A stretch of DNA of 64,000 nucleotides from Candidatus Micrarchaeota archaeon (GTDB lineage Archaea; Micrarchaeota; Micrarchaeia; Norongarragalinales; Norongarragalinaceae): assembly GCA_964630975.1 (NCBI GenBank), contig CAZVVY010000002.1:44633-108632 (forward strand), read 5' to 3'. A program made the translations under genes and the position numbers. Every line of letters starts with the position of its first letter. Position 1 is the first letter of the stretch. Below, in pieces: positions 1 through 64,000 of the stretch. Below the pieces are notes generated by a model, which saw nothing but the letters and a program-made list of their open reading frames with translations, made no database searches and had not been told where the DNA came from.

Positions 1-1185
1 GTTCACATACTTGCCGAAAACTTCTTCTTTTTCGCGGGGCAGGCAGCACAAAGCCGCCGTTCCCTTATCGTCGTACTTCGGCCTTCCGGCGCGCCCCGTC
101 ATTTGGGCGACTTCGAGGCCGGGAACGAATTCCGAGTAGGCGCCGTTGAACCTCTTCAAGTCGCGTACTATCACCCAAGACGCCGGGTAATCCAAGCCCA
201 TTGCGAGCGTGGTAGTGCAAACTATTGCCTTGAGGCACCTTTCCTCCTTGAAGCCCTTTTCAATCAATTCTCGTTGCTTTCCGATTAAGCCCGCGTGGTG
301 GAATGCGACGCCGCTTTTCAATGCGTTTGCAAGGGATCGGCATTGGGCGGTCGGGTTTCCCCCCAACGCCTTCAAAGCTTTTTCGGAGATTTTCCTGCAC
401 GCCGCTTTTTGTTGTTCACTCAACGATTTTTCGGTTACTTTTCCCAGTTTTCCGGCGAGCGACTCCGCGTTTCGCCGCGACGAAACGAAGACGAGCGCCT
501 GCCCGCCGCCGCCTTTTTCCTTCAAGGCGAGCTTCAACAACGCCGCTTCCCTGTTGCCGCGCAACTCCTCTTTTCTCGAGCCGAAGTCCAGGACTTTGCC
601 GTCGCACACGCCCACTTCCAGCGGGGTCGGCCGGTAACCGCTTTTCACTAGGCGGGCGCCCAGCCAACCCGCGATTTCCTCGTCGTTTGGAATCGTGGCA
701 CTCAACGCGAGTATGCGCACGCCCGTATCCAGAAACTTCGTCAAAACCATTTCCAAGGTAGTGCCGCGGCGCCCGTCGCCGAGCAGGTGCGCTTCGTCTA
801 TCACCGCCAACGAAACTTCTTTGAGCCAAGGCGCCTTGTGCCGGTACAAAGAATCCATTTTTTCGCTGGTAGCAACGACGACGTCGTACTCGCGCAAGTG
901 CTCCGAAGAAGAGTCGAGTTCGCCGGTTGCAAGGCCCACCGACAAGCCGAACGGCTCAAGGGCGGATGAAAACTCGCGCTTTTTTTCGGATGCAAGGGCG
1001 CGCAAGGGCACCACGTAAACGCTTTTGGCGTCGTTTTCCGCTATGGCCTTCAACGCGAGCAATGTCTTACCCGAAGCGGTCGGCGCGCTTACAACGCAGT
1101 TGCCGCCCCCCAAGTAATCCTGTTCCAGCGCCTGCTTCTGCAACGGGTTGGGTTTAGGGTAACCCAGCCTTGAAAAGGTTTGCAT
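1..1185 (-). CDS. hel308: Ski2/Hel308-type DEAH-box helicase, N-terminal ~395 aa (gene runs off the left edge)
   Basis: Absent from the ORF track because it has no stop in the window. My minus-strand translation from the ATG at 1185 gives MQTFSRLGYPKPNPLQKQALEQ...SAPTASGKT (Walker A), AVIDEAHLL (DEAH), LALSAT, VAFHHAGL and QMTGRAGRP (motif VI). The plus-strand ORFs listed over 103-1157 are shadow frames. Confidence 0.8.
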   Translation of the reverse strand, partial: MQTFSRLGYPKPNPLQKQALEQDYLGGGNCVVSAPTASGKTLLALKAIAENDAKSVYVVPLRALASEKKREFSSALEPFGLSVGLATGELDSSSEHLREYDVVVATSEKMDSLYRHKAPWLKEVSLAVIDEAHLLGDGRRGTTLEMVLTKFLDTGVRILALSATIPNDEEIAGWLGARLVKSGYRPTPLEVGVCDGKVLDFGSRKEELRGNREAALLKLALKEKGGGGQALVFVSSRRNAESLAGKLGKVTEKSLSEQQKAACRKISEKALKALGGNPTAQCRSLANALKSGVAFHHAGLIGKQRELIEKGFKEERCLKAIVCTTTLAMGLDYPASWVIVRDLKRFNGAYSEFVPGLEVAQMTGRAGRPKYDDKGTAALCCLPREKEEVFGKYVN

Positions 1186-1293
1186 AAATCCATCGTTATG
1201 CTGTTTTTCGTCGATTAAAAAAGGTTGGAGGGGTTGCTTCCGGTGGGAACCATTTAAATCTTTTTTTCGGCTTATCATTACGGGTTGATTTAA

Positions 1294-1953
1294 TTGTTGG
1301 TTTTGAATTTCAAGGCATACGAGCAGAGTTTGGGTAAAAAGGGTTTGAAGCTCGCCGAAATCGCGCGGGACGCCGCCGAAAAAACGGGTAAAAAAGTGGT
1401 GGCTTGCCCCCAACAGTGCGACTTGCGTTGGCTCCTGGAAAAAGTTCCGGAAACCGATAACTACAAGGTTTTGGCGCAGCACGCGGACGCCGTGGGGCAA
1501 GGCTCGCGAACCGGCTGGATTCCGTTGGAAGCCGTCAAGGACTGCGGGGCCTCCGGAATACTAGTCAACCACTCCGAGCACCGCATTCAAAACGTTGCCG
1601 AAACAATTGAAGCCGCCGAACAACTCGGCTTGCAAGCAATTGTTTGCGCGCAATCCCCCGAGGAAGCGCGCAACCACTCTTCTTTGAATCCGTTCGCCGT
1701 AGCCTTCGAGCCCCCCGACTTGATTGGGTCCGGCGTATCCGTTACCACCCGGCCGGAAATAGCGAAGCAATCCATTCACGCAATTGAAGAAGGAGGAGGC
1801 GCCCAGCCTTTCGTGGGTGCCGGCGTGAGCAAGCCGGAAGACGTCAAGGAATCGTTTGCCTTGGGCGCGAAAGGAGTTCTTTTGGCGAGCGCGTTCGTGA
1901 AAGCCGAAAAACCGGGCGTCTTACTCGAAGAAATGCTGGTGAAATCACCTTGA
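1294..1953 (+). CDS. tpiA: Triosephosphate isomerase, short archaeal type (219 aa)
   Basis: LVLNFKAYEQS at the N-terminus, ILVNHSEHR catalytic region, VAFEPPDLIGSG and GAGVS. The length is typical of archaeal TIM. Starts on TTG. Confidence 0.85.
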   Translation: MLVLNFKAYEQSLGKKGLKLAEIARDAAEKTGKKVVACPQQCDLRWLLEKVPETDNYKVLAQHADAVGQGSRTGWIPLEAVKDCGASGILVNHSEHRIQNVAETIEAAEQLGLQAIVCAQSPEEARNHSSLNPFAVAFEPPDLIGSGVSVTTRPEIAKQSIHAIEEGGGAQPFVGAGVSKPEDVKESFALGAKGVLLASAFVKAEKPGVLLEEMLVKSP

Positions 1954-2804
1954 AGTCCCACAAGGGCAGGCTGTTGCATTCGATGCCCCCCCACAATTTT
2001 CCGGGCAAGGAAGAACAGGACTACGAGTCCGCCAAATACGTAATAATTCCCGTGCCTTTCGATTCCACTACTTACTACGGGCCCAACGCCCGCAACGGCC
2101 CTCACGCCGTAATCCGAGCTTCCCGCCAGTTGCCTTTGTACGACTGGGAATCAAAAAGCGTTCCCGTCGAAAAAGGCGTTTTTTGCACCGCCGAACTGGA
2201 GCCCGTGCGCGGAGACGCGCGCTTGACCATTGAGCGCTTGCGCCAAGTTTGCGAGGAAATAGTTGACGACGGAAAGAAACCCGTGATACTCGGAGGCGAA
2301 CACTCTCTTTCCTTGGCGGGAGTGCGGGCGGCAAAGCCGGACAGCGTCCTCGTGTTGGATGCCCACGCGGATGCGTGGGACGAATTCGAAGGCTCGAAGT
2401 GGTCGCACGCCTGCGTTTCACGCAGGATTCACGAAGAAACGGGCGGCGCGGTAAGCGTTGCGGGAGTGCGCTCGATTTCCGAAGAGGAATCGGAGTACTC
2501 GAAGAAAAAAGGGTTCAACGTTTTTTACGCTAACAAATCCACCGTCGGCTCGGTGTTGAAGTCGTTGAAGGGCCGCGTATACGTTTCCGTTGACGTCGAC
2601 GTCTTCGACTCATCACTCATGCCGAGCACGGGCACGCCCGAACCCGGCGGGCTCGGCTGGGAACAAGTCTGCTCTTTATTGAAAGCGGTTTCGCGTAAGA
2701 ACGTTGTAGGGTTCGACTTAACCGAGCTAGCCCCGATTCCGGGGTTGGAAGCGCCGAATTACGCGGCCGCAAAATTATTGTACAAAATGGTCGGGTGGTT
2801 TTAA
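1950..2804 (+). CDS. speB: Agmatinase / ureohydrolase family
   Basis: Mn-binding motifs of the arginase fold: GGEHSLS, VLDAHADAW and VSVDVDVFD. There is a 4-nt overlap with tpiA. Confidence 0.75.
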   Translation: MKSHKGRLLHSMPPHNFPGKEEQDYESAKYVIIPVPFDSTTYYGPNARNGPHAVIRASRQLPLYDWESKSVPVEKGVFCTAELEPVRGDARLTIERLRQVCEEIVDDGKKPVILGGEHSLSLAGVRAAKPDSVLVLDAHADAWDEFEGSKWSHACVSRRIHEETGGAVSVAGVRSISEEESEYSKKKGFNVFYANKSTVGSVLKSLKGRVYVSVDVDVFDSSLMPSTGTPEPGGLGWEQVCSLLKAVSRKNVVGFDLTELAPIPGLEAPNYAAAKLLYKMVGWF

Positions 2805-2805
2805 G

Positions 2806-3930
2806 TTGAAGTCGCAAATGGTTTTTCCGGGAGGACTAACAAAGGAGGAATTCGTTAAAAAAGTGGAGGAAAACGTTCGCCTCAATGACTTGTATTTCGT
2901 TTGCCAGCCGTCGGCCGTGGAACACGTCGCCTTCGACTTGATGCGGCTCGGAGTTCCCCGCAAAAACTTTTTCACGGTGGGCGCCGACGAATTCGGCGAC
3001 GGCGAAAAACGCTTTTACGTATCCCACGAAGACGAAAAAGCCTTGAAAAAAGCCGCTTCCCTCAAAAAACCGCGATTCGTAATACTCACGGGCACGCGGC
3101 CCTTTAAGCAGGCGGACGACTGGCTCGACGCTTTCTTCACGCTGGAAGCCGCCCAACCCGTGTTGCCGACGAAACGCACGATTCCGGTGTGCACTTACGC
3201 GGCTTACCTGCGCGGCCACCGCAAGACAAAGGACGGCAAGGGCGGCCGCGCCTTCGCCTCCGAGCCCTTGGCCGCCTCGGCCCTAGTCGACTCGGTTCTG
3301 CAAAAGCCGTTCGGCTCCAAGTATTGCATCGTAACCCCGCACACCGTTGAAAAAGGAATACTCAAAAAGTTGTTGAAGCCGTTTTACCCGATGGGCGCCT
3401 TCGTGGAAGCCGCGCGCCGCGCCTACCCCGACTTGAACGTGAGCTTGTTCGCACCCGACGAGGAAGCATCCATAACGGTGCGCGCCGAACTCGACAAGGC
3501 GATGGGTCGAAAAGTGAACACGGCCTTCGTACGAAAATTCCGCGGAGCCGGAGTCGACGAAACCGAAGCCGAAGAATTCGTGGGCGACGTTTCCGGCACC
3601 AACGTGTTGTGCTTCGACGACTTGACTTCCACGGGCGGCTCACTCGAACGAACCGTCAAAAAATCGTTGGAGCAAGGCGCCAAAGGAGTGATGGTCGGCG
3701 TAACCCACATGGTTACCTTGCCCGCGCTCGTGCGCCTCCTCGAATCCAAAGCCGACCACGTCGTTTTCACGAATTCAATCGACTTGAACTACCTGCTCTC
3801 AACCGACCGCAAGCTCTCCAAGAAAGCAACCCAACTCGCGAGAAGGCATTACGGCAAGAAGTTGAAGTACGTCAGCATTGCGCCCGCCATCCTCTCGCAA
3901 AGCGCCCGCATACTGGCAAAGAGGAAGTAA
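2806..3930 (+). CDS. Divergent ribose-phosphate pyrophosphokinase-like phosphoribosyltransferase
   Basis: Prs-like layout: FGDGEKRFYV (compare FSDGE), YAAYLRGHRKTKDG (compare YxRQDRK), then the PRPP-binding loop VLCFDDLTSTGGSL and GVTHMV...VVFTNSI. Confidence 0.55.
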   Translation: MKSQMVFPGGLTKEEFVKKVEENVRLNDLYFVCQPSAVEHVAFDLMRLGVPRKNFFTVGADEFGDGEKRFYVSHEDEKALKKAASLKKPRFVILTGTRPFKQADDWLDAFFTLEAAQPVLPTKRTIPVCTYAAYLRGHRKTKDGKGGRAFASEPLAASALVDSVLQKPFGSKYCIVTPHTVEKGILKKLLKPFYPMGAFVEAARRAYPDLNVSLFAPDEEASITVRAELDKAMGRKVNTAFVRKFRGAGVDETEAEEFVGDVSGTNVLCFDDLTSTGGSLERTVKKSLEQGAKGVMVGVTHMVTLPALVRLLESKADHVVFTNSIDLNYLLSTDRKLSKKATQLARRHYGKKLKYVSIAPAILSQSARILAKRK

Positions 3931-4040
3931 ATTGTTCTTAGCCGATTTCCACGAACCCAAAAATTCCGCCTTGCCTACGATTGATTCTTTGGCAAGGCAC
4001 GGTTTTTCGTTCACGGTTTGTTTAGCCGCACACATCAAAG

Positions 4041-5252
4041 GTGATGAAAACGTTTTTTGCTGATCTCCACTTGCACTCCAAGTACTCGCGCGCCGTATCC
4101 AAGAACATGGATTTGCCGCACCTAGTTGAAGGGGCAAAACAAAAAGGGCTGCATTTGCTGGGCACCGGCGACTTCTCACACCCCGCGTGGCTCCACCACT
4201 TGAAACAAGAGTTGAAGGAAAGCGTTTTGCCGGGCTTATACGAAAAAAACGGCGTGCACTTCCTGCTCTCCAACGAAGTAGCCACTTTTTGCCCGGGTCA
4301 CCGCGTGCACCACTGCGTTTTCGCCCCGTCCTTCGATTGCGTGGACCAGTTGACGGACGCGTACTCCAAGCGCTCCAACCTCGCCGCGGACGGCCGACCC
4401 ATGATGGCGAAGACGACTCCCGCCGAATTCGTTGAACTCACTTTGGAGGCGTGCCCGGAAGCCGTAATCGTGCCGGCCCACGCGTGGACTCCGTGGTTCG
4501 GCGTGTTGGGAAGCAAAAGCGGTTACGACTCGGTTGAAGAAGCCTATGAAGACGAGGCGGACAAGATTTTCGCAATTGAAACCGGGTTAAGCAGCGACCC
4601 CGAAATGAATTGGCGGGTTTCCTCCCTCGACAAGTACGCGTTGCTGTCGAACAGCGACGCGCACTCGCCGCACCCCTTACGCATCGGCCGCGAAGCCAAC
4701 TGCTTCTCGAAGCCGTTGGGCTACAAAGAATTGTTTGACTCCGTAAGAAAAAAGGACTCCGAAAAATTCTTGTTCACCGTGGAAGTCGACCCCGCCTACG
4801 GCAAATACCATTTCGACGGGCATCGCGCCTGCAATTACTCGCGCGCCCCCGACTTGAACGACGACAAGTGCCCCAAGTGCGGCAAGCAGTTGACTTTGGG
4901 GGTGGAACACCGAGTCGAAGAACTGGCCGACCGCAAGCCCGGCTTCAAGCCCGAAGGCGCGATTCCCTACAAGAAACTGTTGCCGTTGCAGGAATTGTTC
5001 GCCCAACTCTTCGGAACCAACTCCTTTTCCAAGAAGGCGCGCTCCCTCGCCTGTTCATTGTCCGAAAAATTCGGCGGCGAATTCAACGTGCTCTTGAAAA
5101 CGCCTTTGGAAGAACTCGAAGAAGATTGTGAGCCCGCCGTATTCAACGCCATACGGTTGAACCGTGATGGAGGTATTCGCTTCAAGCCCGGTTTCGACGG
5201 CGTTTACGGCGTGCCCGACTTGTCGGGCCAGGGCCGCCTCACCGACTATTAG
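4041..5252 (+). CDS. endoQ: Endonuclease Q-like PHP-domain nuclease with zinc ribbon
   Basis: N-terminal PHP motif FADLHLHSKYSRAVS, later NSDAHSP, then the Zn-ribbon CNYSRAPDLNDDKCPKCGKQLTLGVEHRVEELAD. The ~400 aa length matches EndoQ. Confidence 0.6.
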   Translation: MMKTFFADLHLHSKYSRAVSKNMDLPHLVEGAKQKGLHLLGTGDFSHPAWLHHLKQELKESVLPGLYEKNGVHFLLSNEVATFCPGHRVHHCVFAPSFDCVDQLTDAYSKRSNLAADGRPMMAKTTPAEFVELTLEACPEAVIVPAHAWTPWFGVLGSKSGYDSVEEAYEDEADKIFAIETGLSSDPEMNWRVSSLDKYALLSNSDAHSPHPLRIGREANCFSKPLGYKELFDSVRKKDSEKFLFTVEVDPAYGKYHFDGHRACNYSRAPDLNDDKCPKCGKQLTLGVEHRVEELADRKPGFKPEGAIPYKKLLPLQELFAQLFGTNSFSKKARSLACSLSEKFGGEFNVLLKTPLEELEEDCEPAVFNAIRLNRDGGIRFKPGFDGVYGVPDLSGQGRLTDY

Positions 5253-5299
5253 CAATCGTTTTATTTGCGCCCCGCCTTTCATTCACTCGGTGGTTTGAA

Positions 5300-6316
5300 T
5301 TGTATAAGGTTGCGGTAAACGGCTTCGGCAGAATAGGGCAAACTTTTTTGAGGCAGACATTGAAGCACGAATCGTTCTACAAGAACTGTGAAATCGTTGC
5401 GTTGAACGCTTCCTACCCGCCCGAAATGATTGCTTACATGCTGAAATACGACTGCGTTCACGGCACGCTTGACGTTGAAGTTGAAGCAAAAGAAAAAAGC
5501 ATCGTGGTTGACGGGCACGAAATCGTTTTGACCGCCGAACGCGACCCCGCCAAACTCCCGTGGAACGATTACGGAGTCGACCTCGTCGTTGAAGGAACCG
5601 GCGCCTTCCGCAAGCGCGAGGACGCCGCCAAACACTTAACTGCCGGCGCCAAAAAAGTGTTGGTTACCGCGCCCGGCAAAGGCGTTGACTCCTCCATCGT
5701 GTTGGGAGTCAATGAAGACGATTATTCGCCGGAACACGAAGTCGTGGACGCCGCGTCGTGCACCACGAACTGCTTGGCTCCGACTTGCAAGGCGTTGCAC
5801 GACGCCTTCGAAATAAAGCGCGGCTTCATGACCACAATTCACGCTTACACGAACGACCAAAAAATACTGGATTCGCCGCACCACAAGGACGCGCGCCGCG
5901 GTCGGGCCGCCGCAACCTGCATGTTGCCCACTTCAACGGGCGCCGCAAAAGCGGTTGCCAACGTGTTGCCCGCGCTAAAAGGTCGGCTGGACGGTTTGGC
6001 GGTTCGCGTGCCCGTTCCCGACGGCTCCCTCGTCGATTTGACCGTCGAACTCGGTGAAAGCGTTACCGAAAAAAAGGTGAACGAGGCCTTCAAGGCGTTT
6101 GCCAAACAAAAACCCGACATAATGGGGTACTGCGCCGACCCGATTGTTTCAACGGACGTCATAAGCGACCCGCACTCGTGCGTAATCGACTCGTTGGAGA
6201 CGCGCGTGCTCGGCGAAGAGGGCTCGCTCGTGAAAGTGTTGGCGTGGTACGACAACGAAGCGGGTTATTCGATGCGCCTCGTCGACCTCGTGGAACTAAT
6301 GCGCGAAAAAGGTTAG
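5300..6316 (+). CDS. gap: Glyceraldehyde-3-phosphate dehydrogenase, class I (bacterial/eukaryotic type)
   Basis: NGFGRIGQ Rossmann start, catalytic ASCTTNCLAP, and WYDNEAGYS near the C-terminus. Confidence 0.9.
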   Translation: MYKVAVNGFGRIGQTFLRQTLKHESFYKNCEIVALNASYPPEMIAYMLKYDCVHGTLDVEVEAKEKSIVVDGHEIVLTAERDPAKLPWNDYGVDLVVEGTGAFRKREDAAKHLTAGAKKVLVTAPGKGVDSSIVLGVNEDDYSPEHEVVDAASCTTNCLAPTCKALHDAFEIKRGFMTTIHAYTNDQKILDSPHHKDARRGRAAATCMLPTSTGAAKAVANVLPALKGRLDGLAVRVPVPDGSLVDLTVELGESVTEKKVNEAFKAFAKQKPDIMGYCADPIVSTDVISDPHSCVIDSLETRVLGEEGSLVKVLAWYDNEAGYSMRLVDLVELMREKG

Positions 6317-6322
6317 TATTTT

Positions 6323-7126
6323 GCTGATTACAGTAGAAATTTTGTCAAGGCCTTAAACCTCAAACCAGTACTAGCACTCAATACGACGATCTACTACAGT
6401 AGAAATTTTGTCAAGGCCTTAAACTTCCTTGCGTTGCCCACTCAAACCCCCATCTACTACAGTAGAAATTTTGTCAAGGCCTTAAACGCGACAACTTCAC
6501 GGTAGGATACTGGTTATCTACTACAGTAGAAATTTTATCAAGGCCTTAAACCGGGTTATACCGAATTCATTTCGGCTACCATCTACTACAGTAGAAATTT
6601 TATCAAGGCCTTAAACTGTATATTGAAGTAGTATCTCCCGCAACATCTACTACAGTAGAAATTTTGTCAAGGCCTTAAACTGGTCACGGGCGAACGAGAA
6701 GGAATCGGATCTACTACAGTAGAAATTTTGTCAAGGCCTTAAACACCAACAGTCAATGTTCGCCCACCACCGAATCTACTACAGTAGAAATTTTGTCAAG
6801 GCCTTAAACTGGTGGGCGCACGTGTTGGCACTACCAATCTACTACAGTAGAAATTTTGTCAAGGCCTTAAACAGTTCAACGATTAAGTTTTACGTGAACA
6901 TCTACTACAGTAGAAATTTTGTCAAGGCCTTAAACCTATTCGCGTATTCAATACTGCGTGCGTATCTACTACAGTAGAAATTTTGTCAAGGCCTTAAACA
7001 ATACAAGTCATACCTTTATGGGACGCATCTACTACAGTAGAAATTTTGTCAAGGCCTTAAACCTCGATGCTTACTATAGCGTCAATCGGGATCTACTACA
7101 GTAGAAATTTTGTCAAGGCCTTAAAC
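6323..7126 (-). CRISPR. CRISPR array of Cas12a type: 13 repeats of 36 nt and 12 spacers of 27-30 nt
   Basis: Plus-strand repeat is atctactacagtagaaattttgtcaaggccttaaac. Its reverse complement, GTTTAAGGCCTTGACAAAATTTCTACTGTAGTAGAT, ends in the Cas12a 5'-handle stem-loop (UCUAC-UGUA-GUAGA), so the array is transcribed on the minus strand like the cas genes. Repeat starts: 6323 (degenerate), 6389, 6452, 6516, 6581, 6645, 6709, 6774, 6837, 6900, 6964, 7027, 7091. The repeats at 6516 and 6581 carry one substitution (ttttatcaagg). Confidence 0.97.
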
Positions 7127-7349
7127 AGCGCGTTTTTTGGTCCGAATCTAATTCGGTCTTTATTTGCCTTTAATTGTTTTGCCTACCAGGTTTTGGAAAT
7201 CACTCCAAAACGATTTTTTCAGATTATTCCTATTTTTTGATATGCTATCCGAATTCTTAAAACCTTTGTTTTTGGTTGTCTAACGCGTTTTTAGAAAAGA
7301 AAACGCTTTTTTTTATCTCAAAAATGCGGGGCGAGGTTTGCAGTTTTTT
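7127..7349 (-). promoter_or_regulatory. CRISPR leader (AT-rich, between the cas2 stop and the first repeat)
   Basis: A 223-nt non-coding A/T-rich stretch lies immediately upstream (minus-strand sense) of the intact-repeat end of the array. The degenerate repeat is at the opposite end. No transcription start can be read from sequence alone. Confidence 0.55.
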
Positions 7350-7622
7350 TTAGTGCATTATTAAGTCGGTTTCCTCGTTTTTGGCGTACCCGAACCGCAT
7401 TATTTGGTCTGATTTTTTTATTTCAAAAATTAGGATATTATCTCCTTGCGTGAACCTTTTTTCAAAGCGATGTTTGATGTTGGTTTTCACTATTTCGAGT
7501 ATTCTTTTGCTGTTGTTTATTTCATATACCGAGTATTGCAGTCGGCGGCCGTAACCTAAAATGAATTTTGAGAAATCGGTTCTCAAGTCGTCGTCTTGAA
7601 TGTCGTAGGAGAGAATAATCAT
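7350..7622 (-). CDS. cas2: CRISPR-associated endoribonuclease Cas2
   Basis: 90 aa, MIILSYDIQDD...RLQYSVYEI. Size and pattern fit Cas2. There is a 4-nt overlap with the cas1 stop. Confidence 0.85.
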   Translation of the reverse strand: MIILSYDIQDDDLRTDFSKFILGYGRRLQYSVYEINNSKRILEIVKTNIKHRFEKRFTQGDNILIFEIKKSDQIMRFGYAKNEETDLIMH

Positions 7623-8575
7623 TTTTTATGCCTGCTTAATTCAAAGACGGGGTATTCATCAATGTTTTTTTCCTTGATGAATGCTCGGTAATATTTTTGT
7701 ATGTACAAAAATATTTCTTCCTTGTTTTCAAGTATTTCTTTTAGGAATAGTTTTGAGTATTTTTTATTGAATTCTCGTTTCAAGTAGTATTGGCCGTTGA
7801 CTATTTTAAAGTCGGATGCGTTTATTTGTTTTAGGTTCGCGCTTTTTCTTATCCTTTTTTCGATTATGCACCGGAACGGTTCCATTAAGTCGCAAACCAG
7901 TGATTTTCTTTGGAAAAAGAATTTGTGGTAAACGCCGCAGTAAGTGTCGAAACCGTATAGTTCTAGGTTGGCTTCGATGAAGTTGAATAGATAGTAGTAC
8001 CCGATATCGAAAAGTAAATTGAATTCGTCGGTTTTGCATCTTGGCTTCCTTACCTTAAAGCCGAGGTTTTTGAAATAAGTTGAAAAAAATGTTTTTGAGG
8101 CGTTGCCTTCAATTCCCAGCAATTCTTGGCTGTCCCTAGCAAACGTTGTTTGGTCGTATAAACGGGTTATTTGTTTTATTGCTTCCTTGTCTTTCTTGCT
8201 TTTGTATCTGAGTGATTGAATTAGTTTTTTTTGGTTGTTTACCTTGTTTTTTATGATGTGTTTAGCGATTTTGAGATCGTCGGATTTCGTGTATTGTTTT
8301 TTTCTTAATAGGAAGTTGCCTTTGTTGTCTGGAAGTATTGAAAAATATGGTTTTAGGTTGTAGCCTAGGAAGATTATTGGTACTGCGTGTTTTTTCGCTT
8401 TTTTTATTAGGATTGAGGTTACTGAGCACTCGCCTTTGATGAAAACCAAAAAAATTTTGCGGCAGGAATGTTGCAGTAGTATTTTGTTGTTTTCGTCGAT
8501 TAAAATCAGGTTGGAATTCTTGAATTTTATTTTATTGTTTTTTTTGCTTTCGATGAACAGTATTTGTTTTGACAT
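7619..8575 (-). CDS. cas1: CRISPR-associated integrase Cas1
   Basis: GIEGNASKTFF, DIGYYYLFNFIEANL, YCGVYH and SLVCDLMEPFR (conserved E/H/D core). I place the start at MSKQILFIE (ATG at 8575). The ORF track extends to 8680, and alternative ATGs at 8593/8596 would overlap the cas4 end. Confidence 0.9.
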   Translation of the reverse strand: MSKQILFIESKKNNKIKFKNSNLILIDENNKILLQHSCRKIFLVFIKGECSVTSILIKKAKKHAVPIIFLGYNLKPYFSILPDNKGNFLLRKKQYTKSDDLKIAKHIIKNKVNNQKKLIQSLRYKSKKDKEAIKQITRLYDQTTFARDSQELLGIEGNASKTFFSTYFKNLGFKVRKPRCKTDEFNLLFDIGYYYLFNFIEANLELYGFDTYCGVYHKFFFQRKSLVCDLMEPFRCIIEKRIRKSANLKQINASDFKIVNGQYYLKREFNKKYSKLFLKEILENKEEIFLYIQKYYRAFIKEKNIDEYPVFELSRHKK

Positions 8576-8585
8576 GAAGTCGGGC

Positions 8586-9146
8586 CTACTCATCATCAGT
8601 ATAATAATCGCATAAGTGCCTATAAATGCATTTTCTACATTTGTTCGGGTTTTGAGTAAAGTTCGCGTCTTCCAAATCAAATGACTTCATTTCGGCGATT
8701 ACTTGCTTTAATCTCTTTTTTTCTGTCATTGACGGAAGTTTAACCGCGTAATTTTTGTTGTCCGAAAGAGATCGAAGAATAATTTTTTTTATTTGGTAAC
8801 CCATTTCGGTTAAGCAGTAGTATTGAGCATAAACTTGTAACAAGTATCCTTCATAGAGTTTCCTTATTTTGTTCTTCCTTTCTATCAGCGTTTTTTTCTT
8901 AACGTCGAATATATCTATTTTTCCGGTTAAACCGAGTTCTTCGCTGTAGACGCTTAACCCCGCCAATATTTTTTTCTTGGTTGAGTAAGTGCCGTCGTCT
9001 ATTCTTTTGTGGGCGTTGGTTCCGCGGACTTGGCACGCGCTTTGATAAGTTTCCTTATCGAGTTGATAATACAAATTATGAAAATAGATGCTTCGCGGGC
9101 AAAAAAGGAAGTCGTTTAAGTTGGATATTGCAATGTTTTCTTCCAC
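8586..9146 (-). CDS. cas4: CRISPR-associated RecB-like exonuclease Cas4
   Basis: 186 aa with N-terminal Cys (FCPRSIYF), the nuclease core GKIDIFD...LIERKNK, and the C-terminal Cys cluster CRKCIYRHLC. Confidence 0.88.
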   Translation of the reverse strand: MEENIAISNLNDFLFCPRSIYFHNLYYQLDKETYQSACQVRGTNAHKRIDDGTYSTKKKILAGLSVYSEELGLTGKIDIFDVKKKTLIERKNKIRKLYEGYLLQVYAQYYCLTEMGYQIKKIILRSLSDNKNYAVKLPSMTEKKRLKQVIAEMKSFDLEDANFTQNPNKCRKCIYRHLCDYYTDDE

Positions 9147-9149
9147 GGT

Positions 9150-12100
9150 TTACTTGCTCCGTTCAACTGCGAAGTTGATGAAGTCGTTCCTGCTGATTAG
9201 TAAATCGAGTTTTTTCTTTCCTTTGTTGGCCTTTATTCTTTCCAAGAGCATTAATCCTTTCAACCCTATGTGGTAAGCGCCGTTCGCGTCGGCGTCCTTG
9301 GGCTCGTTGTCTTTAGCTTTTCTTGAGTCGAAGAATTCGCCGTTTTCGTCTTTTACGCAGGAAAGTACGTAATCTTCTTCGGGGTCTTTTCTTGAGTTGC
9401 GTAACATTAAAATCGTTTTAAAGATTTTAATGAGGTTTTCAAAGAAAGCTTTTTTGTTTTGGCTGGCTATTTGGCTTATAATATTTTCGTCTTTTTGGAA
9501 GGAAACCCCGTATTCTTTGAACAATATTTTTAGTTTTTCGTTCGGTTTGACTTCCTTTGTATCCCATGAATTGTTTTTATTCTTGTTTCTGAAGCCGACT
9601 AGTTTCGTTCCGTTCGAGTAAACCGACCAATTGTCTTGAATTATTTTTGTTTCTTTTTTTCCGTTTTTAATGAATTTGGAGTAGTCGAAGTTGAATTCGA
9701 ATAAGCCTTCGCTCGAATCGTATTTGATGTAGTTGAATTTTTTGAAGAATTCCTTAGCTTTTTCTATGTTCTTGAATTTAGGTCTTAACAGATTTACGAA
9801 GCCTGTTTTCGGGCAAATCTTCGAGGTGTACGCCGCGGGAACGTAGTATATTATACCTGTTTCTTTTCCGAGTTTCTTAAATCCTTCAAATTTTCCGGTT
9901 AGTTGGTATGCGTTTAGGGATCCGCCGGCTTCTTTTTCGGTTCTTTCCTTGAAAACCAAGTAATTGAGTTTGTCTATTAGTTTTTTCTCGAACTTTTGGT
10001 ATACTTGCTTCTCGATTTTTAATCTCCCGCGCTTGAAGTCTAAGTTCAGGTCTTCCAAGACGATTATCGCGTTTTTTTCTATTGCGAGTTTAGCGATTTT
10101 GTGTACGATTTGGGATAGGTAGCCATCCTTCAATTTCTTTATGGTCTCGATTTTCTGCCAGCTTTTCCTTGCTTTGTCGCGTTCTTTTTCGCGTTCATCC
10201 AGTTTTTCGTGGTAATCACGTTTTCTTTCTTTGTCGTCCGAGATTACGTTGAAAGAGCCTTGTTCTTGGATTTCTCCTTTTGAATTCAATAGCGTGTAGT
10301 ACGCCAAGTGCCTTTCCCCGCGGTCAATGCTTAACACGAAAATGTCATCTTTTGTTTCGCGTATGTGGTCGTTGACCCGCTTGTTAATCGTTTTGCTGCC
10401 ATCGCGCGCCTGGAAGTTCAAGGTTATCGGGCAGTGGAAGAAGAAACGGTCTTCGGTGTACCTTTTGTTTTTTATAAAGTCGTATTTGAATTTACTGAAT
10501 TTTTTCCCTTTAATCGGGTCTTTGTTTTCTATTTTTTGGTTTTTTGGGTGAGTTACTTTCCTTTCCATTGACTTTGGGCGGTAGAATATTTCGGCTTCGC
10601 CGTTTAATTTGTAAGTTATGTCTGAAAGGTTTTCTTTGGAGAATAGTTCTTTCCAGTAAATTGTGTGCAGGTTTTTACGGCCTTCCGAATACTTCGAAAA
10701 GTCCTTGTTCCAAATTTGGAATAAGTAAAGTTTTCCTTCTTCGACCAAGTCAAGCAAATATTTTTCGCTTATTTTTTTGAATTCTATTTTATAGCCTTGG
10801 TCGGATACTTCTTTATAAAATTCTGATATGTCGACGTAATCTTCCGTTTTTTTGAATTGGAAATCGTATTCTTTCCATTCGGGGTGTTTTTGAATGCTCT
10901 TTTTGTAAAAGTCAATCATTTTATGGCAATCGCTTAATCGGAAATCCCTTTTTTTGAACCCGTTTTGTGGGTTTCCATGCTTGGTGTGGGCAGAGTGATT
11001 ACGAATCGCTTCGATTTCTTTTGATGGCTTGTAAAATGAAATGTTTTTTTTTGCAAATAATATTCTAGGTAGATTTTTTTCTGGGGTAGGCAATAATTTG
11101 TAGTCTATTTTTTCAAAATAATTTTTTCCAGCCGGAAGCCGTTCCAGTTCGTCAAAAACGTTTTTTTGTTTTGGGGTCATAATGGCTAAGTAGTATGACT
11201 CCTCTTTTCTCAATATAACAGAATAATAGTCTTTTTCCTTGTTTTTGTCCCAGCCGCTTAGGAGTTTGGGATTTTCAAAGTTTAACTTGAATTTTTCGGT
11301 GCTGAACGGTTTTTGCGTAACATAGTTTCTGACTTGATTGTATAGTGGGATTATATTCCCTAGTTCCGCAAACGATTCGTCGAAATCGTTATAGAAATCG
11401 TTATCGGTTTCAAGTGCCTCTGAATCCTTTTCTTTCTTGTTTTTGAAGTTGATGTTGAGGGGTTTTATGAAGTGGTATAGCCGCATTATTGAGTCCAGTA
11501 ACGCCTTTATTCTTGCGACGTTGGGCTCTTGGCTTTCAGCAGTTAATTTCTTTTTTTTGTCACTTATTTTTTCATATTCAGTGCGCGCTTTTTTTATTTC
11601 TTGAATCAAGTTTGTCTTTTTTTCTTCTAGTTTTGAGAAATAATTACATATCGGGTGTCCGGTTGAACCGATTTTTTTGAGGCCGCTCTCTATTTCGTGG
11701 ATTGAATACCTGCCTTTTTTCATCCATTTTTCTATTTTTTTGTCGGTTTTGAGGCCGAGTTCGGTTTTCGCGTATTCCCTTAGGGCTTGAAGTACTCTTT
11801 CCCGATCCCCGAATACTTCTTGTGAAATTCCTGTTAGGCATCTATCGTTTTTCAAGTAAACTAATTCCAAATCTTTTTCTTCTAGCTTTTCGAGGGTCGC
11901 TTCTATTTTTTTGAGTGTTTCCAAGCTTATTTTATCGTAAAATTCGTCTATTGCATCGAATACCTCCGTATTTTCCTCGAATTTTTCGAATGCGAACGAG
12001 GAGGATTTGCGGTCACTTAAGATTTGCTTGAATAACGGCGCGAGTTTTAATTTTCTAACCTTTTTTTGCTCGTTTTTGTCCGCTTGTTTTTGGGCGAGTT

Positions 12101-12914
12101 CGTTGACTAATTCGTTTAAGCCCTTTATTTTATTGTTGCCTTCTTCGCTTTTGCCTCCTATGATTAAGTTGAATTTTTCTATTCCTTCTTGGTTAAGGCA
12201 GTTGTTGAAGTTTTTCAAGTTGAAAAAATCTTTTAATTTCTCTCCGTTCAACTCGCTTTCAAAGTTTTCTTCTATTTGGTTGGCGTCAAATTCCTTGTAT
12301 CTGGTTATTTCTCCGAAGCGTGAAACGTCATCTAGGAATTTCGGTAGGTTGTCGTTGACTATCCTGTAAATCATTGACGTCGAAATTTCATCGCTTGAAA
12401 AAACGTTTTTGCGGTTGTTAAAAAAACCGCTAAAGTAGGTAACCCATTTATCGAATTTTTCGATTTCTTTGAGTTCCTCTTTTTTCCCTTTTTTTTCGAG
12501 CCATTCCGGCAATATTTTTTTGATGAATTCTTTCTTGAACAAGTATTTGAATTCTTCTTTTTTATTTATTTCGTCGTGAATTAGTTTCCTTAATTGTTTT
12601 TGGAGTTTTGCGTATTCTTCCCTTAATTTTTTGTTGTAAGGGTCTTTTTTCAGTTTCGTGTAAGCGTTGTTGTTTTCTTCCAATTTTTTTAACGGTATCT
12701 TGGCACCTTCCAAGCATTCTTCTATGAATTGCTTGTAGTATCCGTCCATTATTTTTTTGACTTTGTTGAAATCTTTTTGGCGTTGTTCGTCTTCTGTAAT
12801 CAGGTTGCGATCTTGAATTTTCTGCAGTGTTTTGCCGACTGGCTTTAATTCGAAGCGTAGAGTTTTCGTTAGGGGGTATTGGTTTGTAAACGAATCCCAA
12901 GTCGAGACCTTCAT
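9150..12914 (-). CDS. cas12a: Cas12a (Cpf1), type V-A effector, 1254 aa
   Basis: N-terminus FTNQYPLTKTLRFELKPVGKTL. Pre-crRNA RNase region KVTHPKNQKIENKDP...FIKNKRYTEDRFFFHCPITLNF. RuvC-I LSIDRGERHLAYY, RuvC-II AIIVLEDLN, RuvC-III DADANGAYHIGLKG. Nuc region LRNSRKD...FFDSRK. The operon order cas12a-cas4-cas1-cas2-array is canonical for type V-A. Confidence 0.97.
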   Translation of the reverse strand: MKVSTWDSFTNQYPLTKTLRFELKPVGKTLQKIQDRNLITEDEQRQKDFNKVKKIMDGYYKQFIEECLEGAKIPLKKLEENNNAYTKLKKDPYNKKLREEYAKLQKQLRKLIHDEINKKEEFKYLFKKEFIKKILPEWLEKKGKKEELKEIEKFDKWVTYFSGFFNNRKNVFSSDEISTSMIYRIVNDNLPKFLDDVSRFGEITRYKEFDANQIEENFESELNGEKLKDFFNLKNFNNCLNQEGIEKFNLIIGGKSEEGNNKIKGLNELVNELAQKQADKNEQKKVRKLKLAPLFKQILSDRKSSSFAFEKFEENTEVFDAIDEFYDKISLETLKKIEATLEKLEEKDLELVYLKNDRCLTGISQEVFGDRERVLQALREYAKTELGLKTDKKIEKWMKKGRYSIHEIESGLKKIGSTGHPICNYFSKLEEKKTNLIQEIKKARTEYEKISDKKKKLTAESQEPNVARIKALLDSIMRLYHFIKPLNINFKNKKEKDSEALETDNDFYNDFDESFAELGNIIPLYNQVRNYVTQKPFSTEKFKLNFENPKLLSGWDKNKEKDYYSVILRKEESYYLAIMTPKQKNVFDELERLPAGKNYFEKIDYKLLPTPEKNLPRILFAKKNISFYKPSKEIEAIRNHSAHTKHGNPQNGFKKRDFRLSDCHKMIDFYKKSIQKHPEWKEYDFQFKKTEDYVDISEFYKEVSDQGYKIEFKKISEKYLLDLVEEGKLYLFQIWNKDFSKYSEGRKNLHTIYWKELFSKENLSDITYKLNGEAEIFYRPKSMERKVTHPKNQKIENKDPIKGKKFSKFKYDFIKNKRYTEDRFFFHCPITLNFQARDGSKTINKRVNDHIRETKDDIFVLSIDRGERHLAYYTLLNSKGEIQEQGSFNVISDDKERKRDYHEKLDEREKERDKARKSWQKIETIKKLKDGYLSQIVHKIAKLAIEKNAIIVLEDLNLDFKRGRLKIEKQVYQKFEKKLIDKLNYLVFKERTEKEAGGSLNAYQLTGKFEGFKKLGKETGIIYYVPAAYTSKICPKTGFVNLLRPKFKNIEKAKEFFKKFNYIKYDSSEGLFEFNFDYSKFIKNGKKETKIIQDNWSVYSNGTKLVGFRNKNKNNSWDTKEVKPNEKLKILFKEYGVSFQKDENIISQIASQNKKAFFENLIKIFKTILMLRNSRKDPEEDYVLSCVKDENGEFFDSRKAKDNEPKDADANGAYHIGLKGLMLLERIKANKGKKKLDLLISRNDFINFAVERSK

Positions 12915-13115
12915 ACTATCCCACCACCTTTTATGCCGCTGGAGCGGTCTTGTCGGCGACGGAACTGAAACGACGTTTCTACCTATTTTTAAATTAACCG
13001 CGCCGAACTAATTGCTCCCCTAGAAAAAAGTTAGACGGCCGCGCTTTTTAATCCTATTTTTCTTGGCTTGCGCTGAATGCCTACTTAAAACAAGAAAAGA
13101 AATAGACGAAAAAGT

Positions 13116-14843
13116 TTAATCGTTTTCGAGGGTGGACGTGTCTCCGATGTCCAAGCCGAGTTCTTTTGCTTTTAGGACGCGGCGCATGATTTTACCGCTT
13201 CGCGTCTTCGGCAAGGAGTCGACTACCTCTATTTCGCGGGGGTAGGCGTGGCCCGCCAGCTTGGTTTTAACGAATTTCTTGATGTCTTCGTCGAGTTCCG
13301 GCGTGTGTTCGACTCCGTCGTTCAAGGTGATGAACGCCTTGATGATTTCTCCGCGCATCATGTCGGGCTTCCCGATTACGCCTGCTTCGGCGATGGCTTC
13401 GTGTTCGACGAGGACGCTTTCGACTTCAAAAGGTCCCACGCGTTCGCCGGACGTCTTGATTACGTCGTCGGCGCGGCCGATGAACCAGTAGTACCCGTCG
13501 TCGTCGCGGAGGGCGCGGTCGCCCGTTGTAAACCAGCCGTGCAAAAAGTATTTTTCGTAGCGTTCCTTGTCGGCCCAAACCGTTCTCATTATTGACGGCC
13601 ACGGCGGTTTTATGGCGAGGTTGCCTTCCTGGTTGTCGGGCAATTCGTTGCCGTTTTCGTCGATGATTGCAGCGGTTATGCCGGGGAACGGGCGGCCCAT
13701 GGAGCCCTCCTTAATTGTTTGGCACGGGTAGTTCACGATTAGTTGCGAGCCGGTTTCGGTTTGCCACCACGTGTCGTGGAACGGTTTGCCGAATACTTCG
13801 AGTCCCCACTCGATTGCTTCCGGGTTCAATGGCTCGCCCACGCTGTACAAGAGGCGCAGCGAGGATAAGTCGTGTTTTTCGACGAGTTCTTCACCGGACT
13901 TCATGAGCATTCTAATGGCGGTGGGCGCCGTGTACCAAACGCTTACCTTGTATTCTTCGATGATGGAATACCATTTTTCGGCGTTGAAGCGGCCGTCGAA
14001 CACGACGAACGGCGTCTTGTTGGTTAAGGGGCCGAGGATTCCGTAGGAAATTCCGGTTACCCATCCGTGGTCGGCGGTGCACCAGTAAACGTCGTCTTCG
14101 CGCAAGTCGAGCACCCACTTCGCGGTCAGTTTTTGCTGGATTATTCCGCCGTGGGCGTGCACTATTCCCTTCGGCTTTCCGGTCGTTCCCGAAGTGTACA
14201 ACATGAATGCGTAGTCGTCCTTGTCCATTGGTTCGGCTTCGAATTCCGTTGATTGTTTGCCGACCAGTTTTTTGTAGCTCAAAGCGTCGCCAACGTCTTC
14301 ATCGGAGTCAACCAGGATGACGTGCTTTAATGCGGGCAAGTCGCCGCGAATTTCGTCAATGCGCTTTTTGAGGTTCGAATCGGTTATTACGACGCTTGCC
14401 TCGCTGTGGCCGATGCGGTCCTTCAAGGCGTCCAACCCGAAGGCGGAGAAAAGCGTGCCGGCGATTGCGCCCGCCTTCAACGTTCCCAGGAACGAGAAGT
14501 GTACTTCGGGTACTCGGGGTAGGAAAAGGAAGACGCGTTCGCCTTTTCGGACTCCCAGTTCGCGCAAAGCGTTCGCGAACTTGTTGGATTCCTCGTTGAC
14601 TTGGTTGTAAGTGAACCGCTTTTTTTCGCCGTCGGCGCCCTCCCAATACATCGCGGTTTCGTCCGAGCGGTGCTTGGTTGCCTCGTGAGCGGCGTTCAAC
14701 TTGCCTTCCCCGAGCCAATCGACTTCTTTTTCGTATTCGCTCCAATCGAAGTCCTTGCAAGCGGCTTCGTAGTCCTTTAAAGCGGGCTCTTTTTTGAAGA
14801 ATTCCTGGGGTTTTTCAACTGTTTTTTGCTTCATTTGCTTCAA
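13116..14843 (-). CDS. AMP-forming acetyl/acyl-CoA synthetase
   Basis: AMP-binding signature LYTSGTTGKPKG, then TGDRALRDDDGYYWFIGRADDVIKTSGERV and a C-terminal PKTRSGKIMRR. Confidence 0.85.
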   Translation of the reverse strand: MKQMKQKTVEKPQEFFKKEPALKDYEAACKDFDWSEYEKEVDWLGEGKLNAAHEATKHRSDETAMYWEGADGEKKRFTYNQVNEESNKFANALRELGVRKGERVFLFLPRVPEVHFSFLGTLKAGAIAGTLFSAFGLDALKDRIGHSEASVVITDSNLKKRIDEIRGDLPALKHVILVDSDEDVGDALSYKKLVGKQSTEFEAEPMDKDDYAFMLYTSGTTGKPKGIVHAHGGIIQQKLTAKWVLDLREDDVYWCTADHGWVTGISYGILGPLTNKTPFVVFDGRFNAEKWYSIIEEYKVSVWYTAPTAIRMLMKSGEELVEKHDLSSLRLLYSVGEPLNPEAIEWGLEVFGKPFHDTWWQTETGSQLIVNYPCQTIKEGSMGRPFPGITAAIIDENGNELPDNQEGNLAIKPPWPSIMRTVWADKERYEKYFLHGWFTTGDRALRDDDGYYWFIGRADDVIKTSGERVGPFEVESVLVEHEAIAEAGVIGKPDMMRGEIIKAFITLNDGVEHTPELDEDIKKFVKTKLAGHAYPREIEVVDSLPKTRSGKIMRRVLKAKELGLDIGDTSTLEND

Positions 14844-14935
14844 CTCACCTTTTTTTTTAAATCGTGTTTTTTGTTATTGTTCGCGTCTTATTTATTTTGT
14901 TGGTTCATTTTACTTTGTTTGCCGCCTCCGCCGTT

Positions 14936-16879
14936 TTAAAGCCCGGAAGCGAATAAGAGGGCGACGATTCCCATTAGTTTTACGAGTATGTTCATTGCCG
15001 GGCCCGACGTGTCCTTGAACGGGTCGCCTACGGTGTCGCCGATTACGGCTGCCTTGTGCGCGTAACCGCCTTTGCCTCCGTAGTTGCCGGCTTCAACGAA
15101 TTTTTTGGCGTTATCCCACGCACCGCCGCTGTTAGCCATAACTATTCCGATGAGTACGCCGGCCACGAGCGCGCCGGCGAGCAAGCCGCCGAGCGCGGCT
15201 TTACCCAACAAAAAGCCGAAGGTTATTGGCGTGCCTATTGCTATTGCGGCCGGCAACACCATTTCCTTTAGTGAGGCAACCGTGGCGATGTCCACGCACT
15301 TCGCGTAATCCGGCTTCTTTTTTCCCTTTAGTATTGCCGGGTTTTCCTTGAATTGGCGGCGCACTTCGCCGACGAGTTCGAAAGCCGCTTTTTCAACTGC
15401 TTGAATGGTGAGGGCGGCGAACAAGAACGCGATTGCGCCTCCGGCTAAGAGGCCGGCTACGACTTCGGCGTCCATTAAGTTTATTGCCGTCAACCCCGCT
15501 TTGCTCGAGTAAACGCTGTAAAACGCGAGTGCCGTGAGCGCCGCCGACCCCACCGCGAACCCTTTGCCTATTGCCTTGGTCGTGTTGCCCGCCGAATCCA
15601 ACGCGTCCGTCCTTTCGCGAACCTTTTTTTTGAGGCCCGCCATTTCCACGATTCCTCCCGCATTGTCCACAACGGGGCCGTAAGCGTCGGCGGCCAAGCT
15701 GATGCCGAGAGTGGAAAGCATTCCCACGGCTGCGAGGCCCACGCCGTACAAGCCCGCGGAGTAGTGTGAGGCCAGCACGCCGAGGCATATTACGGCGATT
15801 ACCGGAACCGCGCTCTTCAAGCCCAGCGAGAAACCGTTGAGTATGACGGTGGCGGGGCCCGTGGTAGCGGATTCGGCGAGGCGTTGGGTGGGCCCGAATT
15901 CGGGCGAAGTGTAATATTCCGATGAAAAGGAAATCAGGGTGCCGGCAACCACTCCTATTGCAATCGCGTAAAAGTATTCGAGGCCGCCGCCCATCCACTG
16001 GGTTACGAGGAAGAAGGCGAATGCAATCGAGAATATTGAGGCCGCCGAGCTCGCGTTGCGCAACGCTTTTTCGGGTTCCGGTGCCTTCAAGAAAAGAGTG
16101 CCGAGCAGGGACGCCCCCAAACCGGTTACGCCCAACAACAACGGCAGCAACAATTCTTTTGGGCCGACGAGGGAGCCCAACGCCATCGCCGCTATTATTG
16201 CGCCGGCGTACGACTCGAACAAGTCGGCGCTCACGCCGGCGACGTCCCCGACGTTGTCGCCCACGTTGTCCGCTATTACCGCCGGGTTTCTAGGGTCGTC
16301 TTCGGGGATTCCCTTCTCGACTTTTCCGACGAGGTCGGCGCCCACGTCCGCGGCCTTCGTGTAAACCCCGCCGCCCACGCGCGCGAACAAGGCGACGCTC
16401 GAAGCTCCCGCCCCGAAGCCGAATAACGCTTCGAGCCCGAGGTATTCGTAAGAAAGCGAAACTCCGATGAGGCCTAGGCCGACGGCGAAAAGGGAAGTGA
16501 TTAAGCCGGATGAAAAACCGGTTTCCAGCGCGTCTTGAAGAGAGTGTTCGGCGGCTTGTGCGGTTCGCACGTTGGCGCGCGTGGAATTATTCATTCCGAT
16601 GAACCCGATGAACGCGGAGAGGGTTGCGCCGCAAGCGAATGCGGCGGCAGTTTTCCAGCCCAACAAAAAGTAGGCGGCTATTAATGCGAGCGCCGCGAAC
16701 GAGGCGATTACTTGGTATTCGCGTTTGAGGTAGGCGAAAGCGCCTTCGCGGACCGCCGAGGAAACCGAACGCATTTTCTTGGTTCCCGCGCTTTTCGCTT
16801 TGAGTCGCGCCGACAATACGCGTGAAGAAATTATTGCCAGGGCGCCGGCGGACAGCGCAACCATTACTTCGGCTTGCAT
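14936..16879 (-). CDS. hppA: Membrane-bound ion-translocating pyrophosphatase
   Basis: 647 aa polytopic protein with DNVGDNVGDVAG, DNAGGIVEMAG and GDTVGDPFKDTSGPAMNILVKL. Confidence 0.92.
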   Translation of the reverse strand: MQAEVMVALSAGALAIISSRVLSARLKAKSAGTKKMRSVSSAVREGAFAYLKREYQVIASFAALALIAAYFLLGWKTAAAFACGATLSAFIGFIGMNNSTRANVRTAQAAEHSLQDALETGFSSGLITSLFAVGLGLIGVSLSYEYLGLEALFGFGAGASSVALFARVGGGVYTKAADVGADLVGKVEKGIPEDDPRNPAVIADNVGDNVGDVAGVSADLFESYAGAIIAAMALGSLVGPKELLLPLLLGVTGLGASLLGTLFLKAPEPEKALRNASSAASIFSIAFAFFLVTQWMGGGLEYFYAIAIGVVAGTLISFSSEYYTSPEFGPTQRLAESATTGPATVILNGFSLGLKSAVPVIAVICLGVLASHYSAGLYGVGLAAVGMLSTLGISLAADAYGPVVDNAGGIVEMAGLKKKVRERTDALDSAGNTTKAIGKGFAVGSAALTALAFYSVYSSKAGLTAINLMDAEVVAGLLAGGAIAFLFAALTIQAVEKAAFELVGEVRRQFKENPAILKGKKKPDYAKCVDIATVASLKEMVLPAAIAIGTPITFGFLLGKAALGGLLAGALVAGVLIGIVMANSGGAWDNAKKFVEAGNYGGKGGYAHKAAVIGDTVGDPFKDTSGPAMNILVKLMGIVALLFASGL

Positions 16880-16920
16880 CTTGACTGAATTACTGCTTGA
16901 GGGAATTTAAGGGGGTGTGC

Positions 16921-18162
16921 TTACAGCTCGATTTTGTCTCCGATTACCGGTGCGTAAGCGTCGTAGCCTTCGTGCTTCAATTCTTCGGCGAAGTCGTTGC
17001 ACGCTTCGCCGTGGACGCAAACCACTTTTTCGGGTTTTACGGCGTCCACGTAATCGAATAATTGTATTCTTCCCGAGTGCGCCGAGAAGTCGAAGTGTTT
17101 CACGGGCAGGCGAACGCTTTTTTCGATTCCGTCGAACCTCATCTTGCCTTCGTTGACGAGCGAGTGTCCGTTGGTTCCCTCTACTTGGTAGCCGGTCAAC
17201 AAGACTACGGCGCTGTTGTTTTCGTTGCACTGGTTGACGTAGTTGAGCATTGGCCCTCCGCCAAGCATTCCCGCCGTGGAAACGATTACGCTGGGCTCGC
17301 GAAACGCTTTTTTTTCGTCGCGTCTGCCGCGCATTACCGTGGTGTTCTTCATTGCTTTCGCGAAGTTGTGGGCTCCCTTGATGTAGTCCGGGTAATCCAT
17401 TATTATGTCGCAAACCTTCTTGCCCATTCCGTTAACGAACACTTTGGCGTTGGTTCGCGCTCGCAGGACTTCGATGACTTCCTGGGTTCGGCCCACGGCG
17501 AAAGCGGGGACGAGCACGGTCAGTCCGTTGTCCAACGCTTTTTCGACTTCGGCGCAAAAATCCTTTTCCACTTTCTTGCGCGGCTCGTGGTCGCGCTGGG
17601 CGTAAGTGCTCTCGATTATTAGGACGTCCGCCTTTACGGGCTTTGCGGGAGGGTGCAGGCGCGTGTAACCCGTGTTGAAGTCGCCCGTGTACAACACTTT
17701 CTTCTTCTTGTGCTTGAACAAAACTTGTGCGCTGCCCGGAATGTGGCCCGCGTCCAGGAAGCGGAACTTGGACCCTTCCTTGAACTTGTAGTCTTCCTTA
17801 TAGCCAAGGCACGAAACGTGTTTTTCGAGTTGTTTAACGTTTTTGCGGGTGTAAGGCAGCTGCTTTTTTTCGCTTCTCGCGATTTTTTCGGAGTCGGCGA
17901 GCAACAAGTCCATTATGGGGAGGGTAGGGTAAGTGCAAAAAGTTTTGGGTGTGTTGTGCTTGTAGAGCAGGGGCGCGCACCCCGAGTGGTCGAGGTGGGC
18001 GTGCGTAATAATGCCGGCATCCACTTTTCCGGGGATTACGGGGCCTTCGTTGTGGTCGTGGACCTTCATCCCGCAATCGAATACGACTCTGAGTTCGCCG
18101 GTGTCCAAGAGAAAACAACTCTTGCCGACTTCCTGCGAGCCGCCCAAACAATGTAATTTCAT
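16921..18162 (-). CDS. Beta-CASP metallo-beta-lactamase family RNase (aCPSF2/RNase J-like)
   Basis: HAHLDHSG motif, with later D/H motifs of the beta-CASP module (YTGDF, VVCVHGE). 413 aa. Confidence 0.65.
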   Translation of the reverse strand: MKLHCLGGSQEVGKSCFLLDTGELRVVFDCGMKVHDHNEGPVIPGKVDAGIITHAHLDHSGCAPLLYKHNTPKTFCTYPTLPIMDLLLADSEKIARSEKKQLPYTRKNVKQLEKHVSCLGYKEDYKFKEGSKFRFLDAGHIPGSAQVLFKHKKKKVLYTGDFNTGYTRLHPPAKPVKADVLIIESTYAQRDHEPRKKVEKDFCAEVEKALDNGLTVLVPAFAVGRTQEVIEVLRARTNAKVFVNGMGKKVCDIIMDYPDYIKGAHNFAKAMKNTTVMRGRRDEKKAFREPSVIVSTAGMLGGGPMLNYVNQCNENNSAVVLLTGYQVEGTNGHSLVNEGKMRFDGIEKSVRLPVKHFDFSAHSGRIQLFDYVDAVKPEKVVCVHGEACNDFAEELKHEGYDAYAPVIGDKIEL

Positions 18163-18216
18163 AACATAATTTGGCGGGCAAACTTATTAAATCCGAGCCG
18201 CTTTACCGCTTTTGAA

Positions 18217-18837
18217 ATGCTTTTGAGTTATCAGGAATCAAAGCGCGTGCTCGGCCGAGCCGGCATAACGTTGGTGAACGCGTTCGACTGCCATTCCTTT
18301 GCGGAGTTGAAGCGCGCTTACCGCCGCCTTGAAAAGCCGGTGGTGTTGAAGGCATTGGGTTCGGTTCACAAGACCGAGCGCGACTTGATTTACTTGGGCG
18401 TCGAGTCGCTCGCCGAACTGCGGTTCGCGTACAAGAAGCTCAAGCACAACGCCGGACCGAACCCGGACTGCTTTTTGTTGCAGGAGCAGAAGAAGGGCGT
18501 GGAACTCATTATCGGCGGCCACCGCGACCCCGTTTTCGGCCCCGTCATATTGTTTGGGACGGGCGGCGTCTTAACCGAGTTGTACGGCGACGTGTCGATG
18601 AGGGTCGCGCCGTTGTCGAAGAAGGACGCCGGCGAATTGATTGAGGAAACGCGTGCCTCCGCGTTCTTGAGCCCGACCGGGTTCCGCGAGAAAAAGGCGC
18701 ACAAGGAGACCGTAACCGAATTGTTGTTGAAGTCGTCCAAGCTGTTGTTGAACGAAGACGTGCGCGAATTCGATTTCAACCCCGTAATCGTAACCGATAA
18801 AGAGGCGTTCATAGTGGATGCGAGGCTGATGGCGTGA
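18217..18837 (+). CDS. ADP-forming acetyl-CoA synthetase, beta (ATP-grasp) subunit
   Basis: An ATP-grasp_5-like sequence (PVVLKALGSVHKTERDLIYLGV...ELIIGGHRDPVFGPVILFGTGG). Overlaps the alpha subunit gene by 4 nt. Confidence 0.7.
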   Translation: MLLSYQESKRVLGRAGITLVNAFDCHSFAELKRAYRRLEKPVVLKALGSVHKTERDLIYLGVESLAELRFAYKKLKHNAGPNPDCFLLQEQKKGVELIIGGHRDPVFGPVILFGTGGVLTELYGDVSMRVAPLSKKDAGELIEETRASAFLSPTGFREKKAHKETVTELLLKSSKLLLNEDVREFDFNPVIVTDKEAFIVDARLMA

Positions 18838-20201
18838 AGAAATTGTTGGAACCCGAAAGCGTTGCCGTAATCGGCGCCTCGCGCAACCCGCGCTCGGTAG
18901 GCTACGGCGTCCTCCAAAGCCTGGTGCGGGGAAGCGTTTTGCATTCGCCTTATGCTCGAGGGTTCAATGGAAGGATTTACGCGGTAAACCCGAACGCGAA
19001 AAAAATTCTAGGACAAAAATGTTATGCCTCGGTACTCGACGTCAAAGGCAAAGTGGATTTGGCGGTGGTGTGCGTGCCCGCAAAAATCGTTCCATTCGTG
19101 TTGCGCGAGTGCGCCCAAAAAAAAGTGGGGGCGGTAGCCGTGTTGAGCGCGGGCTTCGCCGAACTCGGCGAAAAAGGGAAGCGGATGCAAAAGGAAATAG
19201 TGGACATCGCAGAAAAAGGCGGTTTCCCCTTGTTGGGTCCCAACTGTTTGGGAGTGATTTCGCCGCACTCGGACTTGAACGCCTCGTTCGGCGCGACAAT
19301 GCCTCCGAAAGGCGGAATCGCGTTCGTAACGCAGTCGGGTGCGCTCGCCGACAGCATAATCGATTGGGCGCTCGAAGAAGTTTACGCTTTCAGCCACATA
19401 GTGAGCTTGGGCAACATGGCGGCGCTCGGCCCCGAACAATTCGTGGAATGGTTCGCCTCTGACCCGAAGACGCGGGTCGTCGCCCTTTACTTGGAGGGAT
19501 TCAAGGATGCGCGCGCCTTCATGCGCGCCGTGAAAAAGGCGGTGCGTTCAGGCAAGCGCGTACTCGTTTTGAAGGGCGGCCAGTCGTCGGCGGGGTCCCG
19601 CGCCGCGTCTTCGCACACGGCCTCGATGGCGGGTTCGTACGAAGTGTTTCAGGCGGCGATGCGCCAAAGCGGCGCGTTGGTTGTCGACTCGCTTGAGGAA
19701 TTGTTCAAGTACTCGAAGGCGTTGAGTGAACAGCCGCGTGCAAAGAAGAATGCGGTCGCCGTTATAACGAACGGGGGCGGTGCCGGCGTGTTGTGCGCGG
19801 ATTACTGCCAGAGGTACGGCGTGAACCTGGTCAAGTTGAAGGAGTCCACCCTCAAAAAACTGGACCCGTTTTTGCACAAGGCGTACTCGCGCGCGAACCC
19901 GCTCGACATAATCGGGGACGCGTTGCCCGAGCAATACGAGAAGGCAATCGGCGTGGTGGCCGCCGAGCCCTACGTGCACGGAGTAATAGTGATTCAAACC
20001 TTGCAGACGATGACGGACACGGTGAAGGACGCGAAGGCCGTGATTCGCGCTTCCAAAAAGCATTCGAAGAAGCCGTTCGTAACCGTGTTCATGGGCGGCC
20101 ATTACAGCAAGCCCGGAAAGCAGTTGTTGCACAAGGCGGGCGTGCCGGATTACAACGACCCGAAGACGGCGGCAAAAGCGATGAGCATCCTCGTGCCTTA
20201 A
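18834..20201 (+). CDS. ADP-forming acetyl-CoA synthetase, alpha (CoA-binding/ligase) subunit
   Basis: PESVAVIGASRNP CoA-binding start, GPNCLGV, FVTQSGA and the phosphohistidine region SSHTASMAGS. Confidence 0.8.
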   Translation: MKKLLEPESVAVIGASRNPRSVGYGVLQSLVRGSVLHSPYARGFNGRIYAVNPNAKKILGQKCYASVLDVKGKVDLAVVCVPAKIVPFVLRECAQKKVGAVAVLSAGFAELGEKGKRMQKEIVDIAEKGGFPLLGPNCLGVISPHSDLNASFGATMPPKGGIAFVTQSGALADSIIDWALEEVYAFSHIVSLGNMAALGPEQFVEWFASDPKTRVVALYLEGFKDARAFMRAVKKAVRSGKRVLVLKGGQSSAGSRAASSHTASMAGSYEVFQAAMRQSGALVVDSLEELFKYSKALSEQPRAKKNAVAVITNGGGAGVLCADYCQRYGVNLVKLKESTLKKLDPFLHKAYSRANPLDIIGDALPEQYEKAIGVVAAEPYVHGVIVIQTLQTMTDTVKDAKAVIRASKKHSKKPFVTVFMGGHYSKPGKQLLHKAGVPDYNDPKTAAKAMSILVP

Positions 20202-21178
20202 ATTCTTTTTCCGTTGATTTCACTTATTTTTTTGGAGCGCGTCAAAAGCATTGCGGTTCGCAGTTCGCCCTCCCATTTGTCGAAGAGTTTCAAAACCGCT
20301 TTCGAGCCGCCTTCCTGTTGCGCTTTCAGGAATGGGCGGGCCGCCCCGGCAAGCGAAGCGCCGGAGCCGAGCGCCTTTGCAACGTGTAACCCGTTTCTTA
20401 TGCCGCCGGAAGCGATTAGCGGCAGGTCGGTTGCGCCGCGGCACTCGTTCAACGACTCCAATGCCGTCAGGCCGTAGTCGTTGAATGCCTTGCTTCCCCC
20501 GCGCAAGGCTTCGATTGCCGCGAAACTGGTTCCGCCGGTGCCCGCAACGTCGATTGCCTTTACTCCTGCTTCCGCGAGTTCGGCGGCTACGAATGCGTTT
20601 ATTCCGGCTCCGACTTCCTTGGCTATTACCGGCTTCTTGAGTTGGTCGCACGCTTCCCGAATTGCGGCTAGGCACCCGCGCCACTCCTTGTCTCCTTCGG
20701 GTTGAATCGCTTCCTGTAACGCGTTCAAATGGATGCATAACGCGTCCGCTTCTATTGCGTTGACTAGTTCCGCCGCTTTTCCGGTGCCGTACTCCTTCAA
20801 CTGGTAGGCGCCGAGGTTGGCGGCGAGAAAAACGTCCGGGGCAACCGCGCGGACCTGAAACGTTTCGGTTAACCCCGGGTTTTCAATCATTGCGCGCTGG
20901 CTACCCAAGCCCATTGCAACCCCTTTTTCCTGGCAGGCGCGCGCCAACTCCTCGTTGATTTTTTTGCCGCCCTGCCAGCCCCCGGTTATTGCGGTAACCA
21001 TTAAGGGTAGTTCGAGTTTTTTTCCGAGGAATTCGGTTGAGCAATCTATTTCCGAGTAATTCGTTTCGGGCAAGGCGTAGTAGTCGAGGCGGACCGCGTC
21101 CCAACTCGACTCGCCTTCGGTGTAGCCGTCGAGGGCGTGGTTGACGTGGTCTTGTTTGCGTTTTTCAACCGGGGTCAT
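20198..21178 (-). CDS. fni: Isopentenyl-diphosphate delta-isomerase, type 2 (FMN-dependent)
   Basis: RKQDHVNHAL at the N-terminus and TIM-barrel FMN motifs (AITGG..., IASGGIRNG). Last gene of the mvaD-mvaK2-fni string. Confidence 0.85.
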   Translation of the reverse strand: MTPVEKRKQDHVNHALDGYTEGESSWDAVRLDYYALPETNYSEIDCSTEFLGKKLELPLMVTAITGGWQGGKKINEELARACQEKGVAMGLGSQRAMIENPGLTETFQVRAVAPDVFLAANLGAYQLKEYGTGKAAELVNAIEADALCIHLNALQEAIQPEGDKEWRGCLAAIREACDQLKKPVIAKEVGAGINAFVAAELAEAGVKAIDVAGTGGTSFAAIEALRGGSKAFNDYGLTALESLNECRGATDLPLIASGGIRNGLHVAKALGSGASLAGAARPFLKAQQEGGSKAVLKLFDKWEGELRTAMLLTRSKKISEINGKRI

Positions 21179-21202
21179 AACATATTAACCCGTTATGGGC
21201 TC

Positions 21203-22405
21203 TTATATTTGTCTGCATTTTTCCCTAAATTTTTCGAACTTGGCGGGTCCTTCTTTTTTGAGTCCTTCACTTGAAACGCTTAATTCGATGGGCTTGACTT
21301 TCGGCTGCGGGTAGTTTTTCCAGAATCGTTCAAGCCTTTTCTTTTCTTGGGCGGAATTGCACCAAGCCGCGATTGCATCCCCCCCGCCAGCCCCGGGAAG
21401 GCGCGAAACGATTGCCCCGTTGGAGTTGCTTTCGTCGAGGAGTTTGGTTGCGGCATCCGATTCGACGCTTGCACCCATTCGTTTGCCCAACTCCTTCGTC
21501 TTGGCGCGTGCGTCGTTGAATGCAGCGACGAATTCCTTGAATGCGGGGTGTTCCAGCGTTCCGAGCGCGGCGTCGTAGGCCGCGGGTTTTTTTTCGGCGA
21601 ATTCGTTTAGTTTCTTTATGGCTTTAATTGCCCGAACATTTGCCTCGTTCAATTCGGAGAGGAACGCCGCGGATTCTTCCGGCTTCGCTTTCTTGTAGTC
21701 GTTGTATTTTGCAATCATTTCCCGCGTGCTCGTGCTTTCGCCAACGATGTCAGCTAACGCGGTTTGAAAACCGTGTGGAATGGGGATGGGTTCCGCAGTG
21801 TAATTCCATTCGGAGTCAACAGCCTCCACAACCGTTTTGTCCTTAATCAGTGAGGGAGAGTAGCGGGAGTAAGCGTGTCCCCCAAAACAAGCGGTTGCAA
21901 TGTCGAAGCCGCTGCCGACCTTTCCTTGAACCGTTGAGTGGATGTATTGAGCGATTTTATGAATCAGGTGAGCGTCTTTTTTCACGTCGTAGCCGTGCAA
22001 GACCATTATCGCTGCGGTGGCCGCCGCGGTGACTGCGGCGCTTGAACCGAGACCTGTCTTGGTTTTGCCCAAGCCGAATGCGGGGTCGGTGAGGGTGGTC
22101 AACTCGAATTCCTTGGTTTGATTTCCCTTCGCTTTCAAATAAATTAGGCAGTTTTCGGCAACGCCCTTTACGAATTCCACCGCTTTCTCGCTTTCGTCCA
22201 ACTCTTTTTTGAAAACGATTTTTTCGCCGTTGAATGACCCCTTGAGTTTTATACCGAATTGAGGCATGTGGAAGGTAATGCCGTCCGCTTCCGTGGCGCG
22301 AGCGAAAACTCGCTTGTCTACACCCGTGTTATAACTCGCGTTCGGTTGTTCGAGTACCGCGTATCCGCCTATCCACATTATTTTTCCCGGAGCCGAAACA
22401 ATCAT
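21203..22405 (-). CDS. mvaK2: Phosphomevalonate kinase, ERG8/MvaK2 type (GHMP kinase)
   Basis: SAPGKIMWIGGYAVLE N-terminus and the GHMP ATP loop KTGLGSSAAVTAA. Lies between mvaD and fni. Confidence 0.7.
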   Translation of the reverse strand: MIVSAPGKIMWIGGYAVLEQPNASYNTGVDKRVFARATEADGITFHMPQFGIKLKGSFNGEKIVFKKELDESEKAVEFVKGVAENCLIYLKAKGNQTKEFELTTLTDPAFGLGKTKTGLGSSAAVTAAATAAIMVLHGYDVKKDAHLIHKIAQYIHSTVQGKVGSGFDIATACFGGHAYSRYSPSLIKDKTVVEAVDSEWNYTAEPIPIPHGFQTALADIVGESTSTREMIAKYNDYKKAKPEESAAFLSELNEANVRAIKAIKKLNEFAEKKPAAYDAALGTLEHPAFKEFVAAFNDARAKTKELGKRMGASVESDAATKLLDESNSNGAIVSRLPGAGGGDAIAAWCNSAQEKKRLERFWKNYPQPKVKPIELSVSSEGLKKEGPAKFEKFREKCRQI

Positions 22406-22409
22406 TTTT

Positions 22410-23483
22410 TCACTCTATGATTATGTCGTTCTTTTCCTCGTCGAAGCGGTGCGGCACTACTTCTCCTGTTTCCGAGTTCAGCAAATGCCCTTCGGTCAGT
22501 TCCTTGGGCCCTTTTCCGATTCCGCAGACGAGGGTGCTCTCAATACCCTCGATTTCGGAGAGCATCTTCTTGATTTCCTCGACTTGGTCTTCAGTAGTGT
22601 AAACGTGCGCGTTCGGGCCCGCGTCGAAGGTGTATGCGGCAACTATCCCGCCCGCCTTTTCATTGTATTCGTGTATCGCGTAAATCACTTGTTTACTAAC
22701 GTCGTTCAAGTACAGGATGGGCGGCCAAGTGTCGAGCATTACCGCGTGCATGTTGCCGGATTCGCGCATTATCTTTTCTCCGAAGGTCGCGAAGTCTTTT
22801 GCCAGCACTGCTTTCTTCACCGTTTCCACTAAATTAGGAATGTAAGCGAGCCGAGCGGAGTAGAGCGTGCTGGTTTCAACGGTTTGCTTCATTCCGGCGC
22901 GCGATGAAACCTTCTTTTTTTCCTTTGCGGTCACGGCGATTACGTTGCGAAGTTCGGGCCAGTGGCTCGCGGGCGCGACTTGTTCGGCGTAGCAATCCGA
23001 ACCGTCATCCTTTTCGCCGCGCTTCCACTCGACGAAGCCGCCGGTAATGGATCGGGAGGCACTGCCGCTGCCGCGTCGTGCGAGTATGGAGAGTTCCTTG
23101 ACGTCTAGATTTAGGCCGAGTGCCTTCGTTGCCGCGCAGGCGAGCGCGGCTATTCCCGAGGCGGAAGACGCCATTCCGGCGGCGGTCGGGAACCCGTTGA
23201 TGGTAGCCACGCGCGCCTTCAAGTTGACGCCTGCTTTCTCGCGTACGATGTCGAGGAAGCTGCTTATTTTCTGCAATTCCTTTCCTTCGAGTTTCGTTCC
23301 GCCGAGCCAAACTTCGTCTTCCTTGAATGACTCGTCGAACGCCACGGTCGTGCGCGTCTTTATTGTTTCGTCCATCGTGAACGAGAGCGAGCCGTTCTGC
23401 GGGAGCATCAGCTTCGTGTCGCGCTTTCCCCAATACTTCGTTACCGCTATGTTAGGGGTTGCCTCTACCGTAGCCATTTTCAT
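22410..23483 (-). CDS. mvaD: Diphosphomevalonate decarboxylase
   Basis: PNIAVTKYWGKRD hallmark, GMASSASG GHMP loop and FDAGPN. Confidence 0.85.
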   Translation of the reverse strand: MKMATVEATPNIAVTKYWGKRDTKLMLPQNGSLSFTMDETIKTRTTVAFDESFKEDEVWLGGTKLEGKELQKISSFLDIVREKAGVNLKARVATINGFPTAAGMASSASGIAALACAATKALGLNLDVKELSILARRGSGSASRSITGGFVEWKRGEKDDGSDCYAEQVAPASHWPELRNVIAVTAKEKKKVSSRAGMKQTVETSTLYSARLAYIPNLVETVKKAVLAKDFATFGEKIMRESGNMHAVMLDTWPPILYLNDVSKQVIYAIHEYNEKAGGIVAAYTFDAGPNAHVYTTEDQVEEIKKMLSEIEGIESTLVCGIGKGPKELTEGHLLNSETGEVVPHRFDEEKNDIIIE

Positions 23484-23696
23484 GTTTTTTTCACCTTATT
23501 TGTTCAAGTTCGTTCTCAAGGCCTTTCCGATTTCTTCCAGATATTCTTTTCCTCCGGCTTTTTTCTTGTTTATTTTATTAGTCATTAGAACCTTTTTGAA
23601 TGCCGTCGCTTGAAGTAATTAGTTCCATCTTTTAATATTAGTTTTAGGTTTTCGTTTTGGTATTCTCATTTAAAGAACGTTTTCTTTTGATATTAG

Positions 23697-24632
23697 GTGA
23701 TTTTAGTGGGAAAAGGTTCCGGTTACGGCAAGGTAATTTTGTTCGGTGAACACTTCGTGGTTTATGGTCTCCCAGGCATAGCGTCAGCGGTCGGCTTGAC
23801 TACTGATGCGACGGTCAAGACGGCGGAAGCGTTGACCGTGAAGGATGCGCGCAAGGGAACCGAGGGTTATTCCGAGTCAAAGAAGGCCCACCAACTGGAA
23901 TCCTTCGAGTTGATGTTCAACAAGATGGGCCTCTCCGAAAAGAACTTCGACATCCGGCTTGGCGGGGAACTGCCCACCATGAGCGGAATCGGGGCTAGTG
24001 CTGCGAGTTGTGTTGCAATTGCGCGCGCGGTTTCGGATGAAATGAATTTGAATTACGCCGACGAACAAATCAACAAAACGGCTTACGAGATGGAGAAGGC
24101 GTTCGCCGGCAACCCGTCCGGAATAGACAATACCGTCGCCACTTTCGGCGGCCTCCTCTGGTTCGAAAAGAATTTTGGGGGTGGACCGAACAAGATTGAA
24201 CGGCTTCGGGTTCCCCAACCCGTTGAAATCGTGATGGGTAATTCGGGAGTGGTCGCAAACACCAAGGCGATGGTGGAAGGCGTTGCAGAACGCCGTGGAA
24301 AAGAGCCGGAAAAGTACGCCGCCGCTTTCAAGCAATTCGAGGGTTTGGTGTTCAAGGCGCGCGAGGCACTTGAAAAAGGCGATTTGCAAGCCGTTGGCGG
24401 GTTGATGGACGAAAATCACGATCTTTTGCAGGAAATCGAGGTTTCCTGTAAGGAGTTGGATGAATTGGTTGCAATTGCCAAGGAAAACGGCGCTTTTGGT
24501 GCAAAAGTAACCGGGGGCGGTGGCGGCGGCAGCATGGTCGCGTTGACTCCCGGCAAGGAGTTGCAGGAGAAAGTTGCCCGTGCAATGGAAGCCCGCGGCT
24601 TCAAGGTTTTGAGGACGATTATAGGGGTTTGA
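23697..24632 (+). CDS. mvk: Mevalonate kinase
   Basis: GKVILFGEHFVVYG, MSGIGASAAS and KVTGGGGGGSMVAL. Divergent from mvaD across a 213-nt AT-rich promoter region. GTG start. Confidence 0.85.
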   Translation: MILVGKGSGYGKVILFGEHFVVYGLPGIASAVGLTTDATVKTAEALTVKDARKGTEGYSESKKAHQLESFELMFNKMGLSEKNFDIRLGGELPTMSGIGASAASCVAIARAVSDEMNLNYADEQINKTAYEMEKAFAGNPSGIDNTVATFGGLLWFEKNFGGGPNKIERLRVPQPVEIVMGNSGVVANTKAMVEGVAERRGKEPEKYAAAFKQFEGLVFKAREALEKGDLQAVGGLMDENHDLLQEIEVSCKELDELVAIAKENGAFGAKVTGGGGGGSMVALTPGKELQEKVARAMEARGFKVLRTIIGV

Positions 24633-25874
24633 TTAGCCCCTTATTTTTTCCAGGAATGCGCGCACGCTCTCCATTTTTACGCGCTCGTTCGTCTTCGCAA
24701 AGTGTTCGTAGACCGCGTCGATTTCGCCGCCTTTTGCTCCGGCTTGAACCGCCAGGGCTCGCGTGTGCAGGCGCATGTGGCCGCGGTTGATTCCCTCGGT
24801 TGCAAGCGCCTTCAACGCGGCGAAGTTGTTGGCGAGGCCCACGCAAGCCATTACTTCGGCTAGTTCGCGAGCGGTCTTGACTCCCAACAGTTCGAGGTTG
24901 GCGCGCGCAACCGGGTTGAGTTTGATTGAGCCGCCCACGATTCCAGCGGCCAAAGGCATTTCGATGCTTCCCACCAAGTCGCCGTCCCCGTTTTTCTCGT
25001 ACTTGGCGAGAGGCGAGCATTTCCCGCTCAAACAAGCGTAACAATGCGCTCCGGCTTCGATTGCGCGCCAGTCGTTTCCGGTCGCAATTGCAACCGCGTC
25101 GACTCCGTTCATTATTCCCTTGTTGTTGGTGCAACAACGGTAAACGTCTTTTTCGGCGAAGTCGTACGCGCCAAGTATCGCGTTAATCGTTTCCTCGCCC
25201 AACACGCTTTTCGGGAAGGTCGCGGTTGCCTTGGCGGTTCTGTGAACGCACAAGTTGGTGAGTATGCGCAGGCCGGTTTCCTTGTCCGTCAACTCCTCTA
25301 TTTTTTGGGATAATGTTTCGCAAGCCGAGTTGACGGTGTTGGCGCCCATCGCGTCGCGCACGTCGAACAACACGTGGACGACCAGGTAGGGTCCGCTCCA
25401 ATGGGTTTCGATTGCGCGCGCTCCGCCTCCGCGCTTGGTCATGCTCGGGTTGGCTTCGTCGGCGAAGGCAATCAGTTCTGATTCTTTTTCCAGTATTTTT
25501 TTCTCGGTTTCCTTGTCGGCGTCGAGGACCTGTATTTGGCCGTCCATCACGGGCTCGCTTGACTCGGCTTTGAAGCCTCCTGTCTCGCCCGCTATTTTGG
25601 CGGCGTTTGAAGCGGCTGCAATTACCGAGGTTTCCTCGACCGCCATCGGCACCAGCAACTCCTTTCCGTTGACTTTGAAGTTGGGGGCAATGCCTACCGG
25701 TAGGCGCGTGGTTGAAACAACGTTTTCAATCATTATGTCGGCGTCCTTCAATTCGAGTTCGCTTGTTTCGGAGTAGTCGACTCCGGTCAATTCCTTGATT
25801 ATTTTTCGGCGTTCTTCAATTGTTTTCTTGTAGAATCCTTTTGTATTCATACGATTTTTTTGTGGTTTTAGCAA
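24633..25874 (-). CDS. hmgA: HMG-CoA reductase (class II-like)
   Basis: MIENVVSTTRLPVGIAPNFKVNGKELLVPMAVEETSVIAAAS, DAMGANTVN, and the C-terminal GHMRLH. At 413 aa it has no membrane anchor. Confidence 0.85.
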   Translation of the reverse strand: MLKPQKNRMNTKGFYKKTIEERRKIIKELTGVDYSETSELELKDADIMIENVVSTTRLPVGIAPNFKVNGKELLVPMAVEETSVIAAASNAAKIAGETGGFKAESSEPVMDGQIQVLDADKETEKKILEKESELIAFADEANPSMTKRGGGARAIETHWSGPYLVVHVLFDVRDAMGANTVNSACETLSQKIEELTDKETGLRILTNLCVHRTAKATATFPKSVLGEETINAILGAYDFAEKDVYRCCTNNKGIMNGVDAVAIATGNDWRAIEAGAHCYACLSGKCSPLAKYEKNGDGDLVGSIEMPLAAGIVGGSIKLNPVARANLELLGVKTARELAEVMACVGLANNFAALKALATEGINRGHMRLHTRALAVQAGAKGGEIDAVYEHFAKTNERVKMESVRAFLEKIRG

Positions 25875-25942
25875 TAAAAGACTTATTCGCTGATTGACGT
25901 ATGGCGAATCGTTTATTAACGCCGATGTTCCTTTGGCTAGTG

Positions 25943-26983
25943 ATGTTTGGTTCAGTGGGCATCATCGGTTATGGAACTTACGTTCCGCGCAAGCGAATAA
26001 AAATAGGCGAGATAGCGCGCGTTTGGGGTAAGGACGGCGAAGCGTTGAGCAGGTCGTTGAATGTAAAGGAGAAAGCGGTAGCCGCTTATGACGAGGACTC
26101 CTGCACTCTTGCGGTTGAGGCCGCGAGAATTGCCTGCCGCGACATTGATTCTTCGAGCATAGGCGCGGTTTTCGTCGGTTCGGAGAGCCCGCCTTATGCG
26201 GTAAAACCGTCTTCAACGGTGGTTGCCGAGGCCTTGGGTGCGACCCCGCGTTTGACTGCCGCGGACGTGGAGTTCGCTTGCAAGGCGGGTACTGTCGGGG
26301 TTCAGAGCGCTCTTGCAATGGTTGCGAGTAAAATGATTGATTGCGGCCTTTCCATTGGTTCGGATACCGCTCAAGGCAGGCCCAACGACGTTTTGGAGTT
26401 CAGCGCCGGTTCGGGTGCGGGCGCGATTTTGGTGGGGCGCGAGAACGTGTTGGCTACAATTGACGCAACCTTTTCTTTTTCAACGGATACGCCTGATTTT
26501 TGGAGGAGGAGCCACGCCGAATTCCCGAAGCACGCGGGCAGGTTTACCGGGGAGCCGGCTTACTTCAAGCACGTGTTCGGCGCTTCCAAATTGTTGTTTG
26601 AGGAGACGGGCACGGGTCCGGAGGACTTTGATTACGCGGTGTTCCACCAGCCCAACGGGCGTTTTCCGTTGAAGGCAGCAAAAAAACTGGGTTTTGAAAA
26701 GGAAAAGGTTTTGCCGGGCTTGGTTACTCCTTTCATAGGCAACACGTATAGCGGGGCGACCATGATAGGGTTGTCCGCCGTTTTGGACGTTGCAAAGCCG
26801 GGCGACCGGATTTTAGCGGTTTCATACGGCAGTGGTGCGGGAAGCGATGCTTTTTCGTTGACGACTACGAACGCGATTTCAAAAGGGCGCCAGCCGGTCC
26901 CGGTTTTCGAGCAGATAAAGGAAAAGGAGTACGTTGATTACGCGCTTTACGTTAAACACAGGAGGAAGTTGAAGAGCTTATGA
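25943..26983 (+). CDS. HMG-CoA synthase, archaeal type
   Basis: [15 protein letters not shown] start, [12 protein letters not shown], catalytic Cys in [18 protein letters not shown] and [10 protein letters not shown] use the ATG at 25943; the ORF track starts at 25901. Confidence 0.85.
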
Positions 26984-28143
26984 GGGGAGTTTCGATTGTG
27001 GGCGCGGGCATGACGCGTTTCGGCGAACACTGGGAAACCAGTTTTCGAGACCTAATCGTTCAAGCGGGGGTAACCGCGTTGACCGATGCGGGCATGCCCG
27101 GCCAGGACGTGCAAGCCATTTTCGGGGGTTGCATGGCCAGCAGCCGCTTCATCGCACAGGAGCACATCGGTTCCCTGATAGCCGACCAAGTCGGCTTGAG
27201 ACCCATTCCTTCAACGCGTTGCGAGGCCGCGTGCGCGTCCGGCGGAGTCGCCCTGCATTCCGGCTGGTTGGCCGTTGCATCGGGTAGGTATGATGTCGTG
27301 GTAGTGGGCGGCGTGGAGAAAATGACCGAAATCGGCACGTCGCGCGCCGCCCTTGCACTGGGCGGGGCGGGAGACCAGGAATGGGAGTTGTTCAACGGCG
27401 CTTCTTTTCCCTCGATTTATGCTTTGATGGCGCGCAAGCACATACACGATTACGGGACTACCGAAGAGCAGATGGCGGCTTGCGCGGTTAAGAATCACTC
27501 TAATGCGGCGCACAACGAGTACGCCCAGTACCGCAACCCGATAACCGTTGAACAAGTGATGGGCTCGGGGTACATTGCATCTCCTTTGAAGCTTTTTGAT
27601 TGTTCGCCTTTAACGGACGGGGCCGCGGCCGTCGTGCTTTGTGCTTCGGAGAAGGCGAAGCGGTATTCGGATACTCCCATTGAAATACTTTCGAGTTCCC
27701 AGGCCAGTGGAACCCTTTCGCTTGCAACCCGCTCTTCGTTTACTTCCATTGAAGCGACGCGCGTTGCCGCGAAGGATGCTTTCGGCCACGCCCGTTTGGA
27801 GCCGAAAAACGTCGACGTTGCCGAGGTGCACGATTGTTTCACCATAGCGGAGATAATGGCGATAGAGGACTTGGGCTTTTTTGAAAAAGGCGAGGGCGGG
27901 CGCGCTTCAGAGGAAGGACTGACCGCGTTGGGTTCCGACACGCCGGTCAACACGAGCGGCGGCTTAAAGGCGTGCGGCCATCCGGTGGGGGCTACCGGAG
28001 TAAAGCAAGCCGTTGAAATCGCTTGGCAGCTCCGCGGAGACGCGGGAAAGCGCCAGGTGGACGGAGCCGAAACGGGGTTGACTCACAACGTTGGCGGAAG
28101 CGGCGGTACCGCAGTCGTAAACATTTATCGGAGGGGTGACTGA
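26980..28143 (+). CDS. Acetoacetyl-CoA thiolase, archaeal type
   Basis: Catalytic Cys in [17 protein letters not shown], and [17 protein letters not shown]. Confidence 0.85.
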
Positions 28144-28543
28144 ATTGAAGGATGCGTTGCCGTTGATTTGGCGCAGGAGCAGGGAACGCTACCGCTTGCT
28201 TGGCAATCGATGCGAGTCCTGTAACCAGGCGTATTATCCTGCCAGAAAGATTTGCTCCAAATGCAGGCGTTCCTCCAAACTAGTTCCCGAAGAAATGCCT
28301 CTACGCGGCAGAATACTTTCATTTACCCGTGTTTTTTCTGCTCCGGAAGGGTTTGAAAACGAGGCCCCTTATTTTTTGGCGTTGATAGAGCTTGAAAACA
28401 AGGTGGTTATCCTTTCGCAGGTAGTTGATTCGCCCGAGGACAAGATATCCATTAATGCCTCGGTAAAAATGGTTTTCCGTCGCGTGTTTGAGGATGGTTC
28501 AAAGGGGGCCATTGCCTACGGCTTCAAGTTCAAGGTCGTCTAG
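28136..28543 (+). CDS. DUF35 OB-fold/zinc-ribbon protein (scaffold of the thiolase/HMGCS complex)
   Basis: 135 aa with the zinc ribbon CESCNQAYYPARKICSKC. Translationally coupled to the thiolase gene. Confidence 0.75.
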   Translation: MTELKDALPLIWRRSRERYRLLGNRCESCNQAYYPARKICSKCRRSSKLVPEEMPLRGRILSFTRVFSAPEGFENEAPYFLALIELENKVVILSQVVDSPEDKISINASVKMVFRRVFEDGSKGAIAYGFKFKVV

Positions 28544-28581
28544 GCGACTCCTTTATATTTTTACTCAGGCTTTTTCTTGTT

Positions 28582-29415
28582 ATGAGCATTCGTTCGTTCA
28601 CTTCTTTTCAGGAATTCGAGGAAGCCGCAAAAGGAATCGGCGTAGACGTGGACTTGAACGCTTTGCTTCGCTTGGACATTACGTTCATCGAGCCGTACCC
28701 GAATTACGTGGTCATAAACCTGCGCGACTACGGGAACATCCCCAACAACATGCTGGTTCTCACGCCCAAGGCGAGCCTTCTTTATTCGGATAAGCAGTTC
28801 ACGGACCGCGACTACTCTATTTACAAGCAGGCCTTGCGCCGCAAGTACGGCGAGGCAACGGTGTTGTCGTTCCTCGCGTTGAGCGAGGTTTTGAAGAGTT
28901 ATTCCGCGAAGTTTTCGGAGATAGACAAGCAAATCGACCGCTTCGGCGTGAATTCCAGCCTTGAAAAAATCGAGGAGACCGCCAGGGAGCTTCGAATGTT
29001 TGCGGACCGAATGGAGGACTTCGTGAACCTGCTTATCAGTTTGGAGGACCGCAAGGTAGACTTCATTCACACCAAGGTTCTCGCCTACGACTTCGACGTC
29101 TTGCTCGCCAAGTCCCGCCACTTGTTGGACCGCTCGCGAAACCACTTGTGGGAGTTGCGGGATATTCGCGAGGAAATGGACGTTAAGATTACGCGGAAGC
29201 TGAACAAGAACATCGAGAAGTTGACGGTGATAATGGCTTTTCTCACCGTGGTAAGCGTCGCCATATCGATTCCGAACACGGTGGGCACGTTTTACGGCAT
29301 TCCCACGTTGGCGGGAATGATCGGCACGACTTTCATGCTTACAACCCTTGCGGCATCCCTAATTGTTGCATTGGTTTGGGGAAAGTATTACTGGGACAAG
29401 GTGTTGAAGGAGTGA
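28582..29415 (+). CDS. CorA-like divalent-cation transporter family protein with an atypical pore motif
   Basis: Cytoplasmic helical domain followed by NKNIEKLTVIMAFLTVVSVAISIPNTVGTFYGIP and a second TM. The CorA YGMN position reads YGIP. Confidence 0.45.
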   Translation: MSIRSFTSFQEFEEAAKGIGVDVDLNALLRLDITFIEPYPNYVVINLRDYGNIPNNMLVLTPKASLLYSDKQFTDRDYSIYKQALRRKYGEATVLSFLALSEVLKSYSAKFSEIDKQIDRFGVNSSLEKIEETARELRMFADRMEDFVNLLISLEDRKVDFIHTKVLAYDFDVLLAKSRHLLDRSRNHLWELRDIREEMDVKITRKLNKNIEKLTVIMAFLTVVSVAISIPNTVGTFYGIPTLAGMIGTTFMLTTLAASLIVALVWGKYYWDKVLKE

Positions 29416-29822
29416 GTTGGTTCGCTTACGCGCTTGCCGCAATGTTCTGCGTTTCAATTGCAAACGTGTTCCTCAAGATATTCGTGCGCGACTACGCCGC
29501 AACTGTTACGCCGCACGCGTTGGCGGGCACGGCCGCCCTAGTCGCGGTTGCGGCCGCCGTTGCATATTTCCTTTTTTTCAGGGAGGCGGGCCAAGGGTTT
29601 TTGTCCGTGCTGCTCGCACTCGCGTTTTTCTCGCTCGCGTCCTTCGCACTCGTGTTCCTCGCCCTACAAACCGGGCAAGTCGCATTGGTGATGGCGGTGC
29701 TTAGCTTGGGCACGGTGGTCCTCGCAATAATTTCGGTTCCCGTGTTCGGCGACTCGTTCTCGCCCAAACAAGCACTCGCAATAATTTTCGCTACTATAAG
29801 TGTTTTGTCGCTCATAATATGA
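29376..29822 (+). CDS. EamA/DMT-superfamily small membrane transporter
   Basis: Four to five predicted TM helices (WFAYALAAMFCVSIANVFLKIF...). The true start is probably downstream of 29376, since the ORF overlaps the preceding gene by 40 nt. Confidence 0.45.
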   Translation: MGKVLLGQGVEGVSWFAYALAAMFCVSIANVFLKIFVRDYAATVTPHALAGTAALVAVAAAVAYFLFFREAGQGFLSVLLALAFFSLASFALVFLALQTGQVALVMAVLSLGTVVLAIISVPVFGDSFSPKQALAIIFATISVLSLII

Positions 29823-29823
29823 C

Positions 29824-30237
29824 TTATTGCTTGAGCCACTCTTCCTCGGTCAGGAACCGGCTGTTGGTCTTGATTTTAGTGGCTTCAACCTTTTTTTCAG
29901 GGGTTTCCAGTATTTGGTCGGTCAGCCACGACTTTTCTATTCCCAAGTCCTTTACGAGTTTCGCGCAGTGGTCCCGCATAGTGCAAGAACCGCAAATCCT
30001 CCAATAAGCGCATTGGTACAGCCACTTGCGTTGCACTCGTTCAGTCATGTTCTTTGCGGGCTTCGAACGCTTCTGTTTTATTTTGGTTTTGGCGGCTTTA
30101 GGCTTTTTCTTCCTAGGCATTTTTTTGGGTGCCTTGCGCGAACCCTTCTTCAAGGGCTTTACGCCTTTTTTTACGGGTTTACGCTTCTTTCCAACTTTTT
30201 TTTTCACGGATTTCTTCTTGACAACCATTAGTTTCAA
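29824..30237 (-). CDS. Hypothetical protein: Lys-rich N-terminal tail plus a Cys/His cluster domain
   Basis: The first ~60 aa are very Lys/Pro-rich (KKKSVKKKVGKKRKPVKKGVKPLKK...), followed by QCAYWRICGSCTMRDHC. Confidence 0.4.
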   Translation of the reverse strand: MKLMVVKKKSVKKKVGKKRKPVKKGVKPLKKGSRKAPKKMPRKKKPKAAKTKIKQKRSKPAKNMTERVQRKWLYQCAYWRICGSCTMRDHCAKLVKDLGIEKSWLTDQILETPEKKVEATKIKTNSRFLTEEEWLKQ

Positions 30238-30274
30238 CTCATTCGTGCGTTATTATCAGTAACAAAAGCGCTTA

Positions 30275-31204
30275 TTAAAGGTTGTCATTAGATAGTAGTA
30301 ACTTTATCTCTTTTCCTGTTTTTTTGAGTGCTTCCGCTTCCGTTATTTTTTCTTTTGGAAACGAAACGCCTCCTACGAGTTCGTGTCCGCCGCCATCGCC
30401 GTTCAACGCTTCTCCCAGCTTTTCGCACAATTCGGCGGCTTTTCCGGGCGCGTCCGCACGCTTTGCAACAGACATCCTGCCCTTTCCCGTTACGGCGGCG
30501 TACGCGCAACCCGCTTTCACGAGTAGTGCGGCGCAATGCAGTTGGTGTTGGAACGTGGAGGACAAGGCGTACAAGTAGCCGTTGCATTCCTTGACTTTCG
30601 CTTTTTTGAGGCCTTGCAACAAATCTTTTTGCTCTTCGAGTGAAGGAGGCTTTTGGACTGCTTTCAGGCACTTGCGGTAGGAGGCTCCTTTTTCAAGCAA
30701 CTCGATTACGCGCTTGAATGTTTCGGGTCCCGAGGACTCGAACCGGTGCGTATCCGATATGATGCCGCACAACAAGAGTTCGGCTTCCCTGGGCCCCTGC
30801 TTGACGAGCTTGGTAACGATTTCGGCGGTGCTGCCCGCCTTGGCATCGATTATTCCGGCCACGGAATCCGGTTGGATGTGGTGGTCGACCGCGAGCACGC
30901 GGCCTTCGAAGCCGTTCAACAAGTAATTCGCTTTTTTTCCGAGCACTTCGTAGTTGGAGCAGTCAACTAGGACCACGTTGTCGACTCCTTCCAAGGACTT
31001 GAGTTTGGGCGGGCGCGCGACGTCGAGCTCTTCCAACACGCGTTTTGCTTGCGAGTCAAGTGAGTCGCTTAAGGCGGCTTCTCCGCCGTAGTGGCGCGCC
31101 AAAACGATTGCGGAAGCGACCGCATCCACGTCGGCCAGCGAGTGCATGAGGAAAACAGTTTTGCCTTTCAGCCGCGGAAAACGCATAAAACGGTTATACG
31201 GCAA
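30275..31204 (-). CDS. DHH/DHHA1 family phosphoesterase (NrnA/RecJ-like)
   Basis: HSLADVDAVAS (motif I), LVDCS, AVDHHIQ (DHH) and GDGGGHELVGG (DHHA1 GGGH). Confidence 0.7.
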   Translation of the reverse strand: MPYNRFMRFPRLKGKTVFLMHSLADVDAVASAIVLARHYGGEAALSDSLDSQAKRVLEELDVARPPKLKSLEGVDNVVLVDCSNYEVLGKKANYLLNGFEGRVLAVDHHIQPDSVAGIIDAKAGSTAEIVTKLVKQGPREAELLLCGIISDTHRFESSGPETFKRVIELLEKGASYRKCLKAVQKPPSLEEQKDLLQGLKKAKVKECNGYLYALSSTFQHQLHCAALLVKAGCAYAAVTGKGRMSVAKRADAPGKAAELCEKLGEALNGDGGGHELVGGVSFPKEKITEAEALKKTGKEIKLLLSNDNL

Positions 31205-31232
31205 CGATTAAAATTGGTTTTCAGGACGGGTA

Positions 31233-31487
31233 TTATAATGTCTTGTAGACGCGGTCTCCCTGTCGGCACTCGCCGGAAACCTTCATTCCCACGCTTTGCC
31301 CGGCCCCCGCGCTTTCAACAGAGTCGTGCTCGATTTGCATTGATTCGACGACTTGCTCGAACGGCTCGCTTGCCTCAACGAATATTCGGTCGCCTTTCTT
31401 CAACGGCGCCGACAACTCGATTGCGGCAACGCCTATCTTCGAAAAATAGTTGAAAACCCTTCCAATCTCTTGTTTTTCGGTCATCAC
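31233..31487 (-). CDS. Small beta-barrel protein (EF-Tu domain-2-like)
   Basis: 84 aa: IGRVFNYFSKIGVAAIEL...KKGDRI...GQSVGMKV...GDRVY, the pattern of translation-factor domain II. Overlaps the pfdB stop by 4 nt. Confidence 0.4.
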   Translation of the reverse strand: MMTEKQEIGRVFNYFSKIGVAAIELSAPLKKGDRIFVEASEPFEQVVESMQIEHDSVESAGAGQSVGMKVSGECRQGDRVYKTL

Positions 31488-31852
31488 TCACTCACTTGCG
31501 CGCCCTCGCCTTCCTGCTTGGGCATCGATTTCTCCAACTCGCCCCTCAACTCGGCGCTCTTCTTCTGCAGTTTCTCGGTTTGGCTGTTGAACAAGGTTAT
31601 CCTGGAATCCAATTCCTCTTTTTCCTTCTTCAACTCTGCTTCCAACTCTTCCTTTGTGCGCGGCACGATTATGCCCCCCACGTACTTGTAGAACTTGTCG
31701 CCGCCCTTGCCCACTTCTTCGAGCGCCTTATCCAACTCCATTTTGCGGCCCTGTAAGGACTGCAACTGGTAGGTTATAAACTGGAGTTGTTGTTGTGCCT
31801 GCTGGAACTCGGCCAGTGCCTTGCGCGTTTCTTCATTCAATTCCTTTGCCAT
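31484..31852 (-). CDS. pfdB: Prefoldin beta subunit
   Basis: 122 aa coiled coil - beta hairpin (YKYVGGIIVPRTKEE) - coiled coil architecture. Confidence 0.8.
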   Translation of the reverse strand: MAKELNEETRKALAEFQQAQQQLQFITYQLQSLQGRKMELDKALEEVGKGGDKFYKYVGGIIVPRTKEELEAELKKEKEELDSRITLFNSQTEKLQKKSAELRGELEKSMPKQEGEGAQVSE

Positions 31853-32276
31853 CGTAAACCACCTTTGCCTTGAATTCGGGGCCGACTCGCTCGCCCCCGC
31901 ACTCGATGAATAACTTGTCTTTTTCCACCGTTATTACGTTTTCCCCGGCTTCGCTTTCACCGAACAATTTTTTCGCCCATTCAGGCCCCTTCACGGCGAA
32001 GCCCTTGCCGGCTTTTCCGCCGTGTTCCTTCAACCCCCTTAATTCAATTAACGGCTCCAACCAGCCGCCCTCGTAAAACGAGAGAACCGAAGGGTTGCCT
32101 TTCATCTCGTAAACGAGTAAGAGCCGCGAATAGCCGGCGGCACCCGCGCGCGCCGCCACTTCCGCCAGGCTGCGCTTGCCGCGGTTCTCGTACTTGCCGG
32201 TGACTCGGCCCAGAAAGCGGGCGACTCGGCGCGTCAGCTGAGACGGCTTTCGGGAAGTCGTAACGAATACGCTCAT
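31833..32276 (-). CDS. Brix/Imp4-domain ribosome-biogenesis protein
   Basis: MSVFVTTSRKPSQLTRRVARFLG...ENRGKRSL. I start at the ATG at 32276. The ORF-track extension to 32369 has no support and approaches the tRNA. Confidence 0.65.
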   Translation of the reverse strand: MSVFVTTSRKPSQLTRRVARFLGRVTGKYENRGKRSLAEVAARAGAAGYSRLLLVYEMKGNPSVLSFYEGGWLEPLIELRGLKEHGGKAGKGFAVKGPEWAKKLFGESEAGENVITVEKDKLFIECGGERVGPEFKAKVVYDGKGIE

Positions 32277-32393
32277 ACCAACATTACTCCTTAAACGAAT
32301 TAAAAACGCCGGGGCTGAGGAACCAAGTTGACTCCTCAACTCCGCTCGGTGCTTCGTCCTCGTCGTCAACTTCCGTTCACGGGTTTCTTTTAG

Positions 32394-32575
32394 CGCCGGG
32401 ACTGAGATTCGAACTCAGGCGGCCTTTCGACCACTGGTTTTCCAAAAACCCGCTTGCCCGCTTTGACTCCGCTTGATGCTTCGTCTTCAGCGGCCAACCC
32501 CGTTTACGGAACGAACGGTTCGCTTCGTTCGCGGGTTGTTCAAGACCAGCGCAATAACCACTCTGCCATCCCGGC
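32394..32575 (-). tRNA. tRNA-Ser(UGA) with a 99-nt intron at the canonical 37/38 position
   Basis: Hand fold. 5' exon: GCCGGGA-UG-GCA-GAGUGGUUAU-UGC-G-CUGGU-CU-UGA-A. The 3' exon AACCAG closes the anticodon stem, followed by the long variable arm UGGUCGAAAGGCCGC, T arm CUGAG-UUCGAAU-CUCAG, acceptor UCCCGGC and discriminator G. Intron is 32440-32538. No encoded CCA. Confidence 0.85.
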
Positions 32576-32757
32576 TTCCAATTATCTTTTTGACCTTTCT
32601 TTTTAATGAACGTTTTTCTTCGGGGAAGAAAAAAGTTCGCGCCAATAACCACTCTGCCATCCCGGCTTCCAATTATCTTTTTGACCTTTCTTTTTAATGA
32701 ACGTTTTTCTTCGGGGAAGAAAAAAGTTCGCGCCAATAACCACTCTGCCATCCCGGC
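32576..32757 (-). repeat. Two perfect 91-nt tandem units upstream of tRNA-Ser, each a 63-nt spacer plus a 28-nt copy of the tRNA 5' end
   Basis: The spacers at 32576-32638 and 32667-32729 are identical. The fragments at 32639-32666 and 32730-32757 (GCCGGGATGGCAGAGTGGTTATTGGCGC in RNA sense) match tRNA positions 1 to ~27 with one extra G. Confidence 0.95.
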
Positions 32758-32796
32758 AACAACGAATTAATATGTTCCCCGCGTCGTTTAATTGTT

Positions 32797-32886
32797 ATGC
32801 CTAAGAAGACGAAGTATGACGGCCTCGTTTACAACGTTACCACGGAGTCCGGTAATTTGTTTGCCAACGGCGTGCTCGTCCACAAC
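32797..32886 (+). other. Split-intein C-fragment (IntC, 30 aa)
   Basis: Hint blocks F/G: LVYNVTTE...[10 protein letters not shown], followed by the +1 Ser of the extein. Confidence 0.8.
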
Positions 32887-34143
32887 TCGGGCGGCCTCGG
32901 CACTCCGCCGCACTTGCGCGTTGAGCCGGGCGCGATTCACCGCGCACACAAAGGAGTACTGTTCATCGACGAAATCGCTTCGCTGTCGCCCAAATCACAG
33001 CAGGAATTGTTGACTGCAATGCAGGAAAAAAAGTATTCGATTACCGGGCAAAGCGAGATGAGTTCGGGCGCGCTAGTGCACACCGCGCCCGCGCCCTGCG
33101 ACTTCGTTCTCGTGGCTGCGGGAAACTACAAGGAGTTGCGCAGAATGCATCCGGCCCTGCGCAGCCGAATCCGCGGCTACGGCTACGAAGTGTACATGGA
33201 GGACTCGATGCCGGACACCGCCGAGAACAGGTGGCGTATAGTCGAATTCATCGCCCAGGAAGTGGAAAAGGATGGTAAAATACCGCACTTCAACCGCGCC
33301 GCAGTCGAATTAATCGTTAACGAGGCGCGCAAGCGCGCGGGCCGAAGAAACAAGTTGACCCTCAAATTGCGTGAGTTGGGAGGCCTCGTGCGCGCCGCGG
33401 GAGACGTTGCGCGCACACGCAAGCACAAGCTCGTCACCGAAAAAGACGTGAAGGAAGCGTTGAGTATCGCGACCACTCTCGAACAACAAATTTCGCGGCA
33501 AGTCGTTGACGCGCGCAAGGACTACCACGTGTTCCTGACCGAAGGCGCGCAAGTGGGCAAAGTCAACGGTCTCGCCGTAATGGGTGATTCCGGAATAATA
33601 ATGCCCATAGTGGCAGAGGCGGCGCCGTCCGCGTCCCGCGAGGAAGGCCGCGTAATCGCGACCGGTAAGCTCGGCGAAATCGCGCGCGAAGCCGTTGAAA
33701 ACGTGAGCGCGGTGTTGAAGAAATACCTCGGCGAAAACGTGCGCGCTTACGACTTGCACATTCAATTCCTGCAGACCTATGAAGGGGTGGAAGGGGATAG
33801 TGCCAGCATCTCGATTGCAGCCGCCGTGATTTCAGCGTTGCATGAGGTGGCAATCCGCCAGGACGTTGCAATGACGGGGTCGTTGAGCGTTCGCGGCGAA
33901 GTCCTGCCCGTTGGCGGGGTTACCGCGAAAATTGAAAGCGCTTTGGACGCGGGTTTGAAGACCGTTTTGATTCCGAAAGCGAATTACGAGGACTTGGGAA
34001 CGCTCGACAAAAAAGCGAAAAAACGCGTAATACCCGTTTCCAACATAATAGAGGTTTTAGAGGAGTCTTTGAAGCCCGGAAAAAAGAAGTCGGCGCTCAT
34101 CCGCAAAATGAAGAAGTCCTTCAAGGAAAACGGCTGGAAGTGA
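32797..34143 (+). CDS. lonB: LonB protease C-terminal half preceded by a 30-aa C-intein (split gene)
   Basis: [30 protein letters not shown] | [30 protein letters not shown] (Walker B)...[11 protein letters not shown]...[16 protein letters not shown] (catalytic Ser)...[10 protein letters not shown] (catalytic Lys). The Walker A and TM regions are missing here and are found at 55779-56780. Confidence 0.9.
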
Positions 34144-34827
34144 ATGGTTGCCGACGCCAAAACGATCTTTTCCTCTTTGTCCGAAGCCTTCGGGTCTTGC
34201 GGTTGGTGGCCCGTCAACGCGTCTTATGCTTCGCGCCCCCGTTTCCCCGAAAAAAACGCGGAAATCTTCGAAGTGATTGCCGGCGCAATACTGACACAGA
34301 ACACTTCATGGAAAAACGTTGAAAAAGCGTTGGCCAACCTTCGGGCCGCGAACCGTTTATCCGCCCGGGCAATCGCTTCTTGCCCTTTACCTGAATTGCG
34401 GGGGTTGTTGAAGCCGTCCGGCTACTATAACCAAAAAGCAGTTTACTTGAAGGGCGTGGCACGCCGCTTGAATGGCCGCGACCTCAAAAAATTTTTTTCG
34501 CGGCCCTTATCCAAACTAGGAAAAGAATTGATTTCGTGGAAGGGAGTCGGCCCTGAAACGAGGGACTCGATTTTGTTGTACGCCGCCGGAAAACCGGTGT
34601 TCGTGGTCGACGCGTTCACCCAGCGATTGGCGCGCCGTTACCCGTTGCCCGGCGAGTCGTACGCGCAATTGCAGGAGTTCTTCGAGTCATCCCTGCCGGC
34701 CGACGCGGAATTGTTTAACGAGTTTCACGCTTTGATAGTGGAACTCGCGAAGAGGCATTGCTTCAAGAAAAACCCGGATTGCGCGAACTGCCCGCTCAAA
34801 CACTCCTGCAAGAAAATCATTTCTTGA
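34144..34827 (+). CDS. HhH-GPD DNA glycosylase, endonuclease III-related, with a C-terminal Fe-S Cys cluster
   Basis: VIAGAILTQNTSWKNVEKAL, GVGPETRDSILLY (HhH), D in VVDAF, and CFKKNPDCANCPLKHSC. Confidence 0.7.
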   Translation: MVADAKTIFSSLSEAFGSCGWWPVNASYASRPRFPEKNAEIFEVIAGAILTQNTSWKNVEKALANLRAANRLSARAIASCPLPELRGLLKPSGYYNQKAVYLKGVARRLNGRDLKKFFSRPLSKLGKELISWKGVGPETRDSILLYAAGKPVFVVDAFTQRLARRYPLPGESYAQLQEFFESSLPADAELFNEFHALIVELAKRHCFKKNPDCANCPLKHSCKKIIS

Positions 34828-34969
34828 AGGAGTAAGCCACACAGGCAACGCCGAGAACAATCAATAAGTAGGGCCAGAACTCTTGTTCGGGCCACCAACC
34901 GAGTTTTTCGCCGAGCCAGAGCGCGCCGGCCGCGAAAAGCGACGCGCCGTAAACCCTTGAGTTGTTCAT
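34817..34969 (-). CDS. Small membrane protein (paralog of the upstream gene)
   Basis: 50 aa from the ATG at 34969 (MNNSRVYGASLFAAGALWLGEKLGWWPEQEFWPYLLIVLGVA...). Shares the G-WW...WP..L...G pattern with 34969-35259. The start overlaps the upstream stop. Confidence 0.4.
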   Translation of the reverse strand: MNNSRVYGASLFAAGALWLGEKLGWWPEQEFWPYLLIVLGVACVAYSFKK

Positions 34970-35259
34970 CAACGCTTCAACACGCTGGTTACCGCTATTA
35001 TGATTCCGACGGCCATTAGGATGGTAGGCCAAATCGGGAGGTCATAAGCCCACCAGCCCACTTCGTTTCCGAAGAAGAACAAGCCGAGCGCTATTAGTAT
35101 GAGACCTACTGCAATTGAGCCCGCGCCGTCTTCGTGGCAGCACTCGCCTTCTTCGGCGAGCTTCTCCATTTTCCTGCCGAAGCGTTCGGCTTCGCGCTCC
35201 ATCTCCTTTTCAACGTTCCTTTTTTTCTTAACCGTTTTTTTTCGAGCCAATTCAAGCAC
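34969..35259 (-). CDS. Small membrane protein with a charged N-terminal region
   Basis: 96 aa: a Lys/Glu-rich N-terminus, then two TM segments (IAVGLILIALGLFFFGNEVGWWAYDLPIWPTILMAVGIIIAV). Confidence 0.4.
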   Translation of the reverse strand: MLELARKKTVKKKRNVEKEMEREAERFGRKMEKLAEEGECCHEDGAGSIAVGLILIALGLFFFGNEVGWWAYDLPIWPTILMAVGIIIAVTSVLKR

Positions 35260-35325
35260 CTCTGGAATAAACTATTTTTTTCGGCGAATAAAAGGGGTTT
35301 TGATTGAATGAAAAAGAAGAATTAG

Positions 35326-35398
35326 CGCCTCGGCCGGGACTTGAACCCGGGTCGCCAGATTGACAGCCTGGAATGCTAGACCACTACACTACCGAGGC
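35326..35398 (-). tRNA. tRNA-Asp(GUC)
   Basis: Hand fold: GCCUCGG-UA-GUGU-AGUGGUCUA-GCAU-U-CCAGG-CUGUCAA-UCUGG-CGAC-CCGGG-UUCAAGU-CCCGG-CCGAGGC-G. 73 nt, no intron, no CCA. Confidence 0.9.
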
Positions 35399-35433
35399 AA
35401 ATGCTTAGTTTTGTGGGTGCAACGCTTATTTAA

Positions 35434-36411
35434 TTGTTCAGGAAAGCCGTTTTATTTCGTTTCTTCATTCTTTTTCTAATGGATTTCTTTTTGCCCCTCG
35501 CGATTCTATTGGCTTCGTTGGCGGCGCTCTACAAGTCGTCCGAGTTGGTCATAGAGTACGCTTCGGATTTGGCGCGCGCGTTCAGGATAGGGGACGCGGC
35601 AATAGGATTTTTTTTCTTGTCCATCGTTACTTCGCTTCCCGAGTTGTCGGTTTCTATTTTGTCGGCGTTGTCGGGCAACGTCGGCATTGCGGTGGGCAAC
35701 GTTTTCGGCTCGAACGTGGCCGACATAACTTTGGTTTTGGGAACTGCCGCGGTTTTTTCCAAGCTTGCCGTGAGCAAGCAGGTTTTGCGCGAAATAGTTT
35801 TCCTTTTGTTGGGTGTCAACCTCGTCACGCTCTTGTTGTTGACTTATGACACGGGGTCTCTCACCGGTTTTGCGTTGCTTGCGTTATTCGTTTATTATTC
35901 TTACAGGGTTTTCAACAACCCTTCGGCGGAAATCGCTTTGAGTGGCGGCGAGCGAGTGAACGTCCATACGAGTTCCGCCTTGTTTTTGGCTTCGTTCGCG
36001 GTAGTCGTATTTTCGTCGAATCTCGCGGTTGAAAACGCGGTTTTGTTGTCGGACTTGTTCGGCTTTTCGAAGACGTTAATCGGCGCAACCCTGATTGCGG
36101 CGGGCACTTCCCTGCCCGAAGTTTCGGTTACCTTGGCGGCGATAAGTAAGAGGAGGGCGAGTATGGCGGCCGGAAACGTGGTGGGCAGTTGCGTGGTCAA
36201 CTTGACTCTCGTGTTGGGTTCGGCGTTGGCTTTGGGTAACGCCATCGCCGTAAACAATTTCTTGAACCTAGTCGTTTTCTCGCTTGTCGCCAACACGGTT
36301 CTCGTTTACTTTTTGTTGTACAAGGAAAAGTTGGAGAGGCGCGAAGGCCTTATTTTGTTGGGGGGTTACGCGTTGTTCGTGCTTGCCTTGTTGGCGGGCC
36401 AAGCCTTTTGA
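35434..36411 (+). CDS. Ca2+/cation antiporter (CaCA family, YrbG-like)
   Basis: Two alpha-repeats, GNVFGSNVADITLVLG and GNVVGSCVVNLTLVLG, in a ~10-TM protein. Confidence 0.75.
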   Translation: MFRKAVLFRFFILFLMDFFLPLAILLASLAALYKSSELVIEYASDLARAFRIGDAAIGFFFLSIVTSLPELSVSILSALSGNVGIAVGNVFGSNVADITLVLGTAAVFSKLAVSKQVLREIVFLLLGVNLVTLLLLTYDTGSLTGFALLALFVYYSYRVFNNPSAEIALSGGERVNVHTSSALFLASFAVVVFSSNLAVENAVLLSDLFGFSKTLIGATLIAAGTSLPEVSVTLAAISKRRASMAAGNVVGSCVVNLTLVLGSALALGNAIAVNNFLNLVVFSLVANTVLVYFLLYKEKLERREGLILLGGYALFVLALLAGQAF

Positions 36412-36422
36412 GTAAGCGTGAG

Positions 36423-36557
36423 TCCCGCAGGCCAGATTTCCAAAACGCCTTTTTCTTTTGAAAAGAAAAAGTTTTTTTTTTGAACTGGCAACCCCCTGAT
36501 ATCCACTTGGATTTTCTAACTACAGTCAGGTGCTCTGCCAAATTGAGCTACTGCGGG
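36423..36557 (-). tRNA. tRNA-Tyr(GUA) with two introns: 19 nt at 37/38 and 42 nt inside the T-loop
   Basis: Hand fold: CCCGCAG-UA-GCUC-AAUUUGGCA-GAGC-A-CCUGA-CUGUAG[19-nt intron 36501-36519]A-UCAGG-GGGUU-GCCAG-UUCAAA[42-nt insert 36437-36478]U-CUGGC-CUGCGGG-A. The C1-G72 pair is typical of archaeal tRNA-Tyr. The mature length would be 74 nt. Confidence 0.8.
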
Positions 36558-36599
36558 TCAGCAACTCTTATTAAGTGAATTGCTTTTTTAATAAACGTT

Positions 36600-38117
36600 A
36601 TGCGTAAAACTCGATTGAGTATGGCCGCCTTGTTGTTGTTGGCCTCCTGTTTTGTGGTTGCCGGCGACTTGGAGGATGAAGCCGCGATTTACTCGAGGGA
36701 AGGCGAAAGCGTTTCGATAGTCGACGTTTCCGCGGGCGGCAACGCGTACCACTTCGTTTTATTCGACGACATTGAAGGCGTGGTGTTAAAGAAGGTTTCG
36801 GGCGGGTTTGAGGAAGTCAACGAATCCGAAGAATTGTCGCAAGCGGTGAGAGCTTACCAAGAACACGTCTTCAACGAGTTGGGCGTGGGCAACCTTTCGA
36901 CGGTTAGCTTGGAACTCGACTACTTCCTCGGCTTAGTGCATCCTTGCTGGTACGGATGCGACTTTTTGGGGAAGCAGAAAGGAAGCCAGTTTTATTTGTT
37001 CACTAAGACTGCACGCAACGACTTTCCGCGCTCTTTCGCCGTCTTGGACGAGTTAGAAGAATACCCTCCCTACCTTTACGACGCGATGAGCGCGGTCAAC
37101 GAATCATTTCTTGCGTTGGAATCACAGATTAGCGCGGGCGACGCGGACGGAGTAATCCGAAGCTTTTCAACGATTGAATCCAATTTGGATACGGTTAACG
37201 AGTACTACGATGAGTTGGCTTTCGTTCAAGACGAAATAATTTCCGAGTGGAGCTCCGACATATTCTACGTTTTCAGGGAGCATCGGCGGTGCGACAAGGC
37301 GACGCAAGTCGACGAATCCGTTTCCGTGCTCAAGTCGATGATTGCAACCGGTAACCGCGTGCCCAGCAGCGAGTTGTTGGAACGCTTGCAAAAAGAGTCC
37401 GAAGAGCGGGCGCCCATCGCCCAACGCCGCCGAATCGTTAGGACGCGCGAAGGCGCCTTATCCGACATTCAGAACACTACGCGGGAAATATCCGAATTGT
37501 TTTCTTCCAGCTTGTCCCTTGAAGAACTTAATTCAAAGGTTTCCGAACTCGAAGCCATTTACGCCGACTTGGAGGCCGCCGAAGACTTGTCGTCCGCCCA
37601 AGAATACGAGCAGCAATTCGACGCGAAAAAAGAAGAGGTCTACTTCATTTTAGAAGGTTACCAGGACTTTTACTCTTATTACAACGAGTCGGCTTATTCC
37701 CTCGGCCAAGCCGAGGAAAACGTGGAAGGGGCAGTCAAGAAGTACGGCTCCAACGACGAGCGTGTAATAGATTTGCAAAGCGATTTACAGGGCTTGCGCT
37801 CGCAATTGTCGCTTGCACAAAACCAGTTGGCTTCGGGCGCCGACCCCGAAGTGAAGACGCTGCTTGAAGGCATAACCGCGAACGCCACCTCGCTTTCAAC
37901 GCGTGCCGTCGAAATGAAGGCCCGCGAAAACGAGTTGGACTTCGTGTTAATCGGCGGAATCCTGTTGTTGTTTGCAAGCGCGGCCGCGATATTCGTTTAC
38001 TTCAAGAAGTACAAGGAGGAAGAGCCGCCCGAAGTGGACGTATCCGAGTTGCGCGACACTTCGACTTCGGCTTCGCCGGGCAGCATCGTGGAGCCGGGCG
38101 GCGAAAACCAACCTTAA
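36600..38117 (+). CDS. Hypothetical acidic surface protein (signal peptide plus C-terminal TM anchor)
   Basis: N-terminal MRKTRLSMAALLLLASCFVVAG, a long acidic helical region, and a C-terminal TM (VLIGGILLLFASAAAIFVYF) followed by KKYKEEE. Confidence 0.5.
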   Translation: MRKTRLSMAALLLLASCFVVAGDLEDEAAIYSREGESVSIVDVSAGGNAYHFVLFDDIEGVVLKKVSGGFEEVNESEELSQAVRAYQEHVFNELGVGNLSTVSLELDYFLGLVHPCWYGCDFLGKQKGSQFYLFTKTARNDFPRSFAVLDELEEYPPYLYDAMSAVNESFLALESQISAGDADGVIRSFSTIESNLDTVNEYYDELAFVQDEIISEWSSDIFYVFREHRRCDKATQVDESVSVLKSMIATGNRVPSSELLERLQKESEERAPIAQRRRIVRTREGALSDIQNTTREISELFSSSLSLEELNSKVSELEAIYADLEAAEDLSSAQEYEQQFDAKKEEVYFILEGYQDFYSYYNESAYSLGQAEENVEGAVKKYGSNDERVIDLQSDLQGLRSQLSLAQNQLASGADPEVKTLLEGITANATSLSTRAVEMKARENELDFVLIGGILLLFASAAAIFVYFKKYKEEEPPEVDVSELRDTSTSASPGSIVEPGGENQP

Positions 38118-38150
38118 TAGCGTTTGGAAAACACAATTTTTTCTTCCAGA

Positions 38151-38223
38151 GGGAGGTTGGGGTAGCCTGGCATCCTACCGGCTTTGGGGGCCGGCGACCC
38201 GAGTTCGAATCTCGGACCTCCCA
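38151..38223 (+). tRNA. tRNA-Pro(UGG)
   Basis: Acceptor GGGAGGU/ACCUCCC, anticodon arm CCGGC-UUUGGGG-GCCGG (U33, UGG, G37), and T arm CCGAG-UUCGAAU-CUCGG, followed by a T-run. The D-arm register is slightly ambiguous by hand. Confidence 0.8.
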
Positions 38224-38229
38224 CTCTTT

Positions 38230-38490
38230 TTATTGGATGTGTACGCCGAGCAACTCCAAGATTATTAGTGCGCCCACTCCCGCCAAACCGAAGATTGCGG
38301 AAACGAGTACCGTCAATAAGTTGATGCTTATTTCGAGTTCGTATGATGCGCCCAGCCAGTTCACCGCCAAAAGGGCGAGCACGCCGAGTACGGTGTTCAC
38401 GAGCACGCGCTTGATTATTACCGCGAGTATTACTGCCATTATTATCAGAAATACTGCGAGTCCCCACAAAGGTAAAGCGAATCCAATCAT
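38230..38490 (-). CDS. Small integral membrane protein (BofA-like?)
   Basis: 86 aa with three hydrophobic segments. Overlaps the nnrD stop by 4 nt. Confidence 0.4.
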   Translation of the reverse strand: MIGFALPLWGLAVFLIIMAVILAVIIKRVLVNTVLGVLALLAVNWLGASYELEISINLLTVLVSAIFGLAGVGALIILELLGVHIQ

Positions 38491-39227
38491 TTGAGTGCCT
38501 CCGGTAAGGCGCGAGCCAAGTCCTCCGCATTGAATACGCGCCGTTTCTTTTTTAGTTTGTCGCCCGCCTTCCCGTTAATCCAAGCCGCGGCGCAAGCCGA
38601 CTCGAACGCCGGGTTTTTACAGTGTAACGCCGCGCACAACCCTGCGAGAACGTCGCCCGTGCCCCCGCGCGCCATTACCTCGTTTCCGGTCTTGTTTTCC
38701 ACGACTCGTTTTGGCGAGGCGACGAAATCGGTTTCTCCTTTCAGCAACACCGCGCAGTCGTTTTCCCTTGCGGCCCGAAAAGCGTTTTTCTTTCCCGCTT
38801 TCAAGCCGAACGCATCTTCGAATTCGCGGGAGTGCGGCGTAACCAAACAGTTCTTGAAAGAGTCCGCCATCCTTATTGCGCCCGCGTCGAGAACCGTGCG
38901 CCTCGCTTTTTTTACTACGCGGTTGACGAGCCGCTTGTTTGACGCGTTGACCTCCAAACCGTTTCCGACGAGCACGCAATCGAATTTTTCGGGCTCCATT
39001 TTTTTCTCGGTTATGAAACACTTGTTTTTTTGTTTTTCTTGCGCGTTTGGGGGGTAAGGCGAGTAGTAATGCACCAAGTCGGTGAAGCGCGAAGCGGCTT
39101 CGATTGCCAGCAGGGGTGCGCCGTGGTATTTTTGGGAGCCGCCGACTATGAGCAGGCGCCCGTTAACTCCCTTGCGTCCCTTGCGCGTGAGAACGATTTT
39201 TTTGAGTATGCTTTTAGCCAGCGCCAT
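38487..39227 (-). CDS. nnrD: NAD(P)H-hydrate dehydratase (YjeF C-terminal carbohydrate-kinase domain)
   Basis: LLIVGGSQKYHGAPLLA, VLDAGAI and ARGGTGDVLAGL. Confidence 0.7.
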   Translation of the reverse strand: MALAKSILKKIVLTRKGRKGVNGRLLIVGGSQKYHGAPLLAIEAASRFTDLVHYYSPYPPNAQEKQKNKCFITEKKMEPEKFDCVLVGNGLEVNASNKRLVNRVVKKARRTVLDAGAIRMADSFKNCLVTPHSREFEDAFGLKAGKKNAFRAARENDCAVLLKGETDFVASPKRVVENKTGNEVMARGGTGDVLAGLCAALHCKNPAFESACAAAWINGKAGDKLKKKRRVFNAEDLARALPEALK

Positions 39228-39249
39228 AACTTCTTAACCCGCGCAAGAT

Positions 39250-41229
39250 TTAAACGATTTCGGAGTCGCCGTCCTTAACAACGCGGAAAACCTTGTCCGC
39301 GAACGCCTCCAACTCGCGCTCGTGCGAAACCACGATGACTTGCCCGTTAATCGAGTCGAATACGGCGCGCATTTTGTAGAGTTGTTCCTTGCTGAAGCCG
39401 TCGGTGGGTTCGTCCAAAATCAAGAGGTTTTCCTTTAATGCCGGGTATTCGCGGCGCGTCAACTCGTTTAGTGCCAGGCGGTAGGCGAGTGCAACCGCCG
39501 TTTTTTCCCCGCCGCTCAACGCGTTAACGTCCTGCTCGTAGCCGTCCTGCGTTATTTGCGGCGCGAACGACGCGTCCACTCGCGCATCCAATTCCGAGCC
39601 CTCCAACAAAGCGAAAACCCATTTGCGGAATTGCGAGTCGAACTCGCGGTTGATTACTCCGAGCACTTCTTCTTCCACGTTTTCCACGGTTGGAACGAAT
39701 TTTTGGTCGAGCCATTCTACGCGCTCTAATAGTTCGGTCAGCCGCTTTTTTTCCGAGCGCGCCTTTTCAAGCCTCTTCCTTTTCTCATTCAACAGCGAAT
39801 CCTTTTCTTCGAGTTTTGCCTTGGCGCGCTCCAAAGCTTTTTCGAGACGTGAAAACGCTTCTTCGCTTTCGCGCAACTCTTTTTTTGCTTGTTCCCATTC
39901 CTTCAGCGACGACGATAATTCTTTGATTTCCTTCTTTTTTTGTTTTAATTCGCGCCGTTTTTCCTCCAACTCTTTTTCTTCGCGTTCAACGCGCTTCTTC
40001 AATTCAACGGCGCGCTTTTCCGCTTTTTTCGCGGCTTCCAAGCGCAACTCGAATTCTTTTCTTGCTTGGGCGAGGCGGCGCGCTTCGTCCAAGCGCTTTT
40101 CGAGTTCGGCTGCGCGCGCCTCGGCTTCAACGGATTCCTTCAACAATTGTTCGGCTTTTTTCGCCTCGCTTTCGGCGTCGCCAACCATTTCGCCGCTGAT
40201 TTTTTGTCCGCAAGTCGGGCACCTGCCTTGCTTTGCCAAATCCTTTTTCCTTTTTGATTCGGCCCTCAAAACCGCTTCCTTTCTTTTTGTTTCGGTTGCG
40301 AGTTCTCGTGCCTTCAACCATTTTTTGTGCAGTTCTTCCGGGGTTTCAGCCGGTTTTTTTGGCTCTTCCGGCTTTTCAATTTGCAGTTCCCCCCGCTCTT
40401 TTTTCACGGATTCCAAGGAAGACTCTATTCGTTGCACCAGCGTCGAGAGCGAGTTAACGGATTCCCGTGCCGCCGCGGCCTCCGACTTTTTTTCCTGTAA
40501 TGCGGCTTCTTTTTCGCGGGCTTTTTCAAGCGAGTCGGATAAGCTCCGCTTTTTTTGTTCCGCGGACTCAACTATTTTTTGTAATTCTTTTTTTTCCTCC
40601 CCCAATTCTTCGACGACCTTCTCGTCTTCTTCAAGGCCGCGAGTCGAGCCCCGCAAGTACTCGCACTTCTTCTTTATTTGTGAGGAATACGTTTTCGCGT
40701 TGTCGCGCGCCGACTTGTATTCTTCGACTCCGAAAACTTTGCGCAGGGTTTGCAGGCGTTCGTCCGGCTTTTCGTTGAGCACGGCTTTCATTTCTTCCTG
40801 GGGAGTGAAAACCGCGTAACGGTAAATTACGCTAGTGTTCCTAGCGCCTTCGGGCTCGTTGAAGCCGAGTATTTTCAGTATTGCGGGCTTCATTTCGGAC
40901 GGCGAGTAATCGGTTTCGACTCCGTCCACTTCGATTGAGCCCTTGGTTTGAGCGACGCGGCCCGACTTCTTTTTTATGCCGCGCTTGACGCGCACTCGTG
41001 AGCCTTTCACTTCCAAGGCCACTTCGACGCTTGCCTCTTCAGCCCCGTGCCGCAACAAGTGCGAGGCCTTCAACCCGCCCAAGCCGAACAACGCGAATTC
41101 TATTGCATACAAAATAGTGCTCTTGCCGGAGCCCACGTCGCCTTCCAATAGCACGGAGCCGGCCGGCAATTCCAAGTCGGCTTTCTTGTAGGAACGAAAG
41201 TTTTCAACTGTTACGCGGCTTATCCTCAT
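39250..41229 (-). CDS. rad50: Rad50 ATPase (short form, 659 aa)
   Basis: Walker A GDVGSGKST, zinc hook CPTCGQ in the middle of the Glu/Lys-rich coiled coil, signature LSGGEKTAVALAYRLAL, and Walker B LLILDEPT. Confidence 0.9.
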   Translation of the reverse strand: MRISRVTVENFRSYKKADLELPAGSVLLEGDVGSGKSTILYAIEFALFGLGGLKASHLLRHGAEEASVEVALEVKGSRVRVKRGIKKKSGRVAQTKGSIEVDGVETDYSPSEMKPAILKILGFNEPEGARNTSVIYRYAVFTPQEEMKAVLNEKPDERLQTLRKVFGVEEYKSARDNAKTYSSQIKKKCEYLRGSTRGLEEDEKVVEELGEEKKELQKIVESAEQKKRSLSDSLEKAREKEAALQEKKSEAAAARESVNSLSTLVQRIESSLESVKKERGELQIEKPEEPKKPAETPEELHKKWLKARELATETKRKEAVLRAESKRKKDLAKQGRCPTCGQKISGEMVGDAESEAKKAEQLLKESVEAEARAAELEKRLDEARRLAQARKEFELRLEAAKKAEKRAVELKKRVEREEKELEEKRRELKQKKKEIKELSSSLKEWEQAKKELRESEEAFSRLEKALERAKAKLEEKDSLLNEKRKRLEKARSEKKRLTELLERVEWLDQKFVPTVENVEEEVLGVINREFDSQFRKWVFALLEGSELDARVDASFAPQITQDGYEQDVNALSGGEKTAVALAYRLALNELTRREYPALKENLLILDEPTDGFSKEQLYKMRAVFDSINGQVIVVSHERELEAFADKVFRVVKDGDSEIV

Positions 41230-42392
41230 TCGAGTGCCGCCTCCGCTTCACTGCAAACGCGGGCCTCAAAGTCCGCCTTTCTTTCGCCCGGCATTTGCTC
41301 GGTCTTCAACGCCTTCAACAAGCGCATTGCTTTCGACGGTTCGCCGAACGCCTGCGTGAACAACTCTTTTTCGATTTCGCCTCGTTCCCTTGCCTTGACG
41401 CGCACGCGCTCGACGCTTTCGCGCTCCAACGAATTCTTGTTCACGTAAACGGTTTCCGAAGGGAAAAACGCTTTTACGGCGCCCCAATCTACTTCGCCGG
41501 GGTTGCCCTTCATTTCGCCGGATACCTTGACCAATGAAACGTCGCACTCTTTTTTCGGCAACGCCTTCAATCCCTCTTCAAGCCGTTCGGGTGAAAACCC
41601 GGAAGCGTCGAACCCGTATGATTTTATGCTTCCCGCGTCAACTTCCACGAATTCCGGCTCTCCGCCTTCGCGGAAAACGTAGAAGCCCGTCTTATGCTTC
41701 GACAATTCTTCGAGGTCGCGGAAGTCGCTAGCCCACAACGGGCCGGGGTAAACCAGCGTGCCCCCGCGCTCTTTTTCGACTCGGCGCTCGTGCACGTGGC
41801 CCGAAGCATAGTAATCGAACCCTTTCGGCAGCAATGAAAGGGGAACGCCTGCAACGCCTTTCAAGTAATCGGGCTTGTATCTCTCGATTGCGGAGTGAAA
41901 CACGAACACTTTTTTTCCTTTTTCTTCTTCCAACGGCGCCAAGTCCAAGTCCTTGAATGCCTCCAATTCGAGGCCGCCGCGCCGCGCACTCATCCCCGCT
42001 ATTTTCACGCCCGTCTTTTCGTCCTCGACGAAACCCAGCTTCAATTTTTCGTTTTCGTACTCTCCGAAAACCGCTTTTGTCAGGATGCCCGCGCTCGCCA
42101 ACACGTCGATTATGCTTGCCTCAACAGGTGAATAGTCGTGGGAACCGTAAACAACGTAAATCCTTCTCCCCGAATCCGTGAATTCGCGCATCTTTTTTAC
42201 GGCGCGGTTGACTACGCGCATTTCGGGGAGCGGCGTGTGAAACAAGTCGCCCGCTATGATGACGAAGTCGAGGTCGGATTGAATGCAGTAATCCATTGCT
42301 TCCTCGAACGCGCGCAAATTGCGTTCGCGGAGCTCGGGCTGGCGGAATGCGCCGAGGTGCACGTCGGCCAAGTGCGCAAAAGAATACGGCAT
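41226..42392 (-). CDS. mre11: Mre11 nuclease
   Basis: Phosphoesterase motifs HLADVHLG, IAGDLFH, YGSHD and SGHVHE. Overlaps the rad50 start by 4 nt. Confidence 0.9.
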   Translation of the reverse strand: MPYSFAHLADVHLGAFRQPELRERNLRAFEEAMDYCIQSDLDFVIIAGDLFHTPLPEMRVVNRAVKKMREFTDSGRRIYVVYGSHDYSPVEASIIDVLASAGILTKAVFGEYENEKLKLGFVEDEKTGVKIAGMSARRGGLELEAFKDLDLAPLEEEKGKKVFVFHSAIERYKPDYLKGVAGVPLSLLPKGFDYYASGHVHERRVEKERGGTLVYPGPLWASDFRDLEELSKHKTGFYVFREGGEPEFVEVDAGSIKSYGFDASGFSPERLEEGLKALPKKECDVSLVKVSGEMKGNPGEVDWGAVKAFFPSETVYVNKNSLERESVERVRVKARERGEIEKELFTQAFGEPSKAMRLLKALKTEQMPGERKADFEARVCSEAEAALE

Positions 42393-42456
42393 AAACGTTT
42401 TTTGGTCGGCAAACTATTAATCGGTTTTGAGGGGGGGGAGGTTCCGTTTCTTCCCT

Positions 42457-43899
42457 TCAACCCACGAACGCCTTTCTCTTCACTTCTTTTCCGGCCTTCG
42501 CGTAATCATCGAACAACGGCACTTTCACGGGCAATGCACAAGGAGTGAAAACGCTGGAAACGATTGCTTCGCCCTTGTCAAGCGCGCCGATCGCCTTGTA
42601 GTCGTCGGACAAATCCTGTGCCGCGCTACCGATTATGGCTTCGCGCTCGCTTCTCATCTCGTTGCCGAGAATGATTTTCGTGTTCAGGTTGGCGAGCACT
42701 TCTTTTGGAATCAAGCTGGCTAATTGCGTAATCGCTATCAAGCCCACACCGAACTTTCGGCCCTCGCGCGCAATCGTGGAGAACACGTTGGAGCCCGCGG
42801 ACTCGTTGAGCACGCGTGGCGCTTCTTCCAAGACTATTGAAACCGGGCGGTGCTCTTTTTCCCGCCGCGCCGAAGAAAACACGGCGTTGGTAAGAATGCT
42901 TGCAACCAGCAACTCGGTTTCGCCTCCGAACGCGGAAGTATCTATTACCGCTTTCTTGCCCGAAAACAATGCTTCCGCCACGTCGTCTACCACGGTGTTG
43001 CTTCCCGCGTTCACGAACAACGATTCCTTCAACAACAAGCGCATCTTTCTTTGAAGCACGGCGGCAGTGCCTTCGTGGACGTTGTCCAGTGCTTTTCCTT
43101 CAAGTAAGGCGTCAAGCCAATCCTCGCCGTGCTCGTTGAACGCAGTGTAAAGGGCTTCGCGCTGGGCTTCACTGAACCGCGTAACGCCGTTGAAGTGCCA
43201 CGGCTTCACCAGCGACTTGTTGATTTTCAAGGTTATCGCGCCGTTGCGCGGGTTCGGCGAGTAAACGACGAGGCCGCCGCGCGCTTTAGGGTGCCTCTCC
43301 AAGGCTCGCTGGTATTCGCCGTGCGCGTCCAACACGAGCACGCCGCAGTAATCGGATTCCATCAACGACCAAAGCATTACTTTTACGAGGTTGCTTTTTC
43401 CGCGGCCGGTTGAAGCGGGTATGAGCACGTGGTGCGTCAAGACCTTTTCGCCGTCAAGCGCCACTTCCTTGCCGAGTTGTCGGCTGCCCGAGCGCACGAA
43501 TCCCAAAAACAATTTTTTGTCCGCGTCCTCCAACAACTGCAAGTCTTTTTCTTCGACTCCGCGAACCATTGAAAAGAATCTTGGAAGCGTCTTTACGGCG
43601 TGCGGCTTGCCCGTTATTTCAACGAGTCCCTTTACTTTTGCCAGGACGTAGTTGCGGAATTCCTCTTCGAAGAAACGCGTTTCTTCGCCGACGCCCTCCA
43701 GTTTCATTCCGCTTGCCAATTCCCTTGCCTCGGCCGAAACCTGGCTTCCGTACGCCAAGTCGTAAACCTGCAACAAGTGTTTTCCGCCGCCCGGCGACTC
43801 GGCGACCAGCAAGCCGCCTATTTCGAGTTTTTCGCCGGCTTTCTGCCTGACGAGTATTTCACCGAAGCCGCCCGAAATTATTTGCCCTAAAACATTCAA
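42457..43899 (-). CDS. herA: HerA-type (FtsK/HerA superfamily) DNA translocase ATPase
   Basis: Walker [15 protein letters not shown] and Walker B-like [10 protein letters not shown]. Positioned between nurA and mre11. Confidence 0.8.
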
Positions 43900-44853
43900 T
43901 CAAATCACGTCCAAAACCGAGTGTGCATCCGTCGCCCGCAACAACCCCGCGTTTTTCAAGCCCAATAACTGTCTGGCTGCCGCGGTTTCCCTGAACGAGA
44001 CGCGCGCCATCTTGTCCGCGTCCACGAGGCCGTAAGGGTAGCCCGGGAAACACGGGTCCGAACATTGGAAGGCGACCTTCTCCGCGATTCCCTCCCCGCC
44101 TCCTTTTTCGACTTCAAAACGGAACGCGTAATCGCTTCTTGAATGAAAACGTGCAACGAATATTTCCGCGTTGTGGTCGGGGTGTTCGTTTTCGCATACC
44201 GGGCCGTACAACCAAGCTCCTTCGGGCGCCATCTTTTGTACTGCAACAGTCAACGGCAGGTTGGTGGTCGTCAACAGCGAACACGTCTTGGCTACGCCGC
44301 ACAATTTCCCGGAGCCGAAACACTTGTGCGCGTAATCGGCTTCGCCTGAAACACTCGTCTCCAACGCCCCGTCGCGCACCACTACCTCCGCCTCATTCAA
44401 CGCCTTTTCGGTCAGCGCCCACTCCGCGTAACGCCTTGCAACGTTGCCCATTGCCGAAGGCAATGCCTTGCGGCCGTTCAACGAAACCGTTTTGTCGAAC
44501 GCATTCAACTCGAAGCCATCCAAACAAAAGCCGTTCAACTCGCGACATTCGGATTCCAGGATGCGGCCGCCGTTCTGCGCCCTTGCAATCACTAGGAACT
44601 CCGCTTTCTCTTGTTTGACTCGTTTGTCCGCGTTGAACACGTTGTAATACGCGCGCACCAAGTGCACGGCCGTTGACGGAGAGTTCAACAAACAGATGTT
44701 GCCGCCGTCAACGCACGCCACCCTGCCGCCGCGCGCATCCAACGGCCGAAAACGGTTTTCGTCGAAGGGAATGGCGCGGTAACGCGGGTCCGAGAAAAAC
44801 GGTTCACCTGATTCTTCTACGCTTACCTGCAAATCCAATAAATCCTTTAACAC
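43900..44853 (-). CDS. nurA: NurA-like 5'-3' nuclease
   Basis: 317 aa with VACVDGGN near the N-terminus (NurA catalytic Asp region). Its stop abuts the herA start. The call rests mainly on operon context. Confidence 0.55.
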   Translation of the reverse strand: MLKDLLDLQVSVEESGEPFFSDPRYRAIPFDENRFRPLDARGGRVACVDGGNICLLNSPSTAVHLVRAYYNVFNADKRVKQEKAEFLVIARAQNGGRILESECRELNGFCLDGFELNAFDKTVSLNGRKALPSAMGNVARRYAEWALTEKALNEAEVVVRDGALETSVSGEADYAHKCFGSGKLCGVAKTCSLLTTTNLPLTVAVQKMAPEGAWLYGPVCENEHPDHNAEIFVARFHSRSDYAFRFEVEKGGGEGIAEKVAFQCSDPCFPGYPYGLVDADKMARVSFRETAAARQLLGLKNAGLLRATDAHSVLDVI

Positions 44854-44949
44854 GCTTTTTTCAAGGATTTCAAACCTAAAAATCGTTTCCCTCGACGAAA
44901 ATCCTTAAAAATGACAACCATTATTAACTATTCTCGACGAAATGTCGGT

Positions 44950-45381
44950 ATGGACTCAAAAGATTCGGCGATTTTAGTCGAATTGTTGGCGGATTCCCGT
45001 CAGTCGACCGCGTCAATAGCGCGCAAAACAAGGGTTCCACGTGCAACGGTCCACGAAAGAATTCAACGCTTTCGGGAGAAGGGGTTGATTCGGCGGTTCA
45101 CCGTCGAGCTCGACCACTCCCTTTTTGGGCGACCTACCACCGCGTTCGTGTTGGCCGGGTTATCCCCTTCTTCCGAATCCAACCCCCGCTCCATTGCAAA
45201 AAAAGTGTTGGCGCTGGAAGGCGTGGAAGAAGTCCACCTGCTTGCCGGCGAATGGGATTTACTGGCAAAGGCGCGCGCCGCTTCCATTAAGGAATTAAGT
45301 GTTTCAATTGTCGGCCGCATTAGGAAAATCGGCGGGGTTTCACGCACCCTCACTTTTCCCGTTTTCTCGTCTTACGGGTAG
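44950..45381 (+). CDS. Lrp/AsnC family transcriptional regulator
   Basis: MDSKDSAILVELLADSRQSTASIARKTRVPRATVHERIQRFREKGLIRRF (HTH) plus a C-terminal RAM-like domain. An alternative start is at 44911. Confidence 0.75.
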   Translation: MDSKDSAILVELLADSRQSTASIARKTRVPRATVHERIQRFREKGLIRRFTVELDHSLFGRPTTAFVLAGLSPSSESNPRSIAKKVLALEGVEEVHLLAGEWDLLAKARAASIKELSVSIVGRIRKIGGVSRTLTFPVFSSYG

Positions 45382-46694
45382 GCGCGGTTGATTACGCGCG
45401 GGAACGGGATTGCGTCGCGGATGTGCTCGAGGTCGAGCACCCATTTCAGGAGACGCTCCACGCCGAGGCCGAACCCGCTGTGCGGAACGCTTCCGTACCT
45501 CCTCAAGTCGAGGTACCATTCGTAGTCCTTCAAGTCGAGGCCTTCCCCGTTCATCCTCTTCACGAGCTTGTCGTATTCCCAGATTCTTTGGGAACCCCCG
45601 ATTATTTCGCCGTGCCCTTTTGGTGCGAGCAAGTCCGAGTTCAACGCGTGCTCGCCGTCGGGCGCGGCCTCCATGTAAAAAGGCTTTATTTTGATCGGAA
45701 AATTCTTGACGAAAACGGGTTTGTCCAAGTCGTTCGTCAGCGCCGCCTCGTCCTTTGCGCCGAAGTCGTCGCCCCAATCTATTCCCGCCTTGTCAACCGC
45801 TTCCTCGTAACTCATTCTATTGAAAGGCGGCTCGACCACCGACAACTCGTCGGCCTTGCGGTCGAAGTTGCGCAGCAAACCGCTTTGCTCGTCTGCCATC
45901 TTGCGACACACGAACGAAATCATTTCCTCTTGTAGGCGCATGTTGTCCTCGTTGTCGTAGTGTGCCGCCTCCTCTTCCAAATGCCAATACTCGGCCAAGT
46001 GCTTCGTAGTCCTGCTTTTCTCGGCCCTGAATGAAGGCGCGAGTACGAACACTTTTTCGAGTGCTCCAATCAAGGCTTCGTTGTACAATTGCGCGCTTTG
46101 CGACAAGTACGCCTTGTCCCCGAAGTAGTCCAAGTCGAACAAGGTCGAACCCCCTTCGCACCCGCTCTTCGTTATGATGGGCGGCGAAAACTCGTAGAAC
46201 CCTTGTTCGTCGAAGAACTCGCGCAAGTAACGGACCACGTGGTGGCGCGCCTTGAGAATGGACGTCATTTTTTGGGAGCGCAGCCACAAGTGCCGCACGT
46301 CGAGCAGGAACTCGGTGCTCTGGTCCTTCGTAATCGGGTATGCTTCGCCCAAGTGAGCCAACTCGAATTCGTCGGCGCGCATTTCCCAGCCGCCCGGCGC
46401 GCGGTCGTCCTTGTGAATGGTTCCCCCCACTTTGACGGCGGACTCTATGAATGCTTTTTTCGCGTCTTCAAGCGCTTTTTCGCCGGCAACCCCTTTCTTG
46501 ACCGTGCATTGGAGTACGCCGGACCTGTCACGCACTACCACGAAAGCCATTCCGCCGCTGGAGCGCGACCGGTAAACCCAACCGCGCACGCGTACCTTGC
46601 CGCCTTCGGCGTATTCGCCGTTCAACACGCTTGAAATCGAAGCGAATTCAGTCGTCATAACACAAACCCTTTGTTTTTGCGATTTATTATTCAT
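45372..46694 (-). CDS. asnS: Class IIb aminoacyl-tRNA synthetase, most like asparaginyl-tRNA synthetase
   Basis: N-terminal OB fold (VRVRGWVYRSR), motif 2 FRAEKSRTTKHLAEYWHLE, and motif 3 GFGLGVERLLKWV...IPFPRVINRAYP. The C-terminal tail resembles AsnRS more than archaeal AspRS. Confidence 0.6.
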   Translation of the reverse strand: MNNKSQKQRVCVMTTEFASISSVLNGEYAEGGKVRVRGWVYRSRSSGGMAFVVVRDRSGVLQCTVKKGVAGEKALEDAKKAFIESAVKVGGTIHKDDRAPGGWEMRADEFELAHLGEAYPITKDQSTEFLLDVRHLWLRSQKMTSILKARHHVVRYLREFFDEQGFYEFSPPIITKSGCEGGSTLFDLDYFGDKAYLSQSAQLYNEALIGALEKVFVLAPSFRAEKSRTTKHLAEYWHLEEEAAHYDNEDNMRLQEEMISFVCRKMADEQSGLLRNFDRKADELSVVEPPFNRMSYEEAVDKAGIDWGDDFGAKDEAALTNDLDKPVFVKNFPIKIKPFYMEAAPDGEHALNSDLLAPKGHGEIIGGSQRIWEYDKLVKRMNGEGLDLKDYEWYLDLRRYGSVPHSGFGLGVERLLKWVLDLEHIRDAIPFPRVINRAYP

Positions 46695-47989
46695 TCGCGG
46701 CGGTACTCGAAAGACCCTATCTTGTCGAAAATCAGTTTTTTCGCTTGTTCCGGCTCTTTCCCAAGCATTTCACGCCCGTTGCTGCCGGGCTTGAACTTTC
46801 TTGCTATCGTAACGTAAAACTTTTGGCTTTCCTCGGGGTCGCCTCCCACCTTTAAGTTGAATTTTTTCTGTTTTTGCATTAGCCCGAGTACCTTATCCCA
46901 ATCCATTTTCTTGTCCAAGTCGATGTGGTGAACCAAGTAGGATACGTTGTCGGAGTCGGTTTCTATTGTCGTCCCCAAAAAAGTGCTGTTCGGCCCCAAC
47001 TCTTCTTTTATCCGTTGGACGAGCCGCGAATGCGGGAGCTCTTGTCGGGCGGGCAACAAAACGCTTTCTCCCTCCAAGTCCCGGCCGTCAATTCGTTGGT
47101 ATCCTTCCTTGTCAACGCCTATCTCCATTTTCAACGGCAAAATGCTTTGCAATAACTTGTATTTTTTAGGGTCGTCGGGAAACCAGGACGCCAGAGCTTC
47201 CCTCGCCCTTAACGCGTCCCCGTTAACCGTGTCCAACAACTTTTTGCGGTAGTAATTGAGCCGGTGCCTGCTTGCGTCGTCGAAAACGGTTTCGATTCGT
47301 TCCCGCAGGAATTTTTTTGCGTCTTCGGACGGCTGCAAACCCGTTTTTTGTTGCAAGGCAACCGCGCGCAAAATGCTTGCGTAACTGCTTCTCTTCGCAT
47401 ATTTATCATTGAAAGAGAAAACACCGGTTTTTACGTGGTTTACGCTTTCGTTATTGTTGTGGGTAATTATTTGGCTTTCACTGAACTCGTGGGACAAGGC
47501 GTGGCGTGCGTCCACGGCCAGCGAGTTAACGGTCGTGTCGGAATAAGCCAGCCGCGACTTGAGCCGCGATTTGGTTCCGCCCTTCTTTTTTTTCCTGCTT
47601 TTCTTGCTGAAAGGGGATATATCCACTCCCATTTTCCGCCCCCCGCCCAAATTAACTATGATGCGGTAAACCCCCCAAGAATTGGGTTGTTCCACTCCCG
47701 GCAAGAACGCGATTTTTTTCTCCTTTTTCAACGCTTTTATTACGGGATTTAATTCGTTGTCCGTACCCGAAAAAAGGAGGTCCAAGTCGGTTCCGACAAG
47801 GTTTCCCCGGGAAGACGGGGACTGCCTTGAAAGCAATGCATCCCTTACGGCTCCCCCGAAAACGAACAACGGCCTGGTCTTCTTGCCTTTCTCTCTTTTA
47901 GCGGGGGTTATCCCTTTTTTGTTGAAGGCGTCAATCAATACGCGAAGCGCTTTCGCTTCCCTGCTTTCAGGGTGAAACAACGGGGGCAT
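46691..47989 (-). CDS. Nucleotidyltransferase with a class II CCA-adding/poly(A)-polymerase-like head motif
   Basis: FVFGGAVRDALL...VGTDLDLLF matches the GG-x-VRD...D-x-D head signature. The remaining ~330 aa are not recognisable by eye. Confidence 0.4.
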   Translation of the reverse strand: MPPLFHPESREAKALRVLIDAFNKKGITPAKREKGKKTRPLFVFGGAVRDALLSRQSPSSRGNLVGTDLDLLFSGTDNELNPVIKALKKEKKIAFLPGVEQPNSWGVYRIIVNLGGGRKMGVDISPFSKKSRKKKKGGTKSRLKSRLAYSDTTVNSLAVDARHALSHEFSESQIITHNNNESVNHVKTGVFSFNDKYAKRSSYASILRAVALQQKTGLQPSEDAKKFLRERIETVFDDASRHRLNYYRKKLLDTVNGDALRAREALASWFPDDPKKYKLLQSILPLKMEIGVDKEGYQRIDGRDLEGESVLLPARQELPHSRLVQRIKEELGPNSTFLGTTIETDSDNVSYLVHHIDLDKKMDWDKVLGLMQKQKKFNLKVGGDPEESQKFYVTIARKFKPGSNGREMLGKEPEQAKKLIFDKIGSFEYRRE

Positions 47990-48186
47990 ACTTTGTTATG
48001 GTGGTTCCTTTTTTTCAACCTTTGTTTGCGAATAAACCTTTATTTCAGTAAATTCATATGGCGGGTTGTGTCGGAAATGAGGCGTTTGGCGAAAATGATT
48101 GAGGGATTATTGGAGTCGCGAGTCGACTTGGCTTCGAACGGGATAGACGTCCACATAACGCGGAAGAAAGGGCGCGCCCTAAAAGA

Positions 48187-48555
48187 GTGATTTTGAAGGG
48201 AAACACGATAAAGAAAGCGGTTTTCGGGGTCGGAGGCGAACAAATAATTAAGTTGAGTTATAAGCGCCAGGCTCCGCAAATAAGTCACTCGCATTCTTCG
48301 AACCACGTCCGGCAACTCGTTCATGCTTTTGGCGGACCTGCGTCCAGCGAGGATTTCGAGCCGGAACCCGTAGAACTCTTTTCAAGCATAGCCCGCGACT
48401 TAAAGTCAATACACAAAAACGGGTTTCCGAACGAATACTCGTATCGCACTTATAACGATAAACGCGTTGAACTCAAGGACTTCGATGAGCTCGAACGGCT
48501 TGGCGAAGAATTTAATGCTTGTGAGCCGCGTAAAGAACGGGAAACCAACGAATAG
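48187..48555 (+). CDS. Hypothetical protein (weak call)
   Basis: 122-aa ORF with a GTG start and no recognisable motif. The competing minus-strand ORF 48040-48324 cannot be excluded. Confidence 0.25.
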   Translation: MILKGNTIKKAVFGVGGEQIIKLSYKRQAPQISHSHSSNHVRQLVHAFGGPASSEDFEPEPVELFSSIARDLKSIHKNGFPNEYSYRTYNDKRVELKDFDELERLGEEFNACEPRKERETNE

Positions 48556-48620
48556 TTTTTTTTAGCGGTTTTAGTGCAAGGGCCCACCCTTCTTTTAATT
48601 CGGTTAACCTAATCCTTTTT

Positions 48621-48962
48621 ATGTTCAAGCAAGTCGTCGTCCTTCGCACCGACCTCAAAATGGGTAAGGGAAAACTCGTGGCACAGGCCGGCCACGCCTT
48701 TTTGGAGGCGTACAAGAAAGCCGACAAGAAAGACGTGAAGGCGTGGGAAGCCGGCGGATGCCAGAAAGTGGCCGTGCGCGCGTCCAACGAAAAAGAATTG
48801 TCGGAGTTGCGTGAAAAGGCGCGCCACCTCAAGTTACCGGTTGCATTGATTCGCGACGCGGGCCACACGCAAGTCCCGCCCGGGTCGGTTACCGCACTCG
48901 CGATCGGACCCGCCAAGGAATCCGAAGTGGACAAGGTTACGGGGGGTTTGAAGCTGTTATGA
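48621..48962 (+). CDS. pth2: Peptidyl-tRNA hydrolase, archaeal type
   Basis: 113 aa: KQVVVLRTDLKMGKGKLVAQAGHA...ALIRDAGHTQVPPGSVTALAIGP. Confidence 0.88.
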   Translation: MFKQVVVLRTDLKMGKGKLVAQAGHAFLEAYKKADKKDVKAWEAGGCQKVAVRASNEKELSELREKARHLKLPVALIRDAGHTQVPPGSVTALAIGPAKESEVDKVTGGLKLL

Positions 48963-49043
48963 AAGTAGTGAAGCCGAAAGGGTTCGACCCAAAAAAAAAC
49001 GTTTTCTTGGGTTTTAGCCGAAAACAAGTTTAACGGTTCCACC

Positions 49044-49298
49044 GTGTTCTCGGTTTTGAACGGCGGCCTCCACTTGCAACCCGAAGCGTCCTCCGAAAAC
49101 CACTCGGTGTTGTCCCGCGGCTTGGTAGTACGCAACGGCGACCAAATGATTTTGAAGTTTAATTCCTTGGAGCACAACGACCCCGACTTAATGCTTTTCG
49201 ACCACGGCGAGGCGTTGGCGGACGCTTTTTCCCGCGTTTTGAAGGAGAACATTGAAATGCCGCGCAAGTGGCGGCAACGCTTGGAAGAACGCCGTTGA
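49044..49298 (+). CDS. Hypothetical small protein (weak call)
   Basis: 84-aa ORF filling the gap between pth2 and hjc, with no motif recognised. Confidence 0.25.
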   Translation: MFSVLNGGLHLQPEASSENHSVLSRGLVVRNGDQMILKFNSLEHNDPDLMLFDHGEALADAFSRVLKENIEMPRKWRQRLEERR

Positions 49299-49299
49299 T

Positions 49300-49671
49300 T
49301 CAAGAAACGTCTTCCAAGGCCATTCCTGAAAAATAGTCTCGTTTTGACAAAGTAAACGTTTTTCCGGCTTCGCGCAAGGCGGCCAACGGAAAGAACCGCC
49401 ACTTCTTGCGCGGCAACTTCCAAGCAACGAACACCTGCATCCCCGTGGTGCGCTCCCAGTCGCGGAGAATCGCTATTTTTTCTTTTCTCAACCGCAAATC
49501 GTTTTTCCACGCCTTGCACTCGACGCCGAACTTCTTCGTGGTGTGCAAAGCAATCAAGTCGGGTGAGATTCCGTCCGCACCGGAGCCCGAGGCCCGCACC
49601 ACGTAATACCCTTTGGAGTTGAGGCGGCGCTTCAAGTCGCGTTCCATCGCGGTTCCCCGGTTGTATGACAC
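49300..49671 (-). CDS. hjc: Holliday junction resolvase Hjc
   Basis: 123 aa: GTAMERDLKRRLNSKGYYVVRASGSG...PDLIAL...GVECKAW (the E...D...E-x-K nuclease core). Confidence 0.78.
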   Translation of the reverse strand: MSYNRGTAMERDLKRRLNSKGYYVVRASGSGADGISPDLIALHTTKKFGVECKAWKNDLRLRKEKIAILRDWERTTGMQVFVAWKLPRKKWRFFPLAALREAGKTFTLSKRDYFSGMALEDVS

Positions 49672-49696
49672 GGGAAGAATTAAGCCGACGATTTAT

Positions 49697-50260
49697 TTAT
49701 CCGTACACGTTCATTGCCCGCCCGTTTACCTTTCCGTACGGAACGCGCTTAATTCCGTGCGCTTCAATGAATGCGCGCCCGCGCGGTTCCAATAATTCGC
49801 GCACTTTTTTCAAGTATTCCTCCAATTTGAATCCGCTTTGTTCCAGGTAGGTGTGCGGGCCTTCAACGTCGAGAATCACGTGAAACTTTTTTTCAGGGTA
49901 TTCCGCCGGGAACACGCCTTGAAAGTGTTCGTCGAATTCGCCGCCGTTCTCCGGGCTCAAGGACAACCCCGTCAAGTGAATTTTTTCCGCTTTCGTGCCG
50001 AGGTGTTCCCGGAGTTCCCTTGCGAAAACGGGGGAAGACCCCAAGTCCAGTATTCTTACTTCCTTGTTTTCCGCGAGTTTTTCTTTTATGAATGCCAGGA
50101 ACCCGTTTCCCCCGAGGCGTTCCCCGTATTCGTCAAGGCCGCGATTGCAGTGGTAAGGCTCCGTTGCGCCGTTTGCTCCGGCGTCTCTTCGCTTTATTTC
50201 GCTTTCAAAAGCCGTTTCTTGCACTCTTTTTATTTGAACCCGCTTCTTTATTAATCGCAA
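49697..50260 (-). CDS. Possible class I SAM-dependent methyltransferase (divergent)
   Basis: VRILDLGSSPV resembles motif I (VLDLGCG) and FHVILDVEG resembles motif II/III. The evidence is weak. Confidence 0.3.
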   Translation of the reverse strand: MRLIKKRVQIKRVQETAFESEIKRRDAGANGATEPYHCNRGLDEYGERLGGNGFLAFIKEKLAENKEVRILDLGSSPVFARELREHLGTKAEKIHLTGLSLSPENGGEFDEHFQGVFPAEYPEKKFHVILDVEGPHTYLEQSGFKLEEYLKKVRELLEPRGRAFIEAHGIKRVPYGKVNGRAMNVYG

Positions 50261-50283
50261 TCGCCCAACCCTTATTGGAGCCT

Positions 50284-50691
50284 ATGAATACGGGCATCAA
50301 AGTTGGAGATTGCATGCAATCCTCCTTGGTAAAAATTAATGATTCCGCTAGCGTCGTTGAGGCGGCGCGAAAAATGAAGGATTCCGGCGTTGGTTCGCTC
50401 CTCATCGAGGATTCGAAAGGCATTTACGGCATCGTCACCGCCGACGACCTCGTGTTGAAGGTGGTGGCAAGCGAAAAAATGGGTTCGAGCGTTAAAGACG
50501 TTTCGAGCAAGCCCTTGATTTGCATTGGCGCCGAAGCCGACTTGTCGGAGGCCGCCAAGAAAATGGGTGAGCGCGACGTCAAGCGCTTGGTCGTCCGAAA
50601 GGACCAAAAAATAGTCGGAATCATTTCCCAAAAGGACTTGATCAGGATCTCTCCTTCTTTGTACGACGTTATCGCGAAACGCTCGCGGTAA
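50284..50691 (+). CDS. CBS-domain pair protein
   Basis: 135 aa from the ATG at 50284, with two CBS repeats (IKVGDCM...GIVTADDLV; VKDVSSKPL...GIISQKDLI). Confidence 0.8.
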   Translation: MNTGIKVGDCMQSSLVKINDSASVVEAARKMKDSGVGSLLIEDSKGIYGIVTADDLVLKVVASEKMGSSVKDVSSKPLICIGAEADLSEAAKKMGERDVKRLVVRKDQKIVGIISQKDLIRISPSLYDVIAKRSR

Positions 50692-50783
50692 GCCTGTATT
50701 AGAGTGCCGGATGGCCCTCCCGACCAGTGACGGAGCAACGGTTCAACAGGTGCTCGCTTCAAGGCCCGTAAAGAGGCGTTTAA

Positions 50784-51158
50784 GTGGATAACCTGGACAA
50801 GTTCCTGCGTTCCCTGGAACAAAAAATCGTGTTGGTCGAAGGCAAGCACGACGTCAACGCTTTCCACTCACTCGGCTTGCACCCCCGCTTTTTGAAGGCG
50901 GTGGGAAAACCCGAGAAAGTCATGCGAAAAGCGTTGGAGTTGTCGGAAAAAAAGCCGAAGAGCGTAGTGCTCTTGTTCGACTACGACGACGAGGGAAAGC
51001 GCAAGAACGAGGAGTTCGAACGCTTATTCAATTGCGAGGGCTTCGGCTCGGTTTTGGACCGCGCCCCGCGAAAGCGCCTGCAAGCCTTCCTCGGCTTGAA
51101 AACAGTAGAGGAATTGAAAGCAAAATATGAAGAATACAAGGTGAAGCAAAATGGGTAA
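50784..51158 (+). CDS. Small stand-alone Toprim-domain protein
   Basis: IVLVEGKHDVNAF (Toprim Glu) and VLLFDYDDEGKRK (DxD). Overlaps the dnaG start by 8 nt. Confidence 0.55.
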   Translation: MDNLDKFLRSLEQKIVLVEGKHDVNAFHSLGLHPRFLKAVGKPEKVMRKALELSEKKPKSVVLLFDYDDEGKRKNEEFERLFNCEGFGSVLDRAPRKRLQAFLGLKTVEELKAKYEEYKVKQNG

Positions 51159-52425
51159 ATCATACATTGATACCGTTAAATACCTGGTAAAAGCCAGGTT
51201 CAACGTTTCCGGAATAGTTGAAAAGCCGGACATAGTCGGAGCGCTCTTCGGGCAAACCGAAGGCCTGCTCGGCGACGACTTGGACTTCCGCGAACTCCAA
51301 AAAAACGGGAGAATCGGGAGGATTGAAGTCGACGCCAAGGTTCACAAGGGAAAGACGGCCGGCACCATTCTCGTGCCCTCCAGCTTGGACATGGTTGAGA
51401 CGAGCATTCTCGCGGCCGCACTCGAAATAGTGGACCGCGTGGGGCCCTGCGACGCAAACATTCAAGTGGATCGAATCGAGGACACGCGCTCCCTCAAGCG
51501 CAAAGTCGTGGTCGACCGCGCCAAAAAACTTTTGAGTTCGCTCGTACACTCCGAAATACCTGACAGCAAGGAGTTGAGTGAAGTCGTCCGCAAGGAATCC
51601 AAGGTCTCCGACATAGTTTCCTACGGCGCCGATAAACTGCCCGCGGGGCCGGACGTGGCATCCAACGACGAAATAATTTTGGTTGAAGGAAGGGCGGACG
51701 TAGCCAACTTGTTGAAGCACAGCATCAAAAACGCGGTTGCAATCGGCGGAGCAAAAGTAGGCAAAACCGTTTCGCAGCTCGCACGCGAAAAAGAGGCGAC
51801 GGCGTTCCTCGACGGAGACCGCGGCGGGGACATTATTCTCCGCGAACTCGTAGCCGCGACCGAAATAGATTTCGTTGCACGAGCGCCCCGCGGAAAGGAA
51901 GTCGAAGAGTTGACGCGCAAGGAGTTAATCAAGGCTCTGCGCTCCAGGATACCTTTGGAGCAGGCGGTTGCAAACCTTGACTACCAGCGCGACCACCGCT
52001 CGAACGGCCGCTACCCGCCGGCCGACCGCCGAAGCGGCAACGGCGGCTCGCGCTCGTCCTATCAGTACCGTGGAAGAAAAGACGAAAGCCGCGACGAAAA
52101 CCCGGAACCAAAAAAAGAAGAATCGCGTTCGCCTGAAGAACAAGCCAAGATAAATGCCGCCAACTCCGTGTTAAAGGAGTTGGAGGGTTCACTCAAGACG
52201 CGCTTCCTCGGTCCCGACGGCTCGCTCGTAAACGAAGTCCCCCTACGCGAAATAATGAAGGCGTTGGAGTCTTCGAAAGGAGTTGAAACCGTGGTGCTGG
52301 ACGGAATAGTTACCCAGCGCCTCGTCGACTTGAGCGAGAAAAAAGGAGTCAAGTGCCTGGCGGGAGTGCGCGCCGGAAACCTGTCGCGCAAGCCCGACAA
52401 GATGTTGATTTCGCTGGCACAATAA
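51151..52425 (+). CDS. dnaG: Archaeal DnaG-like primase (Toprim; exosome-associated type)
   Basis: N-terminal YLVKARFNVSGIVEKPDIVGALFGQTEGLLG, the Toprim motifs ILVEGRADVANL and FLDGDRGGD, and an Arg/Ser/Glu-rich low-complexity linker. Confidence 0.88.
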   Translation: MGKSYIDTVKYLVKARFNVSGIVEKPDIVGALFGQTEGLLGDDLDFRELQKNGRIGRIEVDAKVHKGKTAGTILVPSSLDMVETSILAAALEIVDRVGPCDANIQVDRIEDTRSLKRKVVVDRAKKLLSSLVHSEIPDSKELSEVVRKESKVSDIVSYGADKLPAGPDVASNDEIILVEGRADVANLLKHSIKNAVAIGGAKVGKTVSQLAREKEATAFLDGDRGGDIILRELVAATEIDFVARAPRGKEVEELTRKELIKALRSRIPLEQAVANLDYQRDHRSNGRYPPADRRSGNGGSRSSYQYRGRKDESRDENPEPKKEESRSPEEQAKINAANSVLKELEGSLKTRFLGPDGSLVNEVPLREIMKALESSKGVETVVLDGIVTQRLVDLSEKKGVKCLAGVRAGNLSRKPDKMLISLAQ

Positions 52426-52456
52426 GCGTTTTTAATTTTCCTTTACTTTTTTTCTT

Positions 52457-53869
52457 ATGAATTTTGAATCGACCGCCGAAACAAGCATTCCAAAGGACCC
52501 GCTGGAACAAGTCATCGGGCAGGATAACGCGGTTCACATAGCCAAAGTCGCGGGCCGGCAGCGCCGCCACTTGTTGATGGTCGCCCCGCCGGGCACCGGC
52601 AAAAGCATGATTGCGCAGGCAATCGCCTACCACTTGCCGAAGCCGACCGAGGAAATCAGCGTCCTCCACAACGCGGCTAACCCGGAGCGCCCGGTACTCG
52701 AAGTGCGTTCCACAGAGGAAGCCGCCAAGGAAGACGCTTTGGCCCAGGGAGTTCGCGGCAGGCTCGTCGAACCAGTGGAAGTCCCTTCGTTCGTAGCCGA
52801 ACGCCTCGGGTTCCGCTGCCGCAAGTGCGGGTCGCTCAGCCGCGCCTCGCAAAAGGCGTGCCCCAAATGCGGGTTCGACAAGCGCTTTTCGGAGAACCCT
52901 TTCCCAAACATTTACGTCGGAGTAGAGGAAAAACCGGAGCGCGTGCACACTACGCGCCTTCGCGACGACAACTCCGAGGAAGTAATCGTTTACGAGCGCG
53001 CCGGGGAAAAAGTGCGCATACTCGACCAATCCTCCTTGCAAGCGTTGGAGGACTTGAAGAGGCGCGGCCCGCGCAAGGTACTCGTGCCATTCGACCGCAA
53101 GCCGTTCGTGGTCGCCACGGGCTCGTCCGAAACCGAGCTCTTGGGCGACGTCAAGCACGACCCTTACGGGGGCCACCACCAAATCGGGACTCCGGCCTAC
53201 CAGCGAGTCGTCCCCGGGGCGATACACGAAGCCCACCAAGGCGTGCTCTTCATAGACGAGTTGAGTGCATTGGCGGGAGTGCAACGCTACTTGTTCACGG
53301 CGATGCAGGAAAAAAAGTATGCTATTTCCGGCCGCAACCCTCAAAGCGCGGGCGCAAGCGTGCGCGTGGATGCCGTGCCCTGCAACTTCATACTGGTCGC
53401 GGCAAGCAACATAAACGACTTGCCTTACATTTTGCCGCCTTTGCGCTCGCGCATCAAGGGCAACGGCTACGAGGTCTTGCTGGAAACCGTGATGCAGGAC
53501 ACCCCGCAAAACCGCGAAAAACTCTTGCAGTTTACCGCCCAAGAAATACGCAAGGACGGAAAAATCCCGCACGCAAACCCGAAAGCAGTCGAAGCGTTGT
53601 GCGACGAGGCACGAAAAATCGCGCGCGAATTCGACGGCGCCGAAAACTCTTTGACCCTGCGCTTCCGCGAGTTAAGCGGGTTGATTCGCTTGGCAGGCGA
53701 CATAGCCGTCGGCAAAGAAGCAGAATTAATCGAGCCGGCATTCGTCAAGGAAGCAGCCGAACGCGGCAAAAACATCGAACAACAATTAAGCGAAAAATAC
53801 GGGTCGGTGTGGCGCGCCTCGCAAGAGGAAGCCGCGAAGACGCGCGGCCGCCAAAAGGAAGTCGGCTAA
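52457..53869 (+). CDS. LonB-like AAA+ ATPase lacking both TM helices and protease domain, with a zinc-ribbon insert
   Basis: Walker A APPGTGKS, the insert CRKCGSLSRASQKACPKCG, and LLGDVKHDPYGGHHQIGTPAYQRVVPGAIHEAHQGVLFIDEL (Walker B), RSRIKGNGYEV. The protein ends after the AAA+ lid with no GDSAS/K protease motifs. Confidence 0.75.
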   Translation: MNFESTAETSIPKDPLEQVIGQDNAVHIAKVAGRQRRHLLMVAPPGTGKSMIAQAIAYHLPKPTEEISVLHNAANPERPVLEVRSTEEAAKEDALAQGVRGRLVEPVEVPSFVAERLGFRCRKCGSLSRASQKACPKCGFDKRFSENPFPNIYVGVEEKPERVHTTRLRDDNSEEVIVYERAGEKVRILDQSSLQALEDLKRRGPRKVLVPFDRKPFVVATGSSETELLGDVKHDPYGGHHQIGTPAYQRVVPGAIHEAHQGVLFIDELSALAGVQRYLFTAMQEKKYAISGRNPQSAGASVRVDAVPCNFILVAASNINDLPYILPPLRSRIKGNGYEVLLETVMQDTPQNREKLLQFTAQEIRKDGKIPHANPKAVEALCDEARKIAREFDGAENSLTLRFRELSGLIRLAGDIAVGKEAELIEPAFVKEAAERGKNIEQQLSEKYGSVWRASQEEAAKTRGRQKEVG

Positions 53870-53870
53870 A

Positions 53871-54314
53871 CTAGTTGCCTTTCCTTTCAGCCAACATTTT
53901 TTGGTATGCTTCCCTTATGCGGTTCGCCCTGACATTGTTTGCCGGTTTCGTGCCTTCCCTTGGCGGCTCAAGAATTCCTTCGAGGGAAACGGGAACGTTC
54001 ATTGTTGAGCGCACGCTTTCCCCCTCTTTTTGAATGTGCCACGCAACGTTTCCGTGCTTGTCCGCCAACTTCTTTATTTTTGAGTTTAGTTTTTCGAATT
54101 CTTCGGGAGTCATGGAAAATTCGAGTTTGGCGAGTGCACCATAACCTTTCGGGGTTTTAATGACGCTCCCAAAACGTATGTTTCCTTTTTCTGGATGCCA
54201 GTCCAGTTTTATTTCTCTTCTTTCATTTAGCTCCAATCCGCTGAACGTGGGCGCCTCGATTTCTGATTTCAATACTCCCTCGATTCCTTCGTGCAGTTTT
54301 AAGAGTTCCTCCAT
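53871..54314 (-). CDS. Hypothetical protein
   Basis: 147-aa ORF with good coding appearance and no motif recognised. Confidence 0.4.
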   Translation of the reverse strand: MEELLKLHEGIEGVLKSEIEAPTFSGLELNERREIKLDWHPEKGNIRFGSVIKTPKGYGALAKLEFSMTPEEFEKLNSKIKKLADKHGNVAWHIQKEGESVRSTMNVPVSLEGILEPPREGTKPANNVRANRIREAYQKMLAERKGN

Positions 54315-54345
54315 TCACTCACCGAAAGAGTATGACCTAACCCGT

Positions 54346-54858
54346 TTAACTACTCATTGCGAAGCCGAGCACTTGCGCCGCCTTAACGGTCCACTGGCCC
54401 TTGACGGTTTCCGAGTCGGCTTCCACGAACACTTTTCCTCCGTCAACGTAAATGCAGTTGCATTCGCCTATCAACAACACGATGTTCGGGTTCGAACAGT
54501 TATTGGTTTCGTCGGTGCACCCGATGTTTTCTTCTCCGGGCACCGTGCCGTACGTCCACAATTCCTTGCCCGCCTTGCGGGCTTCGTCGGCGACTTGAAC
54601 CATTAACACGCTTAACGCGGAGTTCAACTCGCTTTGGCCCGAGTACATCCTGGCCTCGCTCACCAGGCGGTCCGACGACAACGCGTCCTTGACTTCCTGC
54701 CACCCGCTTTTAACGATTACGCCGTTAACCTTTTTTTCACTGGGTTGGTTTGACAACGCGAACAACACGATTGCCGAGAAAACGCCGATGCCCACTATTG
54801 CGAGCACGAGTGCCTCGAACTTGTTGCCCTTCTTTTTTTCTTTTTTCTTCTTCGTCAT
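54346..54858 (-). CDS. Hypothetical membrane-anchored protein
   Basis: Lys-rich start followed by one TM (ALVLAIVGIGVFSAIVLFAL) and an extracytoplasmic domain with several Cys. Confidence 0.4.
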   Translation of the reverse strand: MTKKKKEKKKGNKFEALVLAIVGIGVFSAIVLFALSNQPSEKKVNGVIVKSGWQEVKDALSSDRLVSEARMYSGQSELNSALSVLMVQVADEARKAGKELWTYGTVPGEENIGCTDETNNCSNPNIVLLIGECNCIYVDGGKVFVEADSETVKGQWTVKAAQVLGFAMSS

Positions 54859-55742
54859 ATCGTCAACTCCAATCCTTCTCTTGCAAGACTGCTTTCTTCG
54901 AAAACCGTTTTCGCTTCTTCAAGCAACGGCTCGCGGTCTTCATAGCGGTTGCTGAAATGCGTTAACAACAATTTTTGTGCTCCCGCCTTTTTAGCGGTTT
55001 TGGCGGCTTGCAGGGCCGTGGAATGCTTTTTTTCCTTTGCCATTCCCGCCTCTTTTTCCGAGAAGCACGAATCCATTACCAGCAAGTCCGCTTTTTTCGC
55101 TGCACCCGTCAATTCCTTGCAGGGCGCGGTGTCGCCGCTGAAAACTATTTTTCTGCCGGGCTGCCTGTAAGTAACGTCTTTAAGCCGCACTTTTTTCCCG
55201 TTGATTTTCAACTCTTTTTTCTCGGATAACTCGGAGAACAAGCGCCCCTTCACGCCCAGCGACTTCGCTTTTTCCTCGTGAAAACGCGTTTTTTCGGGTT
55301 CCTGTAATGTGTAGCCCACGGCCGGGCACCCGTGTTCGACCGGGAAGGCCTCGACCGAAAACAACTCGCATTCGAATACGCGGCTTTTTCTCACGTCTTT
55401 AACGGTTACGGGGAAAGAAGTGCGCAGTTCGCGGGTCGCAAACAAGGTTTCAAAAAAGTTTTTTGTGCCGCGCGGGCCGAAAACTTTCAGTTCGCGTTGA
55501 CGGCCCGACATGTTCATGGTCTGCGTCAAGCCGAGCAAGCCCAGCCAGTGGTCTGCGTGCAAGTGCGTCAAGAACACGGCGTCCGTTTTGGCGTAGCTCA
55601 CGCCGTACTTCATCATTTGGCGTTGCACGCCTTCACAGGCGTCGAACAAGTAGACTCCTCCATAGCGCACCGCGTAGCACGCGGGCACGCGCCGCTTCGT
55701 GGGCAGGGACGCCGCGCTTCCAAGAACCGTCAAACCAATCAT
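54855..55742 (-). CDS. rnz: Ribonuclease Z (tRNA 3' endonuclease)
   Basis: LTVLGSAASLPT, the FLTHLHADHWLGL metallo-beta-lactamase motif, and LTHFSNRY at the C-terminus. Confidence 0.82.
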   Translation of the reverse strand: MIGLTVLGSAASLPTKRRVPACYAVRYGGVYLFDACEGVQRQMMKYGVSYAKTDAVFLTHLHADHWLGLLGLTQTMNMSGRQRELKVFGPRGTKNFFETLFATRELRTSFPVTVKDVRKSRVFECELFSVEAFPVEHGCPAVGYTLQEPEKTRFHEEKAKSLGVKGRLFSELSEKKELKINGKKVRLKDVTYRQPGRKIVFSGDTAPCKELTGAAKKADLLVMDSCFSEKEAGMAKEKKHSTALQAAKTAKKAGAQKLLLTHFSNRYEDREPLLEEAKTVFEESSLAREGLELTI

Positions 55743-55778
55743 ACAATATAGATATATTTCGCAAACCGTTTTATTACG

Positions 55779-56780
55779 TTGCGTGGAAGTGTTTTAGTGG
55801 CCGAAAAAAAGTCGAAGAAGAATTATTTGCCGAAGGGATTCAAGAGCACGGCTTCCCTCAAAGTGAAGAAGCGCTTGGTGGACCAAGTCGTAGGGCAAGA
55901 GCGCAGCGTGGAAATAATTCGCAAGGCCGCCTCGCAAAAACGGAACGTGTTGTTGATTGGAACCCCGGGAACCGGGAAAAGCATGCTTGCCCAGGCGATG
56001 AGCGAGTTGTTGCCCGTGCAAAAACTGTTCGACGTACTCGTAAAGAAAAACCCTGAAAACGAGAACGCGCCCTTGATTGAATCCGTTCCCGCGGGCCAAG
56101 CAAAAAAAATCCTCGAAAAAGAACGAAGCAAGGCGCGCGTGCCCGCCAACAACACGAGTTTGGCGATAACCGTTGCCTTGTTCGTTTTCTCGTTTTTGCT
56201 TCTCACTTTTTGGAGGGAGTCCCTCGGCGACATCATTACCGCCGCCCTACTGATTTGCCTCTTCGTGATGGGGGGCATAATGGCGGTCGGCTCGCAGTTA
56301 GGCCGCGGAATGAAGGTATTCGATTACGCGGACGCCGTAAAAATCCTGGTGGATAACGCCAAGCAAAAGCGCGCGCCGTTCGTGGACGCCACGGGCGCGC
56401 GTTCGGGCGCTTTGCTCGGCGACTGCCGCCACGACCCGTTCCAATCGTTTTCGCCCGATACGACGGTTGCCTGCAAAGGGGTTGAGACGACGATGGGCGA
56501 GTTGTGGCAAAAGTATTCCGCGAAGTACCCGGAACTAATTGAAACGAATGAAGACGGTTACCAAGCAATTGTTTTGCCGGAAAACGAAGAAGTTTTCGTG
56601 GACGGGTTCGTTGACGGCGCTGAAAGCAAAGTGCGCGTTCGCATAATCAATCGTCGGCCTTACAGCGGCGAACTCGTGGAAGTCGGCGGGTTGAAGACGA
56701 CTCCCGAACACGTTTTCATCACGAAGAACGGCGAGAAAAAGGCGTTGGACGTAACGGAAAGCGAGTTAATCACGCAATGA
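55779..56780 (+). CDS. lonB: LonB protease N-terminal half (Walker A plus two TM helices) fused to a 111-aa N-intein (split gene)
   Basis: VVGQERSVEIIRKAASQKRNVLLIGTPGTGKS (Walker A), TMs LAITVALFVFSFLLLTF and ITAALLICLFVMGGIMAVG, and GALLGDCRHDPFQ | SFSPDTTV...GGLKTTPEHVF...ELITQ-stop. The start is TTG at 55779 or GTG at 55797. Confidence 0.88.
   Translation: MRGSVLVAEKKSKKNYLPKGFKSTASLKVKKRLVDQVVGQERSVEIIRKAASQKRNVLLIGTPGTGKSMLAQAMSELLPVQKLFDVLVKKNPENENAPLIESVPAGQAKKILEKERSKARVPANNTSLAITVALFVFSFLLLTFWRESLGDIITAALLICLFVMGGIMAVGSQLGRGMKVFDYADAVKILVDNAKQKRAPFVDATGARSGALLGDCRHDPFQSFSPDTTVACKGVETTMGELWQKYSAKYPELIETNEDGYQAIVLPENEEVFVDGFVDGAESKVRVRIINRRPYSGELVEVGGLKTTPEHVFITKNGEKKALDVTESELITQ
56445..56777 (+). 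other. Split-intein N-fragment (IntN, 111 aa)
   Basis: Begins with Ser1 in block A (SFSPDTTV) immediately after the conserved LonB DPFQ. Block B T-x-x-H is present (LKTTPEHVF). Ends at a stop codon where a homing endonuclease or linker would sit. Confidence 0.8.
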
Positions 56781-56809
56781 TTTTATAAGCCGACGCAACA
56801 AAATAATTA

Positions 56810-57823
56810 ATGGTTCACAAGGAACGCGCGGAATTCGTTTACAAGGGTTTGCCCGAGGACTACTACGAGTTAACCGAGTTGCACGTGCACGTGGGGTCCG
56901 GCGTGAGCCCCGAAATAATGTGGTCGTTGGCGCACTCGCAGGGAATCAAGACCACGGGCAAGGATTACTGGAAATTCCTGGAAACGATTACGGTTCAGCC
57001 CGGCAAAGTCAAGTCACTCAACGATTACTTGAAGTTGTTCGACGTAACCGAGTTGATTCAGTCGTCACCCGAAGGAATGGAGAAAAGCGTTTACTCGATG
57101 GTGGGCGGCGCGTACCGAGCCAACCTCATCACGCGTCTCGAAGTGCGCTTCAACCCGATGCTGCGCAACCGCGGCGGCGAACGCGACTTGGACCACATAA
57201 TTTTCGCGGCAATACGCGGAATGGAGCGCGCAACCCTGGAATACCCCGTTAAGGCGGGTTTGATTCTCGCACTTGACCGCCGCTTCCCGAAGGAAACCAA
57301 TTCAATCATAGTTGACAAGGCAATCCAGTACCGCGACCGCGGCGTAATCGGCCTCGACATTGCGGGGCCTTACAAGGACGGTTTTCGCTTCGAGGACTAC
57401 GCGGATTTGTACGAAAAAGCGCGCAAGCACGGCTTGGGGTTGACCGCGCACTCGGGCGAGACGGGTGCCGGGGGCTTGCGTGAAGCAATTGAGTCGTTGC
57501 GCTTACACCGAGTTGGGCACGGCGTGCAGGCGGCTTGGAACCCCGAATTGTTGGGGTTGTTGCGCGACAAGGGCGTTACCCTCGAGATTTGCCCGACCTC
57601 CAACTTGGAGACCACGGCGTTGAAAAGCAAGAAGGAGTTGGCGTTCGTGTTGAAGCGCCTGCTTGAAGAGGAAGTGAAGTTCACGATTAACACGGACGGC
57701 CCCGAAATGTTGAACACGAGTTTGCGCAACGAGCGCCGCTTCCTGCTCGAAGAAGGAATGCTCGACGAAGAACAATTATGGTGGTGCGAGCAGTGGGCGC
57801 GGCAGGCCTCGTTCATTAAGTGA
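56810..57823 (+). CDS. Adenosine/adenine deaminase family metallohydrolase
   Basis: ELHVHVGSG, LTAHSGE, RVGHG and FTINTDGP (metal and catalytic motifs of the ADA fold). Confidence 0.72.
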   Translation: MVHKERAEFVYKGLPEDYYELTELHVHVGSGVSPEIMWSLAHSQGIKTTGKDYWKFLETITVQPGKVKSLNDYLKLFDVTELIQSSPEGMEKSVYSMVGGAYRANLITRLEVRFNPMLRNRGGERDLDHIIFAAIRGMERATLEYPVKAGLILALDRRFPKETNSIIVDKAIQYRDRGVIGLDIAGPYKDGFRFEDYADLYEKARKHGLGLTAHSGETGAGGLREAIESLRLHRVGHGVQAAWNPELLGLLRDKGVTLEICPTSNLETTALKSKKELAFVLKRLLEEEVKFTINTDGPEMLNTSLRNERRFLLEEGMLDEEQLWWCEQWARQASFIK

Positions 57824-57838
57824 AGTTGAATAAACGAG

Positions 57839-57979
57839 TGCAGGGGGAGGGATTTCCTAAACCTTTCTTTTTGGGTGAAACACTTTTCTTTCCCAAAGAA
57901 AAGGGTTCTTCGAACCCTCGAACCCCTGAGGGACTAGGCCCTGAACCTAGCACGGTTGACCAGGCTTCGCTACCCCTGC
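57839..57979 (-). tRNA. tRNA-Leu(CAG) with a 56-nt insert in the T-loop
   Basis: Hand fold: GCAGGGG-UA-GCG-AAGCCUGGUCAAC-CGU-G-CUAGG-UUCAGGG-CCUAG-(variable arm UCCCUCAGGGGUUC)-GAGGG-UUCGAA[56-nt insert 57853-57908]U-CCCUC-CCCCUGC-A. The mature length would be 85 nt. The exact insert boundaries are ambiguous because GAA repeats at both ends. Confidence 0.8.
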
Positions 57980-58027
57980 ACTTCACTAATTGTGTTGTGG
58001 GGGGTTACTAAAAGCTTTGTTTCGGGC

Positions 58028-58759
58028 TTAACCGTACATGGGGTTGGCGCCTTCTTTCTCGTATTCTTGGTGGAACTCGCGCATTTTTTGGATGGATTCC
58101 TTCATTTTTTGTTGGATGTTGTTTCCTTCTTCACGCAAGTCGGCGGTGTCAACTGTTACGCCGGTGAGCCCCGAAATTTTTTCGAGTAAGTCGGCGGCGG
58201 CCTTTGGGTCTAGCGCTTGCTTTGTTTCGGTGAGGATGTTGGCGGCGTTTACTCCGCGGGAAGCGCATTCGGCGATGAGCACTCCGCTCACTCCTTGCGT
58301 GGCGCCCTCCTTGATTAGCTTGACGTCGTTTGCCTTGAGTTTTTCAGCCATTTGGTCGGTGCTGGGAATCCCGTGGGTTTCGCCTTTGGGTTTGGGCGAG
58401 GCAATGCCGGCGAGCGAGTAAACGGCTGAAACGTTTTTTTCCTTGGCGTAGCGAAGGATTTCCTCGGTTAAGTCGTTCACGATTTTTGCGGGTATCACGA
58501 ATTCGGAGAATAACACGATTAAGTCGTGTTCCTTGCTTGCGTACACGCGGGCCGGGGGTACGGGTTTGTAGTCGTGTATTGCTGATACGGGAGGGAAGTA
58601 ATCGCTTTCTATTTCGCCGACGAGTTCCATACCCATTTTTTCGGCGAGGTAGGCGCTGGCAATCGTGCCAATCATCCCTATTCCCGGGAATCCCTCGATT
58701 AGAACGGGGTTATTGGTCTCTATTTTCTTGTTTTCCTTGATGACTACTTTTCGGCTCAT
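58028..58759 (-). CDS. PAC2-family proteasome assembly chaperone (PbaA/B-like)
   Basis: PVLIEGFPGIGMIGTIASAYLAEKMGMELVGEIESDYFPP is the characteristic PAC2 N-terminal pattern. 243 aa. Confidence 0.55.
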   Translation of the reverse strand: MSRKVVIKENKKIETNNPVLIEGFPGIGMIGTIASAYLAEKMGMELVGEIESDYFPPVSAIHDYKPVPPARVYASKEHDLIVLFSEFVIPAKIVNDLTEEILRYAKEKNVSAVYSLAGIASPKPKGETHGIPSTDQMAEKLKANDVKLIKEGATQGVSGVLIAECASRGVNAANILTETKQALDPKAAADLLEKISGLTGVTVDTADLREEGNNIQQKMKESIQKMREFHQEYEKEGANPMYG

Positions 58760-58784
58760 AAACGAGTTAATCGCGCCGAGTTTT

Positions 58785-59597
58785 TTATAGTATGTCTGCC
58801 GAGCGCGCCAAATGGTAGGCGGCGAGGGAGAGGGGCAGGCAAACCGCGGCGTAAGCGAACGCTTTTCGCGGCTTGTTTTCGTTGAAGGCGACGAAGGACG
58901 AGGTTATTATGGAGAACAAGGCGAGGTAGGCTTGGTTGCCGAGGGATATCGCGTTTGCTAGCGCGGCGCGTTCCGCAGAGGAAGAAGAGAATACGGCTTG
59001 CATTCCGGAGCCGAAGTCCAGGGATTCAACGAGGTTGTAGAGGAAGCCGAGGATGAAGGGGACGAGGATTGCCGCCGAGGCGAGCAACGAATATTTTTGG
59101 AGGGCTGCCGCGGACGCGGCTTCACGGTAAATGAATTGGAGTTCGAGCACGTCTTCGGCGACTTGTTTGAACGTCTTGGAGACGTCTGCGCCCGACTCGT
59201 AGGCGTTGGCAATCATTTCGAGCACGCGCTTGAACAGGAAGGAGTCGGTTTCGTGCCTTCGCAAGGCTTTTGGCGGAGGGGTTCCCGCGCGAATTCTGCG
59301 GGCAATCGATTTGAAGTGTTTTCCGAGTTCGCCGCGTTGTTTTGCGAGTTCTTCCAAGGAGTCCTCCATTGCCGTGCCTTTCGGCCGCGAACTGAGTTGC
59401 AGTAATGCTTCGGGCAACCGTTCTTCGAGTTCCAACCGATTTTTTTCCTTCAAATATTCCTGTCGCAGTTCGTGGGCAACGGGCGGAATCGCGAGGGCGG
59501 CCAGGGAGGCGAGCAGCGATTGCTCCAACGGCAGGGGCAGTAAGGTGAGTAAGGTCAAGGCGGCTGCCGAAGACGCGAGCAGGATTTTCTTGTTCAT
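58785..59597 (-). CDS. Type IV pilus/archaellum-type platform membrane protein (T2SS-F/TadC-like)
   Basis: N-terminal TMs, a cytoplasmic helical domain and C-terminal TMs. Overlaps the upstream paralog by 4 nt, in an operon with the secretion ATPase. Confidence 0.5.
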   Translation of the reverse strand: MNKKILLASSAAALTLLTLLPLPLEQSLLASLAALAIPPVAHELRQEYLKEKNRLELEERLPEALLQLSSRPKGTAMEDSLEELAKQRGELGKHFKSIARRIRAGTPPPKALRRHETDSFLFKRVLEMIANAYESGADVSKTFKQVAEDVLELQFIYREAASAAALQKYSLLASAAILVPFILGFLYNLVESLDFGSGMQAVFSSSSAERAALANAISLGNQAYLALFSIITSSFVAFNENKPRKAFAYAAVCLPLSLAAYHLARSADIL

Positions 59598-60430
59598 TTT
59601 GTTGCAAGCCCCGTTGGCGCGGACTGCCTTGCGTAGGCGAGCACGAAGAGGTCGACGAGCGGGAACACCGCGACGAAGAAGAACACGACTTGCAGGGGTG
59701 AAAAAGTGGATTCGAGGAGCGAGGAGGATATTACGGCGTAAGCGCCGAAGAACGCGGGGATTATGGCGCTTACGGCTATGAATATCGTGCCCAGAAAAGC
59801 GGTTTTCGCGGCGTGCTCGCGCACGGCCTGCTTTTGCTTTTGTATTGCTTCGTCGGCCAGCTTGCGCAAGGCATCGGGCGCGCCTCCCCGCGAATAAGTG
59901 ACGTATAATTGTGCGAAGACGCGTTTTGCGAGCATTGAAGACGTTTGTTTTGAGGCGTGCTCGAATGCTTGCGAGTAAGTGGCGCGGCCTTTTGAAACCG
60001 TTTTTCGTATCAACTCTGCTTGTTTTCCGAATTCGCCGCAGCCCTTCGCCGACTCCAACGCGGCTTCAAAAGAAGTGCCTGATTCGAGTTCGCTTGCGAT
60101 TACGGGTAGTGCGAGGGGGAGGCAGGACTCGATTTCTCCAGCCTTGTTGCCCGCGGCTTTTTCGGGCAGGCGGCTTAGCGCGGCCAAGGTAATTGCCGCG
60201 GCGAACAAGGAGTATGCGGCGGCGGACGCGGCGTGCACTCCGGCCGCTATAGCGGTTGCCAGGGTTGCGGCGGCTGAAAAGGCGGCCGACAACAAGGTAA
60301 AAGAAGAGTATTCGTTTGGAGAGCAAGTCCACTCGGCTTGCTTCAAAGGTTCGGCGACGCTTTCCGCGATTCCAAACGCGTCCGGCAATTGAAAAGTTCT
60401 ACCCGCTTTTTTGGCTGCTTCCGCAATCAT
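59594..60430 (-). CDS. Type IV pilus/archaellum-type platform membrane protein (T2SS-F/TadB-like)
   Basis: Same architecture as 58785-59597. Overlaps the ATPase stop by 4 nt. Confidence 0.5.
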   Translation of the reverse strand: MIAEAAKKAGRTFQLPDAFGIAESVAEPLKQAEWTCSPNEYSSFTLLSAAFSAAATLATAIAAGVHAASAAAYSLFAAAITLAALSRLPEKAAGNKAGEIESCLPLALPVIASELESGTSFEAALESAKGCGEFGKQAELIRKTVSKGRATYSQAFEHASKQTSSMLAKRVFAQLYVTYSRGGAPDALRKLADEAIQKQKQAVREHAAKTAFLGTIFIAVSAIIPAFFGAYAVISSSLLESTFSPLQVVFFFVAVFPLVDLFVLAYARQSAPTGLATK

Positions 60431-61695
60431 TTGAACGACTCCGCTTGCACTGCTTTAAAGAATTCGGCGTGGTTTTTCGGTGCCGTCGAAAGCCATTCGG
60501 CGCGCTTTTTGACGAGCGCGACTAATTCCTTTTTGGTGCACCCGTAGTTGGAGGCAACTTCGCGCAGGCAACGGCTTTTGGAAGGGTCCGCCAAGACGTC
60601 GAACGCCTTGCCTTCGCGCACTTCACATAATTCGGTTACGCGGCGCCGTTCGCGTTGAAAACCCCTTTCGAGTATTGCGCGCCTTTTTTGTACGAGGATT
60701 AAGTCGACGGCGTTCAAGTCTTGTTTTCGCGCGCCCAGGGAAGTCAAACGGTTTAACGCGTCCGCGGCGGTGGTGGAGTGAAAAGTGGCGTAAGTGCCCC
60801 TTGCCTGGCCCGCCAGAAGGGAGTCGAATAACGCGGTTGTTTCGCGGGAGTCGCGGACTTCGCCGATTATTACGCGGTCGGGCCTCATTCGCAGCGTGTC
60901 CTTAACCAAATCGTTCAAACCTATTCCAAGTCCTTCGTTCGCGATTATGCGCACGGTGTGCTCGTGCGGAACGTTTATTTCAGGGGTTTCTTCAGTAATT
61001 ATAACGCGCTCGGTTTTCGGGATGAAGGAGAACAAGGCGTTGAGGGTGGTGGTTTTTCCGGAGCCCGTGGTGCCGCATACGAGGAGTGAAGCGTCGCCGA
61101 ACAAAACCGTCCAGAGGAAGGCCGCGCATTCCGCGGTCATCGTGCCGTTGTCCACGAGTTCTTTCACGGAAAACGGCTTGTTGCGGAACCTGCGGATTGT
61201 CGCCTCGAACCCGGAAGACGCGAGAGGCGAAATGCAGGCGTGCAGGCGCGAACCGTTCGGGAGGACCGCGTTGAGGCGTGGGCTTTGCAGGGTGAGGCGC
61301 CTTCCCAGGGGGCGAGCCATTTTGTTGACCGCGTTTATAGCAAACTCTTTTTCGATGAACGCGTTGGTTTCCAGCCAACCTTTTCCTCGGTGGTAGACGC
61401 GCACCCTGCCTTGGCCGTTAACCGTTATTTCTTCCAAGTCGTCGTCGGCGAGGAGGGGGTCGAATGCGCCGAAGCCGTCACAATTCATTTTGGCGGCGCG
61501 AATTATTTTTCCCGCGGATTCCCTGGGAAGCAAAACGTTTTCCTGCCTGCACAACGCCTTCAATTCGGTTTCGGCTTGCGAGCCGTCCGGCAGGCGCTTC
61601 GACAATTCCTCGAACAATTCCTCTTCTTCTTTTTCGAGGAAGATTTCGGGCGCTTCGTATTCCGCCGACCCTTTTATTGCCCAGCCTAAACCCAT
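60427..61695 (-). CDS. Type II/IV secretion-family ATPase (FlaI/TadA/VirB11-like)
   Basis: Walker A CGTTGSGKTTTLNAL, ITEETPEI, and RPDRVIIGEVRDSRE (Asp/His boxes). I prefer the start MGLGWAIKG (ATG at 61695); the ORF track starts at 61788. Confidence 0.82.
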   Translation of the reverse strand: MGLGWAIKGSAEYEAPEIFLEKEEEELFEELSKRLPDGSQAETELKALCRQENVLLPRESAGKIIRAAKMNCDGFGAFDPLLADDDLEEITVNGQGRVRVYHRGKGWLETNAFIEKEFAINAVNKMARPLGRRLTLQSPRLNAVLPNGSRLHACISPLASSGFEATIRRFRNKPFSVKELVDNGTMTAECAAFLWTVLFGDASLLVCGTTGSGKTTTLNALFSFIPKTERVIITEETPEINVPHEHTVRIIANEGLGIGLNDLVKDTLRMRPDRVIIGEVRDSRETTALFDSLLAGQARGTYATFHSTTAADALNRLTSLGARKQDLNAVDLILVQKRRAILERGFQRERRRVTELCEVREGKAFDVLADPSKSRCLREVASNYGCTKKELVALVKKRAEWLSTAPKNHAEFFKAVQAESFK

Positions 61696-62015
61696 TCCAA
61701 CACGTCTCCTTTTTTGAACGGGTTTTTTCCGCGAGGCACTTCCACCAAGTATTTGAACGGTTTTTTCGGGGTTATCCAGGGGTGCCACGGCTCGACGTCG
61801 ATTACTTGCAATACTTTTTTTCGCGAGTCAAGGAATACGGCGGTGAAAGGAGGGCAAAACAGTGAATGAATCGCGTTCAACCCCCTCGACTCCGATTTGA
61901 ATTCGAAGAACAGCGGCTTGAAGGAAGGGCCCTTGAACATTATGCCTCTCGTTTTTTGGAGAGCTGTTTTCGCGGCCCGGCATTCGAGTTGCTTGCGGCC
62001 GCCCCTTAATTTCAT
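61686..62015 (-). CDS. DUF192 (COG1430) family protein
   Basis: FTAVFLDSRKKVLQVIDVEPW...YLVEVPRG...GDVLEW pattern. The start is uncertain (ATG at 62015 or 61940). The ORF-track start at 62078 would overlap uppS. Confidence 0.5.
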   Translation of the reverse strand: MKLRGGRKQLECRAAKTALQKTRGIMFKGPSFKPLFFEFKSESRGLNAIHSLFCPPFTAVFLDSRKKVLQVIDVEPWHPWITPKKPFKYLVEVPRGKNPFKKGDVLEWV

Positions 62016-62068
62016 CAATTTTGTTAGCGCCGCACGATTTAAATGTTGTTTCAAACAATACTTCTCGT

Positions 62069-62749
62069 ATGCGTTCATTGAAGTCCATAGCGATCATTCC
62101 CGACGGCAACCGGCGTTACGCAAAGAAGTCCGGTCTTGCGTTGCCCGAAGCTTACGCGGCGGGCTTCGAAAAAGTTAAGTCGGTTTTCGAGTGGTCCAAG
62201 GAGGAAGGCCTCGAGTCCGCCACTTTTTGGGCGTTGTCACTCGACAACTTACGCAAGCGCTCCAAAACCGAGCTCGACGTGGTCCTCGGGTTGTTGGGCA
62301 GCCGCCTTGACGGTTTCCTGTCAAAAGGGTTCGACGAGGCGCGCATCAACTTCTTCGGCCGGCTTGAAGAGCTTCCCGACGGCCTCCGAGAAAAGTTTGC
62401 CGAGACCGAAGAGCGCACCAAGAAAAACCAAGGCTTTGAATTGAATTTCGCGGTTGCTTACGGCGGGCGCGACGAGCTGTTTCACGCCGCCGAGTCGTTG
62501 GCGCGCGATTACGCTTCGGGTTCGGCGGAACTTTCCCAAAAAGAATTCGAGAAACGGTTGTACTTGCCGCGGGAACCTGATTTGGTGGTCCGCACCGGTT
62601 CGGCCCAGCGGTTGAGCGGTTTTCTTCCCTGGCAAAACGAGTATTCCGAGCTTTTTTTCTCCGAAAAGTTGTGGCCCGAGTTTTCGCGCGCCGACTTCGA
62701 TGAGGCACTCGGGTTTTATTCTTCTTCGGAGAGCCGTCGCGGCCGCTAA
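62069..62749 (+). CDS. uppS: cis-Prenyltransferase (undecaprenyl-diphosphate synthase family)
   Basis: IAIIPDGNRRYA, FWALSLDNLRKR, and RTGSAQRLSGFLPWQNEYSELFF. I start at MRSLKSIA (ATG at 62069). Confidence 0.85.
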   Translation: MRSLKSIAIIPDGNRRYAKKSGLALPEAYAAGFEKVKSVFEWSKEEGLESATFWALSLDNLRKRSKTELDVVLGLLGSRLDGFLSKGFDEARINFFGRLEELPDGLREKFAETEERTKKNQGFELNFAVAYGGRDELFHAAESLARDYASGSAELSQKEFEKRLYLPREPDLVVRTGSAQRLSGFLPWQNEYSELFFSEKLWPEFSRADFDEALGFYSSSESRRGR

Positions 62750-63210
62750 ACCTTGTCCCAAACGTTTTTGACTATGCATTCGCTTCTTTCGGCTACGCTC
62801 GACGATATTTGTGCGCCCAACTCGCCGCGCGTCTTTTCTTCGGGCAGGTGGTGGACGAGTTCGCGGGCAATCTTCAATGCCTTGTACTCGTCTTTTTTTT
62901 GTTGGGTGAGCGAGTTCTTGTTCAAGTTGAATAAGGTTTCCGTGTAGCCGTTGTTGAACCGGAAGCTGTGCGTGGAGTGGCCGTTGCCGGAGTCAACCGA
63001 CAAGTTGATTACGCGTTCCTCCCCCGACTTCTTGTTGAAGCAGAACACTTCGCCGTGGGCAACCCCGTAATAAGGGTTGCCTGCCTTGAACGCCTTGTGC
63101 TTCAAGTTTAAAGCCCACCAACGCACTTTTTTGTCTTTCAAGGCGGAGTCTCCGTTGTCAAGCCAAATCGATGGGTCGAATTCAATGTTCAGAAAAGGAG
63201 TTTTGTCCAA
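62746..63210 (-). CDS. Hypothetical protein
   Basis: 154-aa ORF with no motif recognised. Confidence 0.4.
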   Translation of the reverse strand: MDKTPFLNIEFDPSIWLDNGDSALKDKKVRWWALNLKHKAFKAGNPYYGVAHGEVFCFNKKSGEERVINLSVDSGNGHSTHSFRFNNGYTETLFNLNKNSLTQQKKDEYKALKIARELVHHLPEEKTRGELGAQISSSVAERSECIVKNVWDKV

Positions 63211-63258
63211 TCAATTGTCACCGTTTTTTGTGGAGGAAAAGTATTGCAGGCAAAACTT

Positions 63259-64000
63259 TTATTTGTTGCGCAGGATTTCGTCCATGTCGCCGAAAGCCGA
63301 AAGGAAACGACCGGCCCCCAATAAGCCGCCGGCGCCCGCCAAGGCGTCCAAGCCCTTGTTGTCCCTCGCATCCAAGAACCGGCGGGCGCGGGCGTGCCAT
63401 TTCAAAGCCGAGCATTCGCGTCTCCAAGCCGCCTCGTAATCGCTTCTTTCAACGAGGCGCGCGCACTTGGAGCCGAACACCAGCCCCCCTCCCGTTGTCG
63501 CCTTTGTTTGCCCGGCGGCGTCACCCACCAAGGTGGCGCGACCTTCCCGCGTTTTTGTGCGGGAAGTCCTCGGAATCAAGGCGTAAAACTCTCTTTTGGC
63601 GGTGCCGGCACCCGTTTTTTCAAGAAACCTTTTTTTTGAGGCCTTCACCCTTGAAAAGTCGGTGGAGCCGAAGCCGACCCGCGCGGTTTTCGCGTTTACG
63701 GGCACGACCCAGCCGAAGAAGCCCGGGAAGAGTTCGGCGTCCAAGTACACGTGGACGCGCCCGTCGTTTTCGAGCTCGCACTCGCGCTCGAAACACGAAA
63801 CGAATTCTTTTATGGGCGGGAAGCCGGCGAGGCGCGCTACGGTTGAAGACGCACCGTCCGCTCCGATTACGGGGCCTTTCGGAAGCCGCTTGACGCGCTT
63901 CTTAAAAAGAAATTCGGCGCCTTCGCCTTGCGCTTCAAGAAAGCATTGTTCGTCGAATTTCTGGCGGTCGATTACTTTTGCAACGCTTTTTCGGCGCACG
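63259..64000 (-). CDS. Geranylgeranyl reductase-family FAD-dependent oxidoreductase (C-terminal part; gene continues past the right edge)
   Basis: VIGADGASSTVARLAGF and ATLVGDAAGQTKATTGGGL. The reading frame is open to the window end. Confidence 0.65.
   Translation of the reverse strand, partial: VRRKSVAKVIDRQKFDEQCFLEAQGEGAEFLFKKRVKRLPKGPVIGADGASSTVARLAGFPPIKEFVSCFERECELENDGRVHVYLDAELFPGFFGWVVPVNAKTARVGFGSTDFSRVKASKKRFLEKTGAGTAKREFYALIPRTSRTKTREGRATLVGDAAGQTKATTGGGLVFGSKCARLVERSDYEAAWRRECSALKWHARARRFLDARDNKGLDALAGAGGLLGAGRFLSAFGDMDEILRNK

Follow-up and report, generated by a model that had tools for sequence, protein, structure and literature searches.

The 56-nt insert in the T-loop of the tRNA-Leu(CAG) gene of this Micrarchaeota genome is probably a spliced intron at tRNA position 59/60, with a body formed by an order-wide triplex-type cassette that has been copied by recombination. 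The stretch analyzed, referred to here as the window, comprises 64,000 nt of a 735-kb genome, and all features for which coordinates are given below lie on its minus strand.

The tRNA-Leu(CAG) gene with its T-loop intron occupies positions 57839..57979. It is the sole gene for anticodon CAG in the assembly, and an intron-free copy is absent from its own genome. The 5' exon (57909-57979; 71 nt, tRNA positions 1-59) ends with the T-stem strand GAGGG and the T-loop residues TTCGAA and is kept in orthologues, while the 3' exon TCCCTCCCCCTGCA (57839-57852) supplies T60, the T-stem strand CCCTC, the acceptor strand CCCCTGC, and the discriminator A. The intron between them (57853-57908; 56 nt; GAACCCTTTTCTTTGGGAAAGAAAAGTGTTTCACCCAAAAAGAAAGGTTTAGGAAA) consists of one copy of a Y-R-R module followed by a splice tail. 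A clamp, GAAC, and a single C precede the pyrimidine run Y, CTTTTCTTT (57895..57903), which forms the 5' arm of a hairpin. A GGG loop leads to the 3' arm, the purine run R1, AAAGAAAAG (57883..57891), followed by a linker of 10 nt, compared with the usual 8 in the module, and by a mirror-type third tract, the purine run R2, AAAAAGAAAGG (57862..57872). In the tail, TTTAGGAAA (57853..57861), AGGA faces T-loop residues 54-57, and the last two residues, AA, join the 3' bulge.

The earlier note stated that this tRNA folds only when 56 nt of the T-loop are taken out, and removal of 57853-57908 indeed restores the cloverleaf: after in-silico excision, ARAGORN accepts tRNA-Leu(CAG) with a 7-bp acceptor stem and the T-arm GAGGG/TTCGAAT/CCCTC. 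The predicted 59|60 exon junction joins ...GGGTTCGAA to TCCCTC.... In its unspliced form, the gene is missed by the Rfam tRNA model at the gathering threshold, and ARAGORN mistakes GAACCC within the intron for a T-arm strand, yielding a wrong 3' end. A permissive Rfam search returned nothing but chance miRNA-like matches to the intron rod.

Leu(CAG) is one of 18 tRNAs interrupted at 59/60 in this genome, which has roughly 43 tRNA genes in total. One bulge-helix-bulge (BHB) geometry is common to all 18 T-loop inserts, including a 3-nt 3' bulge made up of two intron nucleotides and T60. The central helix has 4/4 pairs in 11 of these introns and 3/4 in the other seven, Leu(CAG) among them; the chance of at least 3/4 pairs is about 0.15 per gene. 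In Leu(CAG), AA|T60 makes up the 3' bulge, the inner helix is 5 bp or longer, and the central helix consists of T54-A, T55.G, and C56-G, with G57 mismatched to A; this is the relaxed BHB form only. RNAfold places both junctions in bulges and predicts a rod-like intron. The genome encodes a 382-aa three-unit tRNA endonuclease (EndA) of the epsilon2 type, matching PDB 4FZ2 from ARMAN-2 over residues 12-382 (E 5e-125), and an RtcB ligase (568 bits); the ARMAN-2 enzyme cleaves relaxed motifs (PMC3239211). By these sequence features, the Leu insert is identified as an archaeal tRNA intron at position 59/60, and its excision is inferred.

The same geometry accounts for a resemblance that the earlier note had taken as a mark of kinship, the (T)(T/A)GGAA(A) end of the inserts. 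In 18/18 T-loop introns, the four nucleotides ahead of the last two pair with T-loop residues 54-57, and the common '(T)GGAAA' end is thus explained by the splicing motif. TTGGAAA is not enriched in the window (14 found versus 21.9 expected). This end was accordingly rejected as an indicator of homology, and the likeness of the intron ends is convergence, not homology.

T-loop introns in Micrarchaeota are already known: Candidatus Micrarchaeum (ARMAN-2) has 59/60 introns and an epsilon2 endonuclease (PMC3239211; PMC3488258). The earlier note placed the precedent for such introns mainly in Thermoproteales; precedent exists, but it is not confined to Thermoproteales, and the relevant one is ARMAN-2 (PMC3239211). 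Both genomes have many disrupted tRNA genes, 59/60 introns with strict or relaxed BHB motifs, and a three-unit endonuclease that matches 4FZ2 over its full length. The ARMAN-2 papers give intron positions and enzyme specificity but no common intron body, whereas here 16 of about 18 introns at 59/60 (that of tRNA-Tyr in part) derive from one module, which also occurs outside tRNA bodies. Similar intron sequences in different tRNA species, implying copying between genes, feature in work from 2010 as summarized in PMC4033280. Compared with that summary, the present case involves another phylum and endonuclease type and a three-tract unit that is also found in trailers, leaders, and gene stumps.

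According to the earlier note, the Leu insert aligns block by block with the spacer upstream of tRNA-Ser, and both belong to a common family of insert elements. The blocks are correct, but the pairwise score is marginal (z 2.9; 28 of 2000 dinucleotide shuffles score as well), and the alignment was dropped as proof of homology in favor of a model built from other copies. A covariance model based on 15 copies, with the Leu insert, its close relatives, and the Ser spacers left out, recovered both the Ser spacers (E 4.7e-6) and the Leu insert (E 9.3e-4) in a genome-wide search, and all 24 matches at E < 0.01 fell at loci of tRNAs or small RNAs or within two repeat arrays. Intermediate copies give far stronger pairwise scores: z 14.4 for the Leu insert against the tRNA-Lys(CTT) T-loop intron, and z 10.9 for the Ser spacer against the canonical tRNA-Glu(CTC) intron. 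The Leu(CAG) body is 90-92% identical to those of Lys(CTT), Trp, and His, bearing out the idea that like intron elements recur across tRNAs. The link between introns and gene flanks is direct, because the Leu(CAG) intron of a congeneric genome (G001) is identical at 45/49 positions to the 3' trailer of tRNA-Gly(GCC) in this genome, and the Ser spacer at 36/44 to the Glu(CTC) intron. By sequence comparison, the Leu insert and the Ser spacer are two copies of one repeat family, a relationship that is solid via intermediates.

The Ser locus contains the spacer twice. The first copy (32667-32729) comprises GAAC, T6CT2C, a CCC loop, GA2GA5, CGTTCATT, and A5GA3GG with an 18-nt tail; the second (32576-32638) is identical and lies directly upstream of the complete tRNA-Ser(TGA). 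Each 63-nt copy is preceded by a 28-nt copy of the tRNA-Ser 5' end (32639-32666 and 32730-32757). The exact 12-mer occurs at just three sites in the window, namely the Leu insert and the two Ser spacers. Both loci present a pyrimidine tract, a complementary purine tract, and a third purine tract in this order on one strand, the Y/R1/R2 tracts being TTTTTCTTC/GAAGAAAAA/AAAAAGAAAGG in the Ser spacers and CTTTTCTTT/AAAGAAAAG/AAAAAGAAAGG in Leu. Two further elements had been proposed as relatives. The 59/60 insert of tRNA-Tyr(GTA) (36437..36478) shares the Y/R hairpin, giving a partial model match (E 0.06), but nothing else; it has no mirror tract, although its BHB central helix is good. The canonical tRNA-Ser intron (99 nt) gives no match to the covariance model and drops out of the family. 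Across this genome, module copies are present in 16/18 T-loop introns (Tyr in part), three canonical introns, one tRNA leader, and several 3' trailers of tRNA and small-RNA genes, where they begin 5-9 nt past the tRNA ends. The earlier note had placed one member outside a tRNA body, as a leader or promoter unit; such outside members occur both as leaders and as trailers.

What the earlier reading overlooked is the defining trait of the family: R2 is the mirror of the purine arm of the hairpin. The shared unit of ~47 nt comprises a 3-bp clamp, a T-rich Y run, a 2-3-nt loop, the complementary R1, a linker of ~8 nt, and the mirror R2. The Leu copy by itself does not discriminate: its R2 matches R1 at 8/9 positions both as a mirror and as a direct repeat, while the Ser spacer gives 8/9 as a mirror and 6/8 as a direct repeat. 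Of the 105 unique copies collected from 41 genomes, 89 agree better with a mirror than with a direct repeat, 13 agree equally well with both, and three agree better with the direct repeat; with one vote per distinct R1 arm (n=44), the result is 39 for the mirror, five ties, and none for the direct repeat. The within-copy mirror score is 9.27, compared with 6.49 ± 0.22 when partners are permuted, and none of 1000 permutations reaches 9.27; because the copies share descent, the permutation and binomial figures make them look more independent than they are. No comparable excess over permuted partners exists for the direct-repeat score. Stems measure 10-11 bp and loops 2-3 nt, the linker is 8 nt in 63/88 copies, the clamp covaries (CGA/TCG, CAA/TTG, GGA/TCC, TGA/TCA, GCA/TGC, GAA/TTC), and G.T wobbles are nearly absent from the hairpin (2 in 1195 pairs). 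This joint variation of Y, R1, and R2 is exactly what a fold-back class II intrastrand triple helix needs, suggesting that the module may adopt such a structure. Purine-motif triplexes reportedly fail to form when every strand is RNA, so the relevant molecule could be single-stranded DNA or the complementary strand.

Bacterial class II intrastrand triplex repeats offer a close structural counterpart: the PIT, BoxC, and TMECO elements (Hoyne et al. 2000; Holder et al. 2015, PMC4666352). They likewise carry a pyrimidine tract, a purine tract, and a mirror (reverse-Hoogsteen) purine tract in this order on one strand, are multi-copy, and occur at rearranged loci. In contrast to these G/C-rich, intergenic elements that are not bound to tRNA genes, the present module is A/T-rich, archaeal, and mostly located in spliced tRNA introns, and it has an additional covarying 3-bp clamp. 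Connecting loops span 0-10 nt in Hoyne and 1-6 nt in the ITxF search (PMC4666352); with its 2-3-nt hairpin loop and usual 8-nt linker, the module, a candidate triplex former, falls inside the Hoyne limits and beyond the ITxF limit. In the literature searched, no paper connects archaeal tRNA introns with triplex or mirror repeats, which is not proof of absence; as far as we found, the triplex-type module is unpublished.

The three tracts could alternatively serve an RNA helix switch without any triplex, in which Y pairs either with R1, as a local hairpin, or with R2, as a rod forming the inner BHB helix, and the module is kept only for presenting splice sites. RNAfold with exon context does favor the Y:R2 rod in Leu(CAG), Leu(TAG), and Glu(CTC); in the Leu(CAG) pre-tRNA, R2 is also predicted to pair with Y and thereby form the rod-like inner helix, in Glu(CTC) R2+GTT pairs with AAC+Y across 14 bp, and many introns have GG after R2 and CC before Y. 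Nevertheless, R2 co-varies as the mirror of R1 and not as the Watson-Crick partner of Y, with 0/44 distinct arms favoring the direct repeat, and the mirror arrangement costs the rod a C.A mismatch and a G.U pair. The three-tract rule also extends to trailers and leaders, where the BHB is absent, and the near absence of G.U wobbles from the hairpin is unlike RNA-only selection. We consider a switch of this kind, without a triplex, unlikely.

Convergence of generic low-complexity sequence, in which T-run terminator hairpins and A-rich promoter tracts resemble each other without common descent, is a very improbable origin of the family. In this genome, A-rich purine tracts often precede the TATA box of tRNA promoters, and T-run/A-run hairpins put a T-run on each strand, as expected of a bidirectional terminator. 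Even so, a motif-only scan counted 23 Y/R1/mirror-R2 motifs in the genome, compared with 0-1 when the sequence was dinucleotide-shuffled ten times, the covariance-model matches are confined to tRNA/small-RNA loci and a few repeat arrays, near-identical copies (45/49 and 36/44) sit in different contexts, and the clamp and mirror tract covary. Introns of relatives also tolerate runs of T6 to T10. Model matches, shuffles, and near-identical copies largely refute this rival; the motifs are not the generic sequence without ties to tRNA loci that the earlier note had named as one ground for refuting its reading. A related idea, that T-runs are shorter in introns than in trailers, as in an attenuated terminator, seemed true in this genome and failed in the relatives (T6-T10).

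Comparison with relatives changes the evolutionary picture. The module is present in 32/41 genomes of the order, and the view that it is peculiar to this organism or recently proliferating in it, as first proposed, is not supported by this distribution. In relatives, most copies reside in canonical introns at 37/38, with others in the D-loop, near tRNA position 26, and at 53/54. In three related genomes, the Leu(CAG) orthologue has an insert at this same position with a different module body in it, and the Leu(CAG) gene of a genome from another family is without the insert.

These data also bear on the origin suggested in the earlier note, in which the insert represents the fused 3' trailer and 5' leader of former tRNA halves and the Ser spacer a free leader or promoter unit. 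Module copies do occur as trailers and leaders, a TATA-like ATTAAAAA at about -32 overlaps with R2 in the Ser spacer, and split tRNAs are known to show similarity between leaders and introns (reviewed in PMC4033280). On the other side, no separately encoded tRNA halves were seen, and the Leu exons lie contiguously on one strand with 56 nt between them; 56 nt is too short for a terminator, a promoter, and a complementary leader, and no TATA-like box fits at a workable distance. Moreover, the same module fills introns of relatives at 37/38, the D-loop, near 26, 53/54, and 59/60, and congeneric genomes have exchanged the intron body at one orthologous site, which points to turnover and not to a frozen fusion scar. 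A split-gene relic is improbable, and the proposed derivation from fragmented tRNA genes found no support.

How copies move is suggested by their surroundings. Duplicated gene stumps often flank the module. Direct repeats flank module copies at tRNA-Ser, tRNA-Gly(TCC), and contig C13 of this genome, and relatives have like duplications, among other places at a tRNA stump and the 5' end of a gap (GAPDH-like) gene. A short multi-copy hairpin with some copies between direct repeats could be a REP- or PATE-like element moved by an IS200/IS605-type (Y1 HUH) transposase, a reading that we find hardly credible. PF01797 is absent from this genome (G000) and from module-rich G029, G031, and G037, whereas it is present in module-free G027, G033, and G040, and flanking repeats of 15-45 nt are unlike the products of that transposase family. 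The Y1 transposase was accordingly rejected as mobilizer, as it shows no correlation with module content across genomes. A displaced tRNA 5' fragment upstream of a complete gene, in a context of intron gain, has a parallel in Caldiarchaeum subterraneum, where a tRNA gene is disrupted by a 1.8-kb recombinase-encoding integrating element that lies between the fragment and the gene (Sugahara et al. 2012, PMC3293823); here, in contrast, a 63-nt non-coding module takes that place, twice in tandem, with no recombinase involved.

Under the favored interpretation of a spliced intron with a recombining cassette as its body, the intron would be transcribed within the tRNA, and T-loop residues 54-56(57) would pair with AGGA near its 3' end, placing both splice sites in the bulges of a relaxed BHB. 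The three-unit epsilon2-type endonuclease would cut there and RtcB would join the exons; in the pre-tRNA, Y may alternatively pair with R2 to form the rod-like inner BHB helix. The module itself would be a self-folding hairpin/triplex cassette, with recombination copying it from one tRNA intron or flank to another, exchanging and duplicating it, and leaving duplicated gene stumps, and a cassette copy would persist in a tRNA gene where its flanks can form a cleavable BHB. A further-reaching proposal, which we put forward tentatively and regard as somewhat doubtful, is that Y-R1-R2 is a functional fold-back triplex and the force by which BHB introns of DPANN archaea are gained, replaced, and spread, that is, an 'introner'. 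The triplex might then arise either on the non-template DNA strand while tRNA genes are heavily transcribed or in RNA from one strand. By stalling replication or transcription, the cassette could provoke template switching or recombination and so be copied along with part of its target. The outcome would be stump-cassette-gene arrays and new tRNA introns where the flanks allow a BHB.

In practical terms, standard finders overlook or mis-call about 40% of this genome's tRNA genes. Proposed origins of tRNA introns include transposition, integrating elements, and split-gene relics, and in the present case the limits of the unit being copied are known to the nucleotide. The unit has been seen in three states: as an intron, as a gene flank, and as a cassette with a duplicated target flanking it. 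The mirror purine tract co-varying with the hairpin is a strong and unexpected structural signature. An epsilon2 endonuclease has already been crystallized, and a module traceable through an archaeal order provides a handle on how archaeal tRNA introns spread.

The tRNA-Leu(CAG) gene lies at window positions 57839-57979 on the minus strand and reads GCAGGGG...GAGGG TTCGAA (56 nt) T CCCTC CCCCTGC A, and the 56-nt insert (57853-57908, minus strand) separates positions 59 and 60 of the T-loop. As long as the insert is present, the gene gives no match to the Rfam tRNA model, and the tRNA-Leu called by ARAGORN ends wrongly at its 3' side, since the first intron bases, GAACCC, imitate the 3' strand of the T-stem. 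The sequence spliced in silico is a normal type II tRNA-Leu(CAG) that ARAGORN accepts. No intron-free copy was found in the assembly (735 kb, 18 contigs, 89.6% complete).

A custom scan was performed for a T-stem followed by TTCRA and, beyond an insert, by the complementary strand of the stem; each candidate was spliced in silico and checked with ARAGORN. Inserts at 59/60 were identified in 18 tRNA genes, approximately 40% of the ~43 found. All 18 share a 3-nt bulge formed by T60 and the final two intron bases, and in all of them T-loop positions 54-57 face, in a central helix, the four intron bases just before the final two. Four of the four pairs form in 11 genes and three in the other 7, against a chance expectation of ~0.15 per gene for at least three. 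The Leu(CAG) helix is a relaxed version (T54-A, T55.G, C56-G, G57 opposite A), and RNAfold placed both of its junctions in bulges adjoining a rod-like intron. This pairing of the T-loop with the 3' part of the intron produces the common (T/C)GAA-AA or GGAAA ends, which the earlier note had regarded as a sign of kinship; within the window TTGGAAA shows no enrichment, and these ends were rejected as evidence of homology.

The splicing endonuclease of this genome is a 382-aa, three-unit protein that aligns over its full length with the ARMAN-2 epsilon2 enzyme (PDB 4FZ2, E 5e-125). The latter cleaves strict and relaxed motifs, and ARMAN-2 itself carries 59/60 introns (PMC3239211). This type of endonuclease points to a host in the Micrarchaeota (DPANN). 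RtcB is also encoded; its match sits in a 795-aa open frame on contig C3 (C3:56948-58240, outside the window), about twice the usual length, which could be an intein or a fusion. From these features we infer that the Leu(CAG) intron would be excised from its transcript. At tRNA-Ile(GAT) (C9:17700-17900, outside the window), the tRNA model matches positions 4-67 only, and the flanks suggest inserts within both acceptor-stem strands.

The Leu insert had previously been aligned block by block with the 63-nt spacer upstream of tRNA-Ser(TGA), present as two identical units (32667-32729 and 32576-32638, minus strand). The alignment is correct and yet weak by itself (z 2.9; 28 of 2000 shuffles equalled its score). 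Kinship is established through intermediates: the Ser spacer and the tRNA-Glu(CTC) canonical intron agree at 36 of 44 positions (z 10.9), and the Leu insert shares 90-92% identity with its T-loop counterparts in Lys(CTT), Trp and His. Furthermore, a covariance model was built from 15 copies, with the Ser spacers, the Leu insert and the sequences closest to that insert left out; it recovered both in a whole-genome search (Ser spacers, E 4.7e-6; Leu insert, E 9.3e-4), and the two belong to one family. All matches below E 0.01 were tRNA introns, sites beside tRNAs or two small repeat arrays (on C13 and C1). Generic low-complexity sequence is largely excluded by these matches, by the identities between copies and by a model-independent motif scan. 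The scan detected 23 motifs (described below) in the genome, including both Ser spacers and the Leu insert, versus 0-1 in ten dinucleotide-preserving shuffles.

Besides the Ser spacers, the family in this genome comprises 16 of the 18 T-loop introns (the Glu(TTC) and Ala(TGC) bodies are unrelated, and Tyr has the hairpin only), three canonical introns, in Ser(CGA), Leu(TAA) and Glu(CTC), a copy in the upstream region of tRNA-Leu(TAG), and 3' trailers beginning 5-9 nt past two tRNA-Val genes, Gly(GCC), Arg(CCG), Arg(CCT) and one further tRNA end. The tRNA-Tyr insert (36437-36478, minus strand) carries a pyrimidine/purine hairpin with an A-run ahead of it, lacks the 3' mirror tract and has a perfect 4-bp central helix; it belongs to the family as a partial or decayed copy. 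Behind a box C/D small RNA (ATGATGA...CTGA...GTGATGA...CTGA; C3:36079-36200, minus strand, outside the window) lies a module-related composite element, in which a pyrimidine/purine hairpin is combined with two GC-rich hairpins and a late purine tract. This composite also makes up the T-loop intron, 116 nt long, of tRNA-Arg(CCT) (C14:1573-1822) and recurs downstream of tRNA-Pro(GGG) (C3:20640-20730). Outside the window, C1:77300-77600 holds tandem repeats (…GGCCAAATAGCGATGTGGATGCTGACCAAGTTACGCGAACCTTTTTCAAAAAAAGCTTCACCAAAAACACGC…) spaced ~72 nt apart, which extend into an assembly gap and contain one weak module copy.

In the repeated module, N1N2A-C-(C/T) is followed by a pyrimidine run (Y), which a loop of 2-3 nt separates from a purine run (R1); next come C-(C/G)-T-N2'N1'-AC-(G/T) and a second purine run (R2). 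R1 is the reverse complement of Y, and R2 is R1 read backwards, neither a repeat of R1 nor a Watson-Crick partner of Y; Y/R1/R2 triplets include T5CT3C/GA3GA5/GA5GA3G, T6CT4/A4GA6/A6GA4, TCT3CT2CT2/A2GA2GA3GA/AGA3GA2GA2 and T2CT4CT3C/GA3GA4GA2/AGA4GA3G. The 3-bp clamp covaries (CGA/TCG, CAA/TTG, GGA/TCC, TGA/TCA, GCA/TGC, GAA/TTC), arms measure 10-11 nt, the linker is 8 nt in 63 of 88 copies, G.T pairs are nearly absent from the hairpin (2 of 1195 pairs), and a conserved C.C mismatch is retained. Among 105 unique copies, a set that combines 19 of this genome with covariance-model matches at 89 loci of related genomes G001-G037, the mirror fitted R2 better than a direct repeat in 89, equally in 13 and worse in 3; when each distinct R1 arm was counted once, 39 favored the mirror, 5 tied and 0 favored the direct repeat. 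Within copies the mirror score averaged 9.27, versus 6.49 ± 0.22 when R2 partners were permuted among copies (0 of 1000 permutations reached 9.27), whereas the direct-repeat score showed no excess (6.45 versus 6.22). The Leu copy agrees with a mirror and with a direct repeat to the same degree (8/9) and has a 10-nt linker, so its assignment rests on the family.

The arrangement of Y, R and mirrored R on one strand is the class II intrastrand (purine-motif) triplex motif, the opposite strand having the pyrimidine-motif order (PMC4666352). The three-tract mirror rule and its covariation are observed directly; a physical triple helix may be their source, and both this helix and the molecule that would form it are proposals. 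An RNA helix switch without a triplex is possible, since RNAfold predicts a Y:R2 rod in the pre-tRNAs, and this modeled rod probably provides the inner BHB helix. Such a switch, however, does not predict the mirror rule, and the rod cannot explain the mirror covariation: any opposition of pyrimidine and purine runs yields Watson-Crick or wobble-type pairing only.

Across the order, 32 of 41 genomes contain the module; a single genome has up to 24 copies, and the distribution among families is patchy. Mobilization by a Y1 transposase is excluded by the distribution of PF01797 among genomes compared with module content. In 73 loci from relatives, ARAGORN alone assigned 21 canonical introns, 10 T-loop introns and 5 trailers; most of the remainder, judged by eye, lie within tRNA genes (canonical introns of two-intron genes, D-loop, near position 26 of a tRNA-Ser, anticodon stem, position 53/54), others immediately behind tRNA ends, and a few adjoin opposite-strand tRNAs or lie near protein genes. 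All intron and trailer copies have the Y-R1-R2 order in the tRNA sense. Leu(CAG) orthologs in G001, G018 and G005 are also interrupted at 59/60, but by different bodies, and the ortholog in a genome of another family has no insert. The G001 intron matches the Gly(GCC) trailer of the present genome at 45 of 49 positions; bodies therefore move between intron and flank while the site stays, and bodies are swapped at one orthologous site. The alternative that the insert is a relic of a split gene is not supported.

Direct repeats of the neighboring gene repeatedly flank module copies in this genome and its relatives. The 28-nt tRNA-Ser 5' end occurs three times in this genome. In a tRNA-Ser gene of another family (locus L072, G026:C51:9145-9356), a module-bearing intron directly follows the D-arm, near position 26, the point at which the duplicated tRNA-Ser pieces (stumps) in the window break off. 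A second stump-plus-hairpin arrangement, resembling that at tRNA-Ser, occurs at tRNA-Gly(TCC) (C8:27745-27930, outside the window), where a 17-nt stump of the gene's 5' end (GCGGCGATGGTCTAACG) stands before the gene together with a short T/A hairpin spacer, and a promoter-like ATTAAAAAAA is located upstream of the stump. On C13 (7990-8230, outside the window), a ~30-nt unit occurs three times; past the end of a protein gene there are two module copies, spaced ~100 nt, which have the repeat GCGTAATCC(A/G)CGAGCGAAAACTGTTTTGA behind each of them and thus constitute a stump-cassette array without a tRNA. At L080 of a related genome (G011:C10:9105-9310), the first ~40 nt of a gap (GAPDH-like) gene, starting MVRIAINGFGRIGR, lie on both sides of a module copy, which places a duplicated protein-gene 5' stump upstream of the complete gene. 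Other relatives show a 15-nt tRNA stump (G037), a ~33-nt unit and tRNA-Gln 3' ends.

Introns at 59/60 in the T-loop, extensive disruption of tRNA genes and the epsilon2 endonuclease were already known in Micrarchaeota (PMC3239211, PMC3488258), as were intron copying between tRNAs in Thermoproteales (PMC4033280) and class II intrastrand triplex repeats in bacteria (PMC4666352); our literature search found no paper joining Micrarchaeota T-loop introns, tRNA intron copying and class II triplex repeats. The present analysis establishes where the insert lies, that the T-loop introns share one BHB geometry and that the enzymes are encoded, together with the order-wide distribution and the flanking duplications. 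Bacterial triplex repeats are likewise linked to rearranged loci (PMC4666352), and Caldiarchaeum also has a displaced tRNA fragment (PMC3293823), although here, unlike there, no recombinase gene lies between the copies. Recombination at the cassette would both spread it and form the stumps.
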